Part shown: positions 1 to 56,835 of the stretch, piece by piece
Layout of the letters: every line of letters begins with the position of its first letter
Position numbering within the stretch: the stretch's first letter is position 1
Origin: Patescibacteria group bacterium
GTDB taxonomy: Bacteria; Patescibacteriota; Microgenomatia; Woykebacterales; RBG-16-39-9b
Length of the DNA: 56,835 nucleotides
Assembly (NCBI GenBank): GCA_025449635.1
Contig: JANWIZ010000016.1
Span: 1 to 56,835 of the forward strand
Direction of reading: 5' to 3'
Notes under the pieces: generated by a model
Seen by the model: only the letters and a program-made list of their open reading frames with translations
What the model was told of the DNA's origin: nothing
The model's database searches: none
Position numbers and translations under genes: made by a program

Positions 1-78
1 AGATTTTTCAAGGAAGTGTTGATAGACTTGGCGGATTATATCGTCATCTTCAACTAGAAGTATCTTTTTTGGATCCAT
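1..78 (-). CDS. Response regulator receiver domain; only the N-terminal 26 codons are present because the gene runs off the left edge
   Basis: The reverse complement of 1-78 reads MDPKKILLVEDDDIIRQVYQHFLEKS, a typical start of a CheY-like REC domain. The ATG is the complement of 76-78. Confidence 0.6.
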   Translation of the reverse strand, partial: MDPKKILLVEDDDIIRQVYQHFLEKS

Positions 79-118
79 TTTCTAATATAATAACATTTAA
101 AACTATTAAGAAAAATAA

Positions 119-256
119 CTTGATTTACAAATAAGCGCTCGAGGTTATGTTAGAATTTTAAAAGTCGCTAGAACTATCGCCGATTTAGAAGGGAGTAGCT
201 CGATTGAAGCAGTCCATTTGGCTGAAGCGATACAATATAGATTAATTGATAAATAA
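119..256 (+). pseudogene. comM: 3'-terminal remnant (about 45 codons) of a comM/yifB Mg-chelatase-like ATPase gene
   Basis: The frame is open only from 119, after TAA at 116-118, and has no start codon. It translates to [45 protein letters not shown], the conserved extreme C-terminus of the ComM/YifB family. Its stop overlaps the dedA ATG (TAATG). Confidence 0.7.
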
Positions 257-864
257 TGGAAAATTTACTACACTTCGATATTGCTAAACTAATACAATCT
301 GTCGGATATGTAGGTGTATTTGGTATTGTTTTTGCAGAGTCTGGGTTGTTCTTTGGCGTTTTTCTTCCTGGAGATAGTTTACTTTTTACAGCAGGTTTTT
401 TGGCGTCTCAAGGATACTTCAATTTTCCAATTTTGGTAACAGGGTGTTTCTTAGCAGCAGTTTTTGGGGACAATATTGGGTATGCCTTTGGGAGAAAAGT
501 AGGTCCAAGGTTTTTTAATCGAGAGGATTCATTTTGGTTTCATAAACGACATCTTGAAACTGCAGAAAAGTTTTATGAGAAGCATGGTGGGAAGACTATT
601 ATATTGGCTAGATTCATTCCGATCGTACGCACATTTGCACCAATTGTTGCTGGAATTGGTAACATGAACTATGAAAGGTTTTTACTTTTTAATATTATCG
701 GCGGTTTTTTGTGGGCTGTGGGAATCACAACAACAGGTTTTTTTCTAGGAAAAATCGTTCCTGGAATCGATAAATATTTATTGCCAATTCTTTTTGTGAT
801 AATTCTAATCTCTCTGCTACCAACAATTATACATCTGATTAAAGATAAATTTTCTCAAAACTAA
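256..864 (+). CDS. DedA/VTT-domain membrane protein
   Basis: 202 aa. It has multiple TM segments and the DedA signature region FLPGDSLLFTAG...GDNIGYAFGRKVG...ARFIPIVRTF. Confidence 0.85.
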   Translation: MENLLHFDIAKLIQSVGYVGVFGIVFAESGLFFGVFLPGDSLLFTAGFLASQGYFNFPILVTGCFLAAVFGDNIGYAFGRKVGPRFFNREDSFWFHKRHLETAEKFYEKHGGKTIILARFIPIVRTFAPIVAGIGNMNYERFLLFNIIGGFLWAVGITTTGFFLGKIVPGIDKYLLPILFVIILISLLPTIIHLIKDKFSQN

Positions 865-885
865 TAATTTAGTTAGCTACAAACA

Positions 886-917
886 GAAAAACCCCAGGTT
901 TTCTGAAGGGGTTTCTC
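886..917. terminator. Hairpin between convergent genes, probably a bidirectional terminator
   Basis: The stem is AAACCCC (889-895) paired with GGGGTTT (908-914), with A-rich and T-rich flanks. It lies between the dedA stop and the stop of the minus-strand small gene. Confidence 0.55.
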
Positions 918-946
918 TGCAATGGTAAAAATTTACCGTTAAAAAA

Positions 947-1087
947 CTAACCGCCGATTTTGAACATTTTTGTTCCGCAATCTGGGCAAGTTCCGCGAAG
1001 AGCTTTCTTTCCGTTCTTCATGGTGACTTGTTCTGGGTTAGCAACTTCTTTCTTTGCACGACATTTTACACAATACATGGATGCCAT
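947..1087 (-). CDS. DUF5679-type small zinc-ribbon protein (46 aa)
   Basis: This ORF is too short for the ORF track. It reads MASMYCVKCRAKKEVANPEQVTMKNGKKALRGTCPDCGTKMFKIGG*, with CxxC...CxxC spacing and overall sequence typical of DUF5679 proteins. Confidence 0.75.
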   Translation of the reverse strand: MASMYCVKCRAKKEVANPEQVTMKNGKKALRGTCPDCGTKMFKIGG

Positions 1088-1213
1088 AGAGTAGATCAGT
1101 GGATCAGTATACAAACACGATTAATATTTGTTTGCTACTGCTTTCTGAAGTTCACCTCCCTTCAAAGGATAAATGAGTTTTAAAGCTAAATGAGGATGTT
1201 ACCACTTTAATTA

Positions 1214-1265
1214 AATTGAGGCTGTTTAGCCTCGAAATCAGCTTAGCATACCTAATTGAGGCTGT
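1214..1265. repeat. Two exact 12-nt direct repeats (AATTGAGGCTGT), 40 nt apart
   Basis: The copies are at 1214-1225 and 1254-1265. The first is part of a GAGGCT-GTTT-AGCCTC hairpin. On the minus strand the second overlaps a TTGACA-17-TAAGCT promoter-like element upstream of the DUF5679 gene. Confidence 0.6.
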
Positions 1266-1283
1266 CAAGCTAAATCAATTTTT

Positions 1284-1565
1284 TTAAACCCAATTTTTTA
1301 TAATAAAGCTAAGTACTATCTGAAAAACTATTGCTATAACAACAAAAAACAGTGTTTTTCTCAAATCCTTTATTACATAAGAATAATCATAACTAAAAAT
1401 TTTGGTTTGGACATTTTCAGTTGGTTTACTATCAGTAACAGTGGTTTCCAGATTTAAAGAAATACTTTTTTTAGTTAACGAGTTAGTTTCATTCCCAATG
1501 ACTTGAGTACTCTGGAGTCTGCGAAGTTGAGCTAGTATTTTACCTTGCTTTGTCTTTTTAGGCAT
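1284..1565 (-). CDS. Hypothetical C-terminally anchored small protein
   Basis: ORF track entry 1284..1592. The internal ATG at the complement of 1563-1565 (MPKKTKQGK...) is the more plausible start. There is a single C-terminal TM, TLFFVVIAIVFQIVLSFII. No family was recognised. Confidence 0.45.
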   Translation of the reverse strand: MPKKTKQGKILAQLRRLQSTQVIGNETNSLTKKSISLNLETTVTDSKPTENVQTKIFSYDYSYVIKDLRKTLFFVVIAIVFQIVLSFIIKNWV

Positions 1566-1671
1566 AAAATGAATTTTAAAATATGCTAGCACAATATTTA
1601 AAGGGCAAGCAAGAGGAAGATTTTTTGTGGTTGCGAAATTTTGAGTAGTTATGTTACTCTAGTATGTCAAA

Positions 1672-2790
1672 ATGGAGTATTTAGGGATTTTAAAAAAGAG
1701 ATTCTCAAACCTTCCGTTTTCTAAAAAGCTTTTTTTAGGAAGCATTTTCATTTCTTTGTTAGTTTTTTCACTTTGGGCAGGCTATAATTTAGGCTATAAA
1801 AAACTTGTCATTAAAGATGAAGCATTATCACCTCGAGGTACGATTGTATCAGGTAAACCTGAGGAGCCGATCGATTTTCCAAATCCAATCAATGGGGTAT
1901 TATTTAAAAAAAGTGAGGCACAAGCATGGATAAATAACTTGCCATTAGCTGTGATGGTTGAGAATCACACCCAAGCTAGACCACAAACTGGTTTATCAAA
2001 AGCAGACATTGTTTATGAAGCTTTAGCTGAAGGTGGGATAACTAGATTTTTGGCAGTTTTTCTGCAAGAAGATACTCGCATTGGGCCGGTTCGGAGTGCA
2101 CGTTCTTACTATTTAGATTGGGCTGTAGAATACGATGCAGCTTATGTCCATTTTGGAGGGTCCCCAGATGCTATAAGTAAGATTAAAACCTATGGTATTA
2201 AGGATCTAAACGGGTTAACATTGGGAGCCCCCACCTTTGAAAGAAGTAAAGCACGGTCAGCTCCTCACAACGTTTATACAACAACACAAAAGCTACGAGA
2301 GAGAGCTAGTAGTAAGGGGATTAAAAAGGGGTCTGATATTGTTTCTTGGAAATTCCTTGATGAAAAGAATATACCAGCAAGAAAAGATCGACCTGAAACT
2401 TTTTTAATAAAATTAGATTTCAAAGGAACTTTCGGTTACAATGTTGAGTGGAGGTACAATGCTGATACAAATTCGTATTTTCGTTTCAACGCTGGTACTT
2501 CCGCAATAGATAACTCGACAAAATTACCTATTGAAGCTAAGACAATAATTGTGCAAACTGTACAAAATGCCCCTGACCCATCGGGGCATTCGCGTTTGAA
2601 AATGACAACAGTTGGTTCAAATTCTGTTGCGGTTTTTGAGAACGGAACATTTATTGAAGGAAGTTGGAAAAAAGATAGTAGAACTGCAAGAACTTTGTTT
2701 TATGATAGAGCTGGTGAGGAAATAAAATTGAATCGTGGTAAAATCTGGGTAGAAATTATTCCTCCTGGATCAAAATTTACTCATTCATAA
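1672..2790 (+). CDS. DUF3048 (YerB-like) domain protein, membrane anchored
   Basis: 372 aa with an N-terminal TM. The motif ADIVYEALAEGGITRFLAVF...PVRSARSYY is characteristic of DUF3048. Confidence 0.75.
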   Translation: MEYLGILKKRFSNLPFSKKLFLGSIFISLLVFSLWAGYNLGYKKLVIKDEALSPRGTIVSGKPEEPIDFPNPINGVLFKKSEAQAWINNLPLAVMVENHTQARPQTGLSKADIVYEALAEGGITRFLAVFLQEDTRIGPVRSARSYYLDWAVEYDAAYVHFGGSPDAISKIKTYGIKDLNGLTLGAPTFERSKARSAPHNVYTTTQKLRERASSKGIKKGSDIVSWKFLDEKNIPARKDRPETFLIKLDFKGTFGYNVEWRYNADTNSYFRFNAGTSAIDNSTKLPIEAKTIIVQTVQNAPDPSGHSRLKMTTVGSNSVAVFENGTFIEGSWKKDSRTARTLFYDRAGEEIKLNRGKIWVEIIPPGSKFTHS

Positions 2791-2801
2791 AGGAGGTAAC
2801 T

Positions 2802-3377
2802 ATGCTTAAAGATCTATTTATTTCAAAAACACGTGTAAAATTGCTAACGGTTTTTCTTACCAACCCAGGAAAAATATTTTATGTGCGTGAACTAGTAAGA
2901 ATGGTAAGTGAGCAGATTAATGCCGTTAGGGCTGAGTTGGCAAGAATGGAAAAAGTTGGAATGCTATCGAGCGAAAACAGGGCTAATAGAAGGTTTTACG
3001 GATTTAAAAAAGAGTATATATACTTTGACGAGCTTTCCAGGCTTGTTGCCAAATCCACTGGTTTAGGTGGGGATATTATAAAAGAGAGGGGAAAGTTAGG
3101 TAAAATCAAGTACGCGGTAATTTCAGGTGGTTATGTTCGTCGAAGACCTGTGGGGGTAAGTGATGTTGATCTGCTAGTTGTTGGTAATGTAGTGATTCCA
3201 CAATTAGCACAATTGGTGAAACGTTCTGAAGAAGAAATTGGTAGGGAAATAAATTATACTGTAATGACGGAAGATGAATTTAACTTTCGAAAAAGAAGAA
3301 AAGACCCATTTGTAGTTGGAATTTTGGAAAAAACTCGAATAATGCTGATTGGAGATGAAGAAGAAATTATTCATTAA
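2802..3377 (+). CDS. Winged-helix DNA-binding domain fused to a minimal nucleotidyltransferase-like domain
   Basis: The N-terminus (VRELVRMVSEQINAVRAELARMEKVGML) is ArsR-like wHTH. The C-terminal part has the GG...SDVDLLVVG pattern of minimal nucleotidyltransferases. Confidence 0.55.
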   Translation: MLKDLFISKTRVKLLTVFLTNPGKIFYVRELVRMVSEQINAVRAELARMEKVGMLSSENRANRRFYGFKKEYIYFDELSRLVAKSTGLGGDIIKERGKLGKIKYAVISGGYVRRRPVGVSDVDLLVVGNVVIPQLAQLVKRSEEEIGREINYTVMTEDEFNFRKRRKDPFVVGILEKTRIMLIGDEEEIIH

Positions 3378-3439
3378 GTCTTGTCCAACAGACCTTGTTT
3401 ACAATAGTCAATTTTAGTATTCTTTGTTTTAATTAAATA

Positions 3440-4774
3440 ATGTTAAAAAAGAGATTTGGGTTGTTCTTTATTTTAATAGTGACTTGTCTAGCTCTGATAG
3501 TTGATTGGCCAAGAGTGCCTGTAAAATTTAATTTAGGGCCAATCAAAATCGATACTGTACTTGCAGGTCCAAAGTTGGATACAAGTATTTTTGGAATACC
3601 AATCAAACGCGATTTGGATTTGAAGCTTGGGTTGGATTTGCAAGGAGGTACGGATCTTACTCTGAGGGCGGATATGACAGGAATTGCTGAAAAAGATCGA
3701 GATCAAGCGCTTGATTCCGTAAAGCAAGTTTTGGAACGAAGGGTAAATCTTTATGGAGTTTCGGAACCGGTTGTTCAAACCGCAAAAGCGAGTGGAGAGT
3801 ATAGAATAATAATCCAGCTTCCTGGAATTAAAGATGTCGATCAAGCAAAACAATTGGTAGGTCAAACTGCAAAATTGGAGTTTAGGGAAGCTGTTGACCC
3901 AGCTGCACAAGCACTGACAATAGAAAATACTAAACCTACGGGTATTTCCGGAAAAGATTTAAAGAGCGCAGATGCCGGGTTTTCTGATAGTCAGTCGAGC
4001 CAAGGCCCTTCTGCAACTGTTGTAAACTTTGAAATAAAAGATGAGAGCGCAGATAAATTTAAGCAACTCACAAAACGTTTATTGCAAAAGCCATTGGCTA
4101 TTTTTCTTGATGATACGCTTCTAAGCGCTCCAATTGTCCAATCGGAGATTGGAAGCAAGGGGCAAATTACACTAGGTGAAAATACTAGTATTGAGTACGC
4201 TAAGAGTCTGGCAACGAGTCTTAAAGCCGGTGCACTTCCAGTGAAAAAAATCGATATTGTTTCCGAAAGAACTGTTGGAGCAACTTTGGGTCAAGAGTCC
4301 GTACAGCAAAGTTTGCTTGCAGGTATGGTAGGCTTATTCGTTATTGGGGTGTTTATGGTTTTCTTTTACGGCTTGCCAGGAATGCTTGCTAACTTAGCAC
4401 TGATTGTTTATACATTAGTTTCGATTGCACTTTTTAAGACAATTCCGATAACGCTGACTTTGGCTGGTATTGCCGGTTTTATTCTCTCGATCGGAATGGC
4501 GGTAGATGCCAATGTTTTAATTTTTGAAAGGATGAAGGAAGAGCTTAGGGCAGGAAGACTGAGAAAACAAGCCATAGAGATTGGTTTTAGCAGAGCTTGG
4601 AATTCGATTCGAGATTCCAACGTTTCGTCTTTAATAACGACATTTATTTTGTTTATTTTTGGAACTGGACAAGTCAGGGGTTTTGCAATTACTTTAGCAG
4701 TTGGTATTGGAGTGTCTATGTTTACTGCCATTACTGTTACAAGAACCTTTCTTAGATTTGTCTATAAAGAATGA
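3440..4774 (+). CDS. secD: Protein translocase subunit SecD
   Basis: 444 aa. It has LGLDLQGG, RVNLYGVSEP and AKLEFRE motifs and a C-terminal 5-TM block with GFILSIGMAVDANVLIFER. Confidence 0.92.
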   Translation: MLKKRFGLFFILIVTCLALIVDWPRVPVKFNLGPIKIDTVLAGPKLDTSIFGIPIKRDLDLKLGLDLQGGTDLTLRADMTGIAEKDRDQALDSVKQVLERRVNLYGVSEPVVQTAKASGEYRIIIQLPGIKDVDQAKQLVGQTAKLEFREAVDPAAQALTIENTKPTGISGKDLKSADAGFSDSQSSQGPSATVVNFEIKDESADKFKQLTKRLLQKPLAIFLDDTLLSAPIVQSEIGSKGQITLGENTSIEYAKSLATSLKAGALPVKKIDIVSERTVGATLGQESVQQSLLAGMVGLFVIGVFMVFFYGLPGMLANLALIVYTLVSIALFKTIPITLTLAGIAGFILSIGMAVDANVLIFERMKEELRAGRLRKQAIEIGFSRAWNSIRDSNVSSLITTFILFIFGTGQVRGFAITLAVGIGVSMFTAITVTRTFLRFVYKE

Positions 4775-5715
4775 GACTAAGGAAAACTTTTTTCAAAAGA
4801 CGGCCCAAAAGCACTTTTAAACTGCTAAAAAAAACTTTGGAGCAACATAGTCAAGAGTTAATCTCTGAGCTTGAAGATAAGCACAAAGACACACTCAAAT
4901 GGTTTTCTAAAAAGGGAATAAATTTAGATGAGGTTGTTAAAACAGGGTCAAGAGGTGCTTTGACAGGGTTGGCAGCAGGGTTTGTATTACTCTCGAGTGG
5001 TGTAACAGCGAAGGTTGAAGAAAGACAGGTAACAACTAGTAATCTGAGTGTTAATCATATAGTTGGAGAGATAAAAGCTCGGCAAGCACAGGAGCAAAAC
5101 CTTTTAAAAATGCTTCAAGAAACATTACCGAGAAATAAAAACCAGCTGACGGATGCAGAGGCAGATAAAGTTGCTCAATCGGTTTCCCAAGTAAGCGGTA
5201 TTAATGTAAAGGCGGGTTTAGCTGGAAATAGATTGAATACAAATTATGGGAAGATTGGCCTAGAGCAGCATTTACCTAGATACCCAGGAGAAAAGATGGA
5301 AGACCATTTTCTTTCTGGGAGTGGAGTAAGTCGTTATTTGAAAAGTGGGATGACAAGGAATCGAGGAGCGTTTGGTTATTTTGCTAAAGATAAACACAGT
5401 CTCACACCAGACGCGATTGAAAAGGAAAAATATTATGTAGTTGTTCAGACTTTTGCTTTCGATGGTTGGGGTAAAAATAGAAATATGAGAGAGTGGTATA
5501 AGCACAGGAAAATGATTGTTATAAACACTAAAAACGGCAGAGCAGTTGTTGGGGTTATCGCCGACAGTGGTCCGGCAAGATGGACCGGAAAAAGCTTTGG
5601 CGGTTCGCCAGAATTGATGGATCAGCTTGGAATGTATCAAGGAAATCGAAAATCCAAAGTATTAATGTTTTTTGTTGATGATGCTGGTGGAAGTATTAAG
5701 TTAGGACCACTTTAA
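4771..5715 (+). CDS. Hypothetical membrane-anchored protein with a possible RlpA-like double-psi beta-barrel C-terminal domain
   Basis: The ATG overlaps the secD TGA (ATGA). There is one TM, GALTGLAAGFVLLSSGV. The C-terminal KMIVINTKNGRAVVGVIADSGPARWTGKSFGGSPELMDQLG resembles the RlpA pattern V-N--NGR-VV--V-DRGP---------S-----LG. Confidence 0.5.
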   Translation: MRLRKTFFKRRPKSTFKLLKKTLEQHSQELISELEDKHKDTLKWFSKKGINLDEVVKTGSRGALTGLAAGFVLLSSGVTAKVEERQVTTSNLSVNHIVGEIKARQAQEQNLLKMLQETLPRNKNQLTDAEADKVAQSVSQVSGINVKAGLAGNRLNTNYGKIGLEQHLPRYPGEKMEDHFLSGSGVSRYLKSGMTRNRGAFGYFAKDKHSLTPDAIEKEKYYVVVQTFAFDGWGKNRNMREWYKHRKMIVINTKNGRAVVGVIADSGPARWTGKSFGGSPELMDQLGMYQGNRKSKVLMFFVDDAGGSIKLGPL

Positions 5716-5720
5716 AAAAA

Positions 5721-6041
5721 ATGAGTATTTTAGTAAAACATTTTGTTACAAACCCAAGAGTTTTGATGGATATAGAGGGCCTTTCTTTGGATCAGGAGGA
5801 GAAAAATAAATTGACAGAAATTGCGACTCTGATCTATCATCAAAAACTATTGAATAAGTTTTTGGACGAACTTATAGAAGAAGACAAAAAAATATTTATA
5901 GATAAAGTTTTAACTGATTCAAAGGAAGATTCCCTAAATTTTTTATATGAAAAAATTGAGAATATTGAAAAAGTTGTAGAAAAGGCTATTTTTGAAATCG
6001 AAACCAAATTATTAGAGGATATAAGAGCACTTAAAGAGTAA
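5721..6041 (+). CDS. Hypothetical acidic coiled-coil-like protein (106 aa)
   Basis: The ORF sits 6 nt after the preceding gene and 13 nt before secF. It is rich in E/K/L heptad-like sequence. No family was recognised. Confidence 0.5.
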   Translation: MSILVKHFVTNPRVLMDIEGLSLDQEEKNKLTEIATLIYHQKLLNKFLDELIEEDKKIFIDKVLTDSKEDSLNFLYEKIENIEKVVEKAIFEIETKLLEDIRALKE

Positions 6042-6054
6042 TTAAAATACAAAA

Positions 6055-6948
6055 ATGCTAAGAATTATTGAAAATAGGAATTGGTACTTTTTAATATCAG
6101 TTTTAATAATAGTACCAGGTTTGATATCACTTTTTCTTTTTGGACTAAATTTTGGTGTCGATTTTACAGGAGGTAGTTTAGTTGAAATAAAATTTGCTAA
6201 GGAGGTGGATAAGAACCAGATAGTTGAGATAGGTAAGAGTGCAAAAGTAGAGATAGTTTCAATTCAAACGACTGGTGAAAATACATACCTTTTGAGATCA
6301 CACCCGCTTTCAGATGAGGAAGAAAAGAATTTAGTAAGCAAATTAAAGGAAAAATACCCTTCAACACAAGAGGTTAGTAAGGAGACGATTGGACCGACTA
6401 TTGGAAGAGAGCTTCTGCAAAATGCGGTTTTTGCTTTAATTGCGGCAACAGTAATGATCGTTATTTACATTTCTTGGGCTTTTCGTTCAGTTCCTAAACC
6501 CGCTTCCAGTTTACGTTTTGGTATTTGTGCAATAATCGCCCTGCTACATGATGTGTTACTTCTTTTAGGTGTGTTTTCACTGTTAGGTCATTTCTTCGCA
6601 GTCGAGATCGACAGCTTATTTGTTACTGCAGTTCTCACGGTGATTGGATTTTCGGTTCATGACACGATTGTAGTTTTTGACCGAATAAGAGAAAACTTAA
6701 ACAAAGCTTCATTTAAAACCTTTGAAGAAACTGTTTCACATTCAATAATGCAAACACTAGGACGATCTTTAAATACATCTTTGACTGTGGTTCTAGTACT
6801 ATTAGCTTTACTATTATTCGGAGGTACTTCAATCAAATGGTTTGTAGTTGCGCTTTTGATTGGTATAATTTCAGGAACCTATTCTTCTATCTTTAATGCA
6901 GCACCATTATTGGTCGTGTGGCAAAAATGGTCCGAAAGAAAAAAATAG
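6055..6948 (+). CDS. secF: Protein translocase subunit SecF
   Basis: 297 aa. It has GVDFTGGS, a 6-TM layout and VIGFSVHDTIVVFDRIREN. Confidence 0.92.
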   Translation: MLRIIENRNWYFLISVLIIVPGLISLFLFGLNFGVDFTGGSLVEIKFAKEVDKNQIVEIGKSAKVEIVSIQTTGENTYLLRSHPLSDEEEKNLVSKLKEKYPSTQEVSKETIGPTIGRELLQNAVFALIAATVMIVIYISWAFRSVPKPASSLRFGICAIIALLHDVLLLLGVFSLLGHFFAVEIDSLFVTAVLTVIGFSVHDTIVVFDRIRENLNKASFKTFEETVSHSIMQTLGRSLNTSLTVVLVLLALLLFGGTSIKWFVVALLIGIISGTYSSIFNAAPLLVVWQKWSERKK

Positions 6949-6982
6949 TCTTCAACCCATTCTCAATGTTAAAATTAAATAA

Positions 6983-8749
6983 ATGAAAAAAGTTTTCCTT
7001 TTATTAATATGTGTTTTGACCTTTTTAGTTCCAAGTCAGGTAAACGCTTCAGAAAACTGGAAAATAGAAAATTTTCAATCAAACATCATTCTTAATGAAA
7101 CCGGAGTTGTTAGCGTTACCGAAACTATTAGTGTTGATTTTTCAGATGTGAGTAAACACGGTATTTTTAGAGATATCCCATATATTTACAAAAATCAGGA
7201 CGGTTCTAATAAATATACAGAAATAAAAGTATTAACTGTTCTGCGTGAAGATAAATCAGAAAAATATGAAACCTCTTTTTTAAATGGTTATATACGTATA
7301 AAAATTGGGGAAGAAAATGTAACGATAACTGGTCGTCACGACTATAAAATAAGTTATGAAGCTATAGGGGTGCTAAAAAGTTTTGAAAATTTTGATGAAC
7401 TATATTGGAATGTAACAGGTAATTATTGGGGTGTGGTAATTGAAAAAGCTTCAGCGACGGTTGTTTTACCAAAAAACGGTATTAATCAAACTAAGTGCTA
7501 TCAAGGAATTGTAGGATCTGCAGAACCCTGTGCGTTTACAGTTGATAGTCCTATTTTAGCTAATTTTGCCACTACCCGAAGGTTGAATATTGGTGAAGGT
7601 GTTACTCTTGCGATTGGTTACACAAAAGATTTAGTTCCCATACTTCAAGGTAACAAACCGAAGGAAATAACAGACGATTTATTCTCTCTTGCGAGTGTTG
7701 GGGTTTTCTTAAGCACAGTTTTACTTGGATTGGTTCTAGTAATTACTTTATGGTTACATAAAGGAAGAGATTTTTGGTTTCGATCTAGATTTCTTAATGA
7801 CGCACAAACCAAACATGAGGTTAAGCCAGTAGGTGGTTACGAAACAGTAGTTGTCGAATTTACCCCACCGGAAAATTTGCGTCCAGGGGAAATAGGAGCA
7901 TTGCTAGATGAGAATGTTAGTAATATTGAAATTACAGCTACAATTGTGGATCTTGCAAATCGTGGTTATCTAACAATAGCTGAAAAACCTAAAAAATGGC
8001 TTTTTGGTAGTGTTGATTATGTGTTTCATCAGTTAGATAAGGATCAGTCTATACTTCTGAATTATGAAAAAGAGTTATTGGATAAAGTTTTTGAAAAAAA
8101 CGCTACTGTGAAACTCTCAGACTTAAGGAACAAATTTTACACTTCAGTAAACGGAATCAAAGACAGGATTTATTCAAATTTAGTTAACAAGAAATTTTTT
8201 GCCGAGAGCCCTGCTTTAGTGAGATTAAAATATTTTTTCATTGGAATTGCGATAAGTGTTACTGGCGGAGTTTTGGTTTGGTTTGGCTTTTTGCAAATCA
8301 ATTCTTATATTGTAAGTTTTGGAGCAGGACTTGTTGTAGTTAGTTTATTTGCAATGGTTGTTTCTAGGTCAATGCCAAGAAAAACGGCCCAAGGTAGAGC
8401 GATTTATGTTCGAGCAAAGGGTTACAAAATGTTTGTTGAGCGAGCCGAAAAATACCGTCAGCAATTTTTTGAAAAAAGAAATTTGTTTAATGAAGTTTTG
8501 CCTTATGCAATTGTCTTTGGAGTAACTGAAAAATTTGCTAAAGCCTTCAAGGAGATAGGTATAGAGCCGGAAAAGCCGACTTGGTATTCTGGTAATCACA
8601 CTTTCAATGCAGCAGTTTTTGGTGCTAGTATGGCAAGTTTTTCAAATTCTTTTTCCAATACAATTGCCTCCAGCCCAAGCAGTAGTGGCTCTGGTGGAGG
8701 AGGTTCCTCAGGCGGTGGTTTTGGTGGAGGTGGTGGAGGCAGCTGGTAA
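6983..8749 (+). CDS. DUF2207 domain membrane protein
   Basis: 588 aa. It has a signal peptide, an extracellular N-domain, TM segments and the typical C-terminal Gly run SSGSGGGGSSGGGFGGGGGGSW. Confidence 0.75.
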   Translation: MKKVFLLLICVLTFLVPSQVNASENWKIENFQSNIILNETGVVSVTETISVDFSDVSKHGIFRDIPYIYKNQDGSNKYTEIKVLTVLREDKSEKYETSFLNGYIRIKIGEENVTITGRHDYKISYEAIGVLKSFENFDELYWNVTGNYWGVVIEKASATVVLPKNGINQTKCYQGIVGSAEPCAFTVDSPILANFATTRRLNIGEGVTLAIGYTKDLVPILQGNKPKEITDDLFSLASVGVFLSTVLLGLVLVITLWLHKGRDFWFRSRFLNDAQTKHEVKPVGGYETVVVEFTPPENLRPGEIGALLDENVSNIEITATIVDLANRGYLTIAEKPKKWLFGSVDYVFHQLDKDQSILLNYEKELLDKVFEKNATVKLSDLRNKFYTSVNGIKDRIYSNLVNKKFFAESPALVRLKYFFIGIAISVTGGVLVWFGFLQINSYIVSFGAGLVVVSLFAMVVSRSMPRKTAQGRAIYVRAKGYKMFVERAEKYRQQFFEKRNLFNEVLPYAIVFGVTEKFAKAFKEIGIEPEKPTWYSGNHTFNAAVFGASMASFSNSFSNTIASSPSSSGSGGGGSSGGGFGGGGGGSW

Positions 8750-8877
8750 GTAAGCAAACAAGCAACCCATAGTATATTGATTTTCCAAAAAATTACGAGT
8801 AAAATCTAAATTGGTGCAATTCTCGAACTGATAACCTCTCGGTTGGGGAGAGAAAGATAGAAAGGGAAAGACCAGCA

Positions 8878-9837
8878 ATGAGAGTTAAGTTTTGGGGAAC
8901 GCGTGGCTCGATGCCCGCAGCTGGTAATGAGTTTGCTCGGTATGGTGGACGCACAACTTGCGTTCAGATCATGTCCGAGTATCTCCCACCGGAAACGATT
9001 CTTGCGGTCGATGCAGGCACTGGCATAGATCTGCTTGGGAAAAAGGCGTTGACTGAAGGTGTGAAATGGGCACATGTACTCTTTTCACACTGGCATCACG
9101 ACCATACCCAGGGGCTTTTGCTCTGCCCGCCGATGTTCAAGGAGGACTTCACGTTCTACTTGTATGGGCCAGAAGAACACGGTTACACACCATTCAAGGT
9201 CTATGAGGCCTTGATGCAACCACCCCTTTTCCCGGTGCATTTCGCCCGGGTTAGACACCACTTTCGCCAAAAGCCAATCCGGTTTCCGGAAGCCCAGGCG
9301 ATTGTCGTGCACCCAGAAGGTGGGTTCAAGCTTCTCAACGTGGACGAACTCGCAAATGCCGAGAAGAACGAACCAGCTCAGCTCCAGATCCGACAAGGGA
9401 AATACCCGGTCGAGGAGTGTTTGGTAATCCGCATGATTCGCGGCAACCACCCCGATCGGTCCATCTCTTATCGGTTCGAGGAACGGCCGACCGGAAAGGT
9501 TTTCGTGTTCATGACTGACCACGAAAATACTGACGGTATCTCACAGGATATGCGTCGTCATTTGAAGGGAACTGACGTTCTGGTAATGGACTCTCAGTAT
9601 TCCCGACATCTGTACGACGAGCACACAGTGGGTTTCGGACACTCTACACCTGACTATTGTGTTCGGATCGCTGCTGCGGCTGGGACCTGTGGGTTTCTTG
9701 GGCTGACTCACCACGATCCTTTCGCTACGGACGAGGCGGTCGATGAAGTCCTAGAAGAAGCAAAGGCTGTCGCCGATAGCATTGGCTATAAGGGATTAAT
9801 TCGCGCCCTCGCTGATAACGACGAGATCGAAATCTAG
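8878..9837 (+). CDS. MBL-fold metallo-hydrolase (PhnP/RNase Z-like superfamily), compositionally foreign
   Basis: 319 aa. It starts MRVKFWGTRGS, has YGGRTTC and the HxHxDH motif SHWHHDHTQG. GC is much higher than in the flanks: one 60-nt block at 9241-9300 counts 36 G+C, against 15 at 8041-8100. Confidence 0.85.
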   Translation: MRVKFWGTRGSMPAAGNEFARYGGRTTCVQIMSEYLPPETILAVDAGTGIDLLGKKALTEGVKWAHVLFSHWHHDHTQGLLLCPPMFKEDFTFYLYGPEEHGYTPFKVYEALMQPPLFPVHFARVRHHFRQKPIRFPEAQAIVVHPEGGFKLLNVDELANAEKNEPAQLQIRQGKYPVEECLVIRMIRGNHPDRSISYRFEERPTGKVFVFMTDHENTDGISQDMRRHLKGTDVLVMDSQYSRHLYDEHTVGFGHSTPDYCVRIAAAAGTCGFLGLTHHDPFATDEAVDEVLEEAKAVADSIGYKGLIRALADNDEIEI

Positions 9838-9901
9838 TCAGGTTAGGTCTTCCGCTCACCAAAGACTGATGTTATCGACACGAGAGCAACTGCACCAAAC
9901 A

Positions 9902-9940
9902 GCCGACCTTTGACTTTCAAGGGCCGGCATTTTTTATTTT
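9902..9940 (+). terminator. Rho-independent terminator after the MBL gene
   Basis: GCCGACCTTTG...CAAGGGCCGGC forms an 11-bp stem with one mismatch and one GU pair, followed by ATTTTTTATTTT. Confidence 0.65.
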
Positions 9941-9998
9941 CGGCCCGTAAACAAAAAGACGGTTATTGCAAGTTTATTTGATATAATCCAAATAAAAT

Positions 9999-10694
9999 AT
10001 GGATACAAAAGAAATTATTGTAAGGCTAAAAAAACTAGAGAATAAGCAAAATGTTGAGGGAATGGCTCGTTTTGGTATTTCTTCAAATAATACGTTGGGT
10101 GTTAGTGTTAAGGTTTTGAGAGACATAAGAAAAGAGATAAGAAGTGAGGTTGAAAGCAAGAAAGCTATTCATAGTATTGCCCTTGAGCTTTGGGAAAGTG
10201 GGATTCACGAAGCTAGAATGCTCGCGACTATTATTGATGTGCCAGAATTAGTAACAGAAAAGCAAGCAGACGCTTGGGTAAGAGATATTGAGAGTTGGGA
10301 TATTTGTGATGGATTTTGCTTGAATTTGATTGATAAGACACCTTTTGCCTTTAATAAGGTTAAGCAATGGGTTCAAGAAGAAAAGGAATTTACTCGAAGA
10401 GCAGCCTTTTCTTTATTGGCTGGATTAGCTGTTCATCATAAGTCTGCAAGTAATAGTGATTTTGAAAAGTTTCTACCTTTGATAAAGAAATATGCAACTG
10501 ACGATAGAAATTTTGTTCGAAAGAGTGTAAATTGGGCGTTAAGACAAATAGGTAAGAGAAACAATAAACTATTGCACAAAGCAATCGACTTAGCCGAGGA
10601 ACTACTGAGCATGGATTCAAAATCGGCAAAGTGGGTAGGGAAGGACGCACTAAGAGAATTAAAGGGGAAATTGAATGAGTATGAAGAAAGATGA
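9999..10694 (+). CDS. DNA alkylation repair protein (AlkD-like HEAT-repeat family)
   Basis: 231 aa. The pattern MARFGI..NTLGVSV..LR.I....LA.ELW.SGIHEARMLAT......WV.DI.SWD.CD is typical of the DNA_alkylation family. Confidence 0.8.
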   Translation: MDTKEIIVRLKKLENKQNVEGMARFGISSNNTLGVSVKVLRDIRKEIRSEVESKKAIHSIALELWESGIHEARMLATIIDVPELVTEKQADAWVRDIESWDICDGFCLNLIDKTPFAFNKVKQWVQEEKEFTRRAAFSLLAGLAVHHKSASNSDFEKFLPLIKKYATDDRNFVRKSVNWALRQIGKRNNKLLHKAIDLAEELLSMDSKSAKWVGKDALRELKGKLNEYEER

Positions 10695-11022
10695 AGGTTT
10701 CCATGCGTATATAATGAATGAAGTTTTGCAAGATTTTGAAGGCATTACTTCAAGAGCAATGTTTGGCGGTTGGGGAATATACAAAAATGGTTTGTTTTTT
10801 GCTTTGATTGCTGACGGTCAGCTGTATTTTAAGGTTGATGAGTCAAACAAGAGAGACTTTGAGAAGAAAAACTCAACGCAGTTTGTTTATCAAATGAAAA
10901 ATGGAAAAGAACAGAAAATGAATTATTGGGAAATACCAGTTGATGTACTTGAGGATAGCACAGAATTAAACAACTGGGTCGAAAAATCATTTGAGGTTGC
11001 TAAAAGGGGAAAAAAGAAATGA
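10675..11022 (+). CDS. TfoX N-terminal domain protein
   Basis: 115 aa. RAMFGGWGIYKNGLFFALIADGQLYFKVDE...YWEIPVDVLED matches the TfoX_N pattern. It overlaps the upstream gene by 20 nt. Confidence 0.75.
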   Translation: MSMKKDEGFHAYIMNEVLQDFEGITSRAMFGGWGIYKNGLFFALIADGQLYFKVDESNKRDFEKKNSTQFVYQMKNGKEQKMNYWEIPVDVLEDSTELNNWVEKSFEVAKRGKKK

Positions 11023-11408
11023 GTTATTCCAAGATGGAAATAGAGCAGAAACTTGAAAACAGACTAATTGGAAAGAGACAGATGCAAGAAGCAGTGGTTT
11101 CCGCATTAACTTTTTTACCAACCGATACTGCCGATGAAGTAACAAAAAGTGTTTGGTTTGTGTCAAATTTTGACGATGCTTGGGGTTTTACCTTAGATAG
11201 TAAAGATTTGGGACAAAGACATCTAGTTTTTCTTAGTGACGAGCTTTTTTTCGAACCTAAGCAGCAGGTACTTTATACAATTTTGCATGAAGTGGGGCAT
11301 GTAGCCCTAGGGCATCGTAATGCATTTTTCAAACCACAAACCAGACAGGAAACCGAAAAACAAGAATACGAAGCTGATAAGTTCGCTCGCAAATATCTGA
11401 AAAATTAA
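11019..11408 (+). CDS. ImmA/IrrE-like (M78) zinc metallopeptidase, short form
   Basis: 129 aa. It has HExxH in ILHEVGHVALGH followed by EYEADKFARKYL (the E-x-EA-x-FA motif). The start overlaps the TfoX_N stop (ATGA). Confidence 0.65.
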   Translation: MSYSKMEIEQKLENRLIGKRQMQEAVVSALTFLPTDTADEVTKSVWFVSNFDDAWGFTLDSKDLGQRHLVFLSDELFFEPKQQVLYTILHEVGHVALGHRNAFFKPQTRQETEKQEYEADKFARKYLKN

Positions 11409-11803
11409 TTCTTGCCAGCTGAAAGTTTTAAAGATAAAGAATTTATACAATAACGCTGTCCTGTTGGTTTAGGACCATCTCCAAAAACATGACCAATGTG
11501 AGAACCACATCTAGAGCAAGTCACCTCGGTTCTTATCATCCCAAAACTTTCATCTGTCTTCTCCTCGACAACGATTTTTGATATGGGTTGGTAAAAACTC
11601 GGCCAGCCAGTACCGGAAGAAAATTTCGTTTCCGCATCAAAAAGTTCCTGTCCACACGCGGCACAAAGAAAAACACCTTCACCATGAAAATCTAGATACT
11701 GTCCGGAAAAAGGAGGTTCTGTACCTTTTCCTCTTGCTATGTGAAATAGTTGAGGTGAAAGTTGAGCTTCCCACTCAGATTCTGTTTTTTTGATTTTTTC
11801 CAT
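11405..11803 (-). CDS. msrB: Peptide-methionine (R)-S-oxide reductase
   Basis: 132 aa. It has two CxxC pairs (CAACG, CSRCG), GTGWPSF and the catalytic RYCINS. Confidence 0.93.
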   Translation of the reverse strand: MEKIKKTESEWEAQLSPQLFHIARGKGTEPPFSGQYLDFHGEGVFLCAACGQELFDAETKFSSGTGWPSFYQPISKIVVEEKTDESFGMIRTEVTCSRCGSHIGHVFGDGPKPTGQRYCINSLSLKLSAGKN

Positions 11804-11849
11804 ACTCTTATTATAACTAAATTGGAATACGAATAATTAACGAAAAAAA

Positions 11850-11878
11850 TTGCAAATTATTTACACCTATGGTATACT
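11850..11878 (+). promoter_or_regulatory. Sigma70-like promoter (TTGCAA-17-TGgTATACT) with no obvious plus-strand gene
   Basis: The -35 TTGCAA is at 11850-11855, the spacer is 17 nt, and the extended -10 TG-n-TATACT is at 11870-11878. Confidence 0.4.
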
Positions 11879-11888
11879 ATAATCATTC

Positions 11889-11912
11889 GAGCGCCAAAAA
11901 AGGCGCTTTTTT
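11889..11912 (+). terminator. GC hairpin plus T6, oriented as a plus-strand intrinsic terminator
   Basis: AGCGCC-AAAAAA-GGCGCT is followed by TTTTT. It lies 18 nt past the stop of the minus-strand ABC gene, but the T-run is on the plus strand. Confidence 0.5.
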
Positions 11913-11929
11913 CGTGGGAAAATGAAAGT

Positions 11930-13699
11930 TTAGTAAATCTCAAACTTTTCCAGTAATTTTTTGTTCCCTTCAATTTGATAGTTTAGTAAATCAGAATAAA
12001 TACCGGGTTTGTTAGCTAACTCCTCTGGGGTACCATTTTCGACGAGCTTTCCATCAGAGATTACTAAAATTCGATCGACATTTTGTATTGTGCTAAAACG
12101 ATGAGCTATGATAATTACTAATCGATTTTTTAATAGGGTTTCCAGTGCGTCTTGGACTTCCTTTTCACTTTTTGCATCCAAACTGCTTGTTGCTTCATCA
12201 AGAATTAGTATTGGGGAGTCTTTAAGAATAGCACGAGCTATTTGAATTCGTTGTTTTTGCCCTCCTGATAGTCGTACCCCTCGTTCTCCTACTTCACTAT
12301 TAATTCCATTTGGGAGTTTTTCCACAAAATCATAGGCATTGGCTTTTTTTAGTGCTAAAATAACAGCCTCTTGTGTGGAATTTGGATTTCCGTAAGCAAC
12401 ATTTTCTCTAATGCTAGTTGAAAAAAGTTCGTTTTCTTGGAAAACTAAAGCGATATTATTTCGAATAAATTTATGATCCAAATTCGTATAATTTTGATCA
12501 TTAAGGAAAATATCTCCAATTGTTGGAGTATAAAATTTAAGAATCAGATTTACCAAAGTCGATTTACCTGCCCCTGAAGGACCAACTAAAGCTACAGTTT
12601 CCCTTTTTTTAAGGGTAAAGGAAATATTATCGATAACTTGGTCAGATTTTTCATAGCTAAAAGTTACATTTTCAAATTTGATACTCGTGTCTGTAAGAGG
12701 TTTTTCTTGAATTTCTAGCTTGTAGTCCTCAGTCGATTTCAATGCCAATATTTCAAAATATTCCTTCGAACCACTTTCTGCCTTTTGAATATTTGTCAGA
12801 ATGAAACTCATTGCAAACAGAGGTCTTCGAGCTTGATTTACCAGCTGTAATATAAGTACCATTGCCCCAATTGAGAGCGAACCATTAAAAGTGCTGTAAA
12901 ACACCGTGATATTAACCAGAGCTAAGATAATCAATAAACTAAGATTTCTGGCAAAATCAAATTTATGAAAAGTCGAACTTTGTTTTGCGTAAATCTCATT
13001 ACTTTTACTTAAGTTTTTCGAAACAAAGCCAAATTCGTTAACCTCATTGTTAAAACTTTTGACCAACTTTATATTAGAAATAACTTCATTGATACGACTT
13101 CTTGATAAATCCTCAATTTGGTTTTTTTTAACCTCTTCTTCCCCCCAACGTTTGGTAGAGTAATAGCTTAATGAAAGATAAATTGGAAATAAAATCAGTA
13201 CAAAAAGAGCAATGGGAATACTAAAATAGGCAAGAACCACAATGGTAAAAATACTTTGTAAAAATGTTGGTAGAATAAAATTTGTTGCCCCATTAATAAA
13301 GTTTGAAATTGAAGAGATTGCTCGATTTAGCTGGTTAATCATTCTTCCGGAAAGTTCCCCATCAAAGTAACTCTGTGGAAGTGTCAAAACTTTATCATAA
13401 AATTTTTCAGTTAAAAATTTACTTAACCTGCCTGCAAAATGATCTCCAAGACGTTCACTGATTGAGGTAGTTATTTGACCAAAAATGCTTAACAAAAATC
13501 CAGCTAAAATAAGCAAAATCAGTTCAGAAAGGCTACCACCTTTATCCGAAAGTTGGGCGACGATATTGTCAACAATAAATTTAGAAAGGATAGGAGGAAT
13601 GAGTTCTATCAAAGCCCCTGTCACAATTAATAAAGCAATAAGTGCGACTAATTTGTGTAATGGTTTAGAAATCCCAATGATTTTAACAATATTGCTCAT
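11930..13699 (-). CDS. ABC exporter, fused permease/ATPase (MsbA-like type I exporter)
   Basis: 589 aa. It has a 6-TM N-domain, Walker A GPSGAGKST, signature LSGGQKQR, Walker B LILDEATS and H-loop IAHR. Confidence 0.9.
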   Translation of the reverse strand: MSNIVKIIGISKPLHKLVALIALLIVTGALIELIPPILSKFIVDNIVAQLSDKGGSLSELILLILAGFLLSIFGQITTSISERLGDHFAGRLSKFLTEKFYDKVLTLPQSYFDGELSGRMINQLNRAISSISNFINGATNFILPTFLQSIFTIVVLAYFSIPIALFVLILFPIYLSLSYYSTKRWGEEEVKKNQIEDLSRSRINEVISNIKLVKSFNNEVNEFGFVSKNLSKSNEIYAKQSSTFHKFDFARNLSLLIILALVNITVFYSTFNGSLSIGAMVLILQLVNQARRPLFAMSFILTNIQKAESGSKEYFEILALKSTEDYKLEIQEKPLTDTSIKFENVTFSYEKSDQVIDNISFTLKKRETVALVGPSGAGKSTLVNLILKFYTPTIGDIFLNDQNYTNLDHKFIRNNIALVFQENELFSTSIRENVAYGNPNSTQEAVILALKKANAYDFVEKLPNGINSEVGERGVRLSGGQKQRIQIARAILKDSPILILDEATSSLDAKSEKEVQDALETLLKNRLVIIIAHRFSTIQNVDRILVISDGKLVENGTPEELANKPGIYSDLLNYQIEGNKKLLEKFEIY

Positions 13700-13725
13700 T
13701 TAAGTTGGTTTATTCTATCATTATT

Positions 13726-14028
13726 ATGATGAGCCCAAAAGAACGCGTTTATAAAATAATATCAGAAATACCTTTAGGAAAAGTTGCTACTTATGGAATG
13801 ATAGCTAGATTGGCCGATACCGGTCCAAGGGCGGTTGGTACCTACCTGCATCAAAATAAAGACCCAAAAACATATCCTTGCCACAGAGTCGTCCACGCCG
13901 ATGGAAGTTTGGCACCTAGTTATGTTTTTGGAGGGTACCGAAAGCAATTTGAAAAACTGAAAAAAGAAAAAGTATTTTTTAAAGAGGAGAAAGTGAATCT
14001 CAAAGAGTCTCTTTGGACACAAACTTAA
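13726..14028 (+). CDS. MGMT-family protein (methylated-DNA-protein-cysteine methyltransferase DNA-binding/active-site domain only)
   Basis: It has a PCHRV active-site motif in KTYPCHRVVHADGSL and GKVATYGMIA upstream. ATG 13726 is preferred over the TTG at 13705 used in the ORF track. Confidence 0.8.
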   Translation: MMSPKERVYKIISEIPLGKVATYGMIARLADTGPRAVGTYLHQNKDPKTYPCHRVVHADGSLAPSYVFGGYRKQFEKLKKEKVFFKEEKVNLKESLWTQT

Positions 14029-14066
14029 TAAGACTAACCCCTTTCTTATGCTACAATCTTTCGGAT

Positions 14067-15698
14067 ATGGATAAGCGTTGGGTGCTGTACCCGAAAACGT
14101 CAGAGGATCTGACAGAACAACTACTTAATAATCGTCAAATTCAAAATAGAGAAAAATTTCTTAACCCTTTATTAACCCACCTGACTGATAGTAGAAAACT
14201 TTTCCCTGAGATTGAAAAAGCAACTGAAAGAATAAAAAGAGCCATCAAAAACAAAGAATTAGTATATATTTATGGTGACTATGATGTTGACGGTATTACA
14301 GGTAGTGCAATTCTTTGGGAAACAATAAATTTTCTTGGAGGAGAAGTTATGCCCTATATACCTTCACGTCATTCAGAAGGTTATGGGTTACATACAGAAG
14401 CACTGAAGCATTTGGCAAAAAAAGGAGCTAAAGTGGTTATCAGTGTCGATTGTGGGGTAACTGCTATAGAACAGTCAAAATTAGCTAAGAAGATTAACAT
14501 TGATCTGATTATTACAGATCATCATCAGCCTCAAGAAAGCTTGCCAAAACCCTATGCACTTATCCATACAACTAGTTTATCGGGTAGTGGGGTTGCGTTT
14601 CGACTGGCGGAAAACCTTTTAGAAAATTTTGGCAAATCTTCTGATAAGCAGTTTTTTAGAAATTTGGAACTGGCTAGTTTAGGAACAGTCGCGGATATGG
14701 TTCCTTTAACTAACGATAATCGCATAATTGTAAGTAATGGGTTATCGCTTTTATCAAAAACAGAAAGGTTAGGTCTACAAGCACTCTATCAGGAAGCTGG
14801 GGTAGGCTCGAGAATTGGAATTTATGAAGTTGGTTTTGCAATTTCGCCGAGACTCAATGCTATGGGGAGAATGCAGAATGCCTTAGATTCACTGAGGTTA
14901 CTTTTAACTAGGGATAAAGTTCGGGCGGAAAAACTAGCTCTTAATTTGAGCAAAATAAATAAAGATCGCCAAGACCAAACTAAAAGAGTTTTTGATCACG
15001 CAAAAAGTCAAATTGAAAAGAAGTTTTCGGAAAAAAGTTTTTTAATTGTGGAGTCTGAAAATTATCCTGAAGGGGTAGTTGGTTTGGTTGCTTCGAGATT
15101 GGTAGAGACTTTTTACAAACCCACAGCAGTAATTGGCAAAGGAGAAAAAGTTTTTAAAGGATCAGCACGATCAATTGGAAATTTCAATATTACTCAAGCG
15201 ATTAGTACCCAAGAGAAAATTCTCGTTTCTCACGGTGGCCACCCAATGGCTGCTGGTTTTTCGATCGAAGGTAAAAATATTCCTAAGTTTAGAGAAAATT
15301 TAGAGGATATCGCAAAAAAGGATATTTCTGACGATGATTTTATACCAAAACTGAAAGTCGATTGGGAACTTAAATTAAATGAGATAGATCAAAATTTATT
15401 GAAAATAATTAAACAACTCGAACCTTTTGGGATCGGAAATCCAGAACCAGTGTTTTTAACTAAAGTACTAGAAATAGTAGAAGTTAAGAGAATTGGTAAG
15501 GAGAGTCAACATTTGCGCCTTTTTGTGAAAGATAGTTTCGGTAACACTATTTCCGGAGTTGGATTTGGTTTTGGCAGTCAAAACTTTACGAAAGGAGAAA
15601 TCATAGATGTAGTTTATAATTTGAGGGAAAATACTTGGAATAGCCGAAAAACAATTGAGGCTCGGATTAAGGATATAAAAAAACAAATTTCAATATAG
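14067..15698 (+). CDS. recJ: Single-stranded-DNA-specific exonuclease RecJ
   Basis: It has DHH-family motifs (GDYDVDGITG, SVDCG, ITDHHQP) and DHHA1 GGHPMAAG. The ATG at 14067 (MDKRWVL) is preferred over 14013, which would overlap the MGMT gene. Confidence 0.9.
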   Translation: MDKRWVLYPKTSEDLTEQLLNNRQIQNREKFLNPLLTHLTDSRKLFPEIEKATERIKRAIKNKELVYIYGDYDVDGITGSAILWETINFLGGEVMPYIPSRHSEGYGLHTEALKHLAKKGAKVVISVDCGVTAIEQSKLAKKINIDLIITDHHQPQESLPKPYALIHTTSLSGSGVAFRLAENLLENFGKSSDKQFFRNLELASLGTVADMVPLTNDNRIIVSNGLSLLSKTERLGLQALYQEAGVGSRIGIYEVGFAISPRLNAMGRMQNALDSLRLLLTRDKVRAEKLALNLSKINKDRQDQTKRVFDHAKSQIEKKFSEKSFLIVESENYPEGVVGLVASRLVETFYKPTAVIGKGEKVFKGSARSIGNFNITQAISTQEKILVSHGGHPMAAGFSIEGKNIPKFRENLEDIAKKDISDDDFIPKLKVDWELKLNEIDQNLLKIIKQLEPFGIGNPEPVFLTKVLEIVEVKRIGKESQHLRLFVKDSFGNTISGVGFGFGSQNFTKGEIIDVVYNLRENTWNSRKTIEARIKDIKKQISI

Positions 15699-15731
15699 AC
15701 AAAGGAATACTGTTAGAATAGAATTGCTGCT

Positions 15732-17129
15732 ATGAAAAGAACGTACATAAAGGATCTTCCTAAAAGTTTAGAAGAAGAGGTTGAATGCTTTGGTTGGGTC
15801 AATTCGAGAAGAGATCATGGAAAAATAATTTTCTTTGATTTACGAGATTCAACAGGTTTACTTCAAGTTGTTTCTACCCCCAAAAACGAAAATAGTTATA
15901 AAATTGCGGAAACGTTGACTTCTGAGGATGTTGTTAAAGTGAAAGGTGTACTAAAGCAAAGACCTGAGGCAAACATAAATGAGGATTTAGTAACTGGAAA
16001 AGTCGAACTGCACATTTCCGACCTGGAGATTATTGGAAAGTCAAAGGAATTACCGATCCCAATTGACTCTGATGGTTATGAAATTGACGAGGGGGTACGT
16101 CTACGCTACCGATATCTAGATTTACGTAGATCTAGGCTTCAGAATAATTTGAAGTTACGTCACGAAACAAGTATTTTAATAAGGAATTTTCTTAATGATA
16201 GAAACTTTATCGAAGTTGAAACTCCTTATTTGAGTAAGACCACTCCCGAAGGAGCAAGAGATTTTTTGGTTCCTTCAAGAATGCAAAAGAGTAAATTTTA
16301 CGCACTTGCCCAGTCGCCCCAGCAGTATAAGCAGTTATTAATGATATCTGGAATTGATAAGTACTATCAATTTCCTAGAGCATTTCGTGACGAAGACTTG
16401 CGAGCGGATCGTCAATTTGAGCATACCCAGGTTGATATAGAACTTGCCTTTGTTGATCGCGATGCTATCCTTTCGTTAATTGAGACTATGATGTTGGAGA
16501 TTTCTGAAAAACTCGGAAAAAAAGTAACGGAAAAAAAGTTTCCTAGAATTAGCTATACTGAGGCACTGGAAAAATACGGGTCAGATAAATTTGATTTTAG
16601 AAAAAATAAAGAGGATAAAAACGAACTTGCTTTTGCTTTTGTAATAGACTTTCCGCTATTCGAGTATATTGACGAAGAGAAGCGCTGGACTTTTTCTCAT
16701 AACCCTTTCACAGCCCCAAAGCAAACTGACGTTGGAGATTTAGAAACGGGAAAAAATATTGGCAAGATTGGATCTCTGCAATACGACCTGATATGTAATG
16801 GTTTTGAATTAGCTTCAGGAAGTATTCGAATTCATGATCCTAGAATTCAAAGACAAGCCTTTAAAATAATGGGTTATTCTGACAGCGAAATTGAAAACAA
16901 CTTTGGACATATTCTTGAGGCATATGAATTCGGGGCTCCAATACACGGTGGGATAGCGCTAGGTCTGGATCGGTTAATAGCGGTTTTGAGCGGTGAAAAA
17001 TCAATTCGCGAAGTAGTATCTTTTCCAATTAATTCTAGTGGTCAAACTTCTGTTATGGAAGCACCAAATAAAGTGTCTTCGAACACATTAAAAGACCTAG
17101 GATTAAAGCAATTATCAGATAAAGAGTAA
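15732..17129 (+). CDS. aspS: Aspartate-tRNA ligase, bacterial-type core lacking the GAD insertion domain
   Basis: 465 aa. It has an OB-fold N-domain, motif 2 FRDEDLRADRQFEHTQVD and motif 3 GGIALGLDRL. The sequence goes from YGSDKFDFR directly to AFAFVIDFPLFE through only about 10 residues. Confidence 0.9.
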   Translation: MKRTYIKDLPKSLEEEVECFGWVNSRRDHGKIIFFDLRDSTGLLQVVSTPKNENSYKIAETLTSEDVVKVKGVLKQRPEANINEDLVTGKVELHISDLEIIGKSKELPIPIDSDGYEIDEGVRLRYRYLDLRRSRLQNNLKLRHETSILIRNFLNDRNFIEVETPYLSKTTPEGARDFLVPSRMQKSKFYALAQSPQQYKQLLMISGIDKYYQFPRAFRDEDLRADRQFEHTQVDIELAFVDRDAILSLIETMMLEISEKLGKKVTEKKFPRISYTEALEKYGSDKFDFRKNKEDKNELAFAFVIDFPLFEYIDEEKRWTFSHNPFTAPKQTDVGDLETGKNIGKIGSLQYDLICNGFELASGSIRIHDPRIQRQAFKIMGYSDSEIENNFGHILEAYEFGAPIHGGIALGLDRLIAVLSGEKSIREVVSFPINSSGQTSVMEAPNKVSSNTLKDLGLKQLSDKE

Positions 17130-17180
17130 GTTTATTGATCGAGTATTACTATTGGGCAATTTTTCTGTTCTGAAAATATA

Positions 17181-18248
17181 TTATTGTTGATAGTTGGAGC
17201 TAATTGCAGATACGTAAGCAACGAAGCTTTTTCTTACTCCTTTGACTAAACCATCACCTTCAAAAACATAAATTGGTTGAAAATAACGAACTTCAGTAAT
17301 TGGATTGAGATAGGCAAGCGATATTTTCGCAATTTCAACATAATCAAAGACTTCAGAGCCACCAATAACAGCATAACCATTGCCTTTTTTTAGATCGTCG
17401 AGTGCTTTCAGAGGTGTTTTTGGAGGGTAAGTTCCAATTTTTGCTTTATCATAGTGCCAATAAGTATAGTTTAGCTCAAGTAGCTTTTTTTCAGTTTTTT
17501 GTGCAGCAGAAATTAGAACATTGATGGAAGATTTATCAGGGTTTCCTTCAATAACTTCGTATTTATCCTCGAGCTTATCCCTAAATATTTCTACCAAAAC
17601 AGCGTTTGCATCAGAATAACTACTAACCTGATTCTTATCCTTACCAGCTAATTTCCAAAAAGTGATTCTCGATTTACCGTTTACAAGATCTGGTTTTAAG
17701 GAGTTAAAATCTTTTATAAAAGATCGCGCTAATTTAGTGATTTCAGCGTCGTTTGTTTTGAAGATACCCACTAAACTAGACGGATCAGAAACCCAGTCGT
17801 AAGTGAAAACAAAGTTTCCAGTTACTATATTGTATTTTAAATTTCTCGCTCTAACTTTATTAGAAGTAAACTGCCACTCATTTTCAGAAATTTTATCAGG
17901 GTCAGCATCCAAACCGTTACTACGGGCGATTTTTTTTGCATTTTCAAGCGAAGTAAACTTACCTTCTACATTCGGAACTTTATAGACTTTTAGGGTTGTA
18001 GGAGGAATAGGAAGTACACCACCTGGAGTTTCTAAACTAAATAAGTTTGGGCTAGGTACAAAGTTAGCCGTGAAGGGTACTGGTAATTTACCAAAAGCAA
18101 TATCTGGACCGATTTTTTTCGGGTTAATTAACCCAAAGAGGAAAACGAGTAACAACCACAATAACCAAAGAATGAATAGGACAACAAGTCCGATTCCGAG
18201 ATATTTTATGGCTGATTTGAAATTAAATGAGATTTCGGACAGATTCAT
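17181..18248 (-). CDS. Hypothetical N-terminally anchored extracytoplasmic protein
   Basis: 355 aa. It has one strong TM (LGIGLVVLFILWLLWLLLVFLFGLI). No recognisable family. Confidence 0.6.
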   Translation of the reverse strand: MNLSEISFNFKSAIKYLGIGLVVLFILWLLWLLLVFLFGLINPKKIGPDIAFGKLPVPFTANFVPSPNLFSLETPGGVLPIPPTTLKVYKVPNVEGKFTSLENAKKIARSNGLDADPDKISENEWQFTSNKVRARNLKYNIVTGNFVFTYDWVSDPSSLVGIFKTNDAEITKLARSFIKDFNSLKPDLVNGKSRITFWKLAGKDKNQVSSYSDANAVLVEIFRDKLEDKYEVIEGNPDKSSINVLISAAQKTEKKLLELNYTYWHYDKAKIGTYPPKTPLKALDDLKKGNGYAVIGGSEVFDYVEIAKISLAYLNPITEVRYFQPIYVFEGDGLVKGVRKSFVAYVSAISSNYQQ

Positions 18249-18344
18249 GGTTTAGTTAAGTATATCTTTTGAGAGAAAAATAATTCAAGTTAATTTGGCA
18301 AACGAGCTTTAAACCCCTATAATCAACACGTATAATTTATACAA

Positions 18345-19778
18345 ATGAGTAAAATAAGAACTAGAATAGCTCCGTCCCCGACCGGTAGTCCTCACATCGG
18401 AACTGCATATGCAGCTCTTTTTAACTATGTTTTCGCAAAGAAAAACAAAGGAGATTTTATTTTAAGAATTGAAGATACTGACAGAACTAGATTTGTTGAA
18501 GGTTCGGAACAAGAGATAAACGAAGCTCTTTCTTGGTTGGATTTGGATACTGACGAGAGTCCTTTAAAGAAAGGAAATTTTGGTCCTTATCGACAATCCG
18601 AAAGATTGGAAATTTACAAAGAATATATTGAAAAATTATTAACCGCGGGAAAAGCTTATTATTGTGATTGTAGCGAGCAAAGATTGTTAAAAGTACGTGA
18701 AGAACAACAATCAAGAAAAGAAAACCCTCATTATGATCGTAAATGTCGTTATGATCCGCCAATTAAAACAAATAATGCAGTTGTTAGATTGTCAGTAGCT
18801 TTGGATGGAGAAACAGAAGTCGAAGATTTGATCAGAGGAAGAATAGTTTTTGAAAATAAATTAATTGATGATCAAGTTTTAATGAAGTCTGATGGCTTTC
18901 CCACTTATCACTTAGCCTCAGTAATTGACGACCATTTGATGGAGATTAGTCATGTTATTCGTGCAGAGGAATGGCTTTCAAGCACCCCAAAACACGTTCT
19001 GCTATATCAAGCATTTGGCTGGAAGCTACCTCACTTTGCCCACCTGCCTTTGCTTCGTAATCAAGATAAATCAAAGATTAGTAAGCGTAAGAACCCAGTA
19101 GCAGTTGAGTTTTATCGAAGAGAGGGTTATTTACCTGAAGCTTTAGTAAACTTTTTAGCTTTAATGGGCTGGTCGATGCCACACGATCAAGAAATATTTA
19201 CACTTGAAGAGATGATTAATAATTTCACTTTTGACAGAATAGGAACAGTTGGGCCAGTATTTGATGTTCAGAAACTGGATTGGTTAAATGGAGAGTATAT
19301 TCGTGCACTACCTGATCATGAATTAGTAAAACTACTTTTATCAGGATTTACTAAATACAGTAAAGATCAGGTTGAGTTAATAATTACACTAGTTAAAGAA
19401 AGATTAAAAAAGCTTTCAGAGTTTGACAAATTTGTTGCATATTTTTTCGAAGAGGAATTCAATCCAAACGTAGAGTTAATTCAGGTAGTTAGTGGGCATT
19501 CTAAGAATGACACAATCGATAAGCTAAACGACCTTCTTCTCGAAGCAAAAAGAATTGAGAACAATAATTGGGGTAAAAAGAACCTTGAGGATATTCTCAA
19601 AAACAAACCAGACCAAATAGGTTGGTCAAAGACTAATTATTTTCAAACGATTCGTGTTTGTGTAAGCGGCACAAACCAAACACCACCACTTTTTGATATT
19701 TTGGAAGTTATTGGAAAAGATAAAGTATTAAAGAGAATCAGCGCAAATATTTCTGAGCTTGAAAAGCTTTCAGATTAA
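18345..19778 (+). CDS. gltX: Glutamate-tRNA ligase
   Basis: 477 aa. It has HIGH (SPHIGTA), KMSKS-type KISKRK and the RIEDTD motif. Confidence 0.93.
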   Translation: MSKIRTRIAPSPTGSPHIGTAYAALFNYVFAKKNKGDFILRIEDTDRTRFVEGSEQEINEALSWLDLDTDESPLKKGNFGPYRQSERLEIYKEYIEKLLTAGKAYYCDCSEQRLLKVREEQQSRKENPHYDRKCRYDPPIKTNNAVVRLSVALDGETEVEDLIRGRIVFENKLIDDQVLMKSDGFPTYHLASVIDDHLMEISHVIRAEEWLSSTPKHVLLYQAFGWKLPHFAHLPLLRNQDKSKISKRKNPVAVEFYRREGYLPEALVNFLALMGWSMPHDQEIFTLEEMINNFTFDRIGTVGPVFDVQKLDWLNGEYIRALPDHELVKLLLSGFTKYSKDQVELIITLVKERLKKLSEFDKFVAYFFEEEFNPNVELIQVVSGHSKNDTIDKLNDLLLEAKRIENNNWGKKNLEDILKNKPDQIGWSKTNYFQTIRVCVSGTNQTPPLFDILEVIGKDKVLKRISANISELEKLSD

Positions 19779-19803
19779 CCTAATTGTTGCTATCATAAAA
19801 GCA

Positions 19804-21096
19804 ATGGGTTTATTGTCTGCCAAAATCGATCCTAGTTCACTCGCCGAAAAGGAAAAATTCCATCGTTATGAACGAATTTCCGAATTGTTTACCTATTTAG
19901 GTTTGTTCGGGGCATTTTTTTTAAGCTTTCTACCATTTGATTTTCCAATTGAACGTAATGGTTTATATGTACTATTTGGAGTGGTGTTTGTTTTTTGTTT
20001 TATTTGGTTTAGGCTAATCCCTAAAAAATATACAGGTTTAATTAAGACATTAATTTATTATTGTGCAACTATTTTTTTTATTTTTGTCGGTGTTCATTTT
20101 ACCCAAGGTATAAAAAGTTTCGCGATATTTTATTTCTATCTCGTTGTTTTAGGTGCTGGTGTTTCGTTAAAAATACGCTATTATTTCTCAATCGTTTTAC
20201 TAATCGCAACGATGCTTATAGCCGAGGCTATTTTTTTTGAGAATGGTTTACCATTGAATCAGAGGTTAATTTTAGCATCACTTCATATATGGGCATTGCT
20301 CATAGTTGCTTTGTTCGCTAAATCAGTTTTTGATGAAGAAATTAGGGCAGAAGCTAGAGAGGATTCGGTAAAGCTAAAGAGCGCAAAACAGATAGATACT
20401 GTTAAAAATGAGTTTGTATTTGTTATTTCAAACAAACTTAAGCAACCAATTCTTACCCTTCAGAACTATCTTGAAAATGTTTTAAGAATCAAGAACCAAC
20501 AATGGACCCCTGATTTTTTGGATTTACTCAATAAGACAAGAGAAAATTCACAAAGATTATCAGGACTTGTGAATGATTTATCAGATCTTTCTCGTATAGA
20601 AAATCAAAGCTTGAGACTAGATATAAAAGAAGTAAATCTAAACCAGTTGATTGGTTCAACTCTCTCAGATTTCACTATGACAGCAACTGAGAAAGACATT
20701 AAACTAATTTATGAACCAAATGTTGAAACAATTATTGTTAAGGCAGATTCTTCGCGAATGCACGAAATTCTGGCGAATCTTATTGACAACGCAGTGAAGT
20801 ATTCGCCAACAGGTAAGACAGTGATAGTTCTTTTTAAAAAAGTAGGGAATTTTGCTCAAATAGAAGTAAAGGATTCTGGTTACGGTATCCCAGATGAAGC
20901 CAAAGCCCATTTATTTGAAAAATTTTATCGGGTGAATAGAAGCTCAACAGAACCAAAAGGTACCGGGTTGGGTTTGTTTGTAACAAAAGAATTGATAGAG
21001 CGCCAAGGTGGAAAGATCTGGTTCGATAGTCAAGTTGGTAAAGGTACAACATTTTACTTTACTTTACCTCTCAATCAAAAAAATGAAAGAAAATAG
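19804..21096 (+). CDS. Multi-TM histidine-kinase-like protein with a degenerate H-box (no phospho-acceptor His)
   Basis: It has about 6 N-terminal TMs. The DHp region reads EFVFVISNKLKQPILTL where kinases have SHELRTP. The N box LIDNAVKYS, G1 DSGYGIP and G2 GTGLGL are intact. ATG 19804 is preferred over the TTG at 19759. Confidence 0.8.
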   Translation: MGLLSAKIDPSSLAEKEKFHRYERISELFTYLGLFGAFFLSFLPFDFPIERNGLYVLFGVVFVFCFIWFRLIPKKYTGLIKTLIYYCATIFFIFVGVHFTQGIKSFAIFYFYLVVLGAGVSLKIRYYFSIVLLIATMLIAEAIFFENGLPLNQRLILASLHIWALLIVALFAKSVFDEEIRAEAREDSVKLKSAKQIDTVKNEFVFVISNKLKQPILTLQNYLENVLRIKNQQWTPDFLDLLNKTRENSQRLSGLVNDLSDLSRIENQSLRLDIKEVNLNQLIGSTLSDFTMTATEKDIKLIYEPNVETIIVKADSSRMHEILANLIDNAVKYSPTGKTVIVLFKKVGNFAQIEVKDSGYGIPDEAKAHLFEKFYRVNRSSTEPKGTGLGLFVTKELIERQGGKIWFDSQVGKGTTFYFTLPLNQKNERK

Positions 21097-22414
21097 TACA
21101 AAAACTGTCCAACAAGGCACTATCGGAAACATTAATAAGGAAGATGTTAAAAAAAAATTTCTTAGGTTAGGAAGGCTGAGAGAAGCCTTTGTTGTTAGTT
21201 TTGTAGTAATAGGATTGATAATAATTCAATTCCCAATACCCAGTTCGTTAGCCGATACCCCAATAAAATTTAACTTTGTAGGAATTTATGTGACCTCTCT
21301 GTTTCTGGTTATTTTTGCTTTTTCATGGCACCGTATGATTAAGTTTAAGTTGGACGAAGAGACAAAGTTTTTCCTCGAAACAATAATTTATATAACTGGG
21401 ATCCACGCGATAGTAGTATTTACAGGTGGGACTTACAGCTATTTTACATTTCTATACTTTTTACCAGTTTTAAATGCAGCAGCAAATATAAATCTTAAGC
21501 TTGCTATCACAATCTCGGTTTTTTCTTCTTTTCTCTTAGGATCTCATTTGTATCGGTTTTTAGGTCAAGATGAGTTTATTAATGCTTTTAGTCTATTCTT
21601 CCTTAATTTATTTGGTATTTGGATGGTCACCGCACTTGGAAGATTTTTAGCAACAGAAGTTGTCGTGATCTTAAAACGTCAGGAGGAGTTTGAACTAGAA
21701 CAACTCAAGCAACTAGATAAACTTAAAGACGAATTTGTATTCATCATCGCTCATGAACTCCGTAGCCCCATAACTGCAATTCGAGGTTATATTGAGCTTA
21801 TGACAACAGATCAGAAACAAAAAATTGAGGGTGAATTAAAAGGTTTATTACAAAAGAGCTTTTCAACTAGTAACAAACTAGCAAACATAATCAGCCTACT
21901 TTTGGAAGTAGCTCGAGTTGAAACAGGAAAAATAAGATTCTATCTTCAGAAGATTGATCTCAAGGACTCTATTGATTTGGTGGTCAAAGAATTGAAAAAA
22001 GATGCACTAGAAAAAGAGATACAAGTTACCGTTAATATTCCACAGGAAAATTATTTAATGATAGATAAGGAGAGATTGGAAGAAATACTGCATATTGTTA
22101 TTGAAAACGCGATTTTCTTTACCCCTGAGTATGGAAAAATTCTAATCTCGACCCAAACAACAGAAAAGCAGGTTTTGGTTTCTGTTTCTGATACTGGGGT
22201 TGGTATTCCTCCAGAAATGCAAAAGAGAATTTTCGACAAATTTTATACAGAAAATGATACTGACGGTGAGGTTAGAATAAAGGGATATGGAATTGGTTTA
22301 TATATCGCGAAGCAACTTTTGTTAAGAATGAATGGAGATATTACGTTCGATAGTATTGTTGGACGTGGTACAACTTTTACTTTACATCTCCCAAAATATT
22401 GGTCTTTTGGTTAA
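21083..22414 (+). CDS. Multi-TM sensor histidine kinase (canonical H-box)
   Basis: It has H-box EFVFIIAHELRSPITAI, N box VIENAIFFT, G1 DTGVGIP and G2 GYGIGL. ATG 21083 overlaps the upstream gene by 14 nt. Confidence 0.85.
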   Translation: MKENSTKTVQQGTIGNINKEDVKKKFLRLGRLREAFVVSFVVIGLIIIQFPIPSSLADTPIKFNFVGIYVTSLFLVIFAFSWHRMIKFKLDEETKFFLETIIYITGIHAIVVFTGGTYSYFTFLYFLPVLNAAANINLKLAITISVFSSFLLGSHLYRFLGQDEFINAFSLFFLNLFGIWMVTALGRFLATEVVVILKRQEEFELEQLKQLDKLKDEFVFIIAHELRSPITAIRGYIELMTTDQKQKIEGELKGLLQKSFSTSNKLANIISLLLEVARVETGKIRFYLQKIDLKDSIDLVVKELKKDALEKEIQVTVNIPQENYLMIDKERLEEILHIVIENAIFFTPEYGKILISTQTTEKQVLVSVSDTGVGIPPEMQKRIFDKFYTENDTDGEVRIKGYGIGLYIAKQLLLRMNGDITFDSIVGRGTTFTLHLPKYWSFG

Positions 22415-22475
22415 GGTAAGAATGAATCAAATCAATGAAGCTATGATATCATTAATCCAGTATTAAATCCTGCCA

Positions 22476-23753
22476 ATGATAATTAAAAACAAAGATTTAC
22501 TTGCTATTAATCCAATTCGTGAAAGAGCCTTAAGTATAATTGAAGCAGGTTTATCGGCAATCGATACCAAAGAAGTTCTTAAACAATCAGTAAAAATAAA
22601 AGGTGACTTCCTTTTTGTAAAAGGACAAGCATACGACCTCAAAACATTTCGCCACATTTTTATGGTCGCCTTTGGAAAAGATTCTTTTGCGGCATCAGAG
22701 CAACTTGCAGAAACTTTAGGTGATAGATTGACGGACGGTGTAATACTTTCATTGAAAGCAGGGTCTATACCAAAGTTAGAAACGTTTCAATGCACCCATC
22801 CGAAACCTTCCTTGAATAATATCGTAGCAACAAAAAAAGCCCTTGAATTGATCGATAAGGCAAACTCTGATGATTTAATAATCCTAGTAATTTCTGGTGG
22901 TGGTTCTGCTATGCTGACCGCTCCTTACAAAATTACTTATGAAGAGAAATCAATGATAGCTGAAGAGTTAATGAATTCTGGAGCAGATATTACTGAATTA
23001 AATACTGTGCGTAAGCATCTTTCAGAAGTGAAGGGTGGTAGATTGGCACAAAGAGCGTACCCAGCGACTATGTTGACTTTAATATTTTCAGATGTGATAG
23101 GAAACAATTTAAGTACTATTGCTTCTGGGCCAACTGTAATTGATCATACGACCATAGACGACGCCAAGAAAATTTTGGAAAAATATAATATTTCTGAAAA
23201 AGTAGCTATGGATAACCTTGAATTAACAGAATCTCCAAAAGAAGTAAAATTTTTCCAAAAAGTGGATAATTATCTAATTGTTGACAATTCTGTCGCTACT
23301 GCAGCAATGGAGGACAAGGCTAGAACCCTAGGGTACTCTACAAGAATTTATTCTAATAATCTTTCTGGTAATGCTCATGCTGTGGGTGAGATGTTAATTA
23401 AAGAGTGTCGGAAGAAGGAAGTGTTGATTGCAGCTGGAGAAACTACAATAGAGGTTTCTGGAGATGGGGTTGGGGGTCGATGCCAGGAGATGATTTTAGC
23501 AAATTTAAAAAATATTAAAGATAATCAAATTCTTATTTGTGTTGGAACAGATGGTCATGATCATTCTGACTTTGCTGGAGCTATTTGTGATACTTATAGT
23601 TTAAAACGGTCTAAAGAGGAAAAACTAGATCCAACGGAGTATTTGAAAAATAATGATTCGTTTAGTTTTTTTAAGAAAGTTGCTGAAGGTATTGATACTG
23701 GTTTATTAGAATCAAATGTAGCCGACTTAATGCTGGTGCTTAAGGATAAGTAA
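22476..23753 (+). CDS. Glycerate 2-kinase (MOFRL/DUF4147 family)
   Basis: 425 aa. It has ISGGGSAMLT, LNTVRKHLSEVKGGRLA and the C-terminal MOFRL region GTDGHDH...TGLLESNVADL. Confidence 0.85.
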   Translation: MIIKNKDLLAINPIRERALSIIEAGLSAIDTKEVLKQSVKIKGDFLFVKGQAYDLKTFRHIFMVAFGKDSFAASEQLAETLGDRLTDGVILSLKAGSIPKLETFQCTHPKPSLNNIVATKKALELIDKANSDDLIILVISGGGSAMLTAPYKITYEEKSMIAEELMNSGADITELNTVRKHLSEVKGGRLAQRAYPATMLTLIFSDVIGNNLSTIASGPTVIDHTTIDDAKKILEKYNISEKVAMDNLELTESPKEVKFFQKVDNYLIVDNSVATAAMEDKARTLGYSTRIYSNNLSGNAHAVGEMLIKECRKKEVLIAAGETTIEVSGDGVGGRCQEMILANLKNIKDNQILICVGTDGHDHSDFAGAICDTYSLKRSKEEKLDPTEYLKNNDSFSFFKKVAEGIDTGLLESNVADLMLVLKDK

Positions 23754-23754
23754 A

Positions 23755-23955
23755 ATGGAAAAAACGTCTCGTTCAATAGTGAAAACTTTATCATGGAGAT
23801 TTGTAGTCTTAGTTCTTGATTTTCTGATTGCCTACTTTTTCACCCAGGATATAGAGCTTTCAAGTAAATTGGCTTTGGCAAAATTTGTGATTGCTTCAGC
23901 GGTTTATTTTCTTCACGAACGAGCTTGGAATAGAGTTGGTTGGGGAAGAAACTAA
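23755..23955 (+). CDS. DUF2061 membrane protein
   Basis: 66 aa. RSIVKTLSWRFVVLVLDFLIAYFFT...YFLHERAWNRVGWG is typical of DUF2061. Confidence 0.75.
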   Translation: MEKTSRSIVKTLSWRFVVLVLDFLIAYFFTQDIELSSKLALAKFVIASAVYFLHERAWNRVGWGRN

Positions 23956-24530
23956 ACCTTTTTCTTACAAACGTCGCAGGCTACTGAAGTTATAAACTGA
24001 TGTGAATCTGGATTGTTTGGGTCGGGTTTTAGTTCAAAAACCAACATCCCACCGCAACTTGGGCATTTGTAAAAATTAATAAAAGAAAAGTCTTGCGAAA
24101 GTTTGATAACATCTCCATAACCATCTCGGGGAGAGATTCTATAAACTTTTTCACTATCGTTCCCAATTAAGGTTTTGATCTTGCTAATGATTTCGTTAGG
24201 GGAAAAATTGGTTTTGAGCAAATAATCCTTGGCTCCAAGAGACAGAGCTTTTTTTATATTCTCATCGTTCGCAACGTTGCTTAGTACTATCACAGGGATT
24301 TTTTTGAGTTCTGGGTTTGCGTTGAGCTGTTCAAGAACTTGAAGCCCGTTTAGCTTTGGCATTAAGATATCTAGCAGTACCAGGTTTGGCACAGAAGCTT
24401 TGATTTTGTTTAAAGCCTCTTCACCATCAGAAGCAGAATCGACCTCGAAACCTTCGAAAGTGAGTCTGTCAGAATAAATTCTTCTTAAAATTTCTTCGTC
24501 ATCGACTATTAATATTTTTGGTTTCGTCAT
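23952..24530 (-). CDS. Response regulator: REC domain fused to a C-terminal CxxC...CxxC zinc-ribbon-like domain
   Basis: REC motifs are intact (DDEE, LLDILMP, VLSN, KDYLLK). The C-terminal 70 aa contain CPSCGG and CDVCKK. The start overlaps the upstream kinase stop. Confidence 0.85.
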   Translation of the reverse strand: MTKPKILIVDDEEILRRIYSDRLTFEGFEVDSASDGEEALNKIKASVPNLVLLDILMPKLNGLQVLEQLNANPELKKIPVIVLSNVANDENIKKALSLGAKDYLLKTNFSPNEIISKIKTLIGNDSEKVYRISPRDGYGDVIKLSQDFSFINFYKCPSCGGMLVFELKPDPNNPDSHQFITSVACDVCKKKV

Positions 24531-25981
24531 TTTATTTTTGTAGCAGGTAAAACAAAGCCAAAAGTGCTACCCTTTCCTTCTACTGATTCGAACCAGATTT
24601 TTCCACTTTGCCGCTCAACTAGCTGTTTGGCTGCATAAAGTCCCAAACCACTTCCCGAGATCATATTGCTGAGAGGATTCTCAACACGAGAGAATTTTTT
24701 AAAAAGATCCTTATATTTGTCTTTAGGTATTCCTACGCCGCTATCTTTTACCAGTACCCAAACCCCGTCAGTTGTTGAAGTCACTCTCACTTGAATTTTA
24801 CCGTTCTTATAAGTGTATTTCAAGGCGTTGTCTATGAGATTGCTGATGATTTCCTTTGTTTTCTCTGGATCTGCCGTAACCTTTGGCAAATTTGGATCGA
24901 TGGATAAGGTTAAAGTTTGAGAGTTTTCTGAGGATTTTAGCTGTAAACTTTTAAATACCTCGGAAGTTAATTCTTCTAAACTAACAACTTGGAAATTAAG
25001 TTGAAGTCTACCCTGTTCTAGGCGCGAGATGTTAAGTAAATCGTTAACCAAGTTTATCATTCGCTCATTAGCAATTGTTAGTAGATCTAGGTATTCTTTT
25101 TGCCCTTTATTCATCTGTCCAGCGATACCGTCGTTGAGTAGAGAGATTAGGCCCTTAATTTCAGACAGTGGGGTTCGCAATTGATGTGAAGCTATTGAGA
25201 TCAAATCAGTGCGTATTTCTTCAACTTCTTTTTCATGACTTATATCTCGGAAGACAACTATTCCACCAACAATAATACCTTTTTGATTTTTAATTGGAGA
25301 GGAATTGACTGCCACAGGAATTTCAGACTTTCCGCCAGTAACAAGAATCGTATCTGTAGGTAGAGTAACTGATTTACCTTCAAGAAGTACTTCATTTATA
25401 AATTGACCATAACTTTCTTTGGTTCTTTCATTAGTAAATTGCAATACTTGATCATATTTCTGCCCCAGGATTTGATCGCGTCCGATCCCCACTAGTTTTT
25501 CGGCAATTTTGTTGAAAATAATTATCTCTCCTCTTAAGTTGATTGCAAACACCCCTTCCCCAACATTAAACAGAATTGCTTCTGCACGATCTTTTTCTTC
25601 TTGAGCAAAGTTGATACGGTCTCTCATACTTACCCGCAAATTTTCCAAGGCTGTTATTGCTTCGCCAAGTTCAGAAGGGGCGTTACGGTTGAGCTCGATT
25701 TCTAAGTTTCCAGAGGCAATTGACTTTGCCGAAATAATTAAAAAATTCAGTGTATTCCGAACCTTTAAAGCAAGAAAAAGAGTGAAACCAAGGTATAGAG
25801 AATAACTAAATAAAAGAAAACCAAACAAATAAAGCCCCCCAACGAAAACAGCAATTTTTATCTCACTGCTTATTTGAGGTAATAAGTAAAAGATGATAAT
25901 TAAAGAAATGACCCCAATCCCAAGGCTAGTTATGAGGGTTTTAAGAACGATTCCAAATTTTGGCAAAGGCAGTTTTTTCAA
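24527..25981 (-). CDS. Sensor histidine kinase (2 TM, HAMP, PAS, HisKA, HATPase_c)
   Basis: 484 aa. It has H-box SIASHQLRTPLSEI, N box LIDNALKYT, G1 DSGVGIP and G2 GSGLGL. A PAS-like segment GEGVFAINLRGEIIIFN is present. Confidence 0.88.
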   Translation of the reverse strand: MKKLPLPKFGIVLKTLITSLGIGVISLIIIFYLLPQISSEIKIAVFVGGLYLFGFLLFSYSLYLGFTLFLALKVRNTLNFLIISAKSIASGNLEIELNRNAPSELGEAITALENLRVSMRDRINFAQEEKDRAEAILFNVGEGVFAINLRGEIIIFNKIAEKLVGIGRDQILGQKYDQVLQFTNERTKESYGQFINEVLLEGKSVTLPTDTILVTGGKSEIPVAVNSSPIKNQKGIIVGGIVVFRDISHEKEVEEIRTDLISIASHQLRTPLSEIKGLISLLNDGIAGQMNKGQKEYLDLLTIANERMINLVNDLLNISRLEQGRLQLNFQVVSLEELTSEVFKSLQLKSSENSQTLTLSIDPNLPKVTADPEKTKEIISNLIDNALKYTYKNGKIQVRVTSTTDGVWVLVKDSGVGIPKDKYKDLFKKFSRVENPLSNMISGSGLGLYAAKQLVERQSGKIWFESVEGKGSTFGFVLPATKIK

Positions 25982-26076
25982 GACAGCTTCAGTATACCAA
26001 AGGAACTTATTATTAGTTAGTTCTGATTATTTACATATTTAAAAAAAACTTTCTTTCAGGTAAATTAGTTAGGATA

Positions 26077-27177
26077 ATGTCAAAGAAATCAAACAGTTTT
26101 CCTACTAAGCAAAAACTAAGTCTCATTAAAATCATTCTTATTTCAATAACTTTGCTTTTTGCTGGTCTACTTCTCTTGAGCTATTCAAACTTTTACCCAC
26201 CCTTTGTTGGAAAGCAATACATTTTTGCCCTGGACAATTTTGTCGGCTCAATTCCTTTTATACCAAAGACGCCAAAGCAAATCGTTACAAGAAGTCTTTA
26301 TCCCGACAAAAAACTAAGTTCTTACAAAGCAGAAGGCAAAGTAGTTTTAAAGGGAAATAGTCGTGATCAGATTAGTCTTGTATTTAGTGGCAAGGTTAAT
26401 AAAGCTGCTCAATTTGGAAGTGAGTCAAGTCAAAATGTAAAAGGTCAAGTAACAGGAGAATTGAGAGGAGAAATTGATTTCCAAACAGTTGAAAGCAATG
26501 AAAATTTTTACTTTAGAACTTTGGGAAACTTAGGGATTGAAGATTTTGACCCAACTTTACTTGGTCAAGATTGGTATCAGATTGATCGTGATAAGTTTCA
26601 AGCAAGTTTGGGAGTTGAGATAAAAAAAGATGCAGAAATCGCAATTGATATTGCAGAGCAAGCAAAGAAACTCCAAAACGATGTTGTTGGTGAGAATATT
26701 TTTTCAAAACTTCGAGAATCTAAGATCGTTAATATAAAAAATCAGAATTACTTTCAGTATAAATTTACAGTTTCAGAAAAAATATTGAATGGAGCAAATC
26801 CTCTCAGTGGGTATAGTTTGAAGCAACCAGTTTTGACACTCCTAATAAATAAAAAAACTTTTTACCTGGAGAAATGGCAAATTGATGCTGAAGTTGTAGC
26901 AAAAAATAATACCGGACAAAAGGAAAAAATGAGTTTAAAAATTGAATACCAAATCTTCGAGATAAATAAAAAACAAAAAATTGAAATTCCAAAAAATAAT
27001 AAAACCATCTCCCATCCAGTAGAATTGAGTTTAGCTTTTGATGGAAAGGACGAAGGTGATAATGAAGCACTACTGGCAGCAACTGAAAAGGCAATTGATC
27101 GTGGGCAGAATTTCTTAACTATCGAAAGAATATTGAAGGTAACTTTACTACTTCCAAAAGCTATTTACCCAGAATAA
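26077..27177 (+). CDS. Hypothetical N-terminally anchored protein
   Basis: 366 aa. It has one TM (IKIILISITLLFAGLLLLSY). No family was recognised. Confidence 0.6.
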   Translation: MSKKSNSFPTKQKLSLIKIILISITLLFAGLLLLSYSNFYPPFVGKQYIFALDNFVGSIPFIPKTPKQIVTRSLYPDKKLSSYKAEGKVVLKGNSRDQISLVFSGKVNKAAQFGSESSQNVKGQVTGELRGEIDFQTVESNENFYFRTLGNLGIEDFDPTLLGQDWYQIDRDKFQASLGVEIKKDAEIAIDIAEQAKKLQNDVVGENIFSKLRESKIVNIKNQNYFQYKFTVSEKILNGANPLSGYSLKQPVLTLLINKKTFYLEKWQIDAEVVAKNNTGQKEKMSLKIEYQIFEINKKQKIEIPKNNKTISHPVELSLAFDGKDEGDNEALLAATEKAIDRGQNFLTIERILKVTLLLPKAIYPE

Positions 27178-27203
27178 GCTTAGTAAGCTATACTTTAAAA
27201 GGT

Positions 27204-28244
27204 ATGGAAAACGATACTATGGTTCAAAAAGCAGACAATACTGTTGGGTTGCACGCTCCTGAGCTGCCTGAAATAAGCGGTCCTTGGTTCAACTCTAATC
27301 AGTTAAAAATTGCAGAACTTAATTCGCAGAATAAGATTGTCTTAATCGATTTTTGGACTTACAGTTGTGTAAATTGCCTACGAACATTACCTTATCTTAA
27401 GAAATGGCACGAAAAATATTCTTCGATGGGTTTAATAATTATTGGGGTTCATACTCCAGAGTTTGAATTTGAAAAAGAGTCTAAGAATGTTTCGAGTTTT
27501 ATTAAGAAAGAGGGTATTAATTATCCTGTGGTGATGGATAACGACTATAAAATTTGGCATAGTTTTGCCAATCGATATTGGCCAAGGAAATATTTGATTG
27601 ACACAAGAGGAATTATCCGTCTGGATCACGCCGGTGAGGGTTCTTACAAAGAGACTGAGGCTGTAATTCAAAAATTGTTGAAAGAAGTTACTGGAGAAAG
27701 TTTACCGAGCGTTGAAGAAGAATCCCATCAACACATTACTCAAGGTGCAGTTTGTTACCCAACCACCCCTGAGATTTATGCTGGGTATTTGAGAGGTAAT
27801 AGCGGTAATAAAGATGGCTTTGTTCAAGATCAAATCCACATTTATAAATCCCCTGCGAATGAGGACTATGAAGAAGGAAAAATTTATTTGGAAGGAGATT
27901 GGGTCTCGAAAAATGAATACCTAGTTCATCATCGAAATGTTGAGGAGCCAACTGATTTTATTGCGATTTTATATCAAGCTTTAGAAGTCAACGCCGTTAT
28001 GAAATCAGCTAGTGGAAGAAAAACCCGAGTATTGATCCAAAGAGACGGTCAACCACTGAATAAAAGCTTTGCTGGAGCGGATGTGCTTTTTGATGATTCA
28101 GGACTTACTTATATTGATGTTGAAGAGCCAAGGCTTTACAGCCTTATTAAAGAAGGGGAGTTTGGAAAACATATTCTTAAACTATCCCCTCTTCATGAGG
28201 ATTTCCAACTCTTTGCCTATACTTTTGGCGGTTGTGCGGAATAA
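27204..28244 (+). CDS. Thioredoxin-fold (redoxin) protein with a DipZ-like C-terminal domain
   Basis: 346 aa. It has the CxxC motif in FWTYSCVNCLRTLPYLKKW, then GVHTPEFEFEK and RYWPRKYLID as in the soluble part of DipZ-type proteins. No N-terminal signal or TM is seen. Confidence 0.7.
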   Translation: MENDTMVQKADNTVGLHAPELPEISGPWFNSNQLKIAELNSQNKIVLIDFWTYSCVNCLRTLPYLKKWHEKYSSMGLIIIGVHTPEFEFEKESKNVSSFIKKEGINYPVVMDNDYKIWHSFANRYWPRKYLIDTRGIIRLDHAGEGSYKETEAVIQKLLKEVTGESLPSVEEESHQHITQGAVCYPTTPEIYAGYLRGNSGNKDGFVQDQIHIYKSPANEDYEEGKIYLEGDWVSKNEYLVHHRNVEEPTDFIAILYQALEVNAVMKSASGRKTRVLIQRDGQPLNKSFAGADVLFDDSGLTYIDVEEPRLYSLIKEGEFGKHILKLSPLHEDFQLFAYTFGGCAE

Positions 28245-28256
28245 ATTTTTAATAAT

Positions 28257-28301
28257 TTGACTCCCCTACTTTACCCTGCTAATATTTGAATATACATTCA
28301 A
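28257..28301 (+). promoter_or_regulatory. Promoter (TTGACT-17-TAATAT) immediately followed by a 6-4-6 inverted repeat TTGAAT-ATAC-ATTCAA, a candidate ArsR-type operator
   Basis: The -35 is at 28257-28262, the -10 at 28280-28285 and the palindrome at 28286-28301, covering the expected start site. It is 22 nt upstream of the ArsR-family gene. Confidence 0.55.
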
Positions 28302-28322
28302 CTAATTAGTGGTAACCTAATT

Positions 28323-28691
28323 ATGCGCAAACTAGTTGTTGAGAAAACTGATTATCGTTGCTTAACCCCCTCTCTTACAGTAGGAAAAATTAATAATTTT
28401 CAACAAATTTTAGAAAAACAGGAAATTAGCAGAACAAAGATATTAGCGGAAATTTTGAGTGGAGATATGCGGTTAAAAATACTCTATCTCCTTGCATTAC
28501 AAAACAACTTATGCGTAAACGATATTTCCGATATTTTAAAATCAAAAATATCAGGGGTTTCTCATCAATTAAGTATTTTAAAAAAGGAATCGTTGGTTTC
28601 AGCCACAAAAAAGCAAAAAGTAGTTTATTATTCTCTAAGCGCTAAACTACCTGATCTTGTTGAAAATGCTTTGAAAAACTGTGATGTTTAG
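28323..28691 (+). CDS. ArsR/SmtB-family transcriptional regulator
   Basis: 122 aa. It has RLKILYLLA....LCVNDISDIL..KISGVSHQLSILKKESLV....KQKVVYYSL, the wHTH pattern of the family. Confidence 0.8.
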   Translation: MRKLVVEKTDYRCLTPSLTVGKINNFQQILEKQEISRTKILAEILSGDMRLKILYLLALQNNLCVNDISDILKSKISGVSHQLSILKKESLVSATKKQKVVYYSLSAKLPDLVENALKNCDV

Positions 28692-28737
28692 AATCAATTA
28701 CTAATGTATAATCAGAGTAAAGGAGCCTGCTAAAAAA

Positions 28738-29751
28738 ATGATAAAAATTGCAATTAACGGTTTTGGCCGAATCGGGCGACAAGCTTTTAAGGTCGCGCTT
28801 GATAAACATGCAGATAGTGTTGAAATTGTTGGGGTTAATGATCTTACTGATTCAAAAACTCTTGCGCATCTATTAAAATTTGACAGTTCTTACGGAATTT
28901 ATCAGAAAAACGTTTCTTTCGATCAACAAAGTGTTGTAGTAGAGGGGAAACCTTACAGGGTTTACGCTGAAAAAGATCCTGCAGCGCTTCCTTGGGGACA
29001 ACTCGGTGTCGATATCGTGATTGAGTCAACCGGTAGATTTACAGATCTAGAAGGTGCGAGTAAACATATTACAGCTGGGGCGAAGCGAGTTATTATTTCC
29101 GCTCCAGCAAAAGGTGAAGGAGTTGGAACATACCTTATTGGGGTAAACGCTGATAAGGATGATGGAAGTTCAAAAGTCATTAACAATGCTTCTTGTACAA
29201 CCAATTGTATCTCCCCTGTAGTAGCAGTGATGCAAGCGAAATTTGGTGTTGTTAAAGCCATGATGACGACGGTTCATAGTTATACCCAAGACCAACTTTT
29301 GCAAGATGGCCCTCATAAAGATTTGCGTAGAGCTAGAGCAGCGGCAATCAATATTGTTCCTACTACTACTGGGGCAGCGATTGCTACTACTGAGGCAATA
29401 CCAGAACTAAAGGGTTTGTTTGACGGAGCATCGATTCGAGTTCCGACTCCAGTCGGTTCAATTTCCGACATTACCTTTTTACTAAAGCGAAAAACAACTA
29501 AGGAAGAGGTCAACAACTCCTTAGCAGAAGCTGCCAATACTACACTCAAAGGAATAATGGCAGTGAGTATGGATCCATTAGTATCTTCGGATATTGTTGG
29601 CAGAACTGAGAGTTCAATTGTTGATCTCGATCTGACTCAGGTCGTTGACGGTGATATGGTCAAAGTTTTTGCTTGGTATGACAATGAACTAGGCTATTCA
29701 AATAGATTAATAGAGCAGGTTATTCACGCTGCTACTGTAAACAAGTCTTAA
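28738..29751 (+). CDS. gap: Type I glyceraldehyde-3-phosphate dehydrogenase
   Basis: 337 aa. It has INGFGRIGR, the catalytic SCTTNC and WYDNELGYS. Confidence 0.95.
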   Translation: MIKIAINGFGRIGRQAFKVALDKHADSVEIVGVNDLTDSKTLAHLLKFDSSYGIYQKNVSFDQQSVVVEGKPYRVYAEKDPAALPWGQLGVDIVIESTGRFTDLEGASKHITAGAKRVIISAPAKGEGVGTYLIGVNADKDDGSSKVINNASCTTNCISPVVAVMQAKFGVVKAMMTTVHSYTQDQLLQDGPHKDLRRARAAAINIVPTTTGAAIATTEAIPELKGLFDGASIRVPTPVGSISDITFLLKRKTTKEEVNNSLAEAANTTLKGIMAVSMDPLVSSDIVGRTESSIVDLDLTQVVDGDMVKVFAWYDNELGYSNRLIEQVIHAATVNKS

Positions 29752-29757
29752 TTTAAT

Positions 29758-30207
29758 ATGAAAATTTATTTAGCTTCAGACCATGCGGGGTTTGAATTAA
29801 AAGAAAAAATTGAAGTTTTTCTAGAACAAAAAGGTTTTGAGGTGGAAGATGTTGGACCAAACGAATTTGACCCAACAGATGACTATCCACAGTTAATATT
29901 GCCTGCAGCAAAAAAAGTTTCTGAGGATAGCAGTTCAAAAGGGGTAATTTTTGGTTACAGTGGGCAAGGAGAAGCCATTGTCGCAAACAAAGTTAAAGGA
30001 ATCAGAGCTGTAGTTTACTATGGTGGAGATACTGAGATTATTGATCTTTCAAGGGTTCATAACGACGCTAATGTGCTGTCAATTGGAGCTCATTTTGTCT
30101 CAGAAACCGAAGCACAGGTGGTCATAGAATCTTGGTTAAATAAAGAGTTTCCTGGTGAGGTAAGACACTCCAGACGGATTAAAGAAATACAAGAACTTGA
30201 GGGGTAG
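29758..30207 (+). CDS. rpiB: Ribose-5-phosphate isomerase B
   Basis: 149 aa. It has ASDHAGFELKE and GYSGQGEAIVANKVKGIRA, the Glu-type active-site variant as in actinobacterial RpiB. Confidence 0.88.
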   Translation: MKIYLASDHAGFELKEKIEVFLEQKGFEVEDVGPNEFDPTDDYPQLILPAAKKVSEDSSSKGVIFGYSGQGEAIVANKVKGIRAVVYYGGDTEIIDLSRVHNDANVLSIGAHFVSETEAQVVIESWLNKEFPGEVRHSRRIKEIQELEG

Positions 30208-30214
30208 AAATTTT

Positions 30215-30898
30215 ATGGTTGAAATTGTTCCCGCGATCCTCAGTAAAACAAGGGATGATTATCATCGGAAAATAAAGACAGTTGAGCCTTTGACCGATTG
30301 GGTACAAATAGATATTGTTGATAACCAGTACGCTCGTAATCAGACAATTGATGCTGAGGTTGTCGCTTCAATTAGAACCACATTAAAGCTGGAAATTCAA
30401 TTGATGGTTGAGCATATTGAAAATTGGATAGATCCTTTTGTGAAGCTCAAGCCTGAGCGAATTATTTTCCCATTGGAATCTGCCCGAGACCCTCTCAAGT
30501 TGGTTTATCACATGAAAAACCACGCTATTCCCTTTGGCTTTTCTCTTGAGCCAAAAACACCAGTAGACGACCTACAACATTTTGTTGATAAAATTGACGT
30601 GGCGTTGTTGTTGGCAGTAAATCCTGGTTTCTCTGGTCAGCATTTTGTTTTTGGAGTCTTAGAGAAAATTAGAAAACTTCGAGCAATGCGTCCTGATTTG
30701 TTGATCGAGATTGATGGTGGGATTGATCCGGGGATTGCACGAAAATGTGCAGAGGCTGGGGCGAATATTTTGGCTTCGGGAAGCTATGTATTTGATAATG
30801 ATAAGATAGAAGGAAACTCTTACAACGAGAGGGTGGCTAATTCAATAAGAGTTTTGAAAGAATCAGTGGCAGATGTTATACCAGAAACTTACGCATAA
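30215..30898 (+). CDS. rpe: Ribulose-phosphate 3-epimerase family protein with His-to-Gln changes at the expected metal-ligand positions
   Basis: It has VNPGFSGQHF, EIDGGI and ASGSYVF. However, VHFDVMDNHYVPN is replaced by VQIDIVDNQYARN, and DVHLMV by EIQLMV. ATG 30215 is preferred over the track start at 30197. Confidence 0.8.
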   Translation: MVEIVPAILSKTRDDYHRKIKTVEPLTDWVQIDIVDNQYARNQTIDAEVVASIRTTLKLEIQLMVEHIENWIDPFVKLKPERIIFPLESARDPLKLVYHMKNHAIPFGFSLEPKTPVDDLQHFVDKIDVALLLAVNPGFSGQHFVFGVLEKIRKLRAMRPDLLIEIDGGIDPGIARKCAEAGANILASGSYVFDNDKIEGNSYNERVANSIRVLKESVADVIPETYA

Positions 30899-30926
30899 AT
30901 ATTATTTAAGTAGGAGGTAAACAAAA

Positions 30927-31361
30927 ATGAAGAATTTAATAATTGGAATTGTTGTTGTAGCAGTTTTGGCTCTTGGGACATTTTTAGTTATTCAAAGCAA
31001 CAATAATAATGGTGATAAAACTTCGACTGAAAATCAATCCAGTAGTACTTCTAGCGATTCAAATAGCACTGAAAGCGTCAGTGAGCTCACCATAATTTAT
31101 TCAGACAGTGGGTTTTCGCCTCAAAGTGCAATTGTAAAATCTGGCGGGACAATTACTTGGGTAAACGAGAGCAGTGACGAGTTACAAGTAGGGGTAAACC
31201 CACATCCTAGTCATTCTGGAGATAAAGAAATAACTGATGGTCAGTTTGTTCTTTCAATCGCTTCTGGGGAAAAGACAAGTGTTAGAGTCGAGAAAAAAGG
31301 CACTTACAACTATCACAATCATTTATCTTCGCTCGATTCAGGTACTGTAAAGGTTGAATAG
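30927..31361 (+). CDS. Membrane-anchored cupredoxin-like domain protein
   Basis: 144 aa. It has an N-terminal TM, a Ser/Asn-rich linker, then a beta-rich approximately 90-aa domain (IVKSGGTITWVNESSD...HPSH...TYNYHNHL) resembling small cupredoxin/EfeO-type domains. Confidence 0.5.
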   Translation: MKNLIIGIVVVAVLALGTFLVIQSNNNNGDKTSTENQSSSTSSDSNSTESVSELTIIYSDSGFSPQSAIVKSGGTITWVNESSDELQVGVNPHPSHSGDKEITDGQFVLSIASGEKTSVRVEKKGTYNYHNHLSSLDSGTVKVE

Positions 31362-31379
31362 TTTTTTTAATAACTGCCA

Positions 31380-32249
31380 ATGGAAGAAAAGCTGCCAAAA
31401 AACCCAATCTCCGAACAAAAGCTAGCTGAGATAGCTTTAGACATTCGTGAGGATATTATCAAAACCTTAGTCGAAGCAGGTTCTGGTCATAGCGCCGGTC
31501 CGCTGGGAATGGCGGATGTTTTCACAGCGCTGTATTTTCATATTTTAAACATTGATCCACAAAACCCAACTTGGAAAGACCGTGATCGACTCGTACTTTC
31601 CAATGGTCATATCGCTCCAGTTTGGTATGTCACACTCGCCAACGCTGGTTTTTTTCCAAAGGAAGAACTTTTAACACTTCGAAAAATTAATTCTCGCTTG
31701 CAAGGACACCCGCACTTTGGTTCTCTTCCTGGAATTGAAAATACTGGTGGACCGTTGGGTCAGGGTCTCTCGCAAGCGATTGGGATGGCGTTGGCTGCCC
31801 AAATGAATCATCAGAAATATCAAATATATTGTTTGATGAGTGATGGTGAGCATGATGAGGGTCAGGTTTGGGAAGCAGTACTTTTTGCTGGTAAATACAA
31901 AATGCACAATATAACTGCCATTATGGATCGAAATAATATTCAAATCGATGGTATGACCGAAAATATTATGCCACTCGAGCCAATCAAAGATAAATATGAG
32001 GCTTTCAATTGGCATGTGATCGAAGTTGACGGTCACAATTTCGAAGAAATTATTGATGCCTGTAACATGGCCAAAGCAATTTACGAAAAGCCAGTCATGA
32101 TCATTGCCCACACGATTCCAGGTAAAGGTGTCGATTTTATGGAGTTTGACTACAAATGGCACGGCAAACCACCAAAACCTGACGAAGCCAAACTGGCTTT
32201 GAAAGAATTAAGGAGTTTAAAGGGAAGGATTATCGGAGAACATGAATAA
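31380..32249 (+). CDS. Transketolase, N-terminal (TPP-binding) subunit
   Basis: 289 aa. It has GSGHSAGPLGMAD, SNGH and GDGEHDEG-type SDGEHDEGQVWEA. Confidence 0.92.
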   Translation: MEEKLPKNPISEQKLAEIALDIREDIIKTLVEAGSGHSAGPLGMADVFTALYFHILNIDPQNPTWKDRDRLVLSNGHIAPVWYVTLANAGFFPKEELLTLRKINSRLQGHPHFGSLPGIENTGGPLGQGLSQAIGMALAAQMNHQKYQIYCLMSDGEHDEGQVWEAVLFAGKYKMHNITAIMDRNNIQIDGMTENIMPLEPIKDKYEAFNWHVIEVDGHNFEEIIDACNMAKAIYEKPVMIIAHTIPGKGVDFMEFDYKWHGKPPKPDEAKLALKELRSLKGRIIGEHE

Positions 32250-33213
32250 TCTTAATCCAAAACTTTTTGACAAAGATGTGCAGACGGCTGGGACCAGAGA
32301 TGGTTATGGTCAGGCGCTGCTGGAACTTGGTGAGAAAAATCACGATATTGTTGTCCTGACAGCTGACTTGGCGGAATCTACCAGAGTCGAAGAGTTTGGT
32401 AAGAAGTTTCCAGAAAGATTTATTGAGTGTGGAGTCGCTGAACAAAATATGATGGGAATTGCTGCTGGACTGGCTTTGGGAGGGAAAATCCCTTTTGTTT
32501 CCAGCTATGCGGTTTTCTCTCCTGGACGAAGTTGGGATCAGTTGCGAGTCAGTGTTTGCTACACAGAAGCCAATGTAAAGGTTGCAGGAGCCCATACAGG
32601 TATCTCTGTCGGACCAGACGGAGCGACTCATCAAGCGCTTGAAGATATTGCTATCGTTCGTGTGTTACCGAACATTGTCGTTGAAGTTCCCTGTGACGCG
32701 ATCGAAGCTAAGAAAACTACACTGGCAGCAGCAGCTCACAAAGGTCCGTTTTACTTTCGTTTCGGAAGGGAAAAAACCCCGATCATTACAACGGACGACG
32801 CTCCTTTTGAGGTTGGTAAGGCCCAAGTTTTGAAAGACGGCGATGACGCAACAATAGTTGCTTGCGGTCCACTCGTTTACCAATCATTACTTGCAGCTAA
32901 GCAATTGGAAGATAAAGGGATCAATGTTAGAGTTATCAATAATCACACGATCAAGCCGATCGATACTCTGACACTAGCCAAAGCCGCCAAAGAAACCGGT
33001 GCGATCGTGACTGTGGAAGAGCATCAAATCACTGGAGGCTTGGGCGGAGCAGTGGCCGAAGCACTAGTGAAAAACTACCCAGTTCCGATGGAGTTTATCG
33101 GCGTTCAAGATACGTTCGGTGAAAGCGGCAATACAGATGAATTGTATGAGAAATACGGTATGAGTACCGATGCAATTTACAAAGCTGTTCAGGATGTAAT
33201 TAGGAGAAAATGA
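32242..33213 (+). CDS. Transketolase, C-terminal (pyrimidine-binding) subunit
   Basis: 323 aa. It has FIECGVAEQNMMGIAAGLA and GPDGATHQALEDIA. It overlaps the N-subunit gene by 8 nt. Confidence 0.92.
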   Translation: MNNLNPKLFDKDVQTAGTRDGYGQALLELGEKNHDIVVLTADLAESTRVEEFGKKFPERFIECGVAEQNMMGIAAGLALGGKIPFVSSYAVFSPGRSWDQLRVSVCYTEANVKVAGAHTGISVGPDGATHQALEDIAIVRVLPNIVVEVPCDAIEAKKTTLAAAAHKGPFYFRFGREKTPIITTDDAPFEVGKAQVLKDGDDATIVACGPLVYQSLLAAKQLEDKGINVRVINNHTIKPIDTLTLAKAAKETGAIVTVEEHQITGGLGGAVAEALVKNYPVPMEFIGVQDTFGESGNTDELYEKYGMSTDAIYKAVQDVIRRK

Positions 33214-33494
33214 GCAACAAAAAAATTGAAAATACTTCAAGAAAAGGTAATTTAATTAGATTATTAATTATTAATTGTTTATTCTTACTATTCGTGATTC
33301 TACTAGGTAGTTATTGTGGCTTTGATGCAAGTGGAGAGTCTTGCAATCGAATAGAAAGATTCATAATGTACCTATTGGCTGCAATTGTGATACTTATAGT
33401 AAGCTACAAGTACGATCACGGAAAATATTTTAAAATAGGGGTTTTAATAGATTGTTTAACAATAGTCTTTGTAATAATTTATTTTTTTGGTTAG
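33210..33494 (+). CDS. Hypothetical small membrane protein (3 TM)
   Basis: 94 aa. The start overlaps the transketolase stop (ATGA). It has three hydrophobic segments. No family was recognised. Confidence 0.5.
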   Translation: MSNKKIENTSRKGNLIRLLIINCLFLLFVILLGSYCGFDASGESCNRIERFIMYLLAAIVILIVSYKYDHGKYFKIGVLIDCLTIVFVIIYFFG

Positions 33495-33500
33495 TAAATA

Positions 33501-34367
33501 ATGACTGCCAGAGATTGGTTAGAAAAAGCTAAAAAAGAGGGTTTTGCGATTCCTGCCCTTAACGCGGGAACTTTGGAAGTTCTCAAAGCAATTGTGGCTG
33601 CTGCGGTCGAAGCTCGTAGCCCAGTTATCATTGAAACTGCTACTGGTGAGACAAAGTGGATGGAAGCGGAAAATATTTTCTGCCTGTGTCGAAATTTTGC
33701 TGATAAATACAAAATTCCAATCATTATCAATCTTGACCATGCATATACTTACGAAGATACCCGTCCAGGAATCGAAGCTGGTTTTGACCTGATCCACTTT
33801 GATGGCTCCAAACTTCCTTACGAAGAAAATGTTGCCATTGCGAAAAAAATCGTTCCAGAGTGCCATGATCAAGGACAACTAGTTGAGGGAGAAATGGATC
33901 GAATCCCTGGTGAGGGTTCTGAGCTTCACGCTGAAGGTAGCATTGACGCATCAATTATAGAAAAAGGAAAAACCGTTCCAGAAAAAGCCGCTAAATTTGT
34001 AGAAGAAACAAAGATCGATATTTTTGCTTCGTTTTTTGGTAATGTTCATGGTATTACGGCTGGTTACACACCAAAACTAGATATCGAACTACTTCACAAA
34101 ATTCAGCAAGCACTACCAAATACATTTTTATCAATGCATGGCTCTTCCGGAACCCCAGAAGACCAGGTTCGTGCTGCTGTATCTGCTGAGGTGGTCAAGG
34201 TCAATGTAAATACAGAATTGCGCTTAGCGTACCGAAAATCACTCGAGCAAGCTTTGTCCGAACGAAAAGAATTAGCTCCGTATAAATTTTTCCCTCAAGT
34301 TGTCGAAGCGGTAAAGAAAGAGGCCCTGCGTTGGATTGATCTCTGTGGATCAGGAGGAAAAGTCTAA
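33501..34367 (+). CDS. fba: Class II fructose/tagatose-bisphosphate aldolase
   Basis: 288 aa. It has FAIPALNA, NLDHA, GNVHG and MHGSSG motifs. Confidence 0.88.
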   Translation: MTARDWLEKAKKEGFAIPALNAGTLEVLKAIVAAAVEARSPVIIETATGETKWMEAENIFCLCRNFADKYKIPIIINLDHAYTYEDTRPGIEAGFDLIHFDGSKLPYEENVAIAKKIVPECHDQGQLVEGEMDRIPGEGSELHAEGSIDASIIEKGKTVPEKAAKFVEETKIDIFASFFGNVHGITAGYTPKLDIELLHKIQQALPNTFLSMHGSSGTPEDQVRAAVSAEVVKVNVNTELRLAYRKSLEQALSERKELAPYKFFPQVVEAVKKEALRWIDLCGSGGKV

Positions 34368-35354
34368 ATGTACGACATTATTTCAGTGGGAGACGCAACA
34401 ATCGATGTTTTTATCAAGATTAACGACGCCCATGTCCAATGTACGATCAACAAGGAAATCTGTGAGCTTTGTATCAAGTATGGTGACAAGATTGCTGTCG
34501 AGGAAATGCAAAATTTGGTTGCTGGAAATGCTGCTAACAACGCTGTTGGTTCTTCTCGTCTCGGGATGAAAACTGCAATCTATATGAATGTTGGGGCGGA
34601 TGATTCAGGTTTTCGGATTAAAAAGAAGTTGGTTGAGGAAAAGGTTGATCCAAGCTACATCAAGGTCAACGAAGGTATGGAGTCAAACTATTCTGTTGTA
34701 CTGCGGTTTCAAGGAGAACGAAGTATTTTTGTTTACCACCAACAGTGGAAGTATGAATTGCCAAAAATGGAACCAACCAAATGGGTCTACTACACTAGTG
34801 CTTCCTCTAGCTTTACCAACGGAACTTTTTCTCAGGATTTAGCCAATTATGTTAAAGTAACTGGGGCTAAGATGGGCTATAATCCAGGGACTTATCAGAT
34901 GAAAGCCGGGGTTAAGAATTTCCCAGAAATATTGGCAGTCACAGAAGCGTTTTTCGTCAATGTGGAAGAGGCCAAAAGAATTTTGGGAATTCCAGAAGAT
35001 ACGGCGATGGACATCAAAGAATTATTAAAAAAGACTCGAGATGATCTTGGCTTGAAAACTGTTGTTATCACTGACGGTAGAGAAGGTTCGTATAGCTTTG
35101 ATGGCAATGACTATTGGAAACTTCCAGAATTTCCTGGAGAAAGAGTTGAGGCAACTGGTGCTGGCGATTCCTATGCAACAGCAGTTTGCTCAGCCTTGTT
35201 TCATGGAGAAAATTTGGCTGAAGCGATGGTCTGGGGAGGCATAAATAGCGCCAGTGTTGTCGGACAGATTGGACCACAAGCTGGTCTTTTAACACTTGAG
35301 GAAATAAAAAACCGACGAGAGAGTAAACCTGACTTTAAGGCAGAAAAAATATGA
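34368..35354 (+). CDS. PfkB-family carbohydrate kinase (ribokinase-like)
   Basis: 328 aa. It has GGNAANNAVG-like AGNAANNAVG and the C-terminal anion-hole motif ATGAGDSYATA. Confidence 0.85.
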   Translation: MYDIISVGDATIDVFIKINDAHVQCTINKEICELCIKYGDKIAVEEMQNLVAGNAANNAVGSSRLGMKTAIYMNVGADDSGFRIKKKLVEEKVDPSYIKVNEGMESNYSVVLRFQGERSIFVYHQQWKYELPKMEPTKWVYYTSASSSFTNGTFSQDLANYVKVTGAKMGYNPGTYQMKAGVKNFPEILAVTEAFFVNVEEAKRILGIPEDTAMDIKELLKKTRDDLGLKTVVITDGREGSYSFDGNDYWKLPEFPGERVEATGAGDSYATAVCSALFHGENLAEAMVWGGINSASVVGQIGPQAGLLTLEEIKNRRESKPDFKAEKI

Positions 35355-35602
35355 CTAAAGTTAAAATTTATAGCACGCAAACCTGCCCCTTTTGTAAAAT
35401 GCAAAAAGAATATCTTGATGGAAGAGGAGTAAAGTACGAAACTATTTTAGTCGATCAAGATATAAAAGCAGCTGAAGAGCTAATGAATCTTGAAGGTGGT
35501 ATGGGAGTTCCGTTCACAGTTTTCACAAAAGAAGACGGTAAAAAAGAATCAGTTTTGGGTTTTGATAAAAAGGAAATCAACAGAATTTTGGAAATAGATT
35601 AA
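35351..35602 (+). CDS. Glutaredoxin/NrdH-like small redoxin
   Basis: 83 aa. It has CPFC at residues 12-15 and GVPFTVF (cis-Pro region). Confidence 0.85.
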   Translation: MTKVKIYSTQTCPFCKMQKEYLDGRGVKYETILVDQDIKAAEELMNLEGGMGVPFTVFTKEDGKKESVLGFDKKEINRILEID

Positions 35603-35612
35603 AATAGTTGCT

Positions 35613-36245
35613 ATGGAAAATGAAAATTTAGCTCAAATGAGCAAAAAAGACAAAAAAGAATATCTAAAAGCGTTAAAGCAAAAGCAGGGAATTGGTAGTC
35701 AAAAGGTTCGAATTCTTATTAGTCTTTTGATCGGAGGTGCTATTTTGGCCGCAGTTGGAGGGCTTTATCTTCTCTCAGGACAGAAGCAAAGCAATACCAA
35801 AGATATTGGCTCTTCCATTACAGTAGATCCAAAAAGCGGACGTCAGCATATTGATCTTGGAATCAAAGGTTCAGGTTATACTTCCAACCCACCGACATCA
35901 GGACCACACTACAACGCTGCTGGTTTTGGACCGCTAGAATGTAAGGCCTATGATAACGAGGTTGCTGATGAGGGTGCGATTCACAACCTTGAACACGGGG
36001 GTATTTGGATCACTTACAAGGACAAAAGCAACTTGGAGCTAAAGTCCCAGCTTGAAGATATTGGCAAAAATAATACAAAGATTGTTGTTTCTCCTAGAGC
36101 TTTGAATGATAGCAATATAGCAGTTGCAGCTTGGAGTAGATTGTTAAAACTGGAAACTTTTGACAAAAACCAAATAGAAGATTTCATTAAACTATACAAG
36201 AACAGTCCGGTCGCGCCAGAGCCTCTTGCCGGTTGTGGAACATAA
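35613..36245 (+). CDS. DUF3105 domain protein, membrane anchored
   Basis: 210 aa. It has an N-terminal TM, PPTSGPHY and IHNLEHGGIWITY, typical of DUF3105. Confidence 0.75.
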   Translation: MENENLAQMSKKDKKEYLKALKQKQGIGSQKVRILISLLIGGAILAAVGGLYLLSGQKQSNTKDIGSSITVDPKSGRQHIDLGIKGSGYTSNPPTSGPHYNAAGFGPLECKAYDNEVADEGAIHNLEHGGIWITYKDKSNLELKSQLEDIGKNNTKIVVSPRALNDSNIAVAAWSRLLKLETFDKNQIEDFIKLYKNSPVAPEPLAGCGT

Positions 36246-36254
36246 CACAAATAC

Positions 36255-37331
36255 ATGATAGATCTTGATAACACACAAGAATTAGAAAATCTTGATCCAG
36301 GAAAAGTTGCCGAGTCAATACAAGCCTTTCCTGATCAGGTAAAACAAGCCTGGAAAGATGTTAGTGAAATTGATATTCCAGCCGAATATTCAAATACCAA
36401 AAATATTGTAGTTTCTGGTATGGGAGGATCGACTTTAGGAGTTGATATATTAAGAAATCTTTTTAAAGATAGTCTTACCATTCCGTTTGTGATTAATAAT
36501 CATTACAAACTTCCTGCTTTTGTAAATCAAGATTCTCTAGTTTTGTTATTGAGCTACTCTGGCAGTACCGAAGAAGTTTTAGCTGCTGCCGAAGACGCAA
36601 AAGCAAGAAATGCAAAGATTATTGGAATTGCAGAAGGTCAGGACCTAGGTAATTTTCTAGCAGAAAATAAATTCCCAGCCTACGTGTTTAGACCGCAAGC
36701 AAATCCATCAAACCAACCTCGTTTAGGGTTAGGTTACACTTTTGTCGGTGCATTAGCTTTTTTGGTTAAACTCGGTTTTTTGAAGATTGATCAAGATGAA
36801 ATAAATAATGCGATAAATTTTCTTGAAGAGATTTCCAAAGGATTAGTATTGGAAGCCTTTAAAAATACGAATCAGGCAAAACAAATTGCCGAAAAGCTGA
36901 TCGATAAACAAGTTTTGATCGTTGGAGCAGAGCACTTAACTGGAAACGCTCATGTTTTTGCTAATCAGGCAAATGAAAACTCAAAAAACCTAGCAGCCTA
37001 TTTTGTAATCCCAGAGTTGAACCACCACTTGCTGGAGGGTTTGGAAAAACCAGAAAAAATTAGAGACAATCTCATTTTTGTTTTTCTAGATTCAAATCTC
37101 TACAGTGACAAAATTCAAAAGAGAGTGGTTGTAACCAAAGAAGTTCTTTCTGAGCAAAAAATTGCAAATGTGGGCATTACTTTACGTGGAGCAACCAAAT
37201 TTGCTCAAACCCTTGAAAGTGTAGTTTTGTCGAGTTGGATTACGTTTTACCTAGGAGCTTTAAATGGAGTTGATGTTTCAAAGATTCCTTGGGTGGACTA
37301 TTTCAAGAAACGATTAGCAGAAAACAACTAA
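36255..37331 (+). CDS. Bifunctional phosphoglucose/phosphomannose isomerase (SIS domain)
   Basis: 358 aa. It has VSGMGGSTLGVDIL, SYSGSTEE and C-terminal ELNHHLLEG. Confidence 0.82.
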   Translation: MIDLDNTQELENLDPGKVAESIQAFPDQVKQAWKDVSEIDIPAEYSNTKNIVVSGMGGSTLGVDILRNLFKDSLTIPFVINNHYKLPAFVNQDSLVLLLSYSGSTEEVLAAAEDAKARNAKIIGIAEGQDLGNFLAENKFPAYVFRPQANPSNQPRLGLGYTFVGALAFLVKLGFLKIDQDEINNAINFLEEISKGLVLEAFKNTNQAKQIAEKLIDKQVLIVGAEHLTGNAHVFANQANENSKNLAAYFVIPELNHHLLEGLEKPEKIRDNLIFVFLDSNLYSDKIQKRVVVTKEVLSEQKIANVGITLRGATKFAQTLESVVLSSWITFYLGALNGVDVSKIPWVDYFKKRLAENN

Positions 37332-37376
37332 GAATATATTTGAATAATTATTCAACTATGTTAGTATTGATTAATC

Positions 37377-38318
37377 ATGGAAAATAAAGAAACTCACGAT
37401 GTTATCATTGCCGGTTCCGGACCAGCCGGTCTTACAGCTGCGATTTATGCAGCTCGGTCGAACCTTAAGGTTTTGGTAGTTTCTGGCGTTGAGGCTGGAG
37501 GACAGTTGATTTGGACTACAGATGTAGAAGATTACCCTGGTTTTCCCGACGGAGTACAAGGTCCTGAATTGGTTGAATTATTTCGAAAACAGGCAGAAAG
37601 ATTGGGCGCAAAATTTGTGGCCAGTGATATTTCCGAAGTTAATTTAACGCAACGTCCTTTCGAAGTAAAAATAGGGCAAGATTCTTATTTTGGGAAAACT
37701 TTAATTTTGGCAACCGGATCTTCGGCCAGTTGGTTAGGTTTGGAGTCGGAGCAACGGTTGCGAGGAAAAGGCGTGTCTGCTTGTGCAGTTTGTGACGGTG
37801 CATTTTTCAAAGGAGTTGAGTTGGTTGTTGTAGGCGGAGGAGACAGTGCGCTTCGCGAGGCAATCTTTTTGACAAAATTTGCGACAAAGGTCTATGTAGT
37901 ACATCGTCGAGACTCGCTGAGAGCATTTAAGGCTTTGCAGGACAGAGCATTTGCTAACGAGAAAATCGAATTTATTTGGAATAGCGAAATAGTTGAAGTA
38001 TTGGGAGAGAATAAAGTTGAGGGTGTCAGAATCAAAAATAACCAAACTCAAGAAGAAAAAACCTTAAATGTCGGTGGATTATTTGTTGCTATTGGACACA
38101 AGCCAAATACAGCTTTTCTAAAGGGACAAATTGAGTTGGATAAATCAGGTTATATAGTTCTTAAAGAAGAAAGTAAAACTAGTGTACCAGGGGTTTTTGC
38201 CGCTGGAGATGTTCATGATTGGAAGTACCAACAAGCAGTGACTGCAGCTGGTTCGGGCTGTATGGCAGCACTTGAAGTTGAGGATTTTCTCGAAGAGGAA
38301 AAGACTAGAGAGAAATAA
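37377..38318 (+). CDS. trxB: Thioredoxin-disulfide reductase
   Basis: 313 aa. It has GSGPAG, the redox-active CAVCDG, GGGDSA and AAGDV. Confidence 0.93.
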   Translation: MENKETHDVIIAGSGPAGLTAAIYAARSNLKVLVVSGVEAGGQLIWTTDVEDYPGFPDGVQGPELVELFRKQAERLGAKFVASDISEVNLTQRPFEVKIGQDSYFGKTLILATGSSASWLGLESEQRLRGKGVSACAVCDGAFFKGVELVVVGGGDSALREAIFLTKFATKVYVVHRRDSLRAFKALQDRAFANEKIEFIWNSEIVEVLGENKVEGVRIKNNQTQEEKTLNVGGLFVAIGHKPNTAFLKGQIELDKSGYIVLKEESKTSVPGVFAAGDVHDWKYQQAVTAAGSGCMAALEVEDFLEEEKTREK

Positions 38319-38369
38319 TTTTCGCACAAAATATACAGCGTTAGTGTCACTTGTTAGACTATTGACAGG

Positions 38370-38416
38370 GTCAATATCTAGGTGTTAGCATTTAATTAAT
38401 ACCCAATATATTGTGC
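38370..38416. promoter_or_regulatory. Tandem NrdR-box-like palindromes about 31 bp apart, upstream of nrdR-nrdJ
   Basis: ACCCAATATATTGTGC (38401-38416) is a good match to the known NrdR-box palindrome acacwATATATwgtgt. A weaker box, GTCAATATCTAGGTGT, lies at 38370-38385. A TTGACA is at 38362-38367. Further weak copies are at 38324-38339 and 38483-38496. Confidence 0.6.
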
Positions 38417-38608
38417 TTTTGACTTTCCACACGTGAAACGTACACCACCAAAAAAGTGGTTCCGAGACCCATTCACAACAAAGCACAAAGTATTGGATAA
38501 GTTCTTTTTAATTTCTGAGATTTCAGCCAGCTTAAGGACAGGAAGCTAGTTTAGAAAAATAGCGTGATTTTTTGCGGCCAATTTTTGGAAGCAATAAAAG
38601 TTGTAAAT

Positions 38609-39076
38609 ATGAAATGTCCATATTGTAATTACTACGATACATCAGTTCTAGACTCAAGGGATTCTGAGGATTTAGGCTCTATTCGCCGCCGCAGAGAGTG
38701 TATGAAGTGCGAAAAAAGATTCACAACTTATGAGCGGGTTGATATGGTTGACATGATTGTTATGAAGAAGGACGGAAGAAGAGAGCAATTTGACAAGAAA
38801 AAGCTAATGACAGGAATGCTTAAAGCAACTGAAAAAAGACCCGTAACAATGGATCAAATTGAGAAAGCAGTTGATGAAATAGAAAGAGAGTTACGTAAAC
38901 GGGATAGTATCGAGATACCTTCAAAGATAATGGGTGAATTTGTGATGAATAAACTCAAAAAACTAGATGAAGTCGCGTACATCCGTTTTGCTAGTGTCTA
39001 TCGATCTTTTGATGATCTAGAGACTTTCGAAAAAGAAGTCAAGAGTTTATTAAAAAATAAGGGTCAGGTAAGTTAA
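38609..39076 (+). CDS. nrdR: Transcriptional repressor NrdR
   Basis: It has MKCPYCN...CMKCEKRFTTYERV (zinc ribbon) plus an ATP-cone. ATG 38609 is preferred over the GTG at 38564. Confidence 0.93.
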   Translation: MKCPYCNYYDTSVLDSRDSEDLGSIRRRRECMKCEKRFTTYERVDMVDMIVMKKDGRREQFDKKKLMTGMLKATEKRPVTMDQIEKAVDEIERELRKRDSIEIPSKIMGEFVMNKLKKLDEVAYIRFASVYRSFDDLETFEKEVKSLLKNKGQVS

Positions 39077-39120
39077 AGTTAATTGATTATTATTTTTAGT
39101 ATTTAAGGAGGACCTGCTCG

Positions 39121-41691
39121 ATGGCAAGCTCGAGTTCAAAAGCTAAAAAATCTCAAGGAAAGGAATTTGTATTTTCTGTACAGACACAGAAAAGGCTTGA
39201 AAGTTTGATCAACGATTCTGAGCAGACTCAACTCGAAGGAATCAGGCTCAAAGTGTTTAGTGATCGTTACTCCCTTAAAGACGCTGAAGGCAAAGCTATA
39301 GAGGCTTATCCAGAGCAAATGTGGTCTCGTGTAGCAGCTGGACTTGCACAGGTCGAAAAAACCCCAACAGATCAAGAGAAATGGACTAAGAAATTTTACT
39401 CTGCTCTTAAAGATTTTAAATATGTTCCTGGAGGTAGAGTCCTTTCTGGTGCTGGTACCCCTTACGAAGTAACTTTTTATAATTGTTTTGTCATCCCTTC
39501 CCCACACGATTCACGTAATGGAATTATTGATAACTTGAAACTAATGGTCGATATTATGTCTCGTTCTGGCGGGGTTGGTATCAACCTTTCCTCCTTGCGT
39601 CCTCGCGGGGCCAGGGTCAAAAAAGTTAACGGAACAAGCTCAGGACCGGTCAACTGGGCTCAACTTTATTCAACTGCAACTCATGATGTGATTCAGCAAG
39701 GTGGTAGTCGTCGAGGTGCTTTAATGCTGATGCTCAACGATTGGCATCCAGATGTTGAGGAGTTTATTGAAGTCAAAAAAGATTTAACGAGAATCAACGG
39801 TGCTAATTTGTCAGTGTGCGTTACCGATGCATTTATGGACGCTGTCAAGAAGAACGGTGATTGGGATCTCTACTACCCAGATATTACTGATCCGGAATAT
39901 GACAAACTTTGGGACGGTGATATTGATAAATGGAAAGCCGCAGGAAAAAAAGTTGTAGTTTATCGTACTGTCAAAGCCGCACAAGTATGGGAAAAGATTT
40001 GCAACGCAGCCTGGACAAGTGCTGAACCAGGACTGCATTTTATCGAGAGAAGTAACAAAAGAAGTAACACCTGGTACTTTGAGAAACTGATCGCAACCAA
40101 CCCTTGTGGAGAGCAGCCACTTGGAGCTTGGGCAGTTTGTAATCTTGGAGCAGTTAATTTGTCTGCTTTTGTAGACTCTAGTGGCAATTTTGACTATAAA
40201 GATCTTGAGGAAAAAGTTCAAACTGCGATTCGTATGATGGACAACGTGATCGATGCAACAGGTTACTATTTCCCTGAAAATAAAGAACAGCAAATGGGAA
40301 TTAGACGTACGGGATTGGGGACCATGGGTTTGGGCGATGCGCTGATAAAGATGAAACTTCGTTACGGTAGTACAGAAGCCCAATCAACAATCGAGAAAAT
40401 TTATAAAACAATCAGAGATACTTCTTATGAAGCATCAGCTCTTTTAGCAGCTGAGAGAGGGGCCTTTTCGAATTTTGATAAAGATAAATACCTTCAAGGT
40501 TGGTTTATCAAGAAATTGCCGAGTAAAGTCCGCGATTTGATTGCTAAAAACGGTATTCGTAATGCGGTACTGTTGACCCAAGCTCCAACGGGAACAACAT
40601 CACTTATTTCAGGAGTCTCTTCCGGAATAGAGCCGGTCTATGATTTTGCTATGATTCGACGGGACCGAACTGGAGAACACACGATATATCACCCACTTTA
40701 TCAAGCTTGGAAAGAAGCTAACCCAAATGTTGAAAAAGCACCAGAATATTTTGTTAGTGCTAACGATCTAACGCCAGAAGACCATGTAAGTGTTCAAGGT
40801 TTAATTCAGGATTACACTGATAGTTCGATCAGTAAAACAGTCAATGCACCAAATGCCCACACAGTTGACGAAGTGCGACGTCTCTATATGCAGGCTTACG
40901 ATCTAGGTTGTAAAGGTGTGACATACATGAGAGATGGAAGTCGTGAAGGCGTTCTCTCTCACAAGGACGATAAAGCTGAGAAGAAGGAAGAAACTGCAGC
41001 AGTGGCTGCTAATGTACCGGTGCATTTGCGCAAACGACCAGACAATCTTCGTGGGGTTACAAGAAGAATTGCGACCCCAGTTGGACATGCATTTGTAACA
41101 ATCAACGAAGATGAGGCAGGCAATCCATTTGAAGTGTTTATCAATGTCGGAAAAGCCGGTACTGATATCACTGCTGATGCAGAGGCAATTGGAAGATTGA
41201 TCTCTTTGGCATTACGAATACCATCAAATTACAGTCCAGGTGAAGTCGTTCAGCAAATAGTAAATCAAATATCAGGGATTGGTGGGAGTTCCTCGAGAGG
41301 TTTTGGAGCAGATCGTATTCACTCTCTTGCGGATGCGGTTAGCAAGGTATTGGCAGACTATGCTGGTAAAGTAAGTACTTACCCAGCTATCACAGAGGCA
41401 AAGCTTACAAACGGTAATAGTCAGGTTGCGGTTAATGGTAGTGCAAAAACAAATGGTTATACCAATGGAAACGGTCACACACCTGCACCTGAGGTTAAAG
41501 AATCAACAGCATCAGAAACAATAGAAGTTAAATCTGAAGAATCAACTGGTGTGACAATGCAGCTTTCGGCTGGATCTCCGATCAGTAAGACTGTTTCTCG
41601 TCGTGATATTTGTCCAAAATGTGGAGTCGCTAGTTTCGTATATGAAGAGGGTTGTAAGAAATGTTACTCTTGTGGACATAGTGAATGTTGA
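39121..41691 (+). CDS. nrdJ: Adenosylcobalamin-dependent ribonucleotide reductase (class II)
   Basis: 856 aa. It has the active-site region NPCGEQPL...CNLG, the SGGVG and GGSRRGA loops, and a C-terminal zinc ribbon CPKCG...CKKCYSCGHSEC typical of class II RNRs. Confidence 0.9.
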   Translation: MASSSSKAKKSQGKEFVFSVQTQKRLESLINDSEQTQLEGIRLKVFSDRYSLKDAEGKAIEAYPEQMWSRVAAGLAQVEKTPTDQEKWTKKFYSALKDFKYVPGGRVLSGAGTPYEVTFYNCFVIPSPHDSRNGIIDNLKLMVDIMSRSGGVGINLSSLRPRGARVKKVNGTSSGPVNWAQLYSTATHDVIQQGGSRRGALMLMLNDWHPDVEEFIEVKKDLTRINGANLSVCVTDAFMDAVKKNGDWDLYYPDITDPEYDKLWDGDIDKWKAAGKKVVVYRTVKAAQVWEKICNAAWTSAEPGLHFIERSNKRSNTWYFEKLIATNPCGEQPLGAWAVCNLGAVNLSAFVDSSGNFDYKDLEEKVQTAIRMMDNVIDATGYYFPENKEQQMGIRRTGLGTMGLGDALIKMKLRYGSTEAQSTIEKIYKTIRDTSYEASALLAAERGAFSNFDKDKYLQGWFIKKLPSKVRDLIAKNGIRNAVLLTQAPTGTTSLISGVSSGIEPVYDFAMIRRDRTGEHTIYHPLYQAWKEANPNVEKAPEYFVSANDLTPEDHVSVQGLIQDYTDSSISKTVNAPNAHTVDEVRRLYMQAYDLGCKGVTYMRDGSREGVLSHKDDKAEKKEETAAVAANVPVHLRKRPDNLRGVTRRIATPVGHAFVTINEDEAGNPFEVFINVGKAGTDITADAEAIGRLISLALRIPSNYSPGEVVQQIVNQISGIGGSSSRGFGADRIHSLADAVSKVLADYAGKVSTYPAITEAKLTNGNSQVAVNGSAKTNGYTNGNGHTPAPEVKESTASETIEVKSEESTGVTMQLSAGSPISKTVSRRDICPKCGVASFVYEEGCKKCYSCGHSEC

Positions 41692-41727
41692 CAATTTAAA
41701 GTTGTTGGATTAGATTAGTAACACTTT

Positions 41728-41780
41728 AAGATTTTCGAAAGTGCTTTAATTCGAAAATCTTGCACCCCGCTTTGCGGGTC
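41728..41780 (+). terminator. Two consecutive hairpins after nrdJ, a probable terminator region
   Basis: There is a perfect 12-bp stem AAGATTTTCGAA (41728-41739) paired with TTCGAAAATCTT (41750-41761). A CCCGC-TTT-GCGGG hairpin follows at 41766-41778. The trailing T-run is weak. Confidence 0.45.
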
Positions 41781-41789
41781 TTAAAAATT

Positions 41790-41939
41790 TAGATCAAAGG
41801 ATGTTTGGTGAAGCCTGGTGAGATTCCAGGGGAGTGCCGCTACTGTATACCCAGAACCCAACCTTTGAATTCCTTCGAGCAAAGGAGGTGCCGATGAAAC
41901 ATTGATTCGACCAACCCTTAGCGGTTGGTTTTCGTTTTT
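41790..41939 (+). promoter_or_regulatory. Cobalamin (B12) riboswitch with a terminator expression platform
   Basis: The core CCTGGTGAGATTCCAGGGGAGTGCCGCTACTGTA and the downstream GGAGGTGCC resemble the conserved GGTGAAAATCC / CCCGCCACTGT / B12-box elements. The element ends in the stem ACCAACC (41910-41916) paired with GGTTGGT (41923-41929) plus TTTCGTTTTT. Confidence 0.75.
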
Positions 41940-42008
41940 CTGCCAATTATTAAGTATTTAAAAGGAGTTAAAATATGTCGTTGACGCGTCATATTACTTA
42001 AGAAAGTT

Positions 42009-42428
42009 ATGAAATTTATTCAAAAAAACATTCTTTTAGTTGTAGTTTCTATTGCGGTTATTTTTGGTGGAGGTTTTTATTATATAAACCAAAATAAACC
42101 TGAGAATACGGAATCTAATACTTCCACAACACAAGAAAAGACAGAAATTACCAAAGTTACGATCAATTTTGATGGTCAGGAAAAAAGCTATGAAGTTAAA
42201 AACGCTATTGGTAAAACAGCTCTTGAAGTTACGGAAGAAGCAGTAACGATTGAGAAAACCGGAGAGGGAAAAGACGCTTTTATCAATAGTATCAATGGTC
42301 GCGTTGCAGAGGAAAGTAAGAACGAATTTTGGAAATTGGTAATCAACGGCAAAGACAGTGAAGTTGGAGCGGGAAGTTACACCATTGTAAATGGTGATAC
42401 TTTGGTTTGGGAAATCGATACTTATTAG
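42009..42428 (+). CDS. DUF4430 (transcobalamin/intrinsic-factor-like beta domain) protein, membrane anchored
   Basis: 139 aa. It has an N-terminal signal anchor. The C-terminus FWKLVINGKDSEVGAGSYTIVNGDTLVWEI matches the DUF4430 pattern W.y.vNG......ga....v.dGD.i.w. Confidence 0.75.
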   Translation: MKFIQKNILLVVVSIAVIFGGGFYYINQNKPENTESNTSTTQEKTEITKVTINFDGQEKSYEVKNAIGKTALEVTEEAVTIEKTGEGKDAFINSINGRVAEESKNEFWKLVINGKDSEVGAGSYTIVNGDTLVWEIDTY

Positions 42429-42445
42429 CAAGACTTAGGGTTGTT

Positions 42446-42487
42446 CAGTATGGCTGAGAATTGATATACTAGTTCTCAGCCATACTG
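42446..42487 (+). repeat. Perfect 15-bp inverted repeat (intercistronic stem-loop)
   Basis: CAGTATGGCTGAGAA (42446-42460) pairs with TTCTCAGCCATACTG (42473-42487) around a 12-nt loop, TTGATATACTAG. No T-run follows. Confidence 0.9.
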
Positions 42488-42500
42488 CTCCAAAATTATT

Positions 42501-43052
42501 ATGCAAAAAATACTCGAAAAATTAACTAACCCAGCAATATTTGTCTTAATCGCTGCTACTTTACGTCTGGTTCCGCACGCGCCAAATTTTGCCCCGATCG
42601 GCGCAATGGCACTTTTTGGTGGAGCTTATCTTGGGAAACGCTACGCGATTGCACTTCCAATAGCCGCGATGTTTATTTCTGATCTGTTTCTTGGGTTTGA
42701 CGGAATTACTTCAAGACTAACTGTTTACGGGGCATTTATACTTATTGGTTTGATCGGTTTTTGGCTTCGAAATCACAAGAGTTTTCAGAATATAATTCTA
42801 GCTTCTCTGACAGCTTCAATTTTGTTTTTTATTACAACCAATTTTGGGGTATGGGCCTTCGGAACGATTTATCCAAAAACAGTTGAAGGATTTGTGGCTT
42901 GTTTCGTAGCGGCAATTCCTTTCTTTCGAAACACAGTAGCCGGAGACTTGTTCTATACTGGAGTGTTTTTTGGTGGTTATGAACTAGTTTTACGACTTGC
43001 GCAATCAAAGAAGCTTACTTTAATTAGAAAGGGGGTCGAAAGAAATGGCTAA
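42501..43052 (+). CDS. DUF6580-like polytopic membrane protein (putative vitamin/cobalamin transporter component)
   Basis: 183 aa with about 6 TM. The N-terminal LRLVPHAPNFAPIGAMALFGGAYLGKRYA...ISDLFLGF is as remembered for DUF6580 putative transport proteins. Confidence 0.6.
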   Translation: MQKILEKLTNPAIFVLIAATLRLVPHAPNFAPIGAMALFGGAYLGKRYAIALPIAAMFISDLFLGFDGITSRLTVYGAFILIGLIGFWLRNHKSFQNIILASLTASILFFITTNFGVWAFGTIYPKTVEGFVACFVAAIPFFRNTVAGDLFYTGVFFGGYELVLRLAQSKKLTLIRKGVERNG

Positions 43053-43284
43053 AAAACAAGAGGAGTTTAGTGTTAAAGGTGAGGATGTCGTCAAAAAAGT
43101 AAAAGAAATAATCAAAGAAGGTAATGTCCGACGAATAATCATCAAAGATAAAAAAGGAAAAACCTTGATTGAACTACCGCTTACTATTGGGGTAGTTGGT
43201 GCTCTATTAGCCCCACCACTAGCAGCTGTTGGTGCAATTGCAGCTCTAGTGACTGAATGTACTATTGCAGTTGAGCGTGAATAG
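43045..43284 (+). CDS. DUF4342 domain protein
   Basis: 79 aa. VKKVKEIIKEGNVRRIIIKDKKGKTLIELPLTIGVVGALLAP..AAVGAIAALVTECTI is typical of DUF4342. It overlaps the upstream gene by 8 nt. Confidence 0.75.
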   Translation: MAKKQEEFSVKGEDVVKKVKEIIKEGNVRRIIIKDKKGKTLIELPLTIGVVGALLAPPLAAVGAIAALVTECTIAVERE

Positions 43285-43286
43285 GC

Positions 43287-43315
43287 TTGACTGAAGTTGC
43301 AAATCTATATATAAT
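43287..43315 (+). promoter_or_regulatory. Near-consensus sigma70-type promoter TTGACT-17-TATAAT
   Basis: The -35 is at 43287-43292 and the -10 at 43310-43315, with a 17-nt spacer. It starts 3 nt after the DUF4342 stop. Confidence 0.6.
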
Positions 43316-43327
43316 CTAAACTTCGTG

Positions 43328-43363
43328 AAAACAACTCTTGGTTCTGAGCTGTTTTCTTTTTTT
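43328..43363 (+). terminator. Intrinsic terminator-like hairpin plus T-run
   Basis: A 10-bp stem with one mismatch (43328-43337 paired with 43346-43355) and an 8-nt loop is followed by CTTTTTTTT. Confidence 0.55.
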
Positions 43364-43407
43364 GGTGTTTTCAACCACAAACAACCCAAAATAGAAATGG
43401 AGGCCTA

Positions 43408-43500
43408 ATGCTTACCGGTTTTGTTTGCATCATGATCGCGACTGCATTCGTTTTGACGATTTTGGATCCAGAAGGAGAGATACCGACACTAGGGATTTAG
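43408..43500 (+). CDS. Candidate 30-aa hydrophobic micro-protein
   Basis: GGAGG lies 5 nt upstream of ATG 43408. The product is MLTGFVCIMIATAFVLTILDPEGEIPTLGI*, with one TM-like segment. It is followed by a strong terminator. It is not in the ORF track because of its size. Confidence 0.35.
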   Translation: MLTGFVCIMIATAFVLTILDPEGEIPTLGI

Positions 43501-43539
43501 GAAACAGAGTCATAGAAGAGGGAGAGATTATTAAACCAA

Positions 43540-43582
43540 CCTACTTTGTTGTTAAGTCAAACAAAGTGGGTTTTTTCTTTTT
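43540..43582 (+). terminator. Strong rho-independent terminator
   Basis: An 11-bp stem CCTACTTTGTT (43540-43550) paired with AACAAAGTGGG (43560-43570), with one GU pair, is followed by TTTTTTCTTTTT. Confidence 0.75.
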
Positions 43583-43611
43583 GTCTGGTTTTTTTGATAT
43601 ACTTTTCTTTA

Positions 43612-45411
43612 ATGGAAGAACTAAAAAATAAACTTTCCCCAGAATCATATTCAAACTTAATAAAATGGTTAAACGAAGAAGAATTCATAGCGTATAAAGA
43701 AGAGTTAAATAAATTAATCACTGAAAAAAACTATCCTGAGCTTGAAGATGCCTTTTATACTCGAATCCGTATAGGAACGGGTGGTATTAGAGGAAAAATT
43801 GGAGCAGGACCAAACCGTATAAACTTTAGAACAATTGGTGAAGCCGCTCAAGGATTGGCAAACTTTATTGAAGATTTTGGTCAAGAAGCAAAGGACAGAG
43901 GAGTTGTGGTAAGCCATGAAGTCAGAAAACACTCTCGTGAATTCGCCAAACTAACTTGCAGTATTCTTGCAGCCAATGGAATTAAGACATTTCTTTTTGA
44001 TGGAATTCGGTCTACACCAGAAGTTTCTTTTACAGTGCGGCATTTGAAGTCTACTGCAGGGGTGCAGCTTACAGCCTCACATAACCCTCGAACCGATAAT
44101 GGTTTTAAGTTTTTTTGGACAGATGGCGGTCAGGTAGTCCCACCACTGGATCAAAAATTTATGCAGTTAGTTTTAGATGTAGCTGAAATAAAAAAATTGA
44201 GTTATGAAGAGGCGGAGCAGCAGGGACTCGTAAAAATAATTGGTAGTGAGATCGACAGTGTTTATTTCGAAAAAATAAAAGAACTTTCGTTAGTTGATAC
44301 TAGGTCCGCTAAAATTGCTTTTAGCCCATTGCATAGCTCTGGCTCTACCAACGCTTTACCCGTATTAAAAGCTGAGGGGTTTGATGTGACTGTTTTGGCA
44401 GAGCAAGCAGACCCGGACGAAAACTTTCCCGGCGCTTTTCGAGATTATATAAACCCTGAATTCAAAGAGGTTCTAGAACCGACAACAAAACTTGGAGAAG
44501 ACATAGGAGCTGATTTGGCTATTTGTACTGATCCAGATGGCTGTCGATTTGGGGCTGCCTTCAAGACAGAACTTGGTTCTAATAAATTAACCTATCTAAC
44601 TTCAAATGAAATTGCCTGTGCAATGCTTCACTTTATACTATCGTTGATGGAAGATAAAGGTAAACTATCAAAGGATTTGCTGTACATAAAGACTTACAAT
44701 TCAACGAGTCTTGCTAGTGATATTGCAAAAAGTTTTGGAATTAGTTTTGTTGACGATTTGATGGTTGGTTACAAATGGATTGGCCAGGTGGTTGAAAAAA
44801 TGGAAAATTCAAAAAACTTTATTTTTTCATTTGAGGATACTTGTGGTTATTGTCGGGGGGACTTTATTCGTGATAAAGATGGAGCGATTGGGGCTGTAAC
44901 TGCAGCTGAATTAGTGTCGTTTCTAAAAGATCAAGGCAAGACAATCACTCAATACTTGAACGAGATATATGCTAAATACGGTTACTATCGCAATATATTG
45001 TATCAGGTAGAGGTTGAGGGAAAAGAAGGTTTCGAAGATATCGTTAAATTTTACAAAGCTTTGAGAGAAAACCCGCCTAAGGAAATCGCAGGTTTAAAAG
45101 TCGTCAAGATTTTTGATCGCCTAGATGAAGAACAGAGAAAACCTGAAAATTACAAAGCTGGGGTTACAGGAGATGAGATTACTTTTATTCTTTCGGAAGA
45201 TGAGAAAATTCGTCTTTTGACTCGACCTTCCGGTACTCAGCCGCAATTTAAATATTACCTGCAGACTTTTGGAGCAGTTAATGATGATTTAGAGGAAGTT
45301 AAAAATGAAGTGGACCGTCTGGCTGAGAGAATCGAAGAATCAATGTATACTTTTCAAGACAAAATACTTGGTAAAAGACAAAGAGGACTTAAAATCATCA
45401 GTAATTGGTAA
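43612..45411 (+). CDS. Alpha-D-phosphohexomutase family protein (phosphoglucomutase/phosphomannomutase, PgcA-like)
   Basis: It has the active-site loop TASHNPRTDNGFKF, GTGGIRG near the N-terminus, the metal loop CTDPDGCR-like DPDGCR and the C-terminal RPSGTQP. ATG 43612 is preferred because the track start at 43546 lies inside the terminator. Confidence 0.88.
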   Translation: MEELKNKLSPESYSNLIKWLNEEEFIAYKEELNKLITEKNYPELEDAFYTRIRIGTGGIRGKIGAGPNRINFRTIGEAAQGLANFIEDFGQEAKDRGVVVSHEVRKHSREFAKLTCSILAANGIKTFLFDGIRSTPEVSFTVRHLKSTAGVQLTASHNPRTDNGFKFFWTDGGQVVPPLDQKFMQLVLDVAEIKKLSYEEAEQQGLVKIIGSEIDSVYFEKIKELSLVDTRSAKIAFSPLHSSGSTNALPVLKAEGFDVTVLAEQADPDENFPGAFRDYINPEFKEVLEPTTKLGEDIGADLAICTDPDGCRFGAAFKTELGSNKLTYLTSNEIACAMLHFILSLMEDKGKLSKDLLYIKTYNSTSLASDIAKSFGISFVDDLMVGYKWIGQVVEKMENSKNFIFSFEDTCGYCRGDFIRDKDGAIGAVTAAELVSFLKDQGKTITQYLNEIYAKYGYYRNILYQVEVEGKEGFEDIVKFYKALRENPPKEIAGLKVVKIFDRLDEEQRKPENYKAGVTGDEITFILSEDEKIRLLTRPSGTQPQFKYYLQTFGAVNDDLEEVKNEVDRLAERIEESMYTFQDKILGKRQRGLKIISNW

Positions 45412-45438
45412 TTACTATTAAATTAAGGAAAGTTAAAA

Positions 45439-46197
45439 ATGATCGAAACAGCAATAAAAGCGGCAAAACTCGCTGGAGAGAAACTCGAATACTATTTTGA
45501 AACTATTCTTGAGAAAGTAGAAAAGGAAGATAAATCCTTTGTAACTAAAGCTGATACAGAAGCTGATGAAATAATTATCAACTTGATCAAAGAAAATCAT
45601 CCAGGGCATCAAATCCTTACAGAAGAAAACGGCTTAATTGGTAAGGAAAGTGAATTTACTTGGGTCATCGATCCCCTTGACGGCACGCTAAATTTTACTC
45701 GCGGAATTCCAATTTTTTCTACATCTATAGCAGTGCTACAAAATAATATTCCAGTGATCTCAGTTGTTTATAATCCGATCACAAATTCTCTCTATTCTGC
45801 AGAAAAAGGAAAAGGAGCAACTTGGAATGGAGAAAAGATGTCAGTTTCTGATATTGAGTCGACAAAAGATTCAATTGTTTCGATGGGTAGAGCTCGTGAC
45901 GGAGAGAGTAAAGCGAAAACACTCGATATTTATAATAAGTTTTATCACAATTTAAAATCACAGCGGGTTCTTGGGAGCGCAGCTTTGGAACTTGCTTGGG
46001 TAGCCTCAGGCAGATTAGAGGGGTTTATTTCGATTGGACTCAAGGGTTGGGATTGTTTTGGTGGGGTGTTGTTGATCGAAGAGGCAGGCGGAAAACTTAC
46101 AGATTTTTCTGGTAAAGGATGGACTAATTCCTGTACTGATTTCGTTGCCAGCAATGGTAATATTCATCAAGAATTGTTGGATATAATTAATTCTTGA
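45439..46197 (+). CDS. Inositol monophosphatase family protein (SuhB-like)
   Basis: 252 aa. It has the motifs LTEE, WVIDPLDGT and WDCFGG-type WD...G near the C-terminus. Confidence 0.88.
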   Translation: MIETAIKAAKLAGEKLEYYFETILEKVEKEDKSFVTKADTEADEIIINLIKENHPGHQILTEENGLIGKESEFTWVIDPLDGTLNFTRGIPIFSTSIAVLQNNIPVISVVYNPITNSLYSAEKGKGATWNGEKMSVSDIESTKDSIVSMGRARDGESKAKTLDIYNKFYHNLKSQRVLGSAALELAWVASGRLEGFISIGLKGWDCFGGVLLIEEAGGKLTDFSGKGWTNSCTDFVASNGNIHQELLDIINS

Positions 46198-46230
46198 CAG
46201 TTTTTCACAATTAGGTCGATAATTAAACTA

Positions 46231-46383
46231 ATGGATCATTATGTTCGCAAGATCAGTCATGAATTTCGTCGATTAGATACTTTCGAGGATGCATCAAAAC
46301 TTTTGATTGTTATCGGGCTACTGCTTTTTACTGGAATCCCGTTGACAGTTATGGCAATATTTACAATTGCTTCCTTTGCATAA
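46231..46383 (+). CDS. Candidate 50-aa single-TM protein upstream of the ABC permease
   Basis: It reads MDHYVRKISHEFRRLDTFEDASKLLIVIGLLLFTGIPLTVMAIFTIASFA*. It is below the ORF-track size cutoff. No clear SD was seen, so it is tentative. Confidence 0.35.
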   Translation: MDHYVRKISHEFRRLDTFEDASKLLIVIGLLLFTGIPLTVMAIFTIASFA

Positions 46384-46427
46384 ATCTCTTTATCTAAAAA
46401 GTTAATTGTGGCATCATTAAGTAGAGC

Positions 46428-47537
46428 ATGATTTCAATTGCCCTAAGGAATCTTTTCGGAGAAAAAACTCGCTTTGTAATCTCTATTGGTGGAGTTGCCT
46501 TCAGCGTAATGCTTATTCTCACAATTGTCTCATTATTTCGTGGTTGGCAAATACGTTCTACTCAATATATCCGTGATATAGACACAGATATTTATGTAAC
46601 ACAAAACGGTTCTTCAGATATCACAAGCAGCGCTTCCATAATCCCAATAGAAATCAAAAGCCAGATTGAGAATATTGATGGTGTAACCGAAGTAAACAGA
46701 TTCATTGGTCGTCCTTTGCAGTTCCAGATAAAAGACAGAGATGTAAATGCCTATCTAGTTGGTTATGACACAAAAAAGAAAATTGCTGGTCCAACCAAAA
46801 TTATCAAAGGAAAAGCAGAACCAGGTAAAGATGAAATTGTTTTGGATAAGGTTTTAATGACTACTAACAAGTTGGCGATCAATGAGTACATTGAGATCTT
46901 TGATCGGCCTTTCAAAATAGTTGGAATCGCCGAGGGGGCTAATATGTTTGTTTTCCAGTTTTCGTTTATCAATCAAGAGGAAGCTAAGGAAATTTTTAAG
47001 ATGGATTCTTTAGCCACCTTTTTGCTGGTAAAAACGCAAAAAGACAAAATTCAATCAGTGATTGATGAGGTTAACAAAATTGACGGTTTGGAAGCTATGG
47101 ATAAAGCTGAATTTGTTGAGAGAAACAAACGTATTTTGAATGAAGTGTTTATCCCAATAATCTCTGTACTGGTCATAATTAGTATTTTAGTAGGCACAGC
47201 TGTGATTGGGCTGACGATCTACACCGCGACTGTGGAAAAAGCAAGAGAATTCGGAGTGTTAAAGGCATTAGGTGCCTCAAATATGCAAATTTATAGAATA
47301 ATATTTGAGCAATCTTTAGTTTCTGGTGTGATTGGTTATATAGTTGGGGTTGCTGCAACCTATTTCTTCCTCTGGCTAATACCGATTTATGTCCCAGTGT
47401 TTGTTACAGTTACATTACTTGAGGATTTAGCTTGGGTTTTTGGTGTCTCAATACTTATGAGTGTTATTTCAAGCTATACTCCAGTCCGACGGATAGTGCG
47501 GATTGACCCAGCGTTGGTTTTTAATTCTACTAGATAG
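46428..47537 (+). CDS. ABC transporter permease, FtsX/MacB type
   Basis: 369 aa. It has TM1, an approximately 200-aa extracytoplasmic domain, and then 3 TM containing EFGVLKALGAS (FtsX-domain motif). Confidence 0.85.
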   Translation: MISIALRNLFGEKTRFVISIGGVAFSVMLILTIVSLFRGWQIRSTQYIRDIDTDIYVTQNGSSDITSSASIIPIEIKSQIENIDGVTEVNRFIGRPLQFQIKDRDVNAYLVGYDTKKKIAGPTKIIKGKAEPGKDEIVLDKVLMTTNKLAINEYIEIFDRPFKIVGIAEGANMFVFQFSFINQEEAKEIFKMDSLATFLLVKTQKDKIQSVIDEVNKIDGLEAMDKAEFVERNKRILNEVFIPIISVLVIISILVGTAVIGLTIYTATVEKAREFGVLKALGASNMQIYRIIFEQSLVSGVIGYIVGVAATYFFLWLIPIYVPVFVTVTLLEDLAWVFGVSILMSVISSYTPVRRIVRIDPALVFNSTR

Positions 47538-47539
47538 AT

Positions 47540-48382
47540 ATGGAATTTACACACCCTGAGGTATTAAAAATTGAAAAGCTTTCCAAAGTTTACGGGGTTG
47601 GGAATATTGAAGTACGGGCTGTCGATCATGTAGATCTTATAGCCAGTGGTGGTGAAATAATATTGATCATGGGACCCTCTGGAAGTGGAAAGACGACACT
47701 TATTACCATTGCTGGAGCTTTACTCAAACCAACATCAGGTTCAGTTTATATAGATGGTCAAAATATTGTAACATTGCCAGAACGAGAAAGGATTTGGTTA
47801 AGAAGAAATAAAATTGGTTTTGTTTTTCAAGCATTTAACCTTTTGTCCAATCTAACAACTTCAGAGAACGTATTTATTCCATTAGGTCTTTCTGGCATAA
47901 ATCGTAGCCTAGCAAGGAAAAAAGTTGATGGTTTATTAGAAGAATTTGATCTTGGAAATCGAGCTAGTTTTACTCCAGAAAAGCTTTCAGGTGGAGAAAA
48001 ACAGCGAGTTTCTATTGCCCGGGCTCTGGTCAACGATCCTAAACTTATTTTGGCTGATGAGCCAACTGCCAATCTTGATTCGCAACGAGGTCGTGAAGTG
48101 ATGCGATTACTTCGTTCAGTCGCCAAAAATATGGGGAAGACTGTGATTATAGTTAGTCATGATCAGAGATTGATGGAAATCGCTGATAGAGTTTTGTGGA
48201 TGGAAGATGGCAGAATCAAAGCTTTCGAAAATCTCGAAGCAGATCCGAATTGCGGAGCAAGTGTAGAAGTACGTAGTTCAACACCAAAACTAGACTATAG
48301 AGGTAAGAAATACTTCTTTTGTAGCAAGGATTGTAAGAGCGAATATGTTCAGAAGAATAAAATTCCTGCAAGTTACTTCTAA
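47540..48382 (+). CDS. ABC transporter ATP-binding protein fused to a C-terminal YHS/TRASH-type metal-binding domain
   Basis: It has Walker A GPSGSGKTT, LSGGEKQR, ILADEPT and VSHD. The C-terminal DPNCGASVEV...YRGKKYFFCSKDCKSEY matches the YHS pattern DPVCGM......Y.G..YYFCS..C...F. Confidence 0.85.
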   Translation: MEFTHPEVLKIEKLSKVYGVGNIEVRAVDHVDLIASGGEIILIMGPSGSGKTTLITIAGALLKPTSGSVYIDGQNIVTLPERERIWLRRNKIGFVFQAFNLLSNLTTSENVFIPLGLSGINRSLARKKVDGLLEEFDLGNRASFTPEKLSGGEKQRVSIARALVNDPKLILADEPTANLDSQRGREVMRLLRSVAKNMGKTVIIVSHDQRLMEIADRVLWMEDGRIKAFENLEADPNCGASVEVRSSTPKLDYRGKKYFFCSKDCKSEYVQKNKIPASYF

Positions 48383-48395
48383 TATTGAAAACGAT

Positions 48396-49484
48396 TTACC
48401 AATCGGGTAAGAAATCTCGATAATTCTGTGAATTAATTACGACTTGTCCTTCGTTTCCCTCAACAATCTTTCTGGCAACTTTACGTAAAACTCCATCAAT
48501 TGTTCGTTGGATATTTCGAATGTCGATCTCATAACCAAAAGGTTTAATTAGAAATGGCCAGACATCATCTTCGAAAATAACTTTTTCCGGGTCAACCGCG
48601 GTAATTGCCAACTCTCTCGGTAAAAGGTAGTCGCGAGCAATTTTGACTTTATCCTCATCAGTGTAGCGTGGCATGAGAACTATTTCCAACCGATCCATTA
48701 CGGCTGGAGTGATATTGCCCATCCGGTTGGCAGAACAAATAAATAATACTTCAGATAAATCAACTGGGTAGTTGACATAGTAGTCAGTAAAAGCACTGTT
48801 TTGTTCAGGATCCAAAAGTTCCAAAAGAACACCCATGATATCGCTTTCAGCCCCTCGAGCAATTGAGTCAATTTCGTCTAGTAGTATGACTGGATTTCGG
48901 GTTCCTGCCCGAATCATGGTTTTAACAATCGCACCAGGCTCAGAAGCGGCGTAGGAACGTGGTTGTCCTCGAAGTACCATTGGATTGCTCATACCACCCA
49001 TCGCAATACGTCCAAAACTCCGCCCTAGTGCATTGGCGATAGATTCGGCGAATGAGGTTTTTCCAGTTCCAGGTAAACCAACAAAGCAAATAACATTGGA
49101 GCGAAAACTTCGAATTATTCCCTCCGAATCTTCGGTTTGATGTAGTTTAAGTACCGCTAAGTACTCTAAAATCCTGGATTTAATTTTTTCCAATCCAAAG
49201 TGACTTTGGTCAAGGATCTCCTTTGCTTTAGGTAGGTCCAAATTATCTTCAGATCGAACAGCCCAGGGTATACCAAGAAGCCATTCAACGTAGTGAGCCG
49301 TTTGCTCGTACTCCTGCTGGTAAACACCATGCTTCATCGCTCGATTTAGTCGGGTAAGAGATTCAATTAAAGTTTCTTTCAAATCAGGTGGGATAGTAGC
49401 GGCTTCGACTTTGTCGAGTAGAGATTGTATTTCAAATAGAGTATTGTCTCCAGAGGAGCGATCAGATTTTTCGGCAGTAGGCAT
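48396..49484 (-). CDS. Lon-like AAA+ ATPase module without a LON N-domain or protease domain
   Basis: 362 aa. It is colinear with the Lon ATPase region: LLGIPW, HFGLEKIKSRILEYLAV, Walker A GLPGTGKTS, RGQPRSY (Lon has RGHRRTY), Walker B ILLDEID, LLELLDPEQNSAFTDYY and MDRLEIV. The protein ends before any Ser-Lys protease domain. Confidence 0.8.
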   Translation of the reverse strand: MPTAEKSDRSSGDNTLFEIQSLLDKVEAATIPPDLKETLIESLTRLNRAMKHGVYQQEYEQTAHYVEWLLGIPWAVRSEDNLDLPKAKEILDQSHFGLEKIKSRILEYLAVLKLHQTEDSEGIIRSFRSNVICFVGLPGTGKTSFAESIANALGRSFGRIAMGGMSNPMVLRGQPRSYAASEPGAIVKTMIRAGTRNPVILLDEIDSIARGAESDIMGVLLELLDPEQNSAFTDYYVNYPVDLSEVLFICSANRMGNITPAVMDRLEIVLMPRYTDEDKVKIARDYLLPRELAITAVDPEKVIFEDDVWPFLIKPFGYEIDIRNIQRTIDGVLRKVARKIVEGNEGQVVINSQNYRDFLPDW

Positions 49485-49575
49485 AGATTCGATCCTTATC
49501 CTAGCAAGGTTAAACGATTTTTACTTTCTTGTAAAGAGTTGAAAACGTTACATTTTCTGGCATAATTGCTGAGAT

Positions 49576-50250
49576 ATGACAAGTGGTATTAGACACATAG
49601 CAATCATAATGGATGGAAATCGTCGCTGGGCAAAAGCAAAAGGTGTTGTTGTTAAAGAAGGTCACAAGGAAGGTGTAGAAGCGCTTGAAAGGACTGTAAA
49701 AGGTGCAATTAAAGAAGAGATAAAGTACCTAACTGTCTACGCACTTTCAACCGAAAATCTCAAAGAGCGCCAAAAAAGTGAACTCAAGGATTTATTTTCT
49801 TTAATCAAGGATGGTTTTATAAACAAACTCCCAATTTTAAAAAAAGAAGGTGTTAGAGTAAATTTTTTTGGAAATGTGGAAAAACTGCCTTTTACGGTGC
49901 GCAAAACCCTTGAAACAACCGAGAAAGCTTTGCAAAGTAATACAGCCTTAATATTAAATATTGCAATTAGTTACGGTTCTCGAGAAGAAATTCTGCAAGC
50001 AGCCAAAAAAATTAATCAAGCAAATCTAAACGAAAAGATTTTTTCCGAAAGCCTTTACACAAAAACCACCCCTGATCCTGAGTTGATAATTCGAACTGGA
50101 GGACAGAAAAGACTGTCAAACTTCTTGCTTTGGCAAGCAGCTTACAGCGAGCTATATTTTACTGATGTTTTGTGGCCAGAATTTGATGAGAAGGAATTAA
50201 AAAAAGCGATTAGAGAGTTTGAACGAAGAAAAAGAAACTTCGGGGCTTAA
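49576..50250 (+). CDS. uppS: Isoprenyl transferase (undecaprenyl-diphosphate synthase family)
   Basis: 224 aa. It has HIAIIMDGNRRWA, YALSTEN, IRTGGQKRLSNFLLWQ and ELYFTD. Confidence 0.92.
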   Translation: MTSGIRHIAIIMDGNRRWAKAKGVVVKEGHKEGVEALERTVKGAIKEEIKYLTVYALSTENLKERQKSELKDLFSLIKDGFINKLPILKKEGVRVNFFGNVEKLPFTVRKTLETTEKALQSNTALILNIAISYGSREEILQAAKKINQANLNEKIFSESLYTKTTPDPELIIRTGGQKRLSNFLLWQAAYSELYFTDVLWPEFDEKELKKAIREFERRKRNFGA

Positions 50251-50310
50251 GTTTGATTAAGTTCCAGGAATTGCATTACTTTTTCGAACGAAGTGAGGAA
50301 ATGAATGTGA

Positions 50311-51072
50311 TTATGTCCCCGGAATCGCATTATTCGCAAAGAGAAATATCCCGATCGCTACGATTATTGCTACTACCAAAATTACAAAAATAACAATTGG
50401 AAATCCACCGTGATGCTCGTCCTCTTCAGCGGTTGGTATTGGAGTCGTTGGTGCAACTGGATCTGTGCCTTCAGTGTGAGCTTGCCAAGGCGGTGGGGCG
50501 TTTTCCAATCCTGGTGTAGTCGTTGGAGCTGTTTCGGTAGTTGGTGCAACCGAAGGATCTTGTTTTAACCAAGCTGGACCTGTCTCACCACCGGCACTAT
50601 TCTCAATCGTTGAAGGTGGCTCAGGTGTTGTCGTAGTAGCTAAATTATCTGTTGGAGCTGGTGTTGAAGGAATCGTTGAAGAAGAAACTTCAGAAGACGA
50701 CTCTACCATTGGTTGACTAGGTACAACTGGTTCTGTATTAGCAATTGGTGCAGACTCCATAACTGGACTGCTGGTGGGTTCGGCAGGTGTGCTAACTGGT
50801 GCGGCGACTGGTTCTGCTGAAGGGGTTTCCATGACTGGAATCGCAGGTGCAGGTGGTGGAGGAGCTGCCTCCATGACACTTGGACTTGCAGTCGTAACTC
50901 CAGCTGGAGGTTCTGAAACAGGTGCATTAGTTGGTGTTGTTTGAGTTTCGGGAACACTAGTTGAAACAGGACTACTAACCGGTGTCGTTACTTCTGAAGG
51001 ATTAGGTGTTGTAGGATTTGGATTTGATTCAGTCGGGTTAGTTGCTGGGTTTGTATTTTGGTCTTCGGGCAT
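50311..51072 (-). CDS. Pro/Thr/Ser-rich low-complexity protein with a C-terminal membrane anchor
   Basis: A start at MPEDQNT (complement of 51070-51072) is preferred over 51156. About 220 aa of P/T/S/E/V-rich sequence carry recurring PVME(T/S) units, followed by HHGGFPIVIFVILVVAIIVAIGIFLFA. No signal peptide is seen. Confidence 0.6.
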   Translation of the reverse strand: MPEDQNTNPATNPTESNPNPTTPNPSEVTTPVSSPVSTSVPETQTTPTNAPVSEPPAGVTTASPSVMEAAPPPPAPAIPVMETPSAEPVAAPVSTPAEPTSSPVMESAPIANTEPVVPSQPMVESSSEVSSSTIPSTPAPTDNLATTTTPEPPSTIENSAGGETGPAWLKQDPSVAPTTETAPTTTPGLENAPPPWQAHTEGTDPVAPTTPIPTAEEDEHHGGFPIVIFVILVVAIIVAIGIFLFANNAIPGT

Positions 51073-51171
51073 TTTATATTTACAAACTGCTTTTCGGATT
51101 GAGCAGTAACTCCTTTGCCAATAGGTTATATTATCGACATTTACTGTGTCAAGCACTTATTTTTAGCCTTG

Positions 51172-51208
51172 AAAAAAGGTAGTCGAGTGGTTGGTTTGCC
51201 CGACTACC
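51172..51208 (-). terminator. Intrinsic terminator of plsY, overlapping its stop codon
   Basis: On the minus strand, the 8-bp stem GGTAGTCG/CGACTACC (51201-51208 paired with 51178-51185) with a 15-nt loop is followed by TTTTTT. Confidence 0.6.
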
Positions 51209-51833
51209 ATAAAAGTTTTGGTTTGGTTCGATGTTCTTTACCTTCAATAAGCCTTTTGATGTTTCCTGAGTGCATGATTATAATCAAGGAAACCTCTGCC
51301 AGAAGGCCAACGAAATACCAAGTTGATACCAGACCCATCAAAAACAACACGAGGATAGTTAGGACTCCAATCAGAGAACCCAGTAATGATCCAAGTGAAA
51401 CGAACCCTCTAGAGATCAGTATGGCAGCGACAAAAACAGTAATTGTCGGGGCAAACGCTATCCACAGGTAAGGTTGTGCAGTTGCCAGAGCGAAAAAACC
51501 ACCAGCAGTTGTTGACACCGCCTTACCACCCTTGAAGCCCAAGAAAATAGATCGCGAATGACCGATACTGACGGACACCGCGACTAGAATGTGAAGCAAT
51601 TCTTTATCAGGCCAAAGTGATATCACTACAAAAGTGGGTAGGAAGGCTTTCGAGACATCAAAAACCGCTACAAGCGAGGCTAAAATAAAGCCAACTTTTC
51701 TACTTACTCTGGTTGCTCCTGTCCAGGCCTGATCTGTCTCCAAGATGTCTTCTTTACTCACTTTATTGACAACAAAGCGGCTGATTGAAAAAGATCCGCA
51801 CAAATAAGCTGCCAGGATTAGAAGAATTTCCAA
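51204..51833 (-). CDS. plsY: Glycerol-3-phosphate acyltransferase PlsY
   Basis: 209 aa with multiple TMs. It has GSFSISR-type N-terminus, ATRVSRK-like and GHSRSIFLGFKGGKAVSTTAG motifs. Confidence 0.88.
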   Translation of the reverse strand: MEILLILAAYLCGSFSISRFVVNKVSKEDILETDQAWTGATRVSRKVGFILASLVAVFDVSKAFLPTFVVISLWPDKELLHILVAVSVSIGHSRSIFLGFKGGKAVSTTAGGFFALATAQPYLWIAFAPTITVFVAAILISRGFVSLGSLLGSLIGVLTILVLFLMGLVSTWYFVGLLAEVSLIIIMHSGNIKRLIEGKEHRTKPKLLW

Positions 51834-51907
51834 CCCCTTCTCCTTTCTGACTTGAGCAGATGGCTTATTTTATGGTAAAATCGCTAGGTTTTCAAGGTTT
51901 ATTACGT

Positions 51908-51983
51908 GGCCCCGTCGTCTAGTGGTTAGGATACTGGGTTTTCATCCCAGAGATCGCGGGTTCGAATCCCGCCGGGGTCACCA
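51908..51983 (+). tRNA. tRNA-Glu (anticodon UUC), CCA encoded
   Basis: It folds by hand into a cloverleaf: acceptor GGCCCCG/CGGGGTC, anticodon stem CTGGG/CCCAG with loop TTTTCAT, T-arm GCGGG-TTCGAAT-CCCGC, and 3' ACCA. Confidence 0.92.
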
Positions 51984-52054
51984 AATTGACTGACATATCA
52001 GGAATAAATAGAATTTTTTGACAACTTATCAATAACTCCTCATAATTTAAGTTA

Positions 52055-52690
52055 ATGCTCGACCAGGCAGAAACCCACGAACACACAATTTCATATTCAT
52101 CTATAGTACAATTCATTGGTCTTCAGGTTTTAAAGTATCTTCGCTCCCTATTACTTATTCCAATAGTCGCATTTTCCTTTGCTATGGTATTGATGATAAT
52201 CTCCCCCATTTTATTCTCGGTACTATCCTTGTGGGTTAGTGATTTGACTTCTCTGACTAACTATAGTTTTAGTATAAGCCTCAATACTTCATCTAATAGT
52301 TTTTTCGAAGGTTGGACGAAGGTTGCTGAAGCTGGTTCTATAAAGGTATTTGGTGCTTTTTCTATACTCTTTTATTTTATTGTTTCCGTAGTATCTGAAT
52401 TTACTAAGAATAGATTTAAATTCACTTTTAAAGAAACCTTAATAATAATTGTAAAAATATTTACCCTTGGTTATTTCTTCTCTGCCTGTGTCAACTTCTT
52501 GTTAGCTATGATAATTGGTTTTATCCCTGGCGGTACTCCTTCTCCTCAGGACTCCATTTTTATATTCATTTTCTTATGGATTATATCAATTATGATGAGT
52601 AGTTTTTTTTACAGTCTTTACTATTTTGCGGGCTTAATAATAAACTTTTTGGGGTCTTGGAAGCCGTCACATAAATTAGAAAGTAGCTGA
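52055..52690 (+). CDS. Hypothetical polytopic membrane protein
   Basis: 211 aa with about 5 hydrophobic segments. No family was recognised and the start is uncertain. Confidence 0.5.
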   Translation: MLDQAETHEHTISYSSIVQFIGLQVLKYLRSLLLIPIVAFSFAMVLMIISPILFSVLSLWVSDLTSLTNYSFSISLNTSSNSFFEGWTKVAEAGSIKVFGAFSILFYFIVSVVSEFTKNRFKFTFKETLIIIVKIFTLGYFFSACVNFLLAMIIGFIPGGTPSPQDSIFIFIFLWIISIMMSSFFYSLYYFAGLIINFLGSWKPSHKLESS

Positions 52691-52881
52691 CCTTTAGCCA
52701 TTTTTAAGTCTAATAAACCTAGGTAGTTACTTCCAAACTTACCGTTAGCCCAAGCTTCCTCACCTATACTCAAGCTTTTCTATTCCTTCAGAACCTAACT
52801 AAAGTATCTATTTGCAAAGTGGTTAGGGTCTAAATCTTTCTGATATAATCCAGGTTAAAAGAAAGAGGGAGGAATTAGCCA

Positions 52882-53046
52882 TTGGGAAAAGCATTTCTCG
52901 CTGCTCTAATACTTGGGTTGATAACTCAGTCTTGGGCAATTGCCTTTGTTGTTTTTTTCATCGTGCTACTTTTGTTTGATGACAATGATAGTGGTGACGA
53001 AGCTAAACGACAATTGTTTAGACTCAGATACCGAAGAAGGAGGTAG
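52882..53046 (+). CDS. Candidate 54-aa membrane micro-protein with an Arg-rich tail
   Basis: GAGGGAGG (52865-52872) lies 9 nt before TTG 52882. The product is (M)GKAFLAALILGLITQSWAIAFVVFFIVLLLFDDNDSGDEAKRQLFRLRYRRRR*. Its last codons contain the SD (GAAGGAGG) of the downstream purC-like gene. Confidence 0.4.
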   Translation: MGKAFLAALILGLITQSWAIAFVVFFIVLLLFDDNDSGDEAKRQLFRLRYRRRR

Positions 53047-53051
53047 GAAAG

Positions 53052-53891
53052 TTGAGTGAGAAACGCTTGAAGAAATTGGGTGAAGGTAAGACCAAGGTTA
53101 TTTGGGATATTGGTGAAGATAAAGTCCATATCGAAAGTAAGGATGATATCACTGCTGGAGATGGTGCGAAGAGAGATTTACTCGAAGGGAAAGCAGTTTA
53201 CTCAACTGAAACCACCAGCAATTGTTTTAAGTTGCTTCATGGTCAAGGAATAGGGACGCACTTTCTTGGGAGAGTTGACGACCGAACTTTTCGGGCACGG
53301 CAGTTGCAGATGATTCCGATTGAGTTGGTAGCCAGACGGATCGCGACCGGATCTTATCTCAAAAGGCGTCCGGATGTGATCGAAGGTGCAATCTTTCCTG
53401 ACATCATCGTTGAGTTCTTTGAGAAGGATGACGCAAATCATGACCCCCTGATAATAATTGATCTTGCGAGCGAGCGTATTCTTCGTTTTGCTGCTAGCAA
53501 ACCTTTGTCAGAAGGGTTTATGAGCGAGCAACCTTTAGGTGAAACATCGGTAGCTGGTATATCTGGTTCACGGATGCTTGAGCTAGTTACGATCACAAGA
53601 ATTGTGTTTCTAGTACTTGAGAAAGCTTGGGCGAAGCAAAACGTTGCTTTAGTTGACCTAAAGATAGAATGTGGGCTAGATTTTGGGAGATTGTTGGTTG
53701 GTGATGTTATTGACAATGATTCTTGGCGTATCTGGCCAGCAAGAGACAAGAATCAAATGAGGGATAAGCAGGTTTATCGGGATCTACAAGGAGTTGAAGA
53801 CCCTGCTGCCAAAGCTAAGGAGTTGGGAAGAATAAAGCAGAATTATGAATGGGTTGCGGGTGCAACTAGAGAATTTCTAACTGCAAACTAA
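53052..53891 (+). CDS. purC: Phosphoribosylaminoimidazole-succinocarboxamide (SAICAR) synthase family protein
   Basis: 279 aa with a TTG start. GKTKVIW, KDDITAGDGAKRD, MIPIELVARRIATGS, FFEKDDANHDP, LVDLKIECG and RIWP are colinear with PurC. GC is elevated: 32 G+C in 53281-53340 against 15 in 52381-52440. Confidence 0.8.
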   Translation: MSEKRLKKLGEGKTKVIWDIGEDKVHIESKDDITAGDGAKRDLLEGKAVYSTETTSNCFKLLHGQGIGTHFLGRVDDRTFRARQLQMIPIELVARRIATGSYLKRRPDVIEGAIFPDIIVEFFEKDDANHDPLIIIDLASERILRFAASKPLSEGFMSEQPLGETSVAGISGSRMLELVTITRIVFLVLEKAWAKQNVALVDLKIECGLDFGRLLVGDVIDNDSWRIWPARDKNQMRDKQVYRDLQGVEDPAAKAKELGRIKQNYEWVAGATREFLTAN

Positions 53892-53985
53892 CAGTATTAA
53901 CGATCTTGAAATATTAGGTCGTTTTTCTTTTCTCAGCTGCTTTTAACATTGAAAAAAACCTAATTTTTCATTACACTATTATTTA

Positions 53986-54678
53986 GTGCCAGAGACAAAA
54001 GAAACAATTCTCCAATTAACCAAAGTATCAAAGATTTATAAAAGCGGTAGCGAAGACACGGCTGCTATCAAGGATATTGATCTCATTATTCACAAGGGTG
54101 AGAGTATTGCCATTGTTGGAAAATCTGGAAGTGGTAAATCTACTTTGATGCATGTTTTGGCGACTTTGGATCGTCCGAGTAACGGAGATTTGATTATTGG
54201 TGACAAAACTACAACAGAGCTGAAAAACTCAGAGCTCGATAAGTTTCGTAATAAGAAGTTTGGGTTCGTCTTCCAACAGTTTTTTGTAAACCCACGCAAT
54301 AGTTGTCTTGATAATGTTGTTTTACCTTTGGTAATTCAAGGAGTATCTCCAAAAGAAAGAAAAAAACGAGGAGAAGCAATACTTGAAGCGGTTGGACTGC
54401 TCGACAAAGCTAAAAGTAAGGCAAACGACCTCTCCGGTGGTCAAAAACAACGACTGTGTATTGCTCGGGCTTTAATTACCAATCCCGAAGTAGTTTTTGC
54501 TGATGAACCAACTGGTAATTTGGATAGTGAAACTGGAAAAATTGTGATTGACCTGTTGTTTGAATTACAAAGGAAAAATGGAATTACTTTGGTAATTGTG
54601 ACTCACGATCAAGATTTGGCTGAACTTTGCGATCGACAAATTACATTAAAAGACGGAAAAATTATTCAAAAATCATAA
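53986..54678 (+). CDS. ABC transporter ATP-binding protein (MacB/LolD/FtsE-like)
   Basis: 230 aa with a GTG start. It has GKSGSGKST, LSGGQKQR, VFADEPT and VTHD. Confidence 0.88.
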   Translation: MPETKETILQLTKVSKIYKSGSEDTAAIKDIDLIIHKGESIAIVGKSGSGKSTLMHVLATLDRPSNGDLIIGDKTTTELKNSELDKFRNKKFGFVFQQFFVNPRNSCLDNVVLPLVIQGVSPKERKKRGEAILEAVGLLDKAKSKANDLSGGQKQRLCIARALITNPEVVFADEPTGNLDSETGKIVIDLLFELQRKNGITLVIVTHDQDLAELCDRQITLKDGKIIQKS

Positions 54679-55946
54679 TGAGAATTTTCGATATTATTAG
54701 GATCGCACAAGGTAATTTGTTAAGGTCTAAACTAAGGACTTTCTTGACTATTGTCGCTGTTTTTATTGGGACCTTAACCCTTTCACTTACAAATGGGGTC
54801 GGTAACGGGGTAAAAGTTTACGTTAATAAGCAACTTGGGAATTTGGGAGCAGAAGATACTCTAGTCGTTCAAGCTAAACAAACTAATCAAAATCCAGTTT
54901 CAACTGACGTTGTCAAATACAACCCTGATCGTCAGGCTGGAACCTTTAATATCGTTCTCCTTTTAGAAAAAGATATCCAAAAAGTTAAAGCAGTCAAAGG
55001 GATAGAGGAAGTAACACCGGTATACATGGTTCAACTCGAATACATTTCAGCTGGAGAAGATAAATATACTGTTACTACGAACCAGTATATCGATGGGTTA
55101 AATATTGATATGGCCTCTGGTCGAACAGTAAAGTTAAATAGCGCTAGCGAGATAACTATTCCAGCTCGTTATGTAAAGCCATTAGGTTTTGAATCAGAAC
55201 AAGACGCTCTAAACAAAACAGTAACCCTGGCTTTCAAAGATTCGAAAGGTGAATTAGTTGAGAAACAAATAAGAATTGTTGGGGTTCAACAAAACTCACT
55301 ATTAGGTAATCTCGATACTTCCATCGGCGTCCCCTTGGCAAAAGAAATCCTTGATCAACAAACACTAGGTATCCCTCAGTTGGAAGGTCGCTATCAAGCT
55401 TTGTTAGTGAAATATGATTCAAGTTTTGGAGTAGAGAAGCTTGAAGAATTGAAAAAAACTTTAGATAAAAAAGGCTATTTTGCTCAAACTATTGAGGAAC
55501 AAGTGGGAATAGTAAGCACTGTCATAGATGGGATATTAATGGGGCTAAATATTTTAGGTGCCATAGCTTTGTTGGCAGCTAGTTTTGGTATTGTTAATAC
55601 ACTGCTTATGGCGGTGAAAGAGAGAACTAGAGAGATTGGTTTGATGAAAGCACTAGGGGCTCACGGGCGTCATATATTTGCTATTTTTGCTTTTGAAGCG
55701 ATCAGCATCGGTTTTTGGGGAGGTTTATTTGGTATTTTGGTTAGTATCTTAATTGGTTCTGTGGTTAACAATGTTGCTTCTCAAACGTTTCTCAAAGATT
55801 TTGTTGGATTTGATCTTCTGAGATTCCCGCTTATACCCTCGATAACAATTTTGTTAGGTATAATGATACTTTCTTTTTTGGCGGGGGCGCTCCCATCTAT
55901 AAAAGCCAGTCGTCTTAACCCCATCGAAGCACTTCGTTACGAGTAA
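54678..55946 (+). CDS. ABC transporter permease, FtsX/MacB type
   Basis: ATG 54678 overlaps the ATPase stop (TAATG). It has TM1, a large extracytoplasmic domain, and 3 C-terminal TMs with EIGLMKALGA. Confidence 0.85.
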   Translation: MRIFDIIRIAQGNLLRSKLRTFLTIVAVFIGTLTLSLTNGVGNGVKVYVNKQLGNLGAEDTLVVQAKQTNQNPVSTDVVKYNPDRQAGTFNIVLLLEKDIQKVKAVKGIEEVTPVYMVQLEYISAGEDKYTVTTNQYIDGLNIDMASGRTVKLNSASEITIPARYVKPLGFESEQDALNKTVTLAFKDSKGELVEKQIRIVGVQQNSLLGNLDTSIGVPLAKEILDQQTLGIPQLEGRYQALLVKYDSSFGVEKLEELKKTLDKKGYFAQTIEEQVGIVSTVIDGILMGLNILGAIALLAASFGIVNTLLMAVKERTREIGLMKALGAHGRHIFAIFAFEAISIGFWGGLFGILVSILIGSVVNNVASQTFLKDFVGFDLLRFPLIPSITILLGIMILSFLAGALPSIKASRLNPIEALRYE

Positions 55947-56063
55947 CACTCGTATTACATTTTTTTTGACCCCCTTTCTGAATCCAACTTTACCTAGTAG
56001 TATTAAAAAGAAAAATTTGACTTGAAATTTTGAAATATATTATTATTTAGATAAGGAGGTTTT

Positions 56064-56252
56064 ATGGATCCAATTAGAGATGCCCAGTATGACAGAGCAG
56101 AGGCTGAGAAGCTTCGTTGGGAAGAGCGTCACGAAAGCAACCCTGCTGCAAGACAGGATCTTGAGCGAGCCGCAGGTCGGTTTGATGAAGAAGCAACGGA
56201 AATAGAAAATGAAGTAGCCGCAGCTAACGAAACTGAACCTGAGGCTGAGTAA
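56064..56252 (+). CDS. Hypothetical small acidic protein (62 aa)
   Basis: A strong SD (AAGGAGG) lies 5 nt before the ATG. The sequence is E/A/R-rich and predicted helical. No family was recognised. Confidence 0.5.
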   Translation: MDPIRDAQYDRAEAEKLRWEERHESNPAARQDLERAAGRFDEEATEIENEVAAANETEPEAE

Positions 56253-56259
56253 AAACGTA

Positions 56260-56288
56260 TTGACACAAAAGTTTTTGTTTGGTAATAT
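56260..56288 (+). promoter_or_regulatory. Sigma70-type promoter TTGACA-17-TAATAT upstream of the greA leader
   Basis: The -35 is at 56260-56265 and the -10 at 56283-56288, with a 17-nt spacer. Confidence 0.6.
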
Positions 56289-56293
56289 CCTTT

Positions 56294-56392
56294 GTTACTA
56301 ATTGAATTCTTTTAGTAACCGCTCGGGTTTGAGAATACGCTCAATCACTCTTGGGCAATGAAGTCCCCGACAAGGGGATTTTGTGTTTTTTT
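56294..56392 (+). ncRNA. Structured greA leader ending in an intrinsic terminator (candidate leader-derived small RNA or attenuator)
   Basis: An 8-bp hairpin GTTACTAA (56294-56301) paired with TTAGTAAC (56312-56319) is present. It is followed by TCCCC-GACAA-GGGGA (56364-56378) plus TTTTGTGTTTTTTT, 20 nt before the greA ATG. Confidence 0.5.
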
Positions 56393-56412
56393 GAAAAAAA
56401 AGAATTAAATTT

Positions 56413-56835
56413 ATGTCAAAACAGCCCACAACTAAAAACATGGATAAAGAAGCAAGAGTCTTATTGACAGAAGAAGGCTTAAAAAAATTAAAAGCAGAGT
56501 ACGACGAACTTATCAACCACAAACGTCAGGAAGTGACTGAAAAGATTGCGCGGGCAAGAGAATTCGGCGATCTTTCTGAAAATTCCGAATATGATACAGC
56601 TCGAGAAGAGCAAAGTTTCACTGAGGGTCGAATCATGGAGTTGGAAGAAATTTTGACTCACGCAAAACTGATCGAAAAAACCAGTGAAAACAAAATCGGT
56701 ATCGGTTCCAAAGTAAAAGTTCAGAGTGGTAGTGATATCGATGAATACATCATTGTTTCCTCTGTCGAGGCCAATCCGATGGAAGGTAAGATCTCTATAG
56801 ATTCTCCAGTTGGTAAGGCTCTTTTAGGGTCAAAA
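56413..56835 (+). CDS. greA: Transcription elongation factor GreA (3' end beyond the window)
   Basis: The product starts MSKQPTTKNMDKEARVLLTEEGLKKLKAEYDEL and includes the GreA signature FGDLSENSEYDTAREEQ. The frame is open to the window edge, 141 codons. Confidence 0.9.
   Translation, partial: MSKQPTTKNMDKEARVLLTEEGLKKLKAEYDELINHKRQEVTEKIARAREFGDLSENSEYDTAREEQSFTEGRIMELEEILTHAKLIEKTSENKIGIGSKVKVQSGSDIDEYIIVSSVEANPMEGKISIDSPVGKALLGSK

Follow-up and report, generated by a model that had tools for sequence, protein, structure and literature searches.

A candidate B12-repressed salvage unit of the cbrS-cbrT type beside a class II ribonucleotide reductase gene in a CPR bacterium

The 56,835-nt stretch of DNA analyzed here (the window) carries a cobalamin riboswitch followed by three tightly linked genes, the first two of which, encoding a DUF4430 protein and a DUF6580 membrane protein, probably form a pair that captures and imports vitamin B12 (Table 1). 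We propose that this region salvages cobalamin for the class II ribonucleotide reductase (RNR) encoded next to it, as a B12-repressed unit of the cbrS-cbrT type with DUF6580 working as a solitary carrier; taken as a whole, we regard this proposal as falling just short of an even chance. The class II RNR encoded by nrdJ is an adenosylcobalamin-dependent enzyme and presumably uses the B12 that is imported. An initial annotation of this DNA had described the leader motifs, the terminator, the three linked genes with their families, and their position directly 3' of nrdR-nrdJ, and all of these are present where it placed them. Its broader idea, that uptake genes related to B12 stand under a cobalamin riboswitch beside a B12-dependent RNR, is likewise supported by the analysis below.

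Table 1. Features of the RNR and putative B12 uptake region, in window coordinates
Feature	Position	Strand	Evidence
nrdR (Zn-ribbon + ATP-cone repressor)	38564..39076	+	Pfam Zn_ribbon_NrdR 1.5e-20, ATP-cone 2.6e-21
nrdJ-type class II ribonucleotide reductase	39121..41691	+	Pfam Ribonuc_red_lgC 1.3e-124, Ribonuc_red_lgN, TSCPD
AdoCbl-II (class II) cobalamin riboswitch aptamer	41794..41868	+	RF01689, orthologues, covariation
Intrinsic terminator, riboswitch expression platform	41909..41939	+	Terminator scan, MFE fold
CbrS-like DUF4430 protein gene	42009..42428	+	Pfam DUF4430 3.5e-16, residues 68-136
Intercistronic stem-loop, binder/transporter gene gap	42446..42487	+	Perfect 15-nt inverted repeat
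DUF6580 membrane protein gene	42501..43052	+	Pfam PF20221 1.1e-55
DUF4342 small protein gene, 79 aa	43045..43284	+	Pfam 2.4e-30

The riboswitch follows nrdJ, which lies 5' of it and outside its control. The leader contains GGTGAGATTCC at 41817-41827, AGTGCCGCTACTGTA at 41833-41847, and GGAGGTGCC at 41884-41892. When the leader alone (341 nt) was compared with Rfam, it matched the AdoCbl-II model (RF01689, clan CL00101) across all 81 model positions, including the GCCGCUACUG core, with a score of 34.0 bits (E = 1.9e-6). Thus, the covariance-model search suggested by the initial annotation did return a cobalamin riboswitch, but at a score 2.5 bits under the Rfam gathering cut-off of 36.5 bits, and a gathering-threshold scan of the whole window reported tRNA alone and not the riboswitch.

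Comparison with related loci adds considerably to this match. Elements at the same position reach the cut-off in eight of them (L001, at 40.4 bits, L002, L005, L010, L015, L016, L024, and L091), and those of L001, L002, L010, L015, L016, and L091 lie 5' of DUF4430 and score 36.8 to 53 bits. A covariance model built from the eight elements finds 55 copies in 45 loci, each oriented with the downstream genes, and in 34 matches the riboswitch stands directly 5' of DUF4430. Among the 55 homologues, 90.9% of the pairing cells are able to pair (shuffles give 72%, and slid controls never exceed 47%), compensatory double changes occupy 102 cells where 27 are expected, and the main hairpin has compensatory changes at five of its five pairs. 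On this comparative evidence, which includes both a covarying hairpin and a position 5' of putative B12 uptake genes as in AdoCbl-II, the leader riboswitch is shown to be more than a chance resemblance. The aptamer is followed by a hairpin at 41909-41930 with a T-run extending to 41939, that is, GACCAACC-CTTAGC-GGTTGGTT and then TTCGTTTTT; a terminator scan of the plus strand from 41600 to 43600 finds no other terminator-like site, and L001 has an equivalent hairpin and T-run in which base changes preserve the stem.

Two further leader features were set aside. A match to the S4-Flavobacteria model at 41730-41759 is a chance hairpin in the wrong context (23.9 bits against a 35.2-bit cut-off), and a mini-ORF of 8 codons that precedes DUF4430 lacks conservation in L001 and so was not treated as a leader peptide. 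Separately, the gap between the binder and transporter genes folds into an 18-bp stem (-31 kcal/mol, z = -5.1), and in L001, L092, and L093 the corresponding gap also holds inverted repeats, of other sequence; the stem-loop may affect mRNA stability or allow the two genes to be expressed at different levels.

What kind of protein is DUF6580? Its AlphaFold2 (AF2) model has a pLDDT of 89.4, and in Foldseek the best match of the model is BtuM (TM 0.64-0.67, probability 1.0), followed by RibU, FolT, PanT, and ThiT; as modeled, the protein has the six-helix fold of an ECF S component. By sequence, the only PDB match is CbrT (6FNP_A), found at E = 0.025 with the single sequence and again alone, at E = 0.0018, when the DUF6580 profile was run against all PDB chains up to E = 10, although CbrT's own chain is absent among the 50 Foldseek matches listed. 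An hhalign comparison of DUF6580 with the CbrT family gives 84.7% probability and E = 6.6e-6 over 158 columns, nearly the full length, at a weak identity of about 20-26%, and the two families share the motifs LR..PN(F/V)xP and S(D/N)..GF. They are filed apart in Pfam: the window protein matches PF20221 alone and not PF12822, whereas CbrT residues 9-174 match PF12822 and PF07155 but not PF20221, and some Lactobacillales CbrT homologues match both PF12822 and PF20221. Sequence comparison thus makes DUF6580 a distant homologue of CbrT, and sequence and model together make it the presumed B12 translocator. The initial annotation had suggested a vitamin carrier, and the protein does group with vitamin transporters, with CbrT by sequence and BtuM by structure.

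The resemblance to BtuM is one of fold and context. BtuM of Thiobacillus denitrificans is a solitary S-component-like B12 transporter that co-localizes with btuB and in which Cys80 is an essential cobalt ligand (Rempel et al. 2018, PMC6072759). Like BtuM, DUF6580 is small and membrane-embedded, and no energizer is encoded beside it. In contrast, the DUF6580 profile shows no sequence similarity to BtuM PDB chains, although entries 8C7P and 8OVV were present in the structure library searched; Cys80 has no invariant counterpart, there being no invariant or near-invariant cysteine in 36 aligned DUF6580 sequences; and BtuM has no DUF4430 partner such as the one in the window. Given the missing sequence match and conserved cysteine, membership in the BtuM family was rejected. 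Among polar positions, those invariant in DUF6580 are R22, H26, N29, D61, N114, N144, and D149. PF20221 is a large family, for which representatives of 90%-identity clusters gave 4,115 matches at E <= 0.001 and species-level genomes supplied at least 585 loci; NCBIfam offered nothing useful for any of the three proteins, and the literature searched makes no mention of DUF6580 or DUF4342.

The initial annotation took the locus to be a novel kind of system, and here the comparison points the other way. Rodionov et al. (2009) are reportedly a source on the nrdJ-cbrS-cbrT-pduO cluster and on ECF-CbrT of Lactobacillus delbrueckii. That cluster is known from Lactobacillales (Santos et al. 2018, PMC5997447). 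In Lactobacillus helveticus (loci L087/L088), from which we set the identity of CbrS, the cbrS position between nrdJ and cbrT is occupied by a 136-aa DUF4430 protein, with pduO following, and this protein aligns with the window DUF4430 protein at E = 4e-6. Both arrangements therefore run from nrdJ to a DUF4430 protein of approximately 136-139 aa and on to an S-component-fold protein of approximately 175-183 aa; pduO, which is missing from the window, comes next, directly 3', in 23 CPR relatives. The CPR unit differs in having a cobalamin riboswitch between nrdJ and the genes that it gates (a search of the L. helveticus locus found none) and, in the window lineage, in having a DUF4342 gene appended. 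Judged by homology and gene order, the window unit is a counterpart of the known lactobacilli cluster and less novel than earlier proposed.

The DUF4430 protein begins with a membrane anchor, its one hydrophobic segment, continues through a linker rich in Thr and Glu, and ends in the DUF4430 domain (PF14478, 59.9 bits versus a cut-off of 23.8). The profile of this domain matches the beta-domain of haptocorrin (4KKI, residues 328-433) at E = 3.6e-5 and, more weakly, intrinsic factor and transcobalamin, which bears out the earlier assignment of a transcobalamin/intrinsic-factor beta-domain. Some relatives fuse or adjoin an alpha/alpha-toroid domain to DUF4430 and so recall the two-domain eukaryotic carriers, whereas the window protein is a beta-like domain on a membrane anchor without the alpha domain. 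Based on this homology, we presume that the protein is an extracytoplasmic corrinoid binder. The literature searched yielded no report of cobalamin binding by any bacterial DUF4430 member; the transcobalamin-domain statement alone was recovered.

The neighborhoods of DUF6580 were compared in a census of 80 species-level loci. DUF4430 adjoins DUF6580 in 60 of them, an nrdJ homologue lies 5' in 35, and nrdR stands 5' of nrdJ in 25; an adenosyltransferase accompanies DUF6580 in 34, as PduO directly 3' (23 loci) or CobA/BtuR 5' (11 loci). CPR relatives show the gene order nrdJ-DUF4430-DUF6580-PduO. In diderm relatives, the sole recurrent neighbor is a TonB-dependent receptor, preceded by an RF00174 riboswitch scoring 75-107 bits and followed by DUF6580, and a cobalamin riboswitch lies 5' of these units wherever examined; the pairing with a receptor gene parallels the co-localization of BtuM with btuB.

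Could the pair import something other than cobalamin, such as cobinamide, alpha-ribazole/DMB, or cobalt? Cobalt and precursor transporters are also under cobalamin riboswitches in other bacteria, so the riboswitch would be compatible with such a substrate. ECF-CbrT, a vitamin B12 transporter of L. delbrueckii, carries cobinamide too (PMC5997447). We nevertheless consider a noncobalamin substrate very improbable, given that corrinoid remodeling or assembly genes are not recurrent in the 80 loci and that the partners that do recur are nrdJ, adenosyltransferases for complete corrinoids, receptors resembling BtuB, and binders of the transcobalamin type.

A harder question is how cobalamin import would be energized. 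The initial annotation noted that the operon lacks BtuCDF, EcfAA'T, and TonB parts, and none is found in the 56.8-kb window either; EcfT/CbiQ and tandem EcfA-type genes are likewise absent from the window, which is a fraction of the genome. The annotation proposed a self-contained module with no recognizable energizer. The genes for S components, however, usually lie apart from those of the ECF module that they share, so the absence is to be expected here and is no anomaly, and BtuM and some BioY proteins function without an ECF module altogether.

Is DUF6580, then, a CbrT-like group II S component that docks on a shared EcfAA'T encoded elsewhere and is driven by ATP? The gene order is that of the Lactobacillales nrdJ-cbrS-cbrT-pduO cluster, a few homologues match PF20221 as well as PF12822 (ECF_trnsprt), a family of ECF S components, and, because group II S-component genes are scattered, an operon without an energizer would be expected. 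CbrT, the sole PDB sequence relative and the closest characterized one, requires the ECF module, being inactive alone and unable as a solitary protein to complement Escherichia coli (PMC5997447), which also counts against a solitary carrier. Yet EcfT/EcfA genes are found neither in the window nor recurrently near DUF6580 in the 80 loci; DUF6580 proteins 50-56% identical to that of the window occur in diderm riboswitch-TonB receptor units, the very context that defines solitary BtuM; and the top-ranked CPR papers make no mention of energy-coupling factor transporters, which is weak evidence. On balance, we think an ECF-docked DUF6580 a real possibility but a rather doubtful one. We commit, narrowly, to DUF6580 as a solitary BtuM-like carrier, because its 50-56% identical homologues in Ignavibacteriota and Bacteroidota form riboswitch-TonB receptor-DUF6580 units without a recurrent ABC or ECF partner; this reading assumes that the two phyla have no ECF modules.

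The third gene is a different matter. The initial annotation cast DUF4342 as a third component of the system, and it might, for example, be the carrier's coupling or regulatory partner. Since its ORF overlaps the DUF6580 stop by 8 nt, it is probably co-transcribed with DUF6580; the same overlap occurs in L091, DUF4342 trails DUF6580 by 2-88 nt in L001, L092, and L093, and every linked locus lies behind the same riboswitch. The linkage is confined to these four among the related loci examined, so that DUF4342 lies 3' of DUF6580, and the complete triple occurs, in 1 of the 80 species-level loci plus three close relatives. In the latter, the gene order around the unit is also the same throughout (PGM, IMPase, and a MacB-type ABC system), and inherited synteny therefore explains the association. 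In other CPR lineages (L081-L086), DUF4342 homologues that are 73-80% identical sit in contexts unrelated to DUF6580, where their neighbors encode either a sortase and glycosyltransferase or CSD and DUF1801 proteins and where B12 genes and a riboswitch are both missing, and the Lactobacillus cluster has no such gene. A functional third subunit is accordingly unlikely in our estimation. Given the rare linkage and the unrelated contexts elsewhere, DUF4342 is probably not a conserved component but a passenger specific to its lineage, and annotation should keep it out of the B12 uptake system. Structure prediction and PDB searches gave generic small alpha/beta matches with faint roadblock/MglB-like hints, from which no function was drawn.

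In total, these observations are consistent with the following model. The aptamer and terminator are present in the leader; ligand binding and the direction of switching would follow by analogy with the riboswitch family. At high intracellular cobalamin, the class II aptamer would bind its ligand and the terminator would form, stopping transcription before the genes, so that the element would be an OFF switch; when B12 is scarce, the operon would be read through. We posit that the DUF4430 protein, anchored on the outer face of the membrane by its one N-terminal helix, would bind corrinoid through its transcobalamin-beta-like domain and concentrate it at the membrane. DUF6580 would then take up cobalamin and, acting as an energizer-free, BtuM-like solitary carrier, move it across the membrane by a toppling or elevator movement of the S-component type, and the imported cobalamin would supply NrdJ. 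Many relatives encode an adenosyltransferase of the PduO or CobA type within the cluster, and this enzyme would hold the imported cobalamin in the cell as AdoCbl. The 56.8-kb window holds no adenosyltransferase, and searches of it for homologues of PduO, CobA, the toroid domain, VirD4-like proteins, and TonB receptors found none. DUF4342 would be co-transcribed in the window lineage yet stand outside the conserved machinery.

If this model is correct, what would it mean for the families involved? It is plausible, though we would put it somewhat below an even chance, that DUF6580 joins BtuM and some BioY proteins as a third S-component-fold family that moves a vitamin without an ECF module, with a ligand chemistry that dispenses with the BtuM cysteine and possibly uses the invariant His26, and that in monoderm CPR it is fed by a membrane-anchored, transcobalamin-like CbrS/DUF4430 protein, which in some lineages comprises a full alpha-toroid plus beta architecture. 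Can an S component act alone with a transcobalamin-like helper? The literature searched contains no functional study of DUF6580 or of bacterial DUF4430/CbrS; the analysis offers a concrete predicted function for PF20221 and the bacterial DUF4430/CbrS families and links them to the characterized ECF-CbrT and BtuM systems. A DUF6580 protein encoded beside a cobalamin riboswitch may reasonably be annotated as a putative cobalamin transporter.

Many CPR bacteria in the loci examined pair a B12-dependent RNR with a DUF4430-DUF6580 uptake unit, and their DNA synthesis would then depend on scavenged B12, with the DUF4430-DUF6580 pair as the best candidate supplier. If DUF6580 is indeed such a third, ECF-independent family, this would be the way in which ultra-small CPR and DPANN cells that are auxotrophic for B12 provision the only RNR they possess.

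On comparative grounds, the 317-nt leader downstream of the class II RNR gene is accepted here as a cobalamin riboswitch of class II, its expression platform being an OFF switch of the terminator type. The initial annotation had read a B12-riboswitch core in the leader, and its proposed covariance-model search gave a divided answer: the AdoCbl-II model matched when the leader was searched alone (E = 1.9e-6), but its 34.0 bits fell short of the 36.5-bit cut-off, which orthologous elements exceed. A whole-window Rfam scan at gathering thresholds returned tRNA alone and no riboswitch; by itself, the sub-threshold score of the window aptamer is suggestive, and it is the comparative data that settle the matter. 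Above-cut-off AdoCbl-II or Cobalamin (RF00174) matches lie immediately 5' of the DUF4430 gene in 7 of 15 related loci, among them that of the closest relative, L001 (40.4 bits); the element of L091, a close relative, scores 40.6 bits. The main hairpin carries compensatory changes across an alignment of eight elements. The covariance model derived from these eight, run on 80 species-level loci encoding DUF6580, found 55 elements in 45 of them; three additional close relatives yielded one element each, and control loci none. In the 55-sequence alignment, pairing cells reach 90.9% (72% when shuffled, at most 47% in slid controls), and 102 double-change cells were observed versus 27 expected. The next gene 3' of these elements encodes DUF4430 (n = 34), DUF6580 (n = 4), or a TonB-dependent receptor (n = 2). 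The terminator hairpin is the sole terminator-like site in a scan of the + strand from 41600 to 43600, and L001 keeps it, with base changes that preserve the stem. Leader, terminator, and three ORFs, the DUF6580 and DUF4342 frames overlapping by 8 nt, are as first described; nrdJ lies upstream of the riboswitch and is outside its control.

Features of the window and of related loci (L numbers, genome loci from relatives)
Feature	Position	Strand	Remark
nrdR, then class II RNR (barrel, all-alpha, TSCPD domains)	upstream	+	Pfam
Class II RNR	39121-41691		
Promoter-like site	41688-41716		
Two post-nrdJ hairpins	41730-41785		
AdoCbl-II aptamer (RF01689)	41794-41868	+	end-to-end model match, leader-only search
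GGTGAGATTCC	41817-41827	+	leader core
AGTGCCGCTACTGTA	41833-41847	+	leader core
GGAGGTGCC	41884-41892	+	leader
Intrinsic terminator hairpin, then T-run	41909-41930	+	8 bp, G+C-containing
SD AAAGGAG	41961-41967		
Mini-ORF	41975-42001		
DUF4430 gene	42009-42428	+	Pfam 3.5e-16
Inverted repeat	42446-42487		
DUF6580 gene	42501-43052	+	Pfam 1.1e-55
DUF4342 gene	43045-43284	+	Pfam 2.4e-30
MacB/FtsX-type ABC ATPase	47540-48382		
Toroid + DUF4430	L092 2381-4444; L091 4087-6001; L041 3244-4974; L017 555-2057		
RF00174, TonB-dependent receptor, DUF6580	L050, L057, L061, L062, about 2600-5530		Ignavibacteriota, Bacteroidota
Second cobalamin riboswitch	L013 6151-6239; L023 6025-6114; L016 5801-5912; L026 6137-6243; L029 6135-6223; L043 6039-6130; L048 6043-6147		others too

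Right after the nrdJ stop, between the promoter-like site and the aptamer, stand two hairpins (GATTTTCGAA...TTCGAAAATC, then CCCGC-TTT-GCGGG) that may be the nrdJ terminator region; a sub-threshold S4-Flavobacteria leader match to the first was rejected as spurious. An 8-codon mini-ORF (MSLTRHIT, then stop) with a strong SD terminates 7 nt ahead of the DUF4430 ATG, whose own SD is weak; L001 is without this insertion and has an SD directly 5' of its DUF4430 start. DUF4430 and DUF6580 are separated by 72 nt, within which a perfect 15-nt inverted repeat folds as an 18-bp stem (-31 kcal/mol, z = -5.1). L001, L092, and L093 also have inverted repeats in this gap, but with other sequences, so what is conserved is structure rather than sequence; the stem may determine how much binder is made relative to carrier, or stabilize the upstream mRNA. 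Elsewhere in the window, the class II RNR combines a TSCPD domain with a long low-complexity linker and terminates in a zinc-ribbon-like tail (CPKCG...CKKCYSCG), and a MacB/FtsX-type ABC ATPase bears a C-terminal YHS domain, an architecture repeated in L091, L092, and L093. L001 (DATBWR010000004.1) was deposited as "Candidatus Nanoarchaeia archaeon"; given its nrdR and the bacterial CPR-type gene order that it has in common with the window, the record is probably misclassified.

Sequence and profile matches to CbrT and a BtuM-like model make DUF6580 an S-component-fold protein, kin to known B12 carriers. Its sole sequence relative in the PDB is 6FNP chain A (E = 0.025 over residues 5-171 of 183; E = 0.0018 with a 36-sequence DUF6580 profile). 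The 6FNP entry holds ECF-CbrT, through which Lactobacillus delbrueckii imports vitamin B12 (PMC5997447), and chain A is identified as CbrT because its sequence retrieves Lactobacillales proteins labelled ECF transporter S components. Profile-profile comparison with 24 CbrT homologues gave 84.7% probability (E = 6.6e-6, 158 columns); the families have the motifs LR..PN(F/V)xP and S(D/N)..GF in common, at about 20-26% identity. The AlphaFold model (pLDDT 89.4) best matches BtuM, a solitary B12 transporter (TM 0.64-0.67), followed by the ECF S-components RibU, FolT, PanT, and ThiT. Membership in either family was nonetheless rejected: DUF6580 has neither a sequence match to BtuM nor a conserved cysteine, and the window protein matches PF20221 alone, whereas CbrT matches PF12822 (a few homologues match both). 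The membrane protein falls among vitamin transporters, beside CbrT and BtuM.

What do the neighbors of DUF6580 suggest? CbrT sits in an nrdJ-cbrS-cbrT-pduO cluster (Santos et al., PMC5997447). The recovered L. helveticus locus runs nrdJ (744 aa), a 136-aa DUF4430 protein, CbrT, and PduO; thus, the cbrS-position gene is a DUF4430 protein, and it aligns with the window DUF4430 domain (E = 4e-6). The window has nrdJ, DUF4430, and DUF6580 in the same order, and by this order and alignment the window pair is the CPR equivalent of cbrS-cbrT. The DUF4430 protein has a single hydrophobic helix at its N-terminus and a domain at its C-terminus, and its family profile matches the haptocorrin beta-domain (4KKI; E = 3.6e-5) and, more weakly, intrinsic factor and transcobalamin. 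In some relatives, an alpha/alpha-toroid (SQHop_cyclase/prenyltransferase-like) is fused or adjacent to DUF4430 behind the same riboswitch; this pairing may be how bacteria realize the two-domain layout of transcobalamin.

Across the 80 loci (mostly CPR/Patescibacteria, some Ignavibacteriota and Bacteroidota), DUF4430 accompanies DUF6580 in 60, nearly always directly upstream. Also upstream are nrdJ (35/80), nrdR (25/80), and a CobA/BtuR-type adenosyltransferase (11/80), and a PduO-type adenosyltransferase follows directly downstream in 23. A TonB-dependent receptor lies near DUF6580 in 14 of the 80 loci and is the sole recurrent neighbor where DUF4430 is missing (14 of 20 loci, mostly diderm). 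All four receptor loci examined have a strong RF00174 riboswitch (75-107 bits) 5' of receptor and DUF6580, and units of this type showed no recurring ABC or ECF partner. The arrangement mirrors the btuB-btuM co-localization from which BtuM was predicted (PMC6072759). Everything in this context, from consumer and capture protein through carrier and trapping enzyme to outer-membrane receptor and B12-sensing RNA, indicates cobalamin uptake, and the proposal of a riboswitch-gated B12 capture/uptake unit stands on the riboswitch, the S-component-fold kinship, and this gene context. A second cobalamin riboswitch lies 3' of DUF6580/PduO in many CPR relatives. At least eight loci (e.g., L016, L026, L029, L043, and L048) have it immediately 5' of a gene for a ~450-aa protein that shows a C-terminal CxxCG...CxxCG and no Pfam or PDB match; next come an uncharacterized protein of ~163 aa and a VirD4/TrwB-like ATPase of ~790 aa, and all three genes are absent from the window.

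Of the three ABC ATPases of the window, one is a fused exporter and two are parts of MacB/FtsX systems; neither EcfT nor CbiQ was found there, nor any further S-component among its polytopic membrane proteins. Group II ECF systems encode their module elsewhere. Some BioY proteins need no ECF module, and BtuM works without one (PMC6072759), so the missing energizer is no anomaly but what is expected of an S-component. Could a module encoded elsewhere serve DUF6580? CbrT, the one characterized protein related to it by sequence, does not work without its module (PMC5997447). However, the window DUF6580 is 50-56% identical to receptor-linked DUF6580 proteins of diderm phyla and only about 20-26% identical to CbrT, and on these identities we lean slightly away from ECF dependence and toward a solitary carrier. 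To our knowledge, the diderm phyla with receptor-linked DUF6580 lack ECF modules.

DUF4342 does not hold up as a conserved third component. It follows DUF6580 in 1 of the 80 loci (L001) and in three further close relatives (DUF6580 67-73% identical), which share the wider order of nrdR-nrdJ, PGM, IMPase, and a MacB-type ABC system; thus, inherited synteny is enough to explain the linkage. The ~80-aa protein is far more conserved than its neighbors (73-92% identity across distant CPR classes, homologues P0122-P0240) and elsewhere has sortase and glycosyltransferase genes, or else CSD and DUF1801 genes, as neighbors; no B12 genes or riboswitch were found at its sites in other lineages. Its model (pLDDT 75; beta-alpha-beta-beta-alpha-beta) is a small alpha/beta fold in which the hydrophobic stretch is a buried helix, with faint roadblock/MglB-like hints and no significant structural or sequence match. 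We conclude that DUF4342 is co-transcribed here but outside the conserved system, most likely a passenger; a function in uptake is improbable.

The unit belongs, as a distant variant, with the known systems of the cbrS-cbrT (ECF-CbrT) and BtuM type and is not a new kind of system. What is new lies in two of its parts: DUF6580, an uncharacterized S-component family without literature, and a bacterial transcobalamin-like partner, DUF4430, with a putative role.
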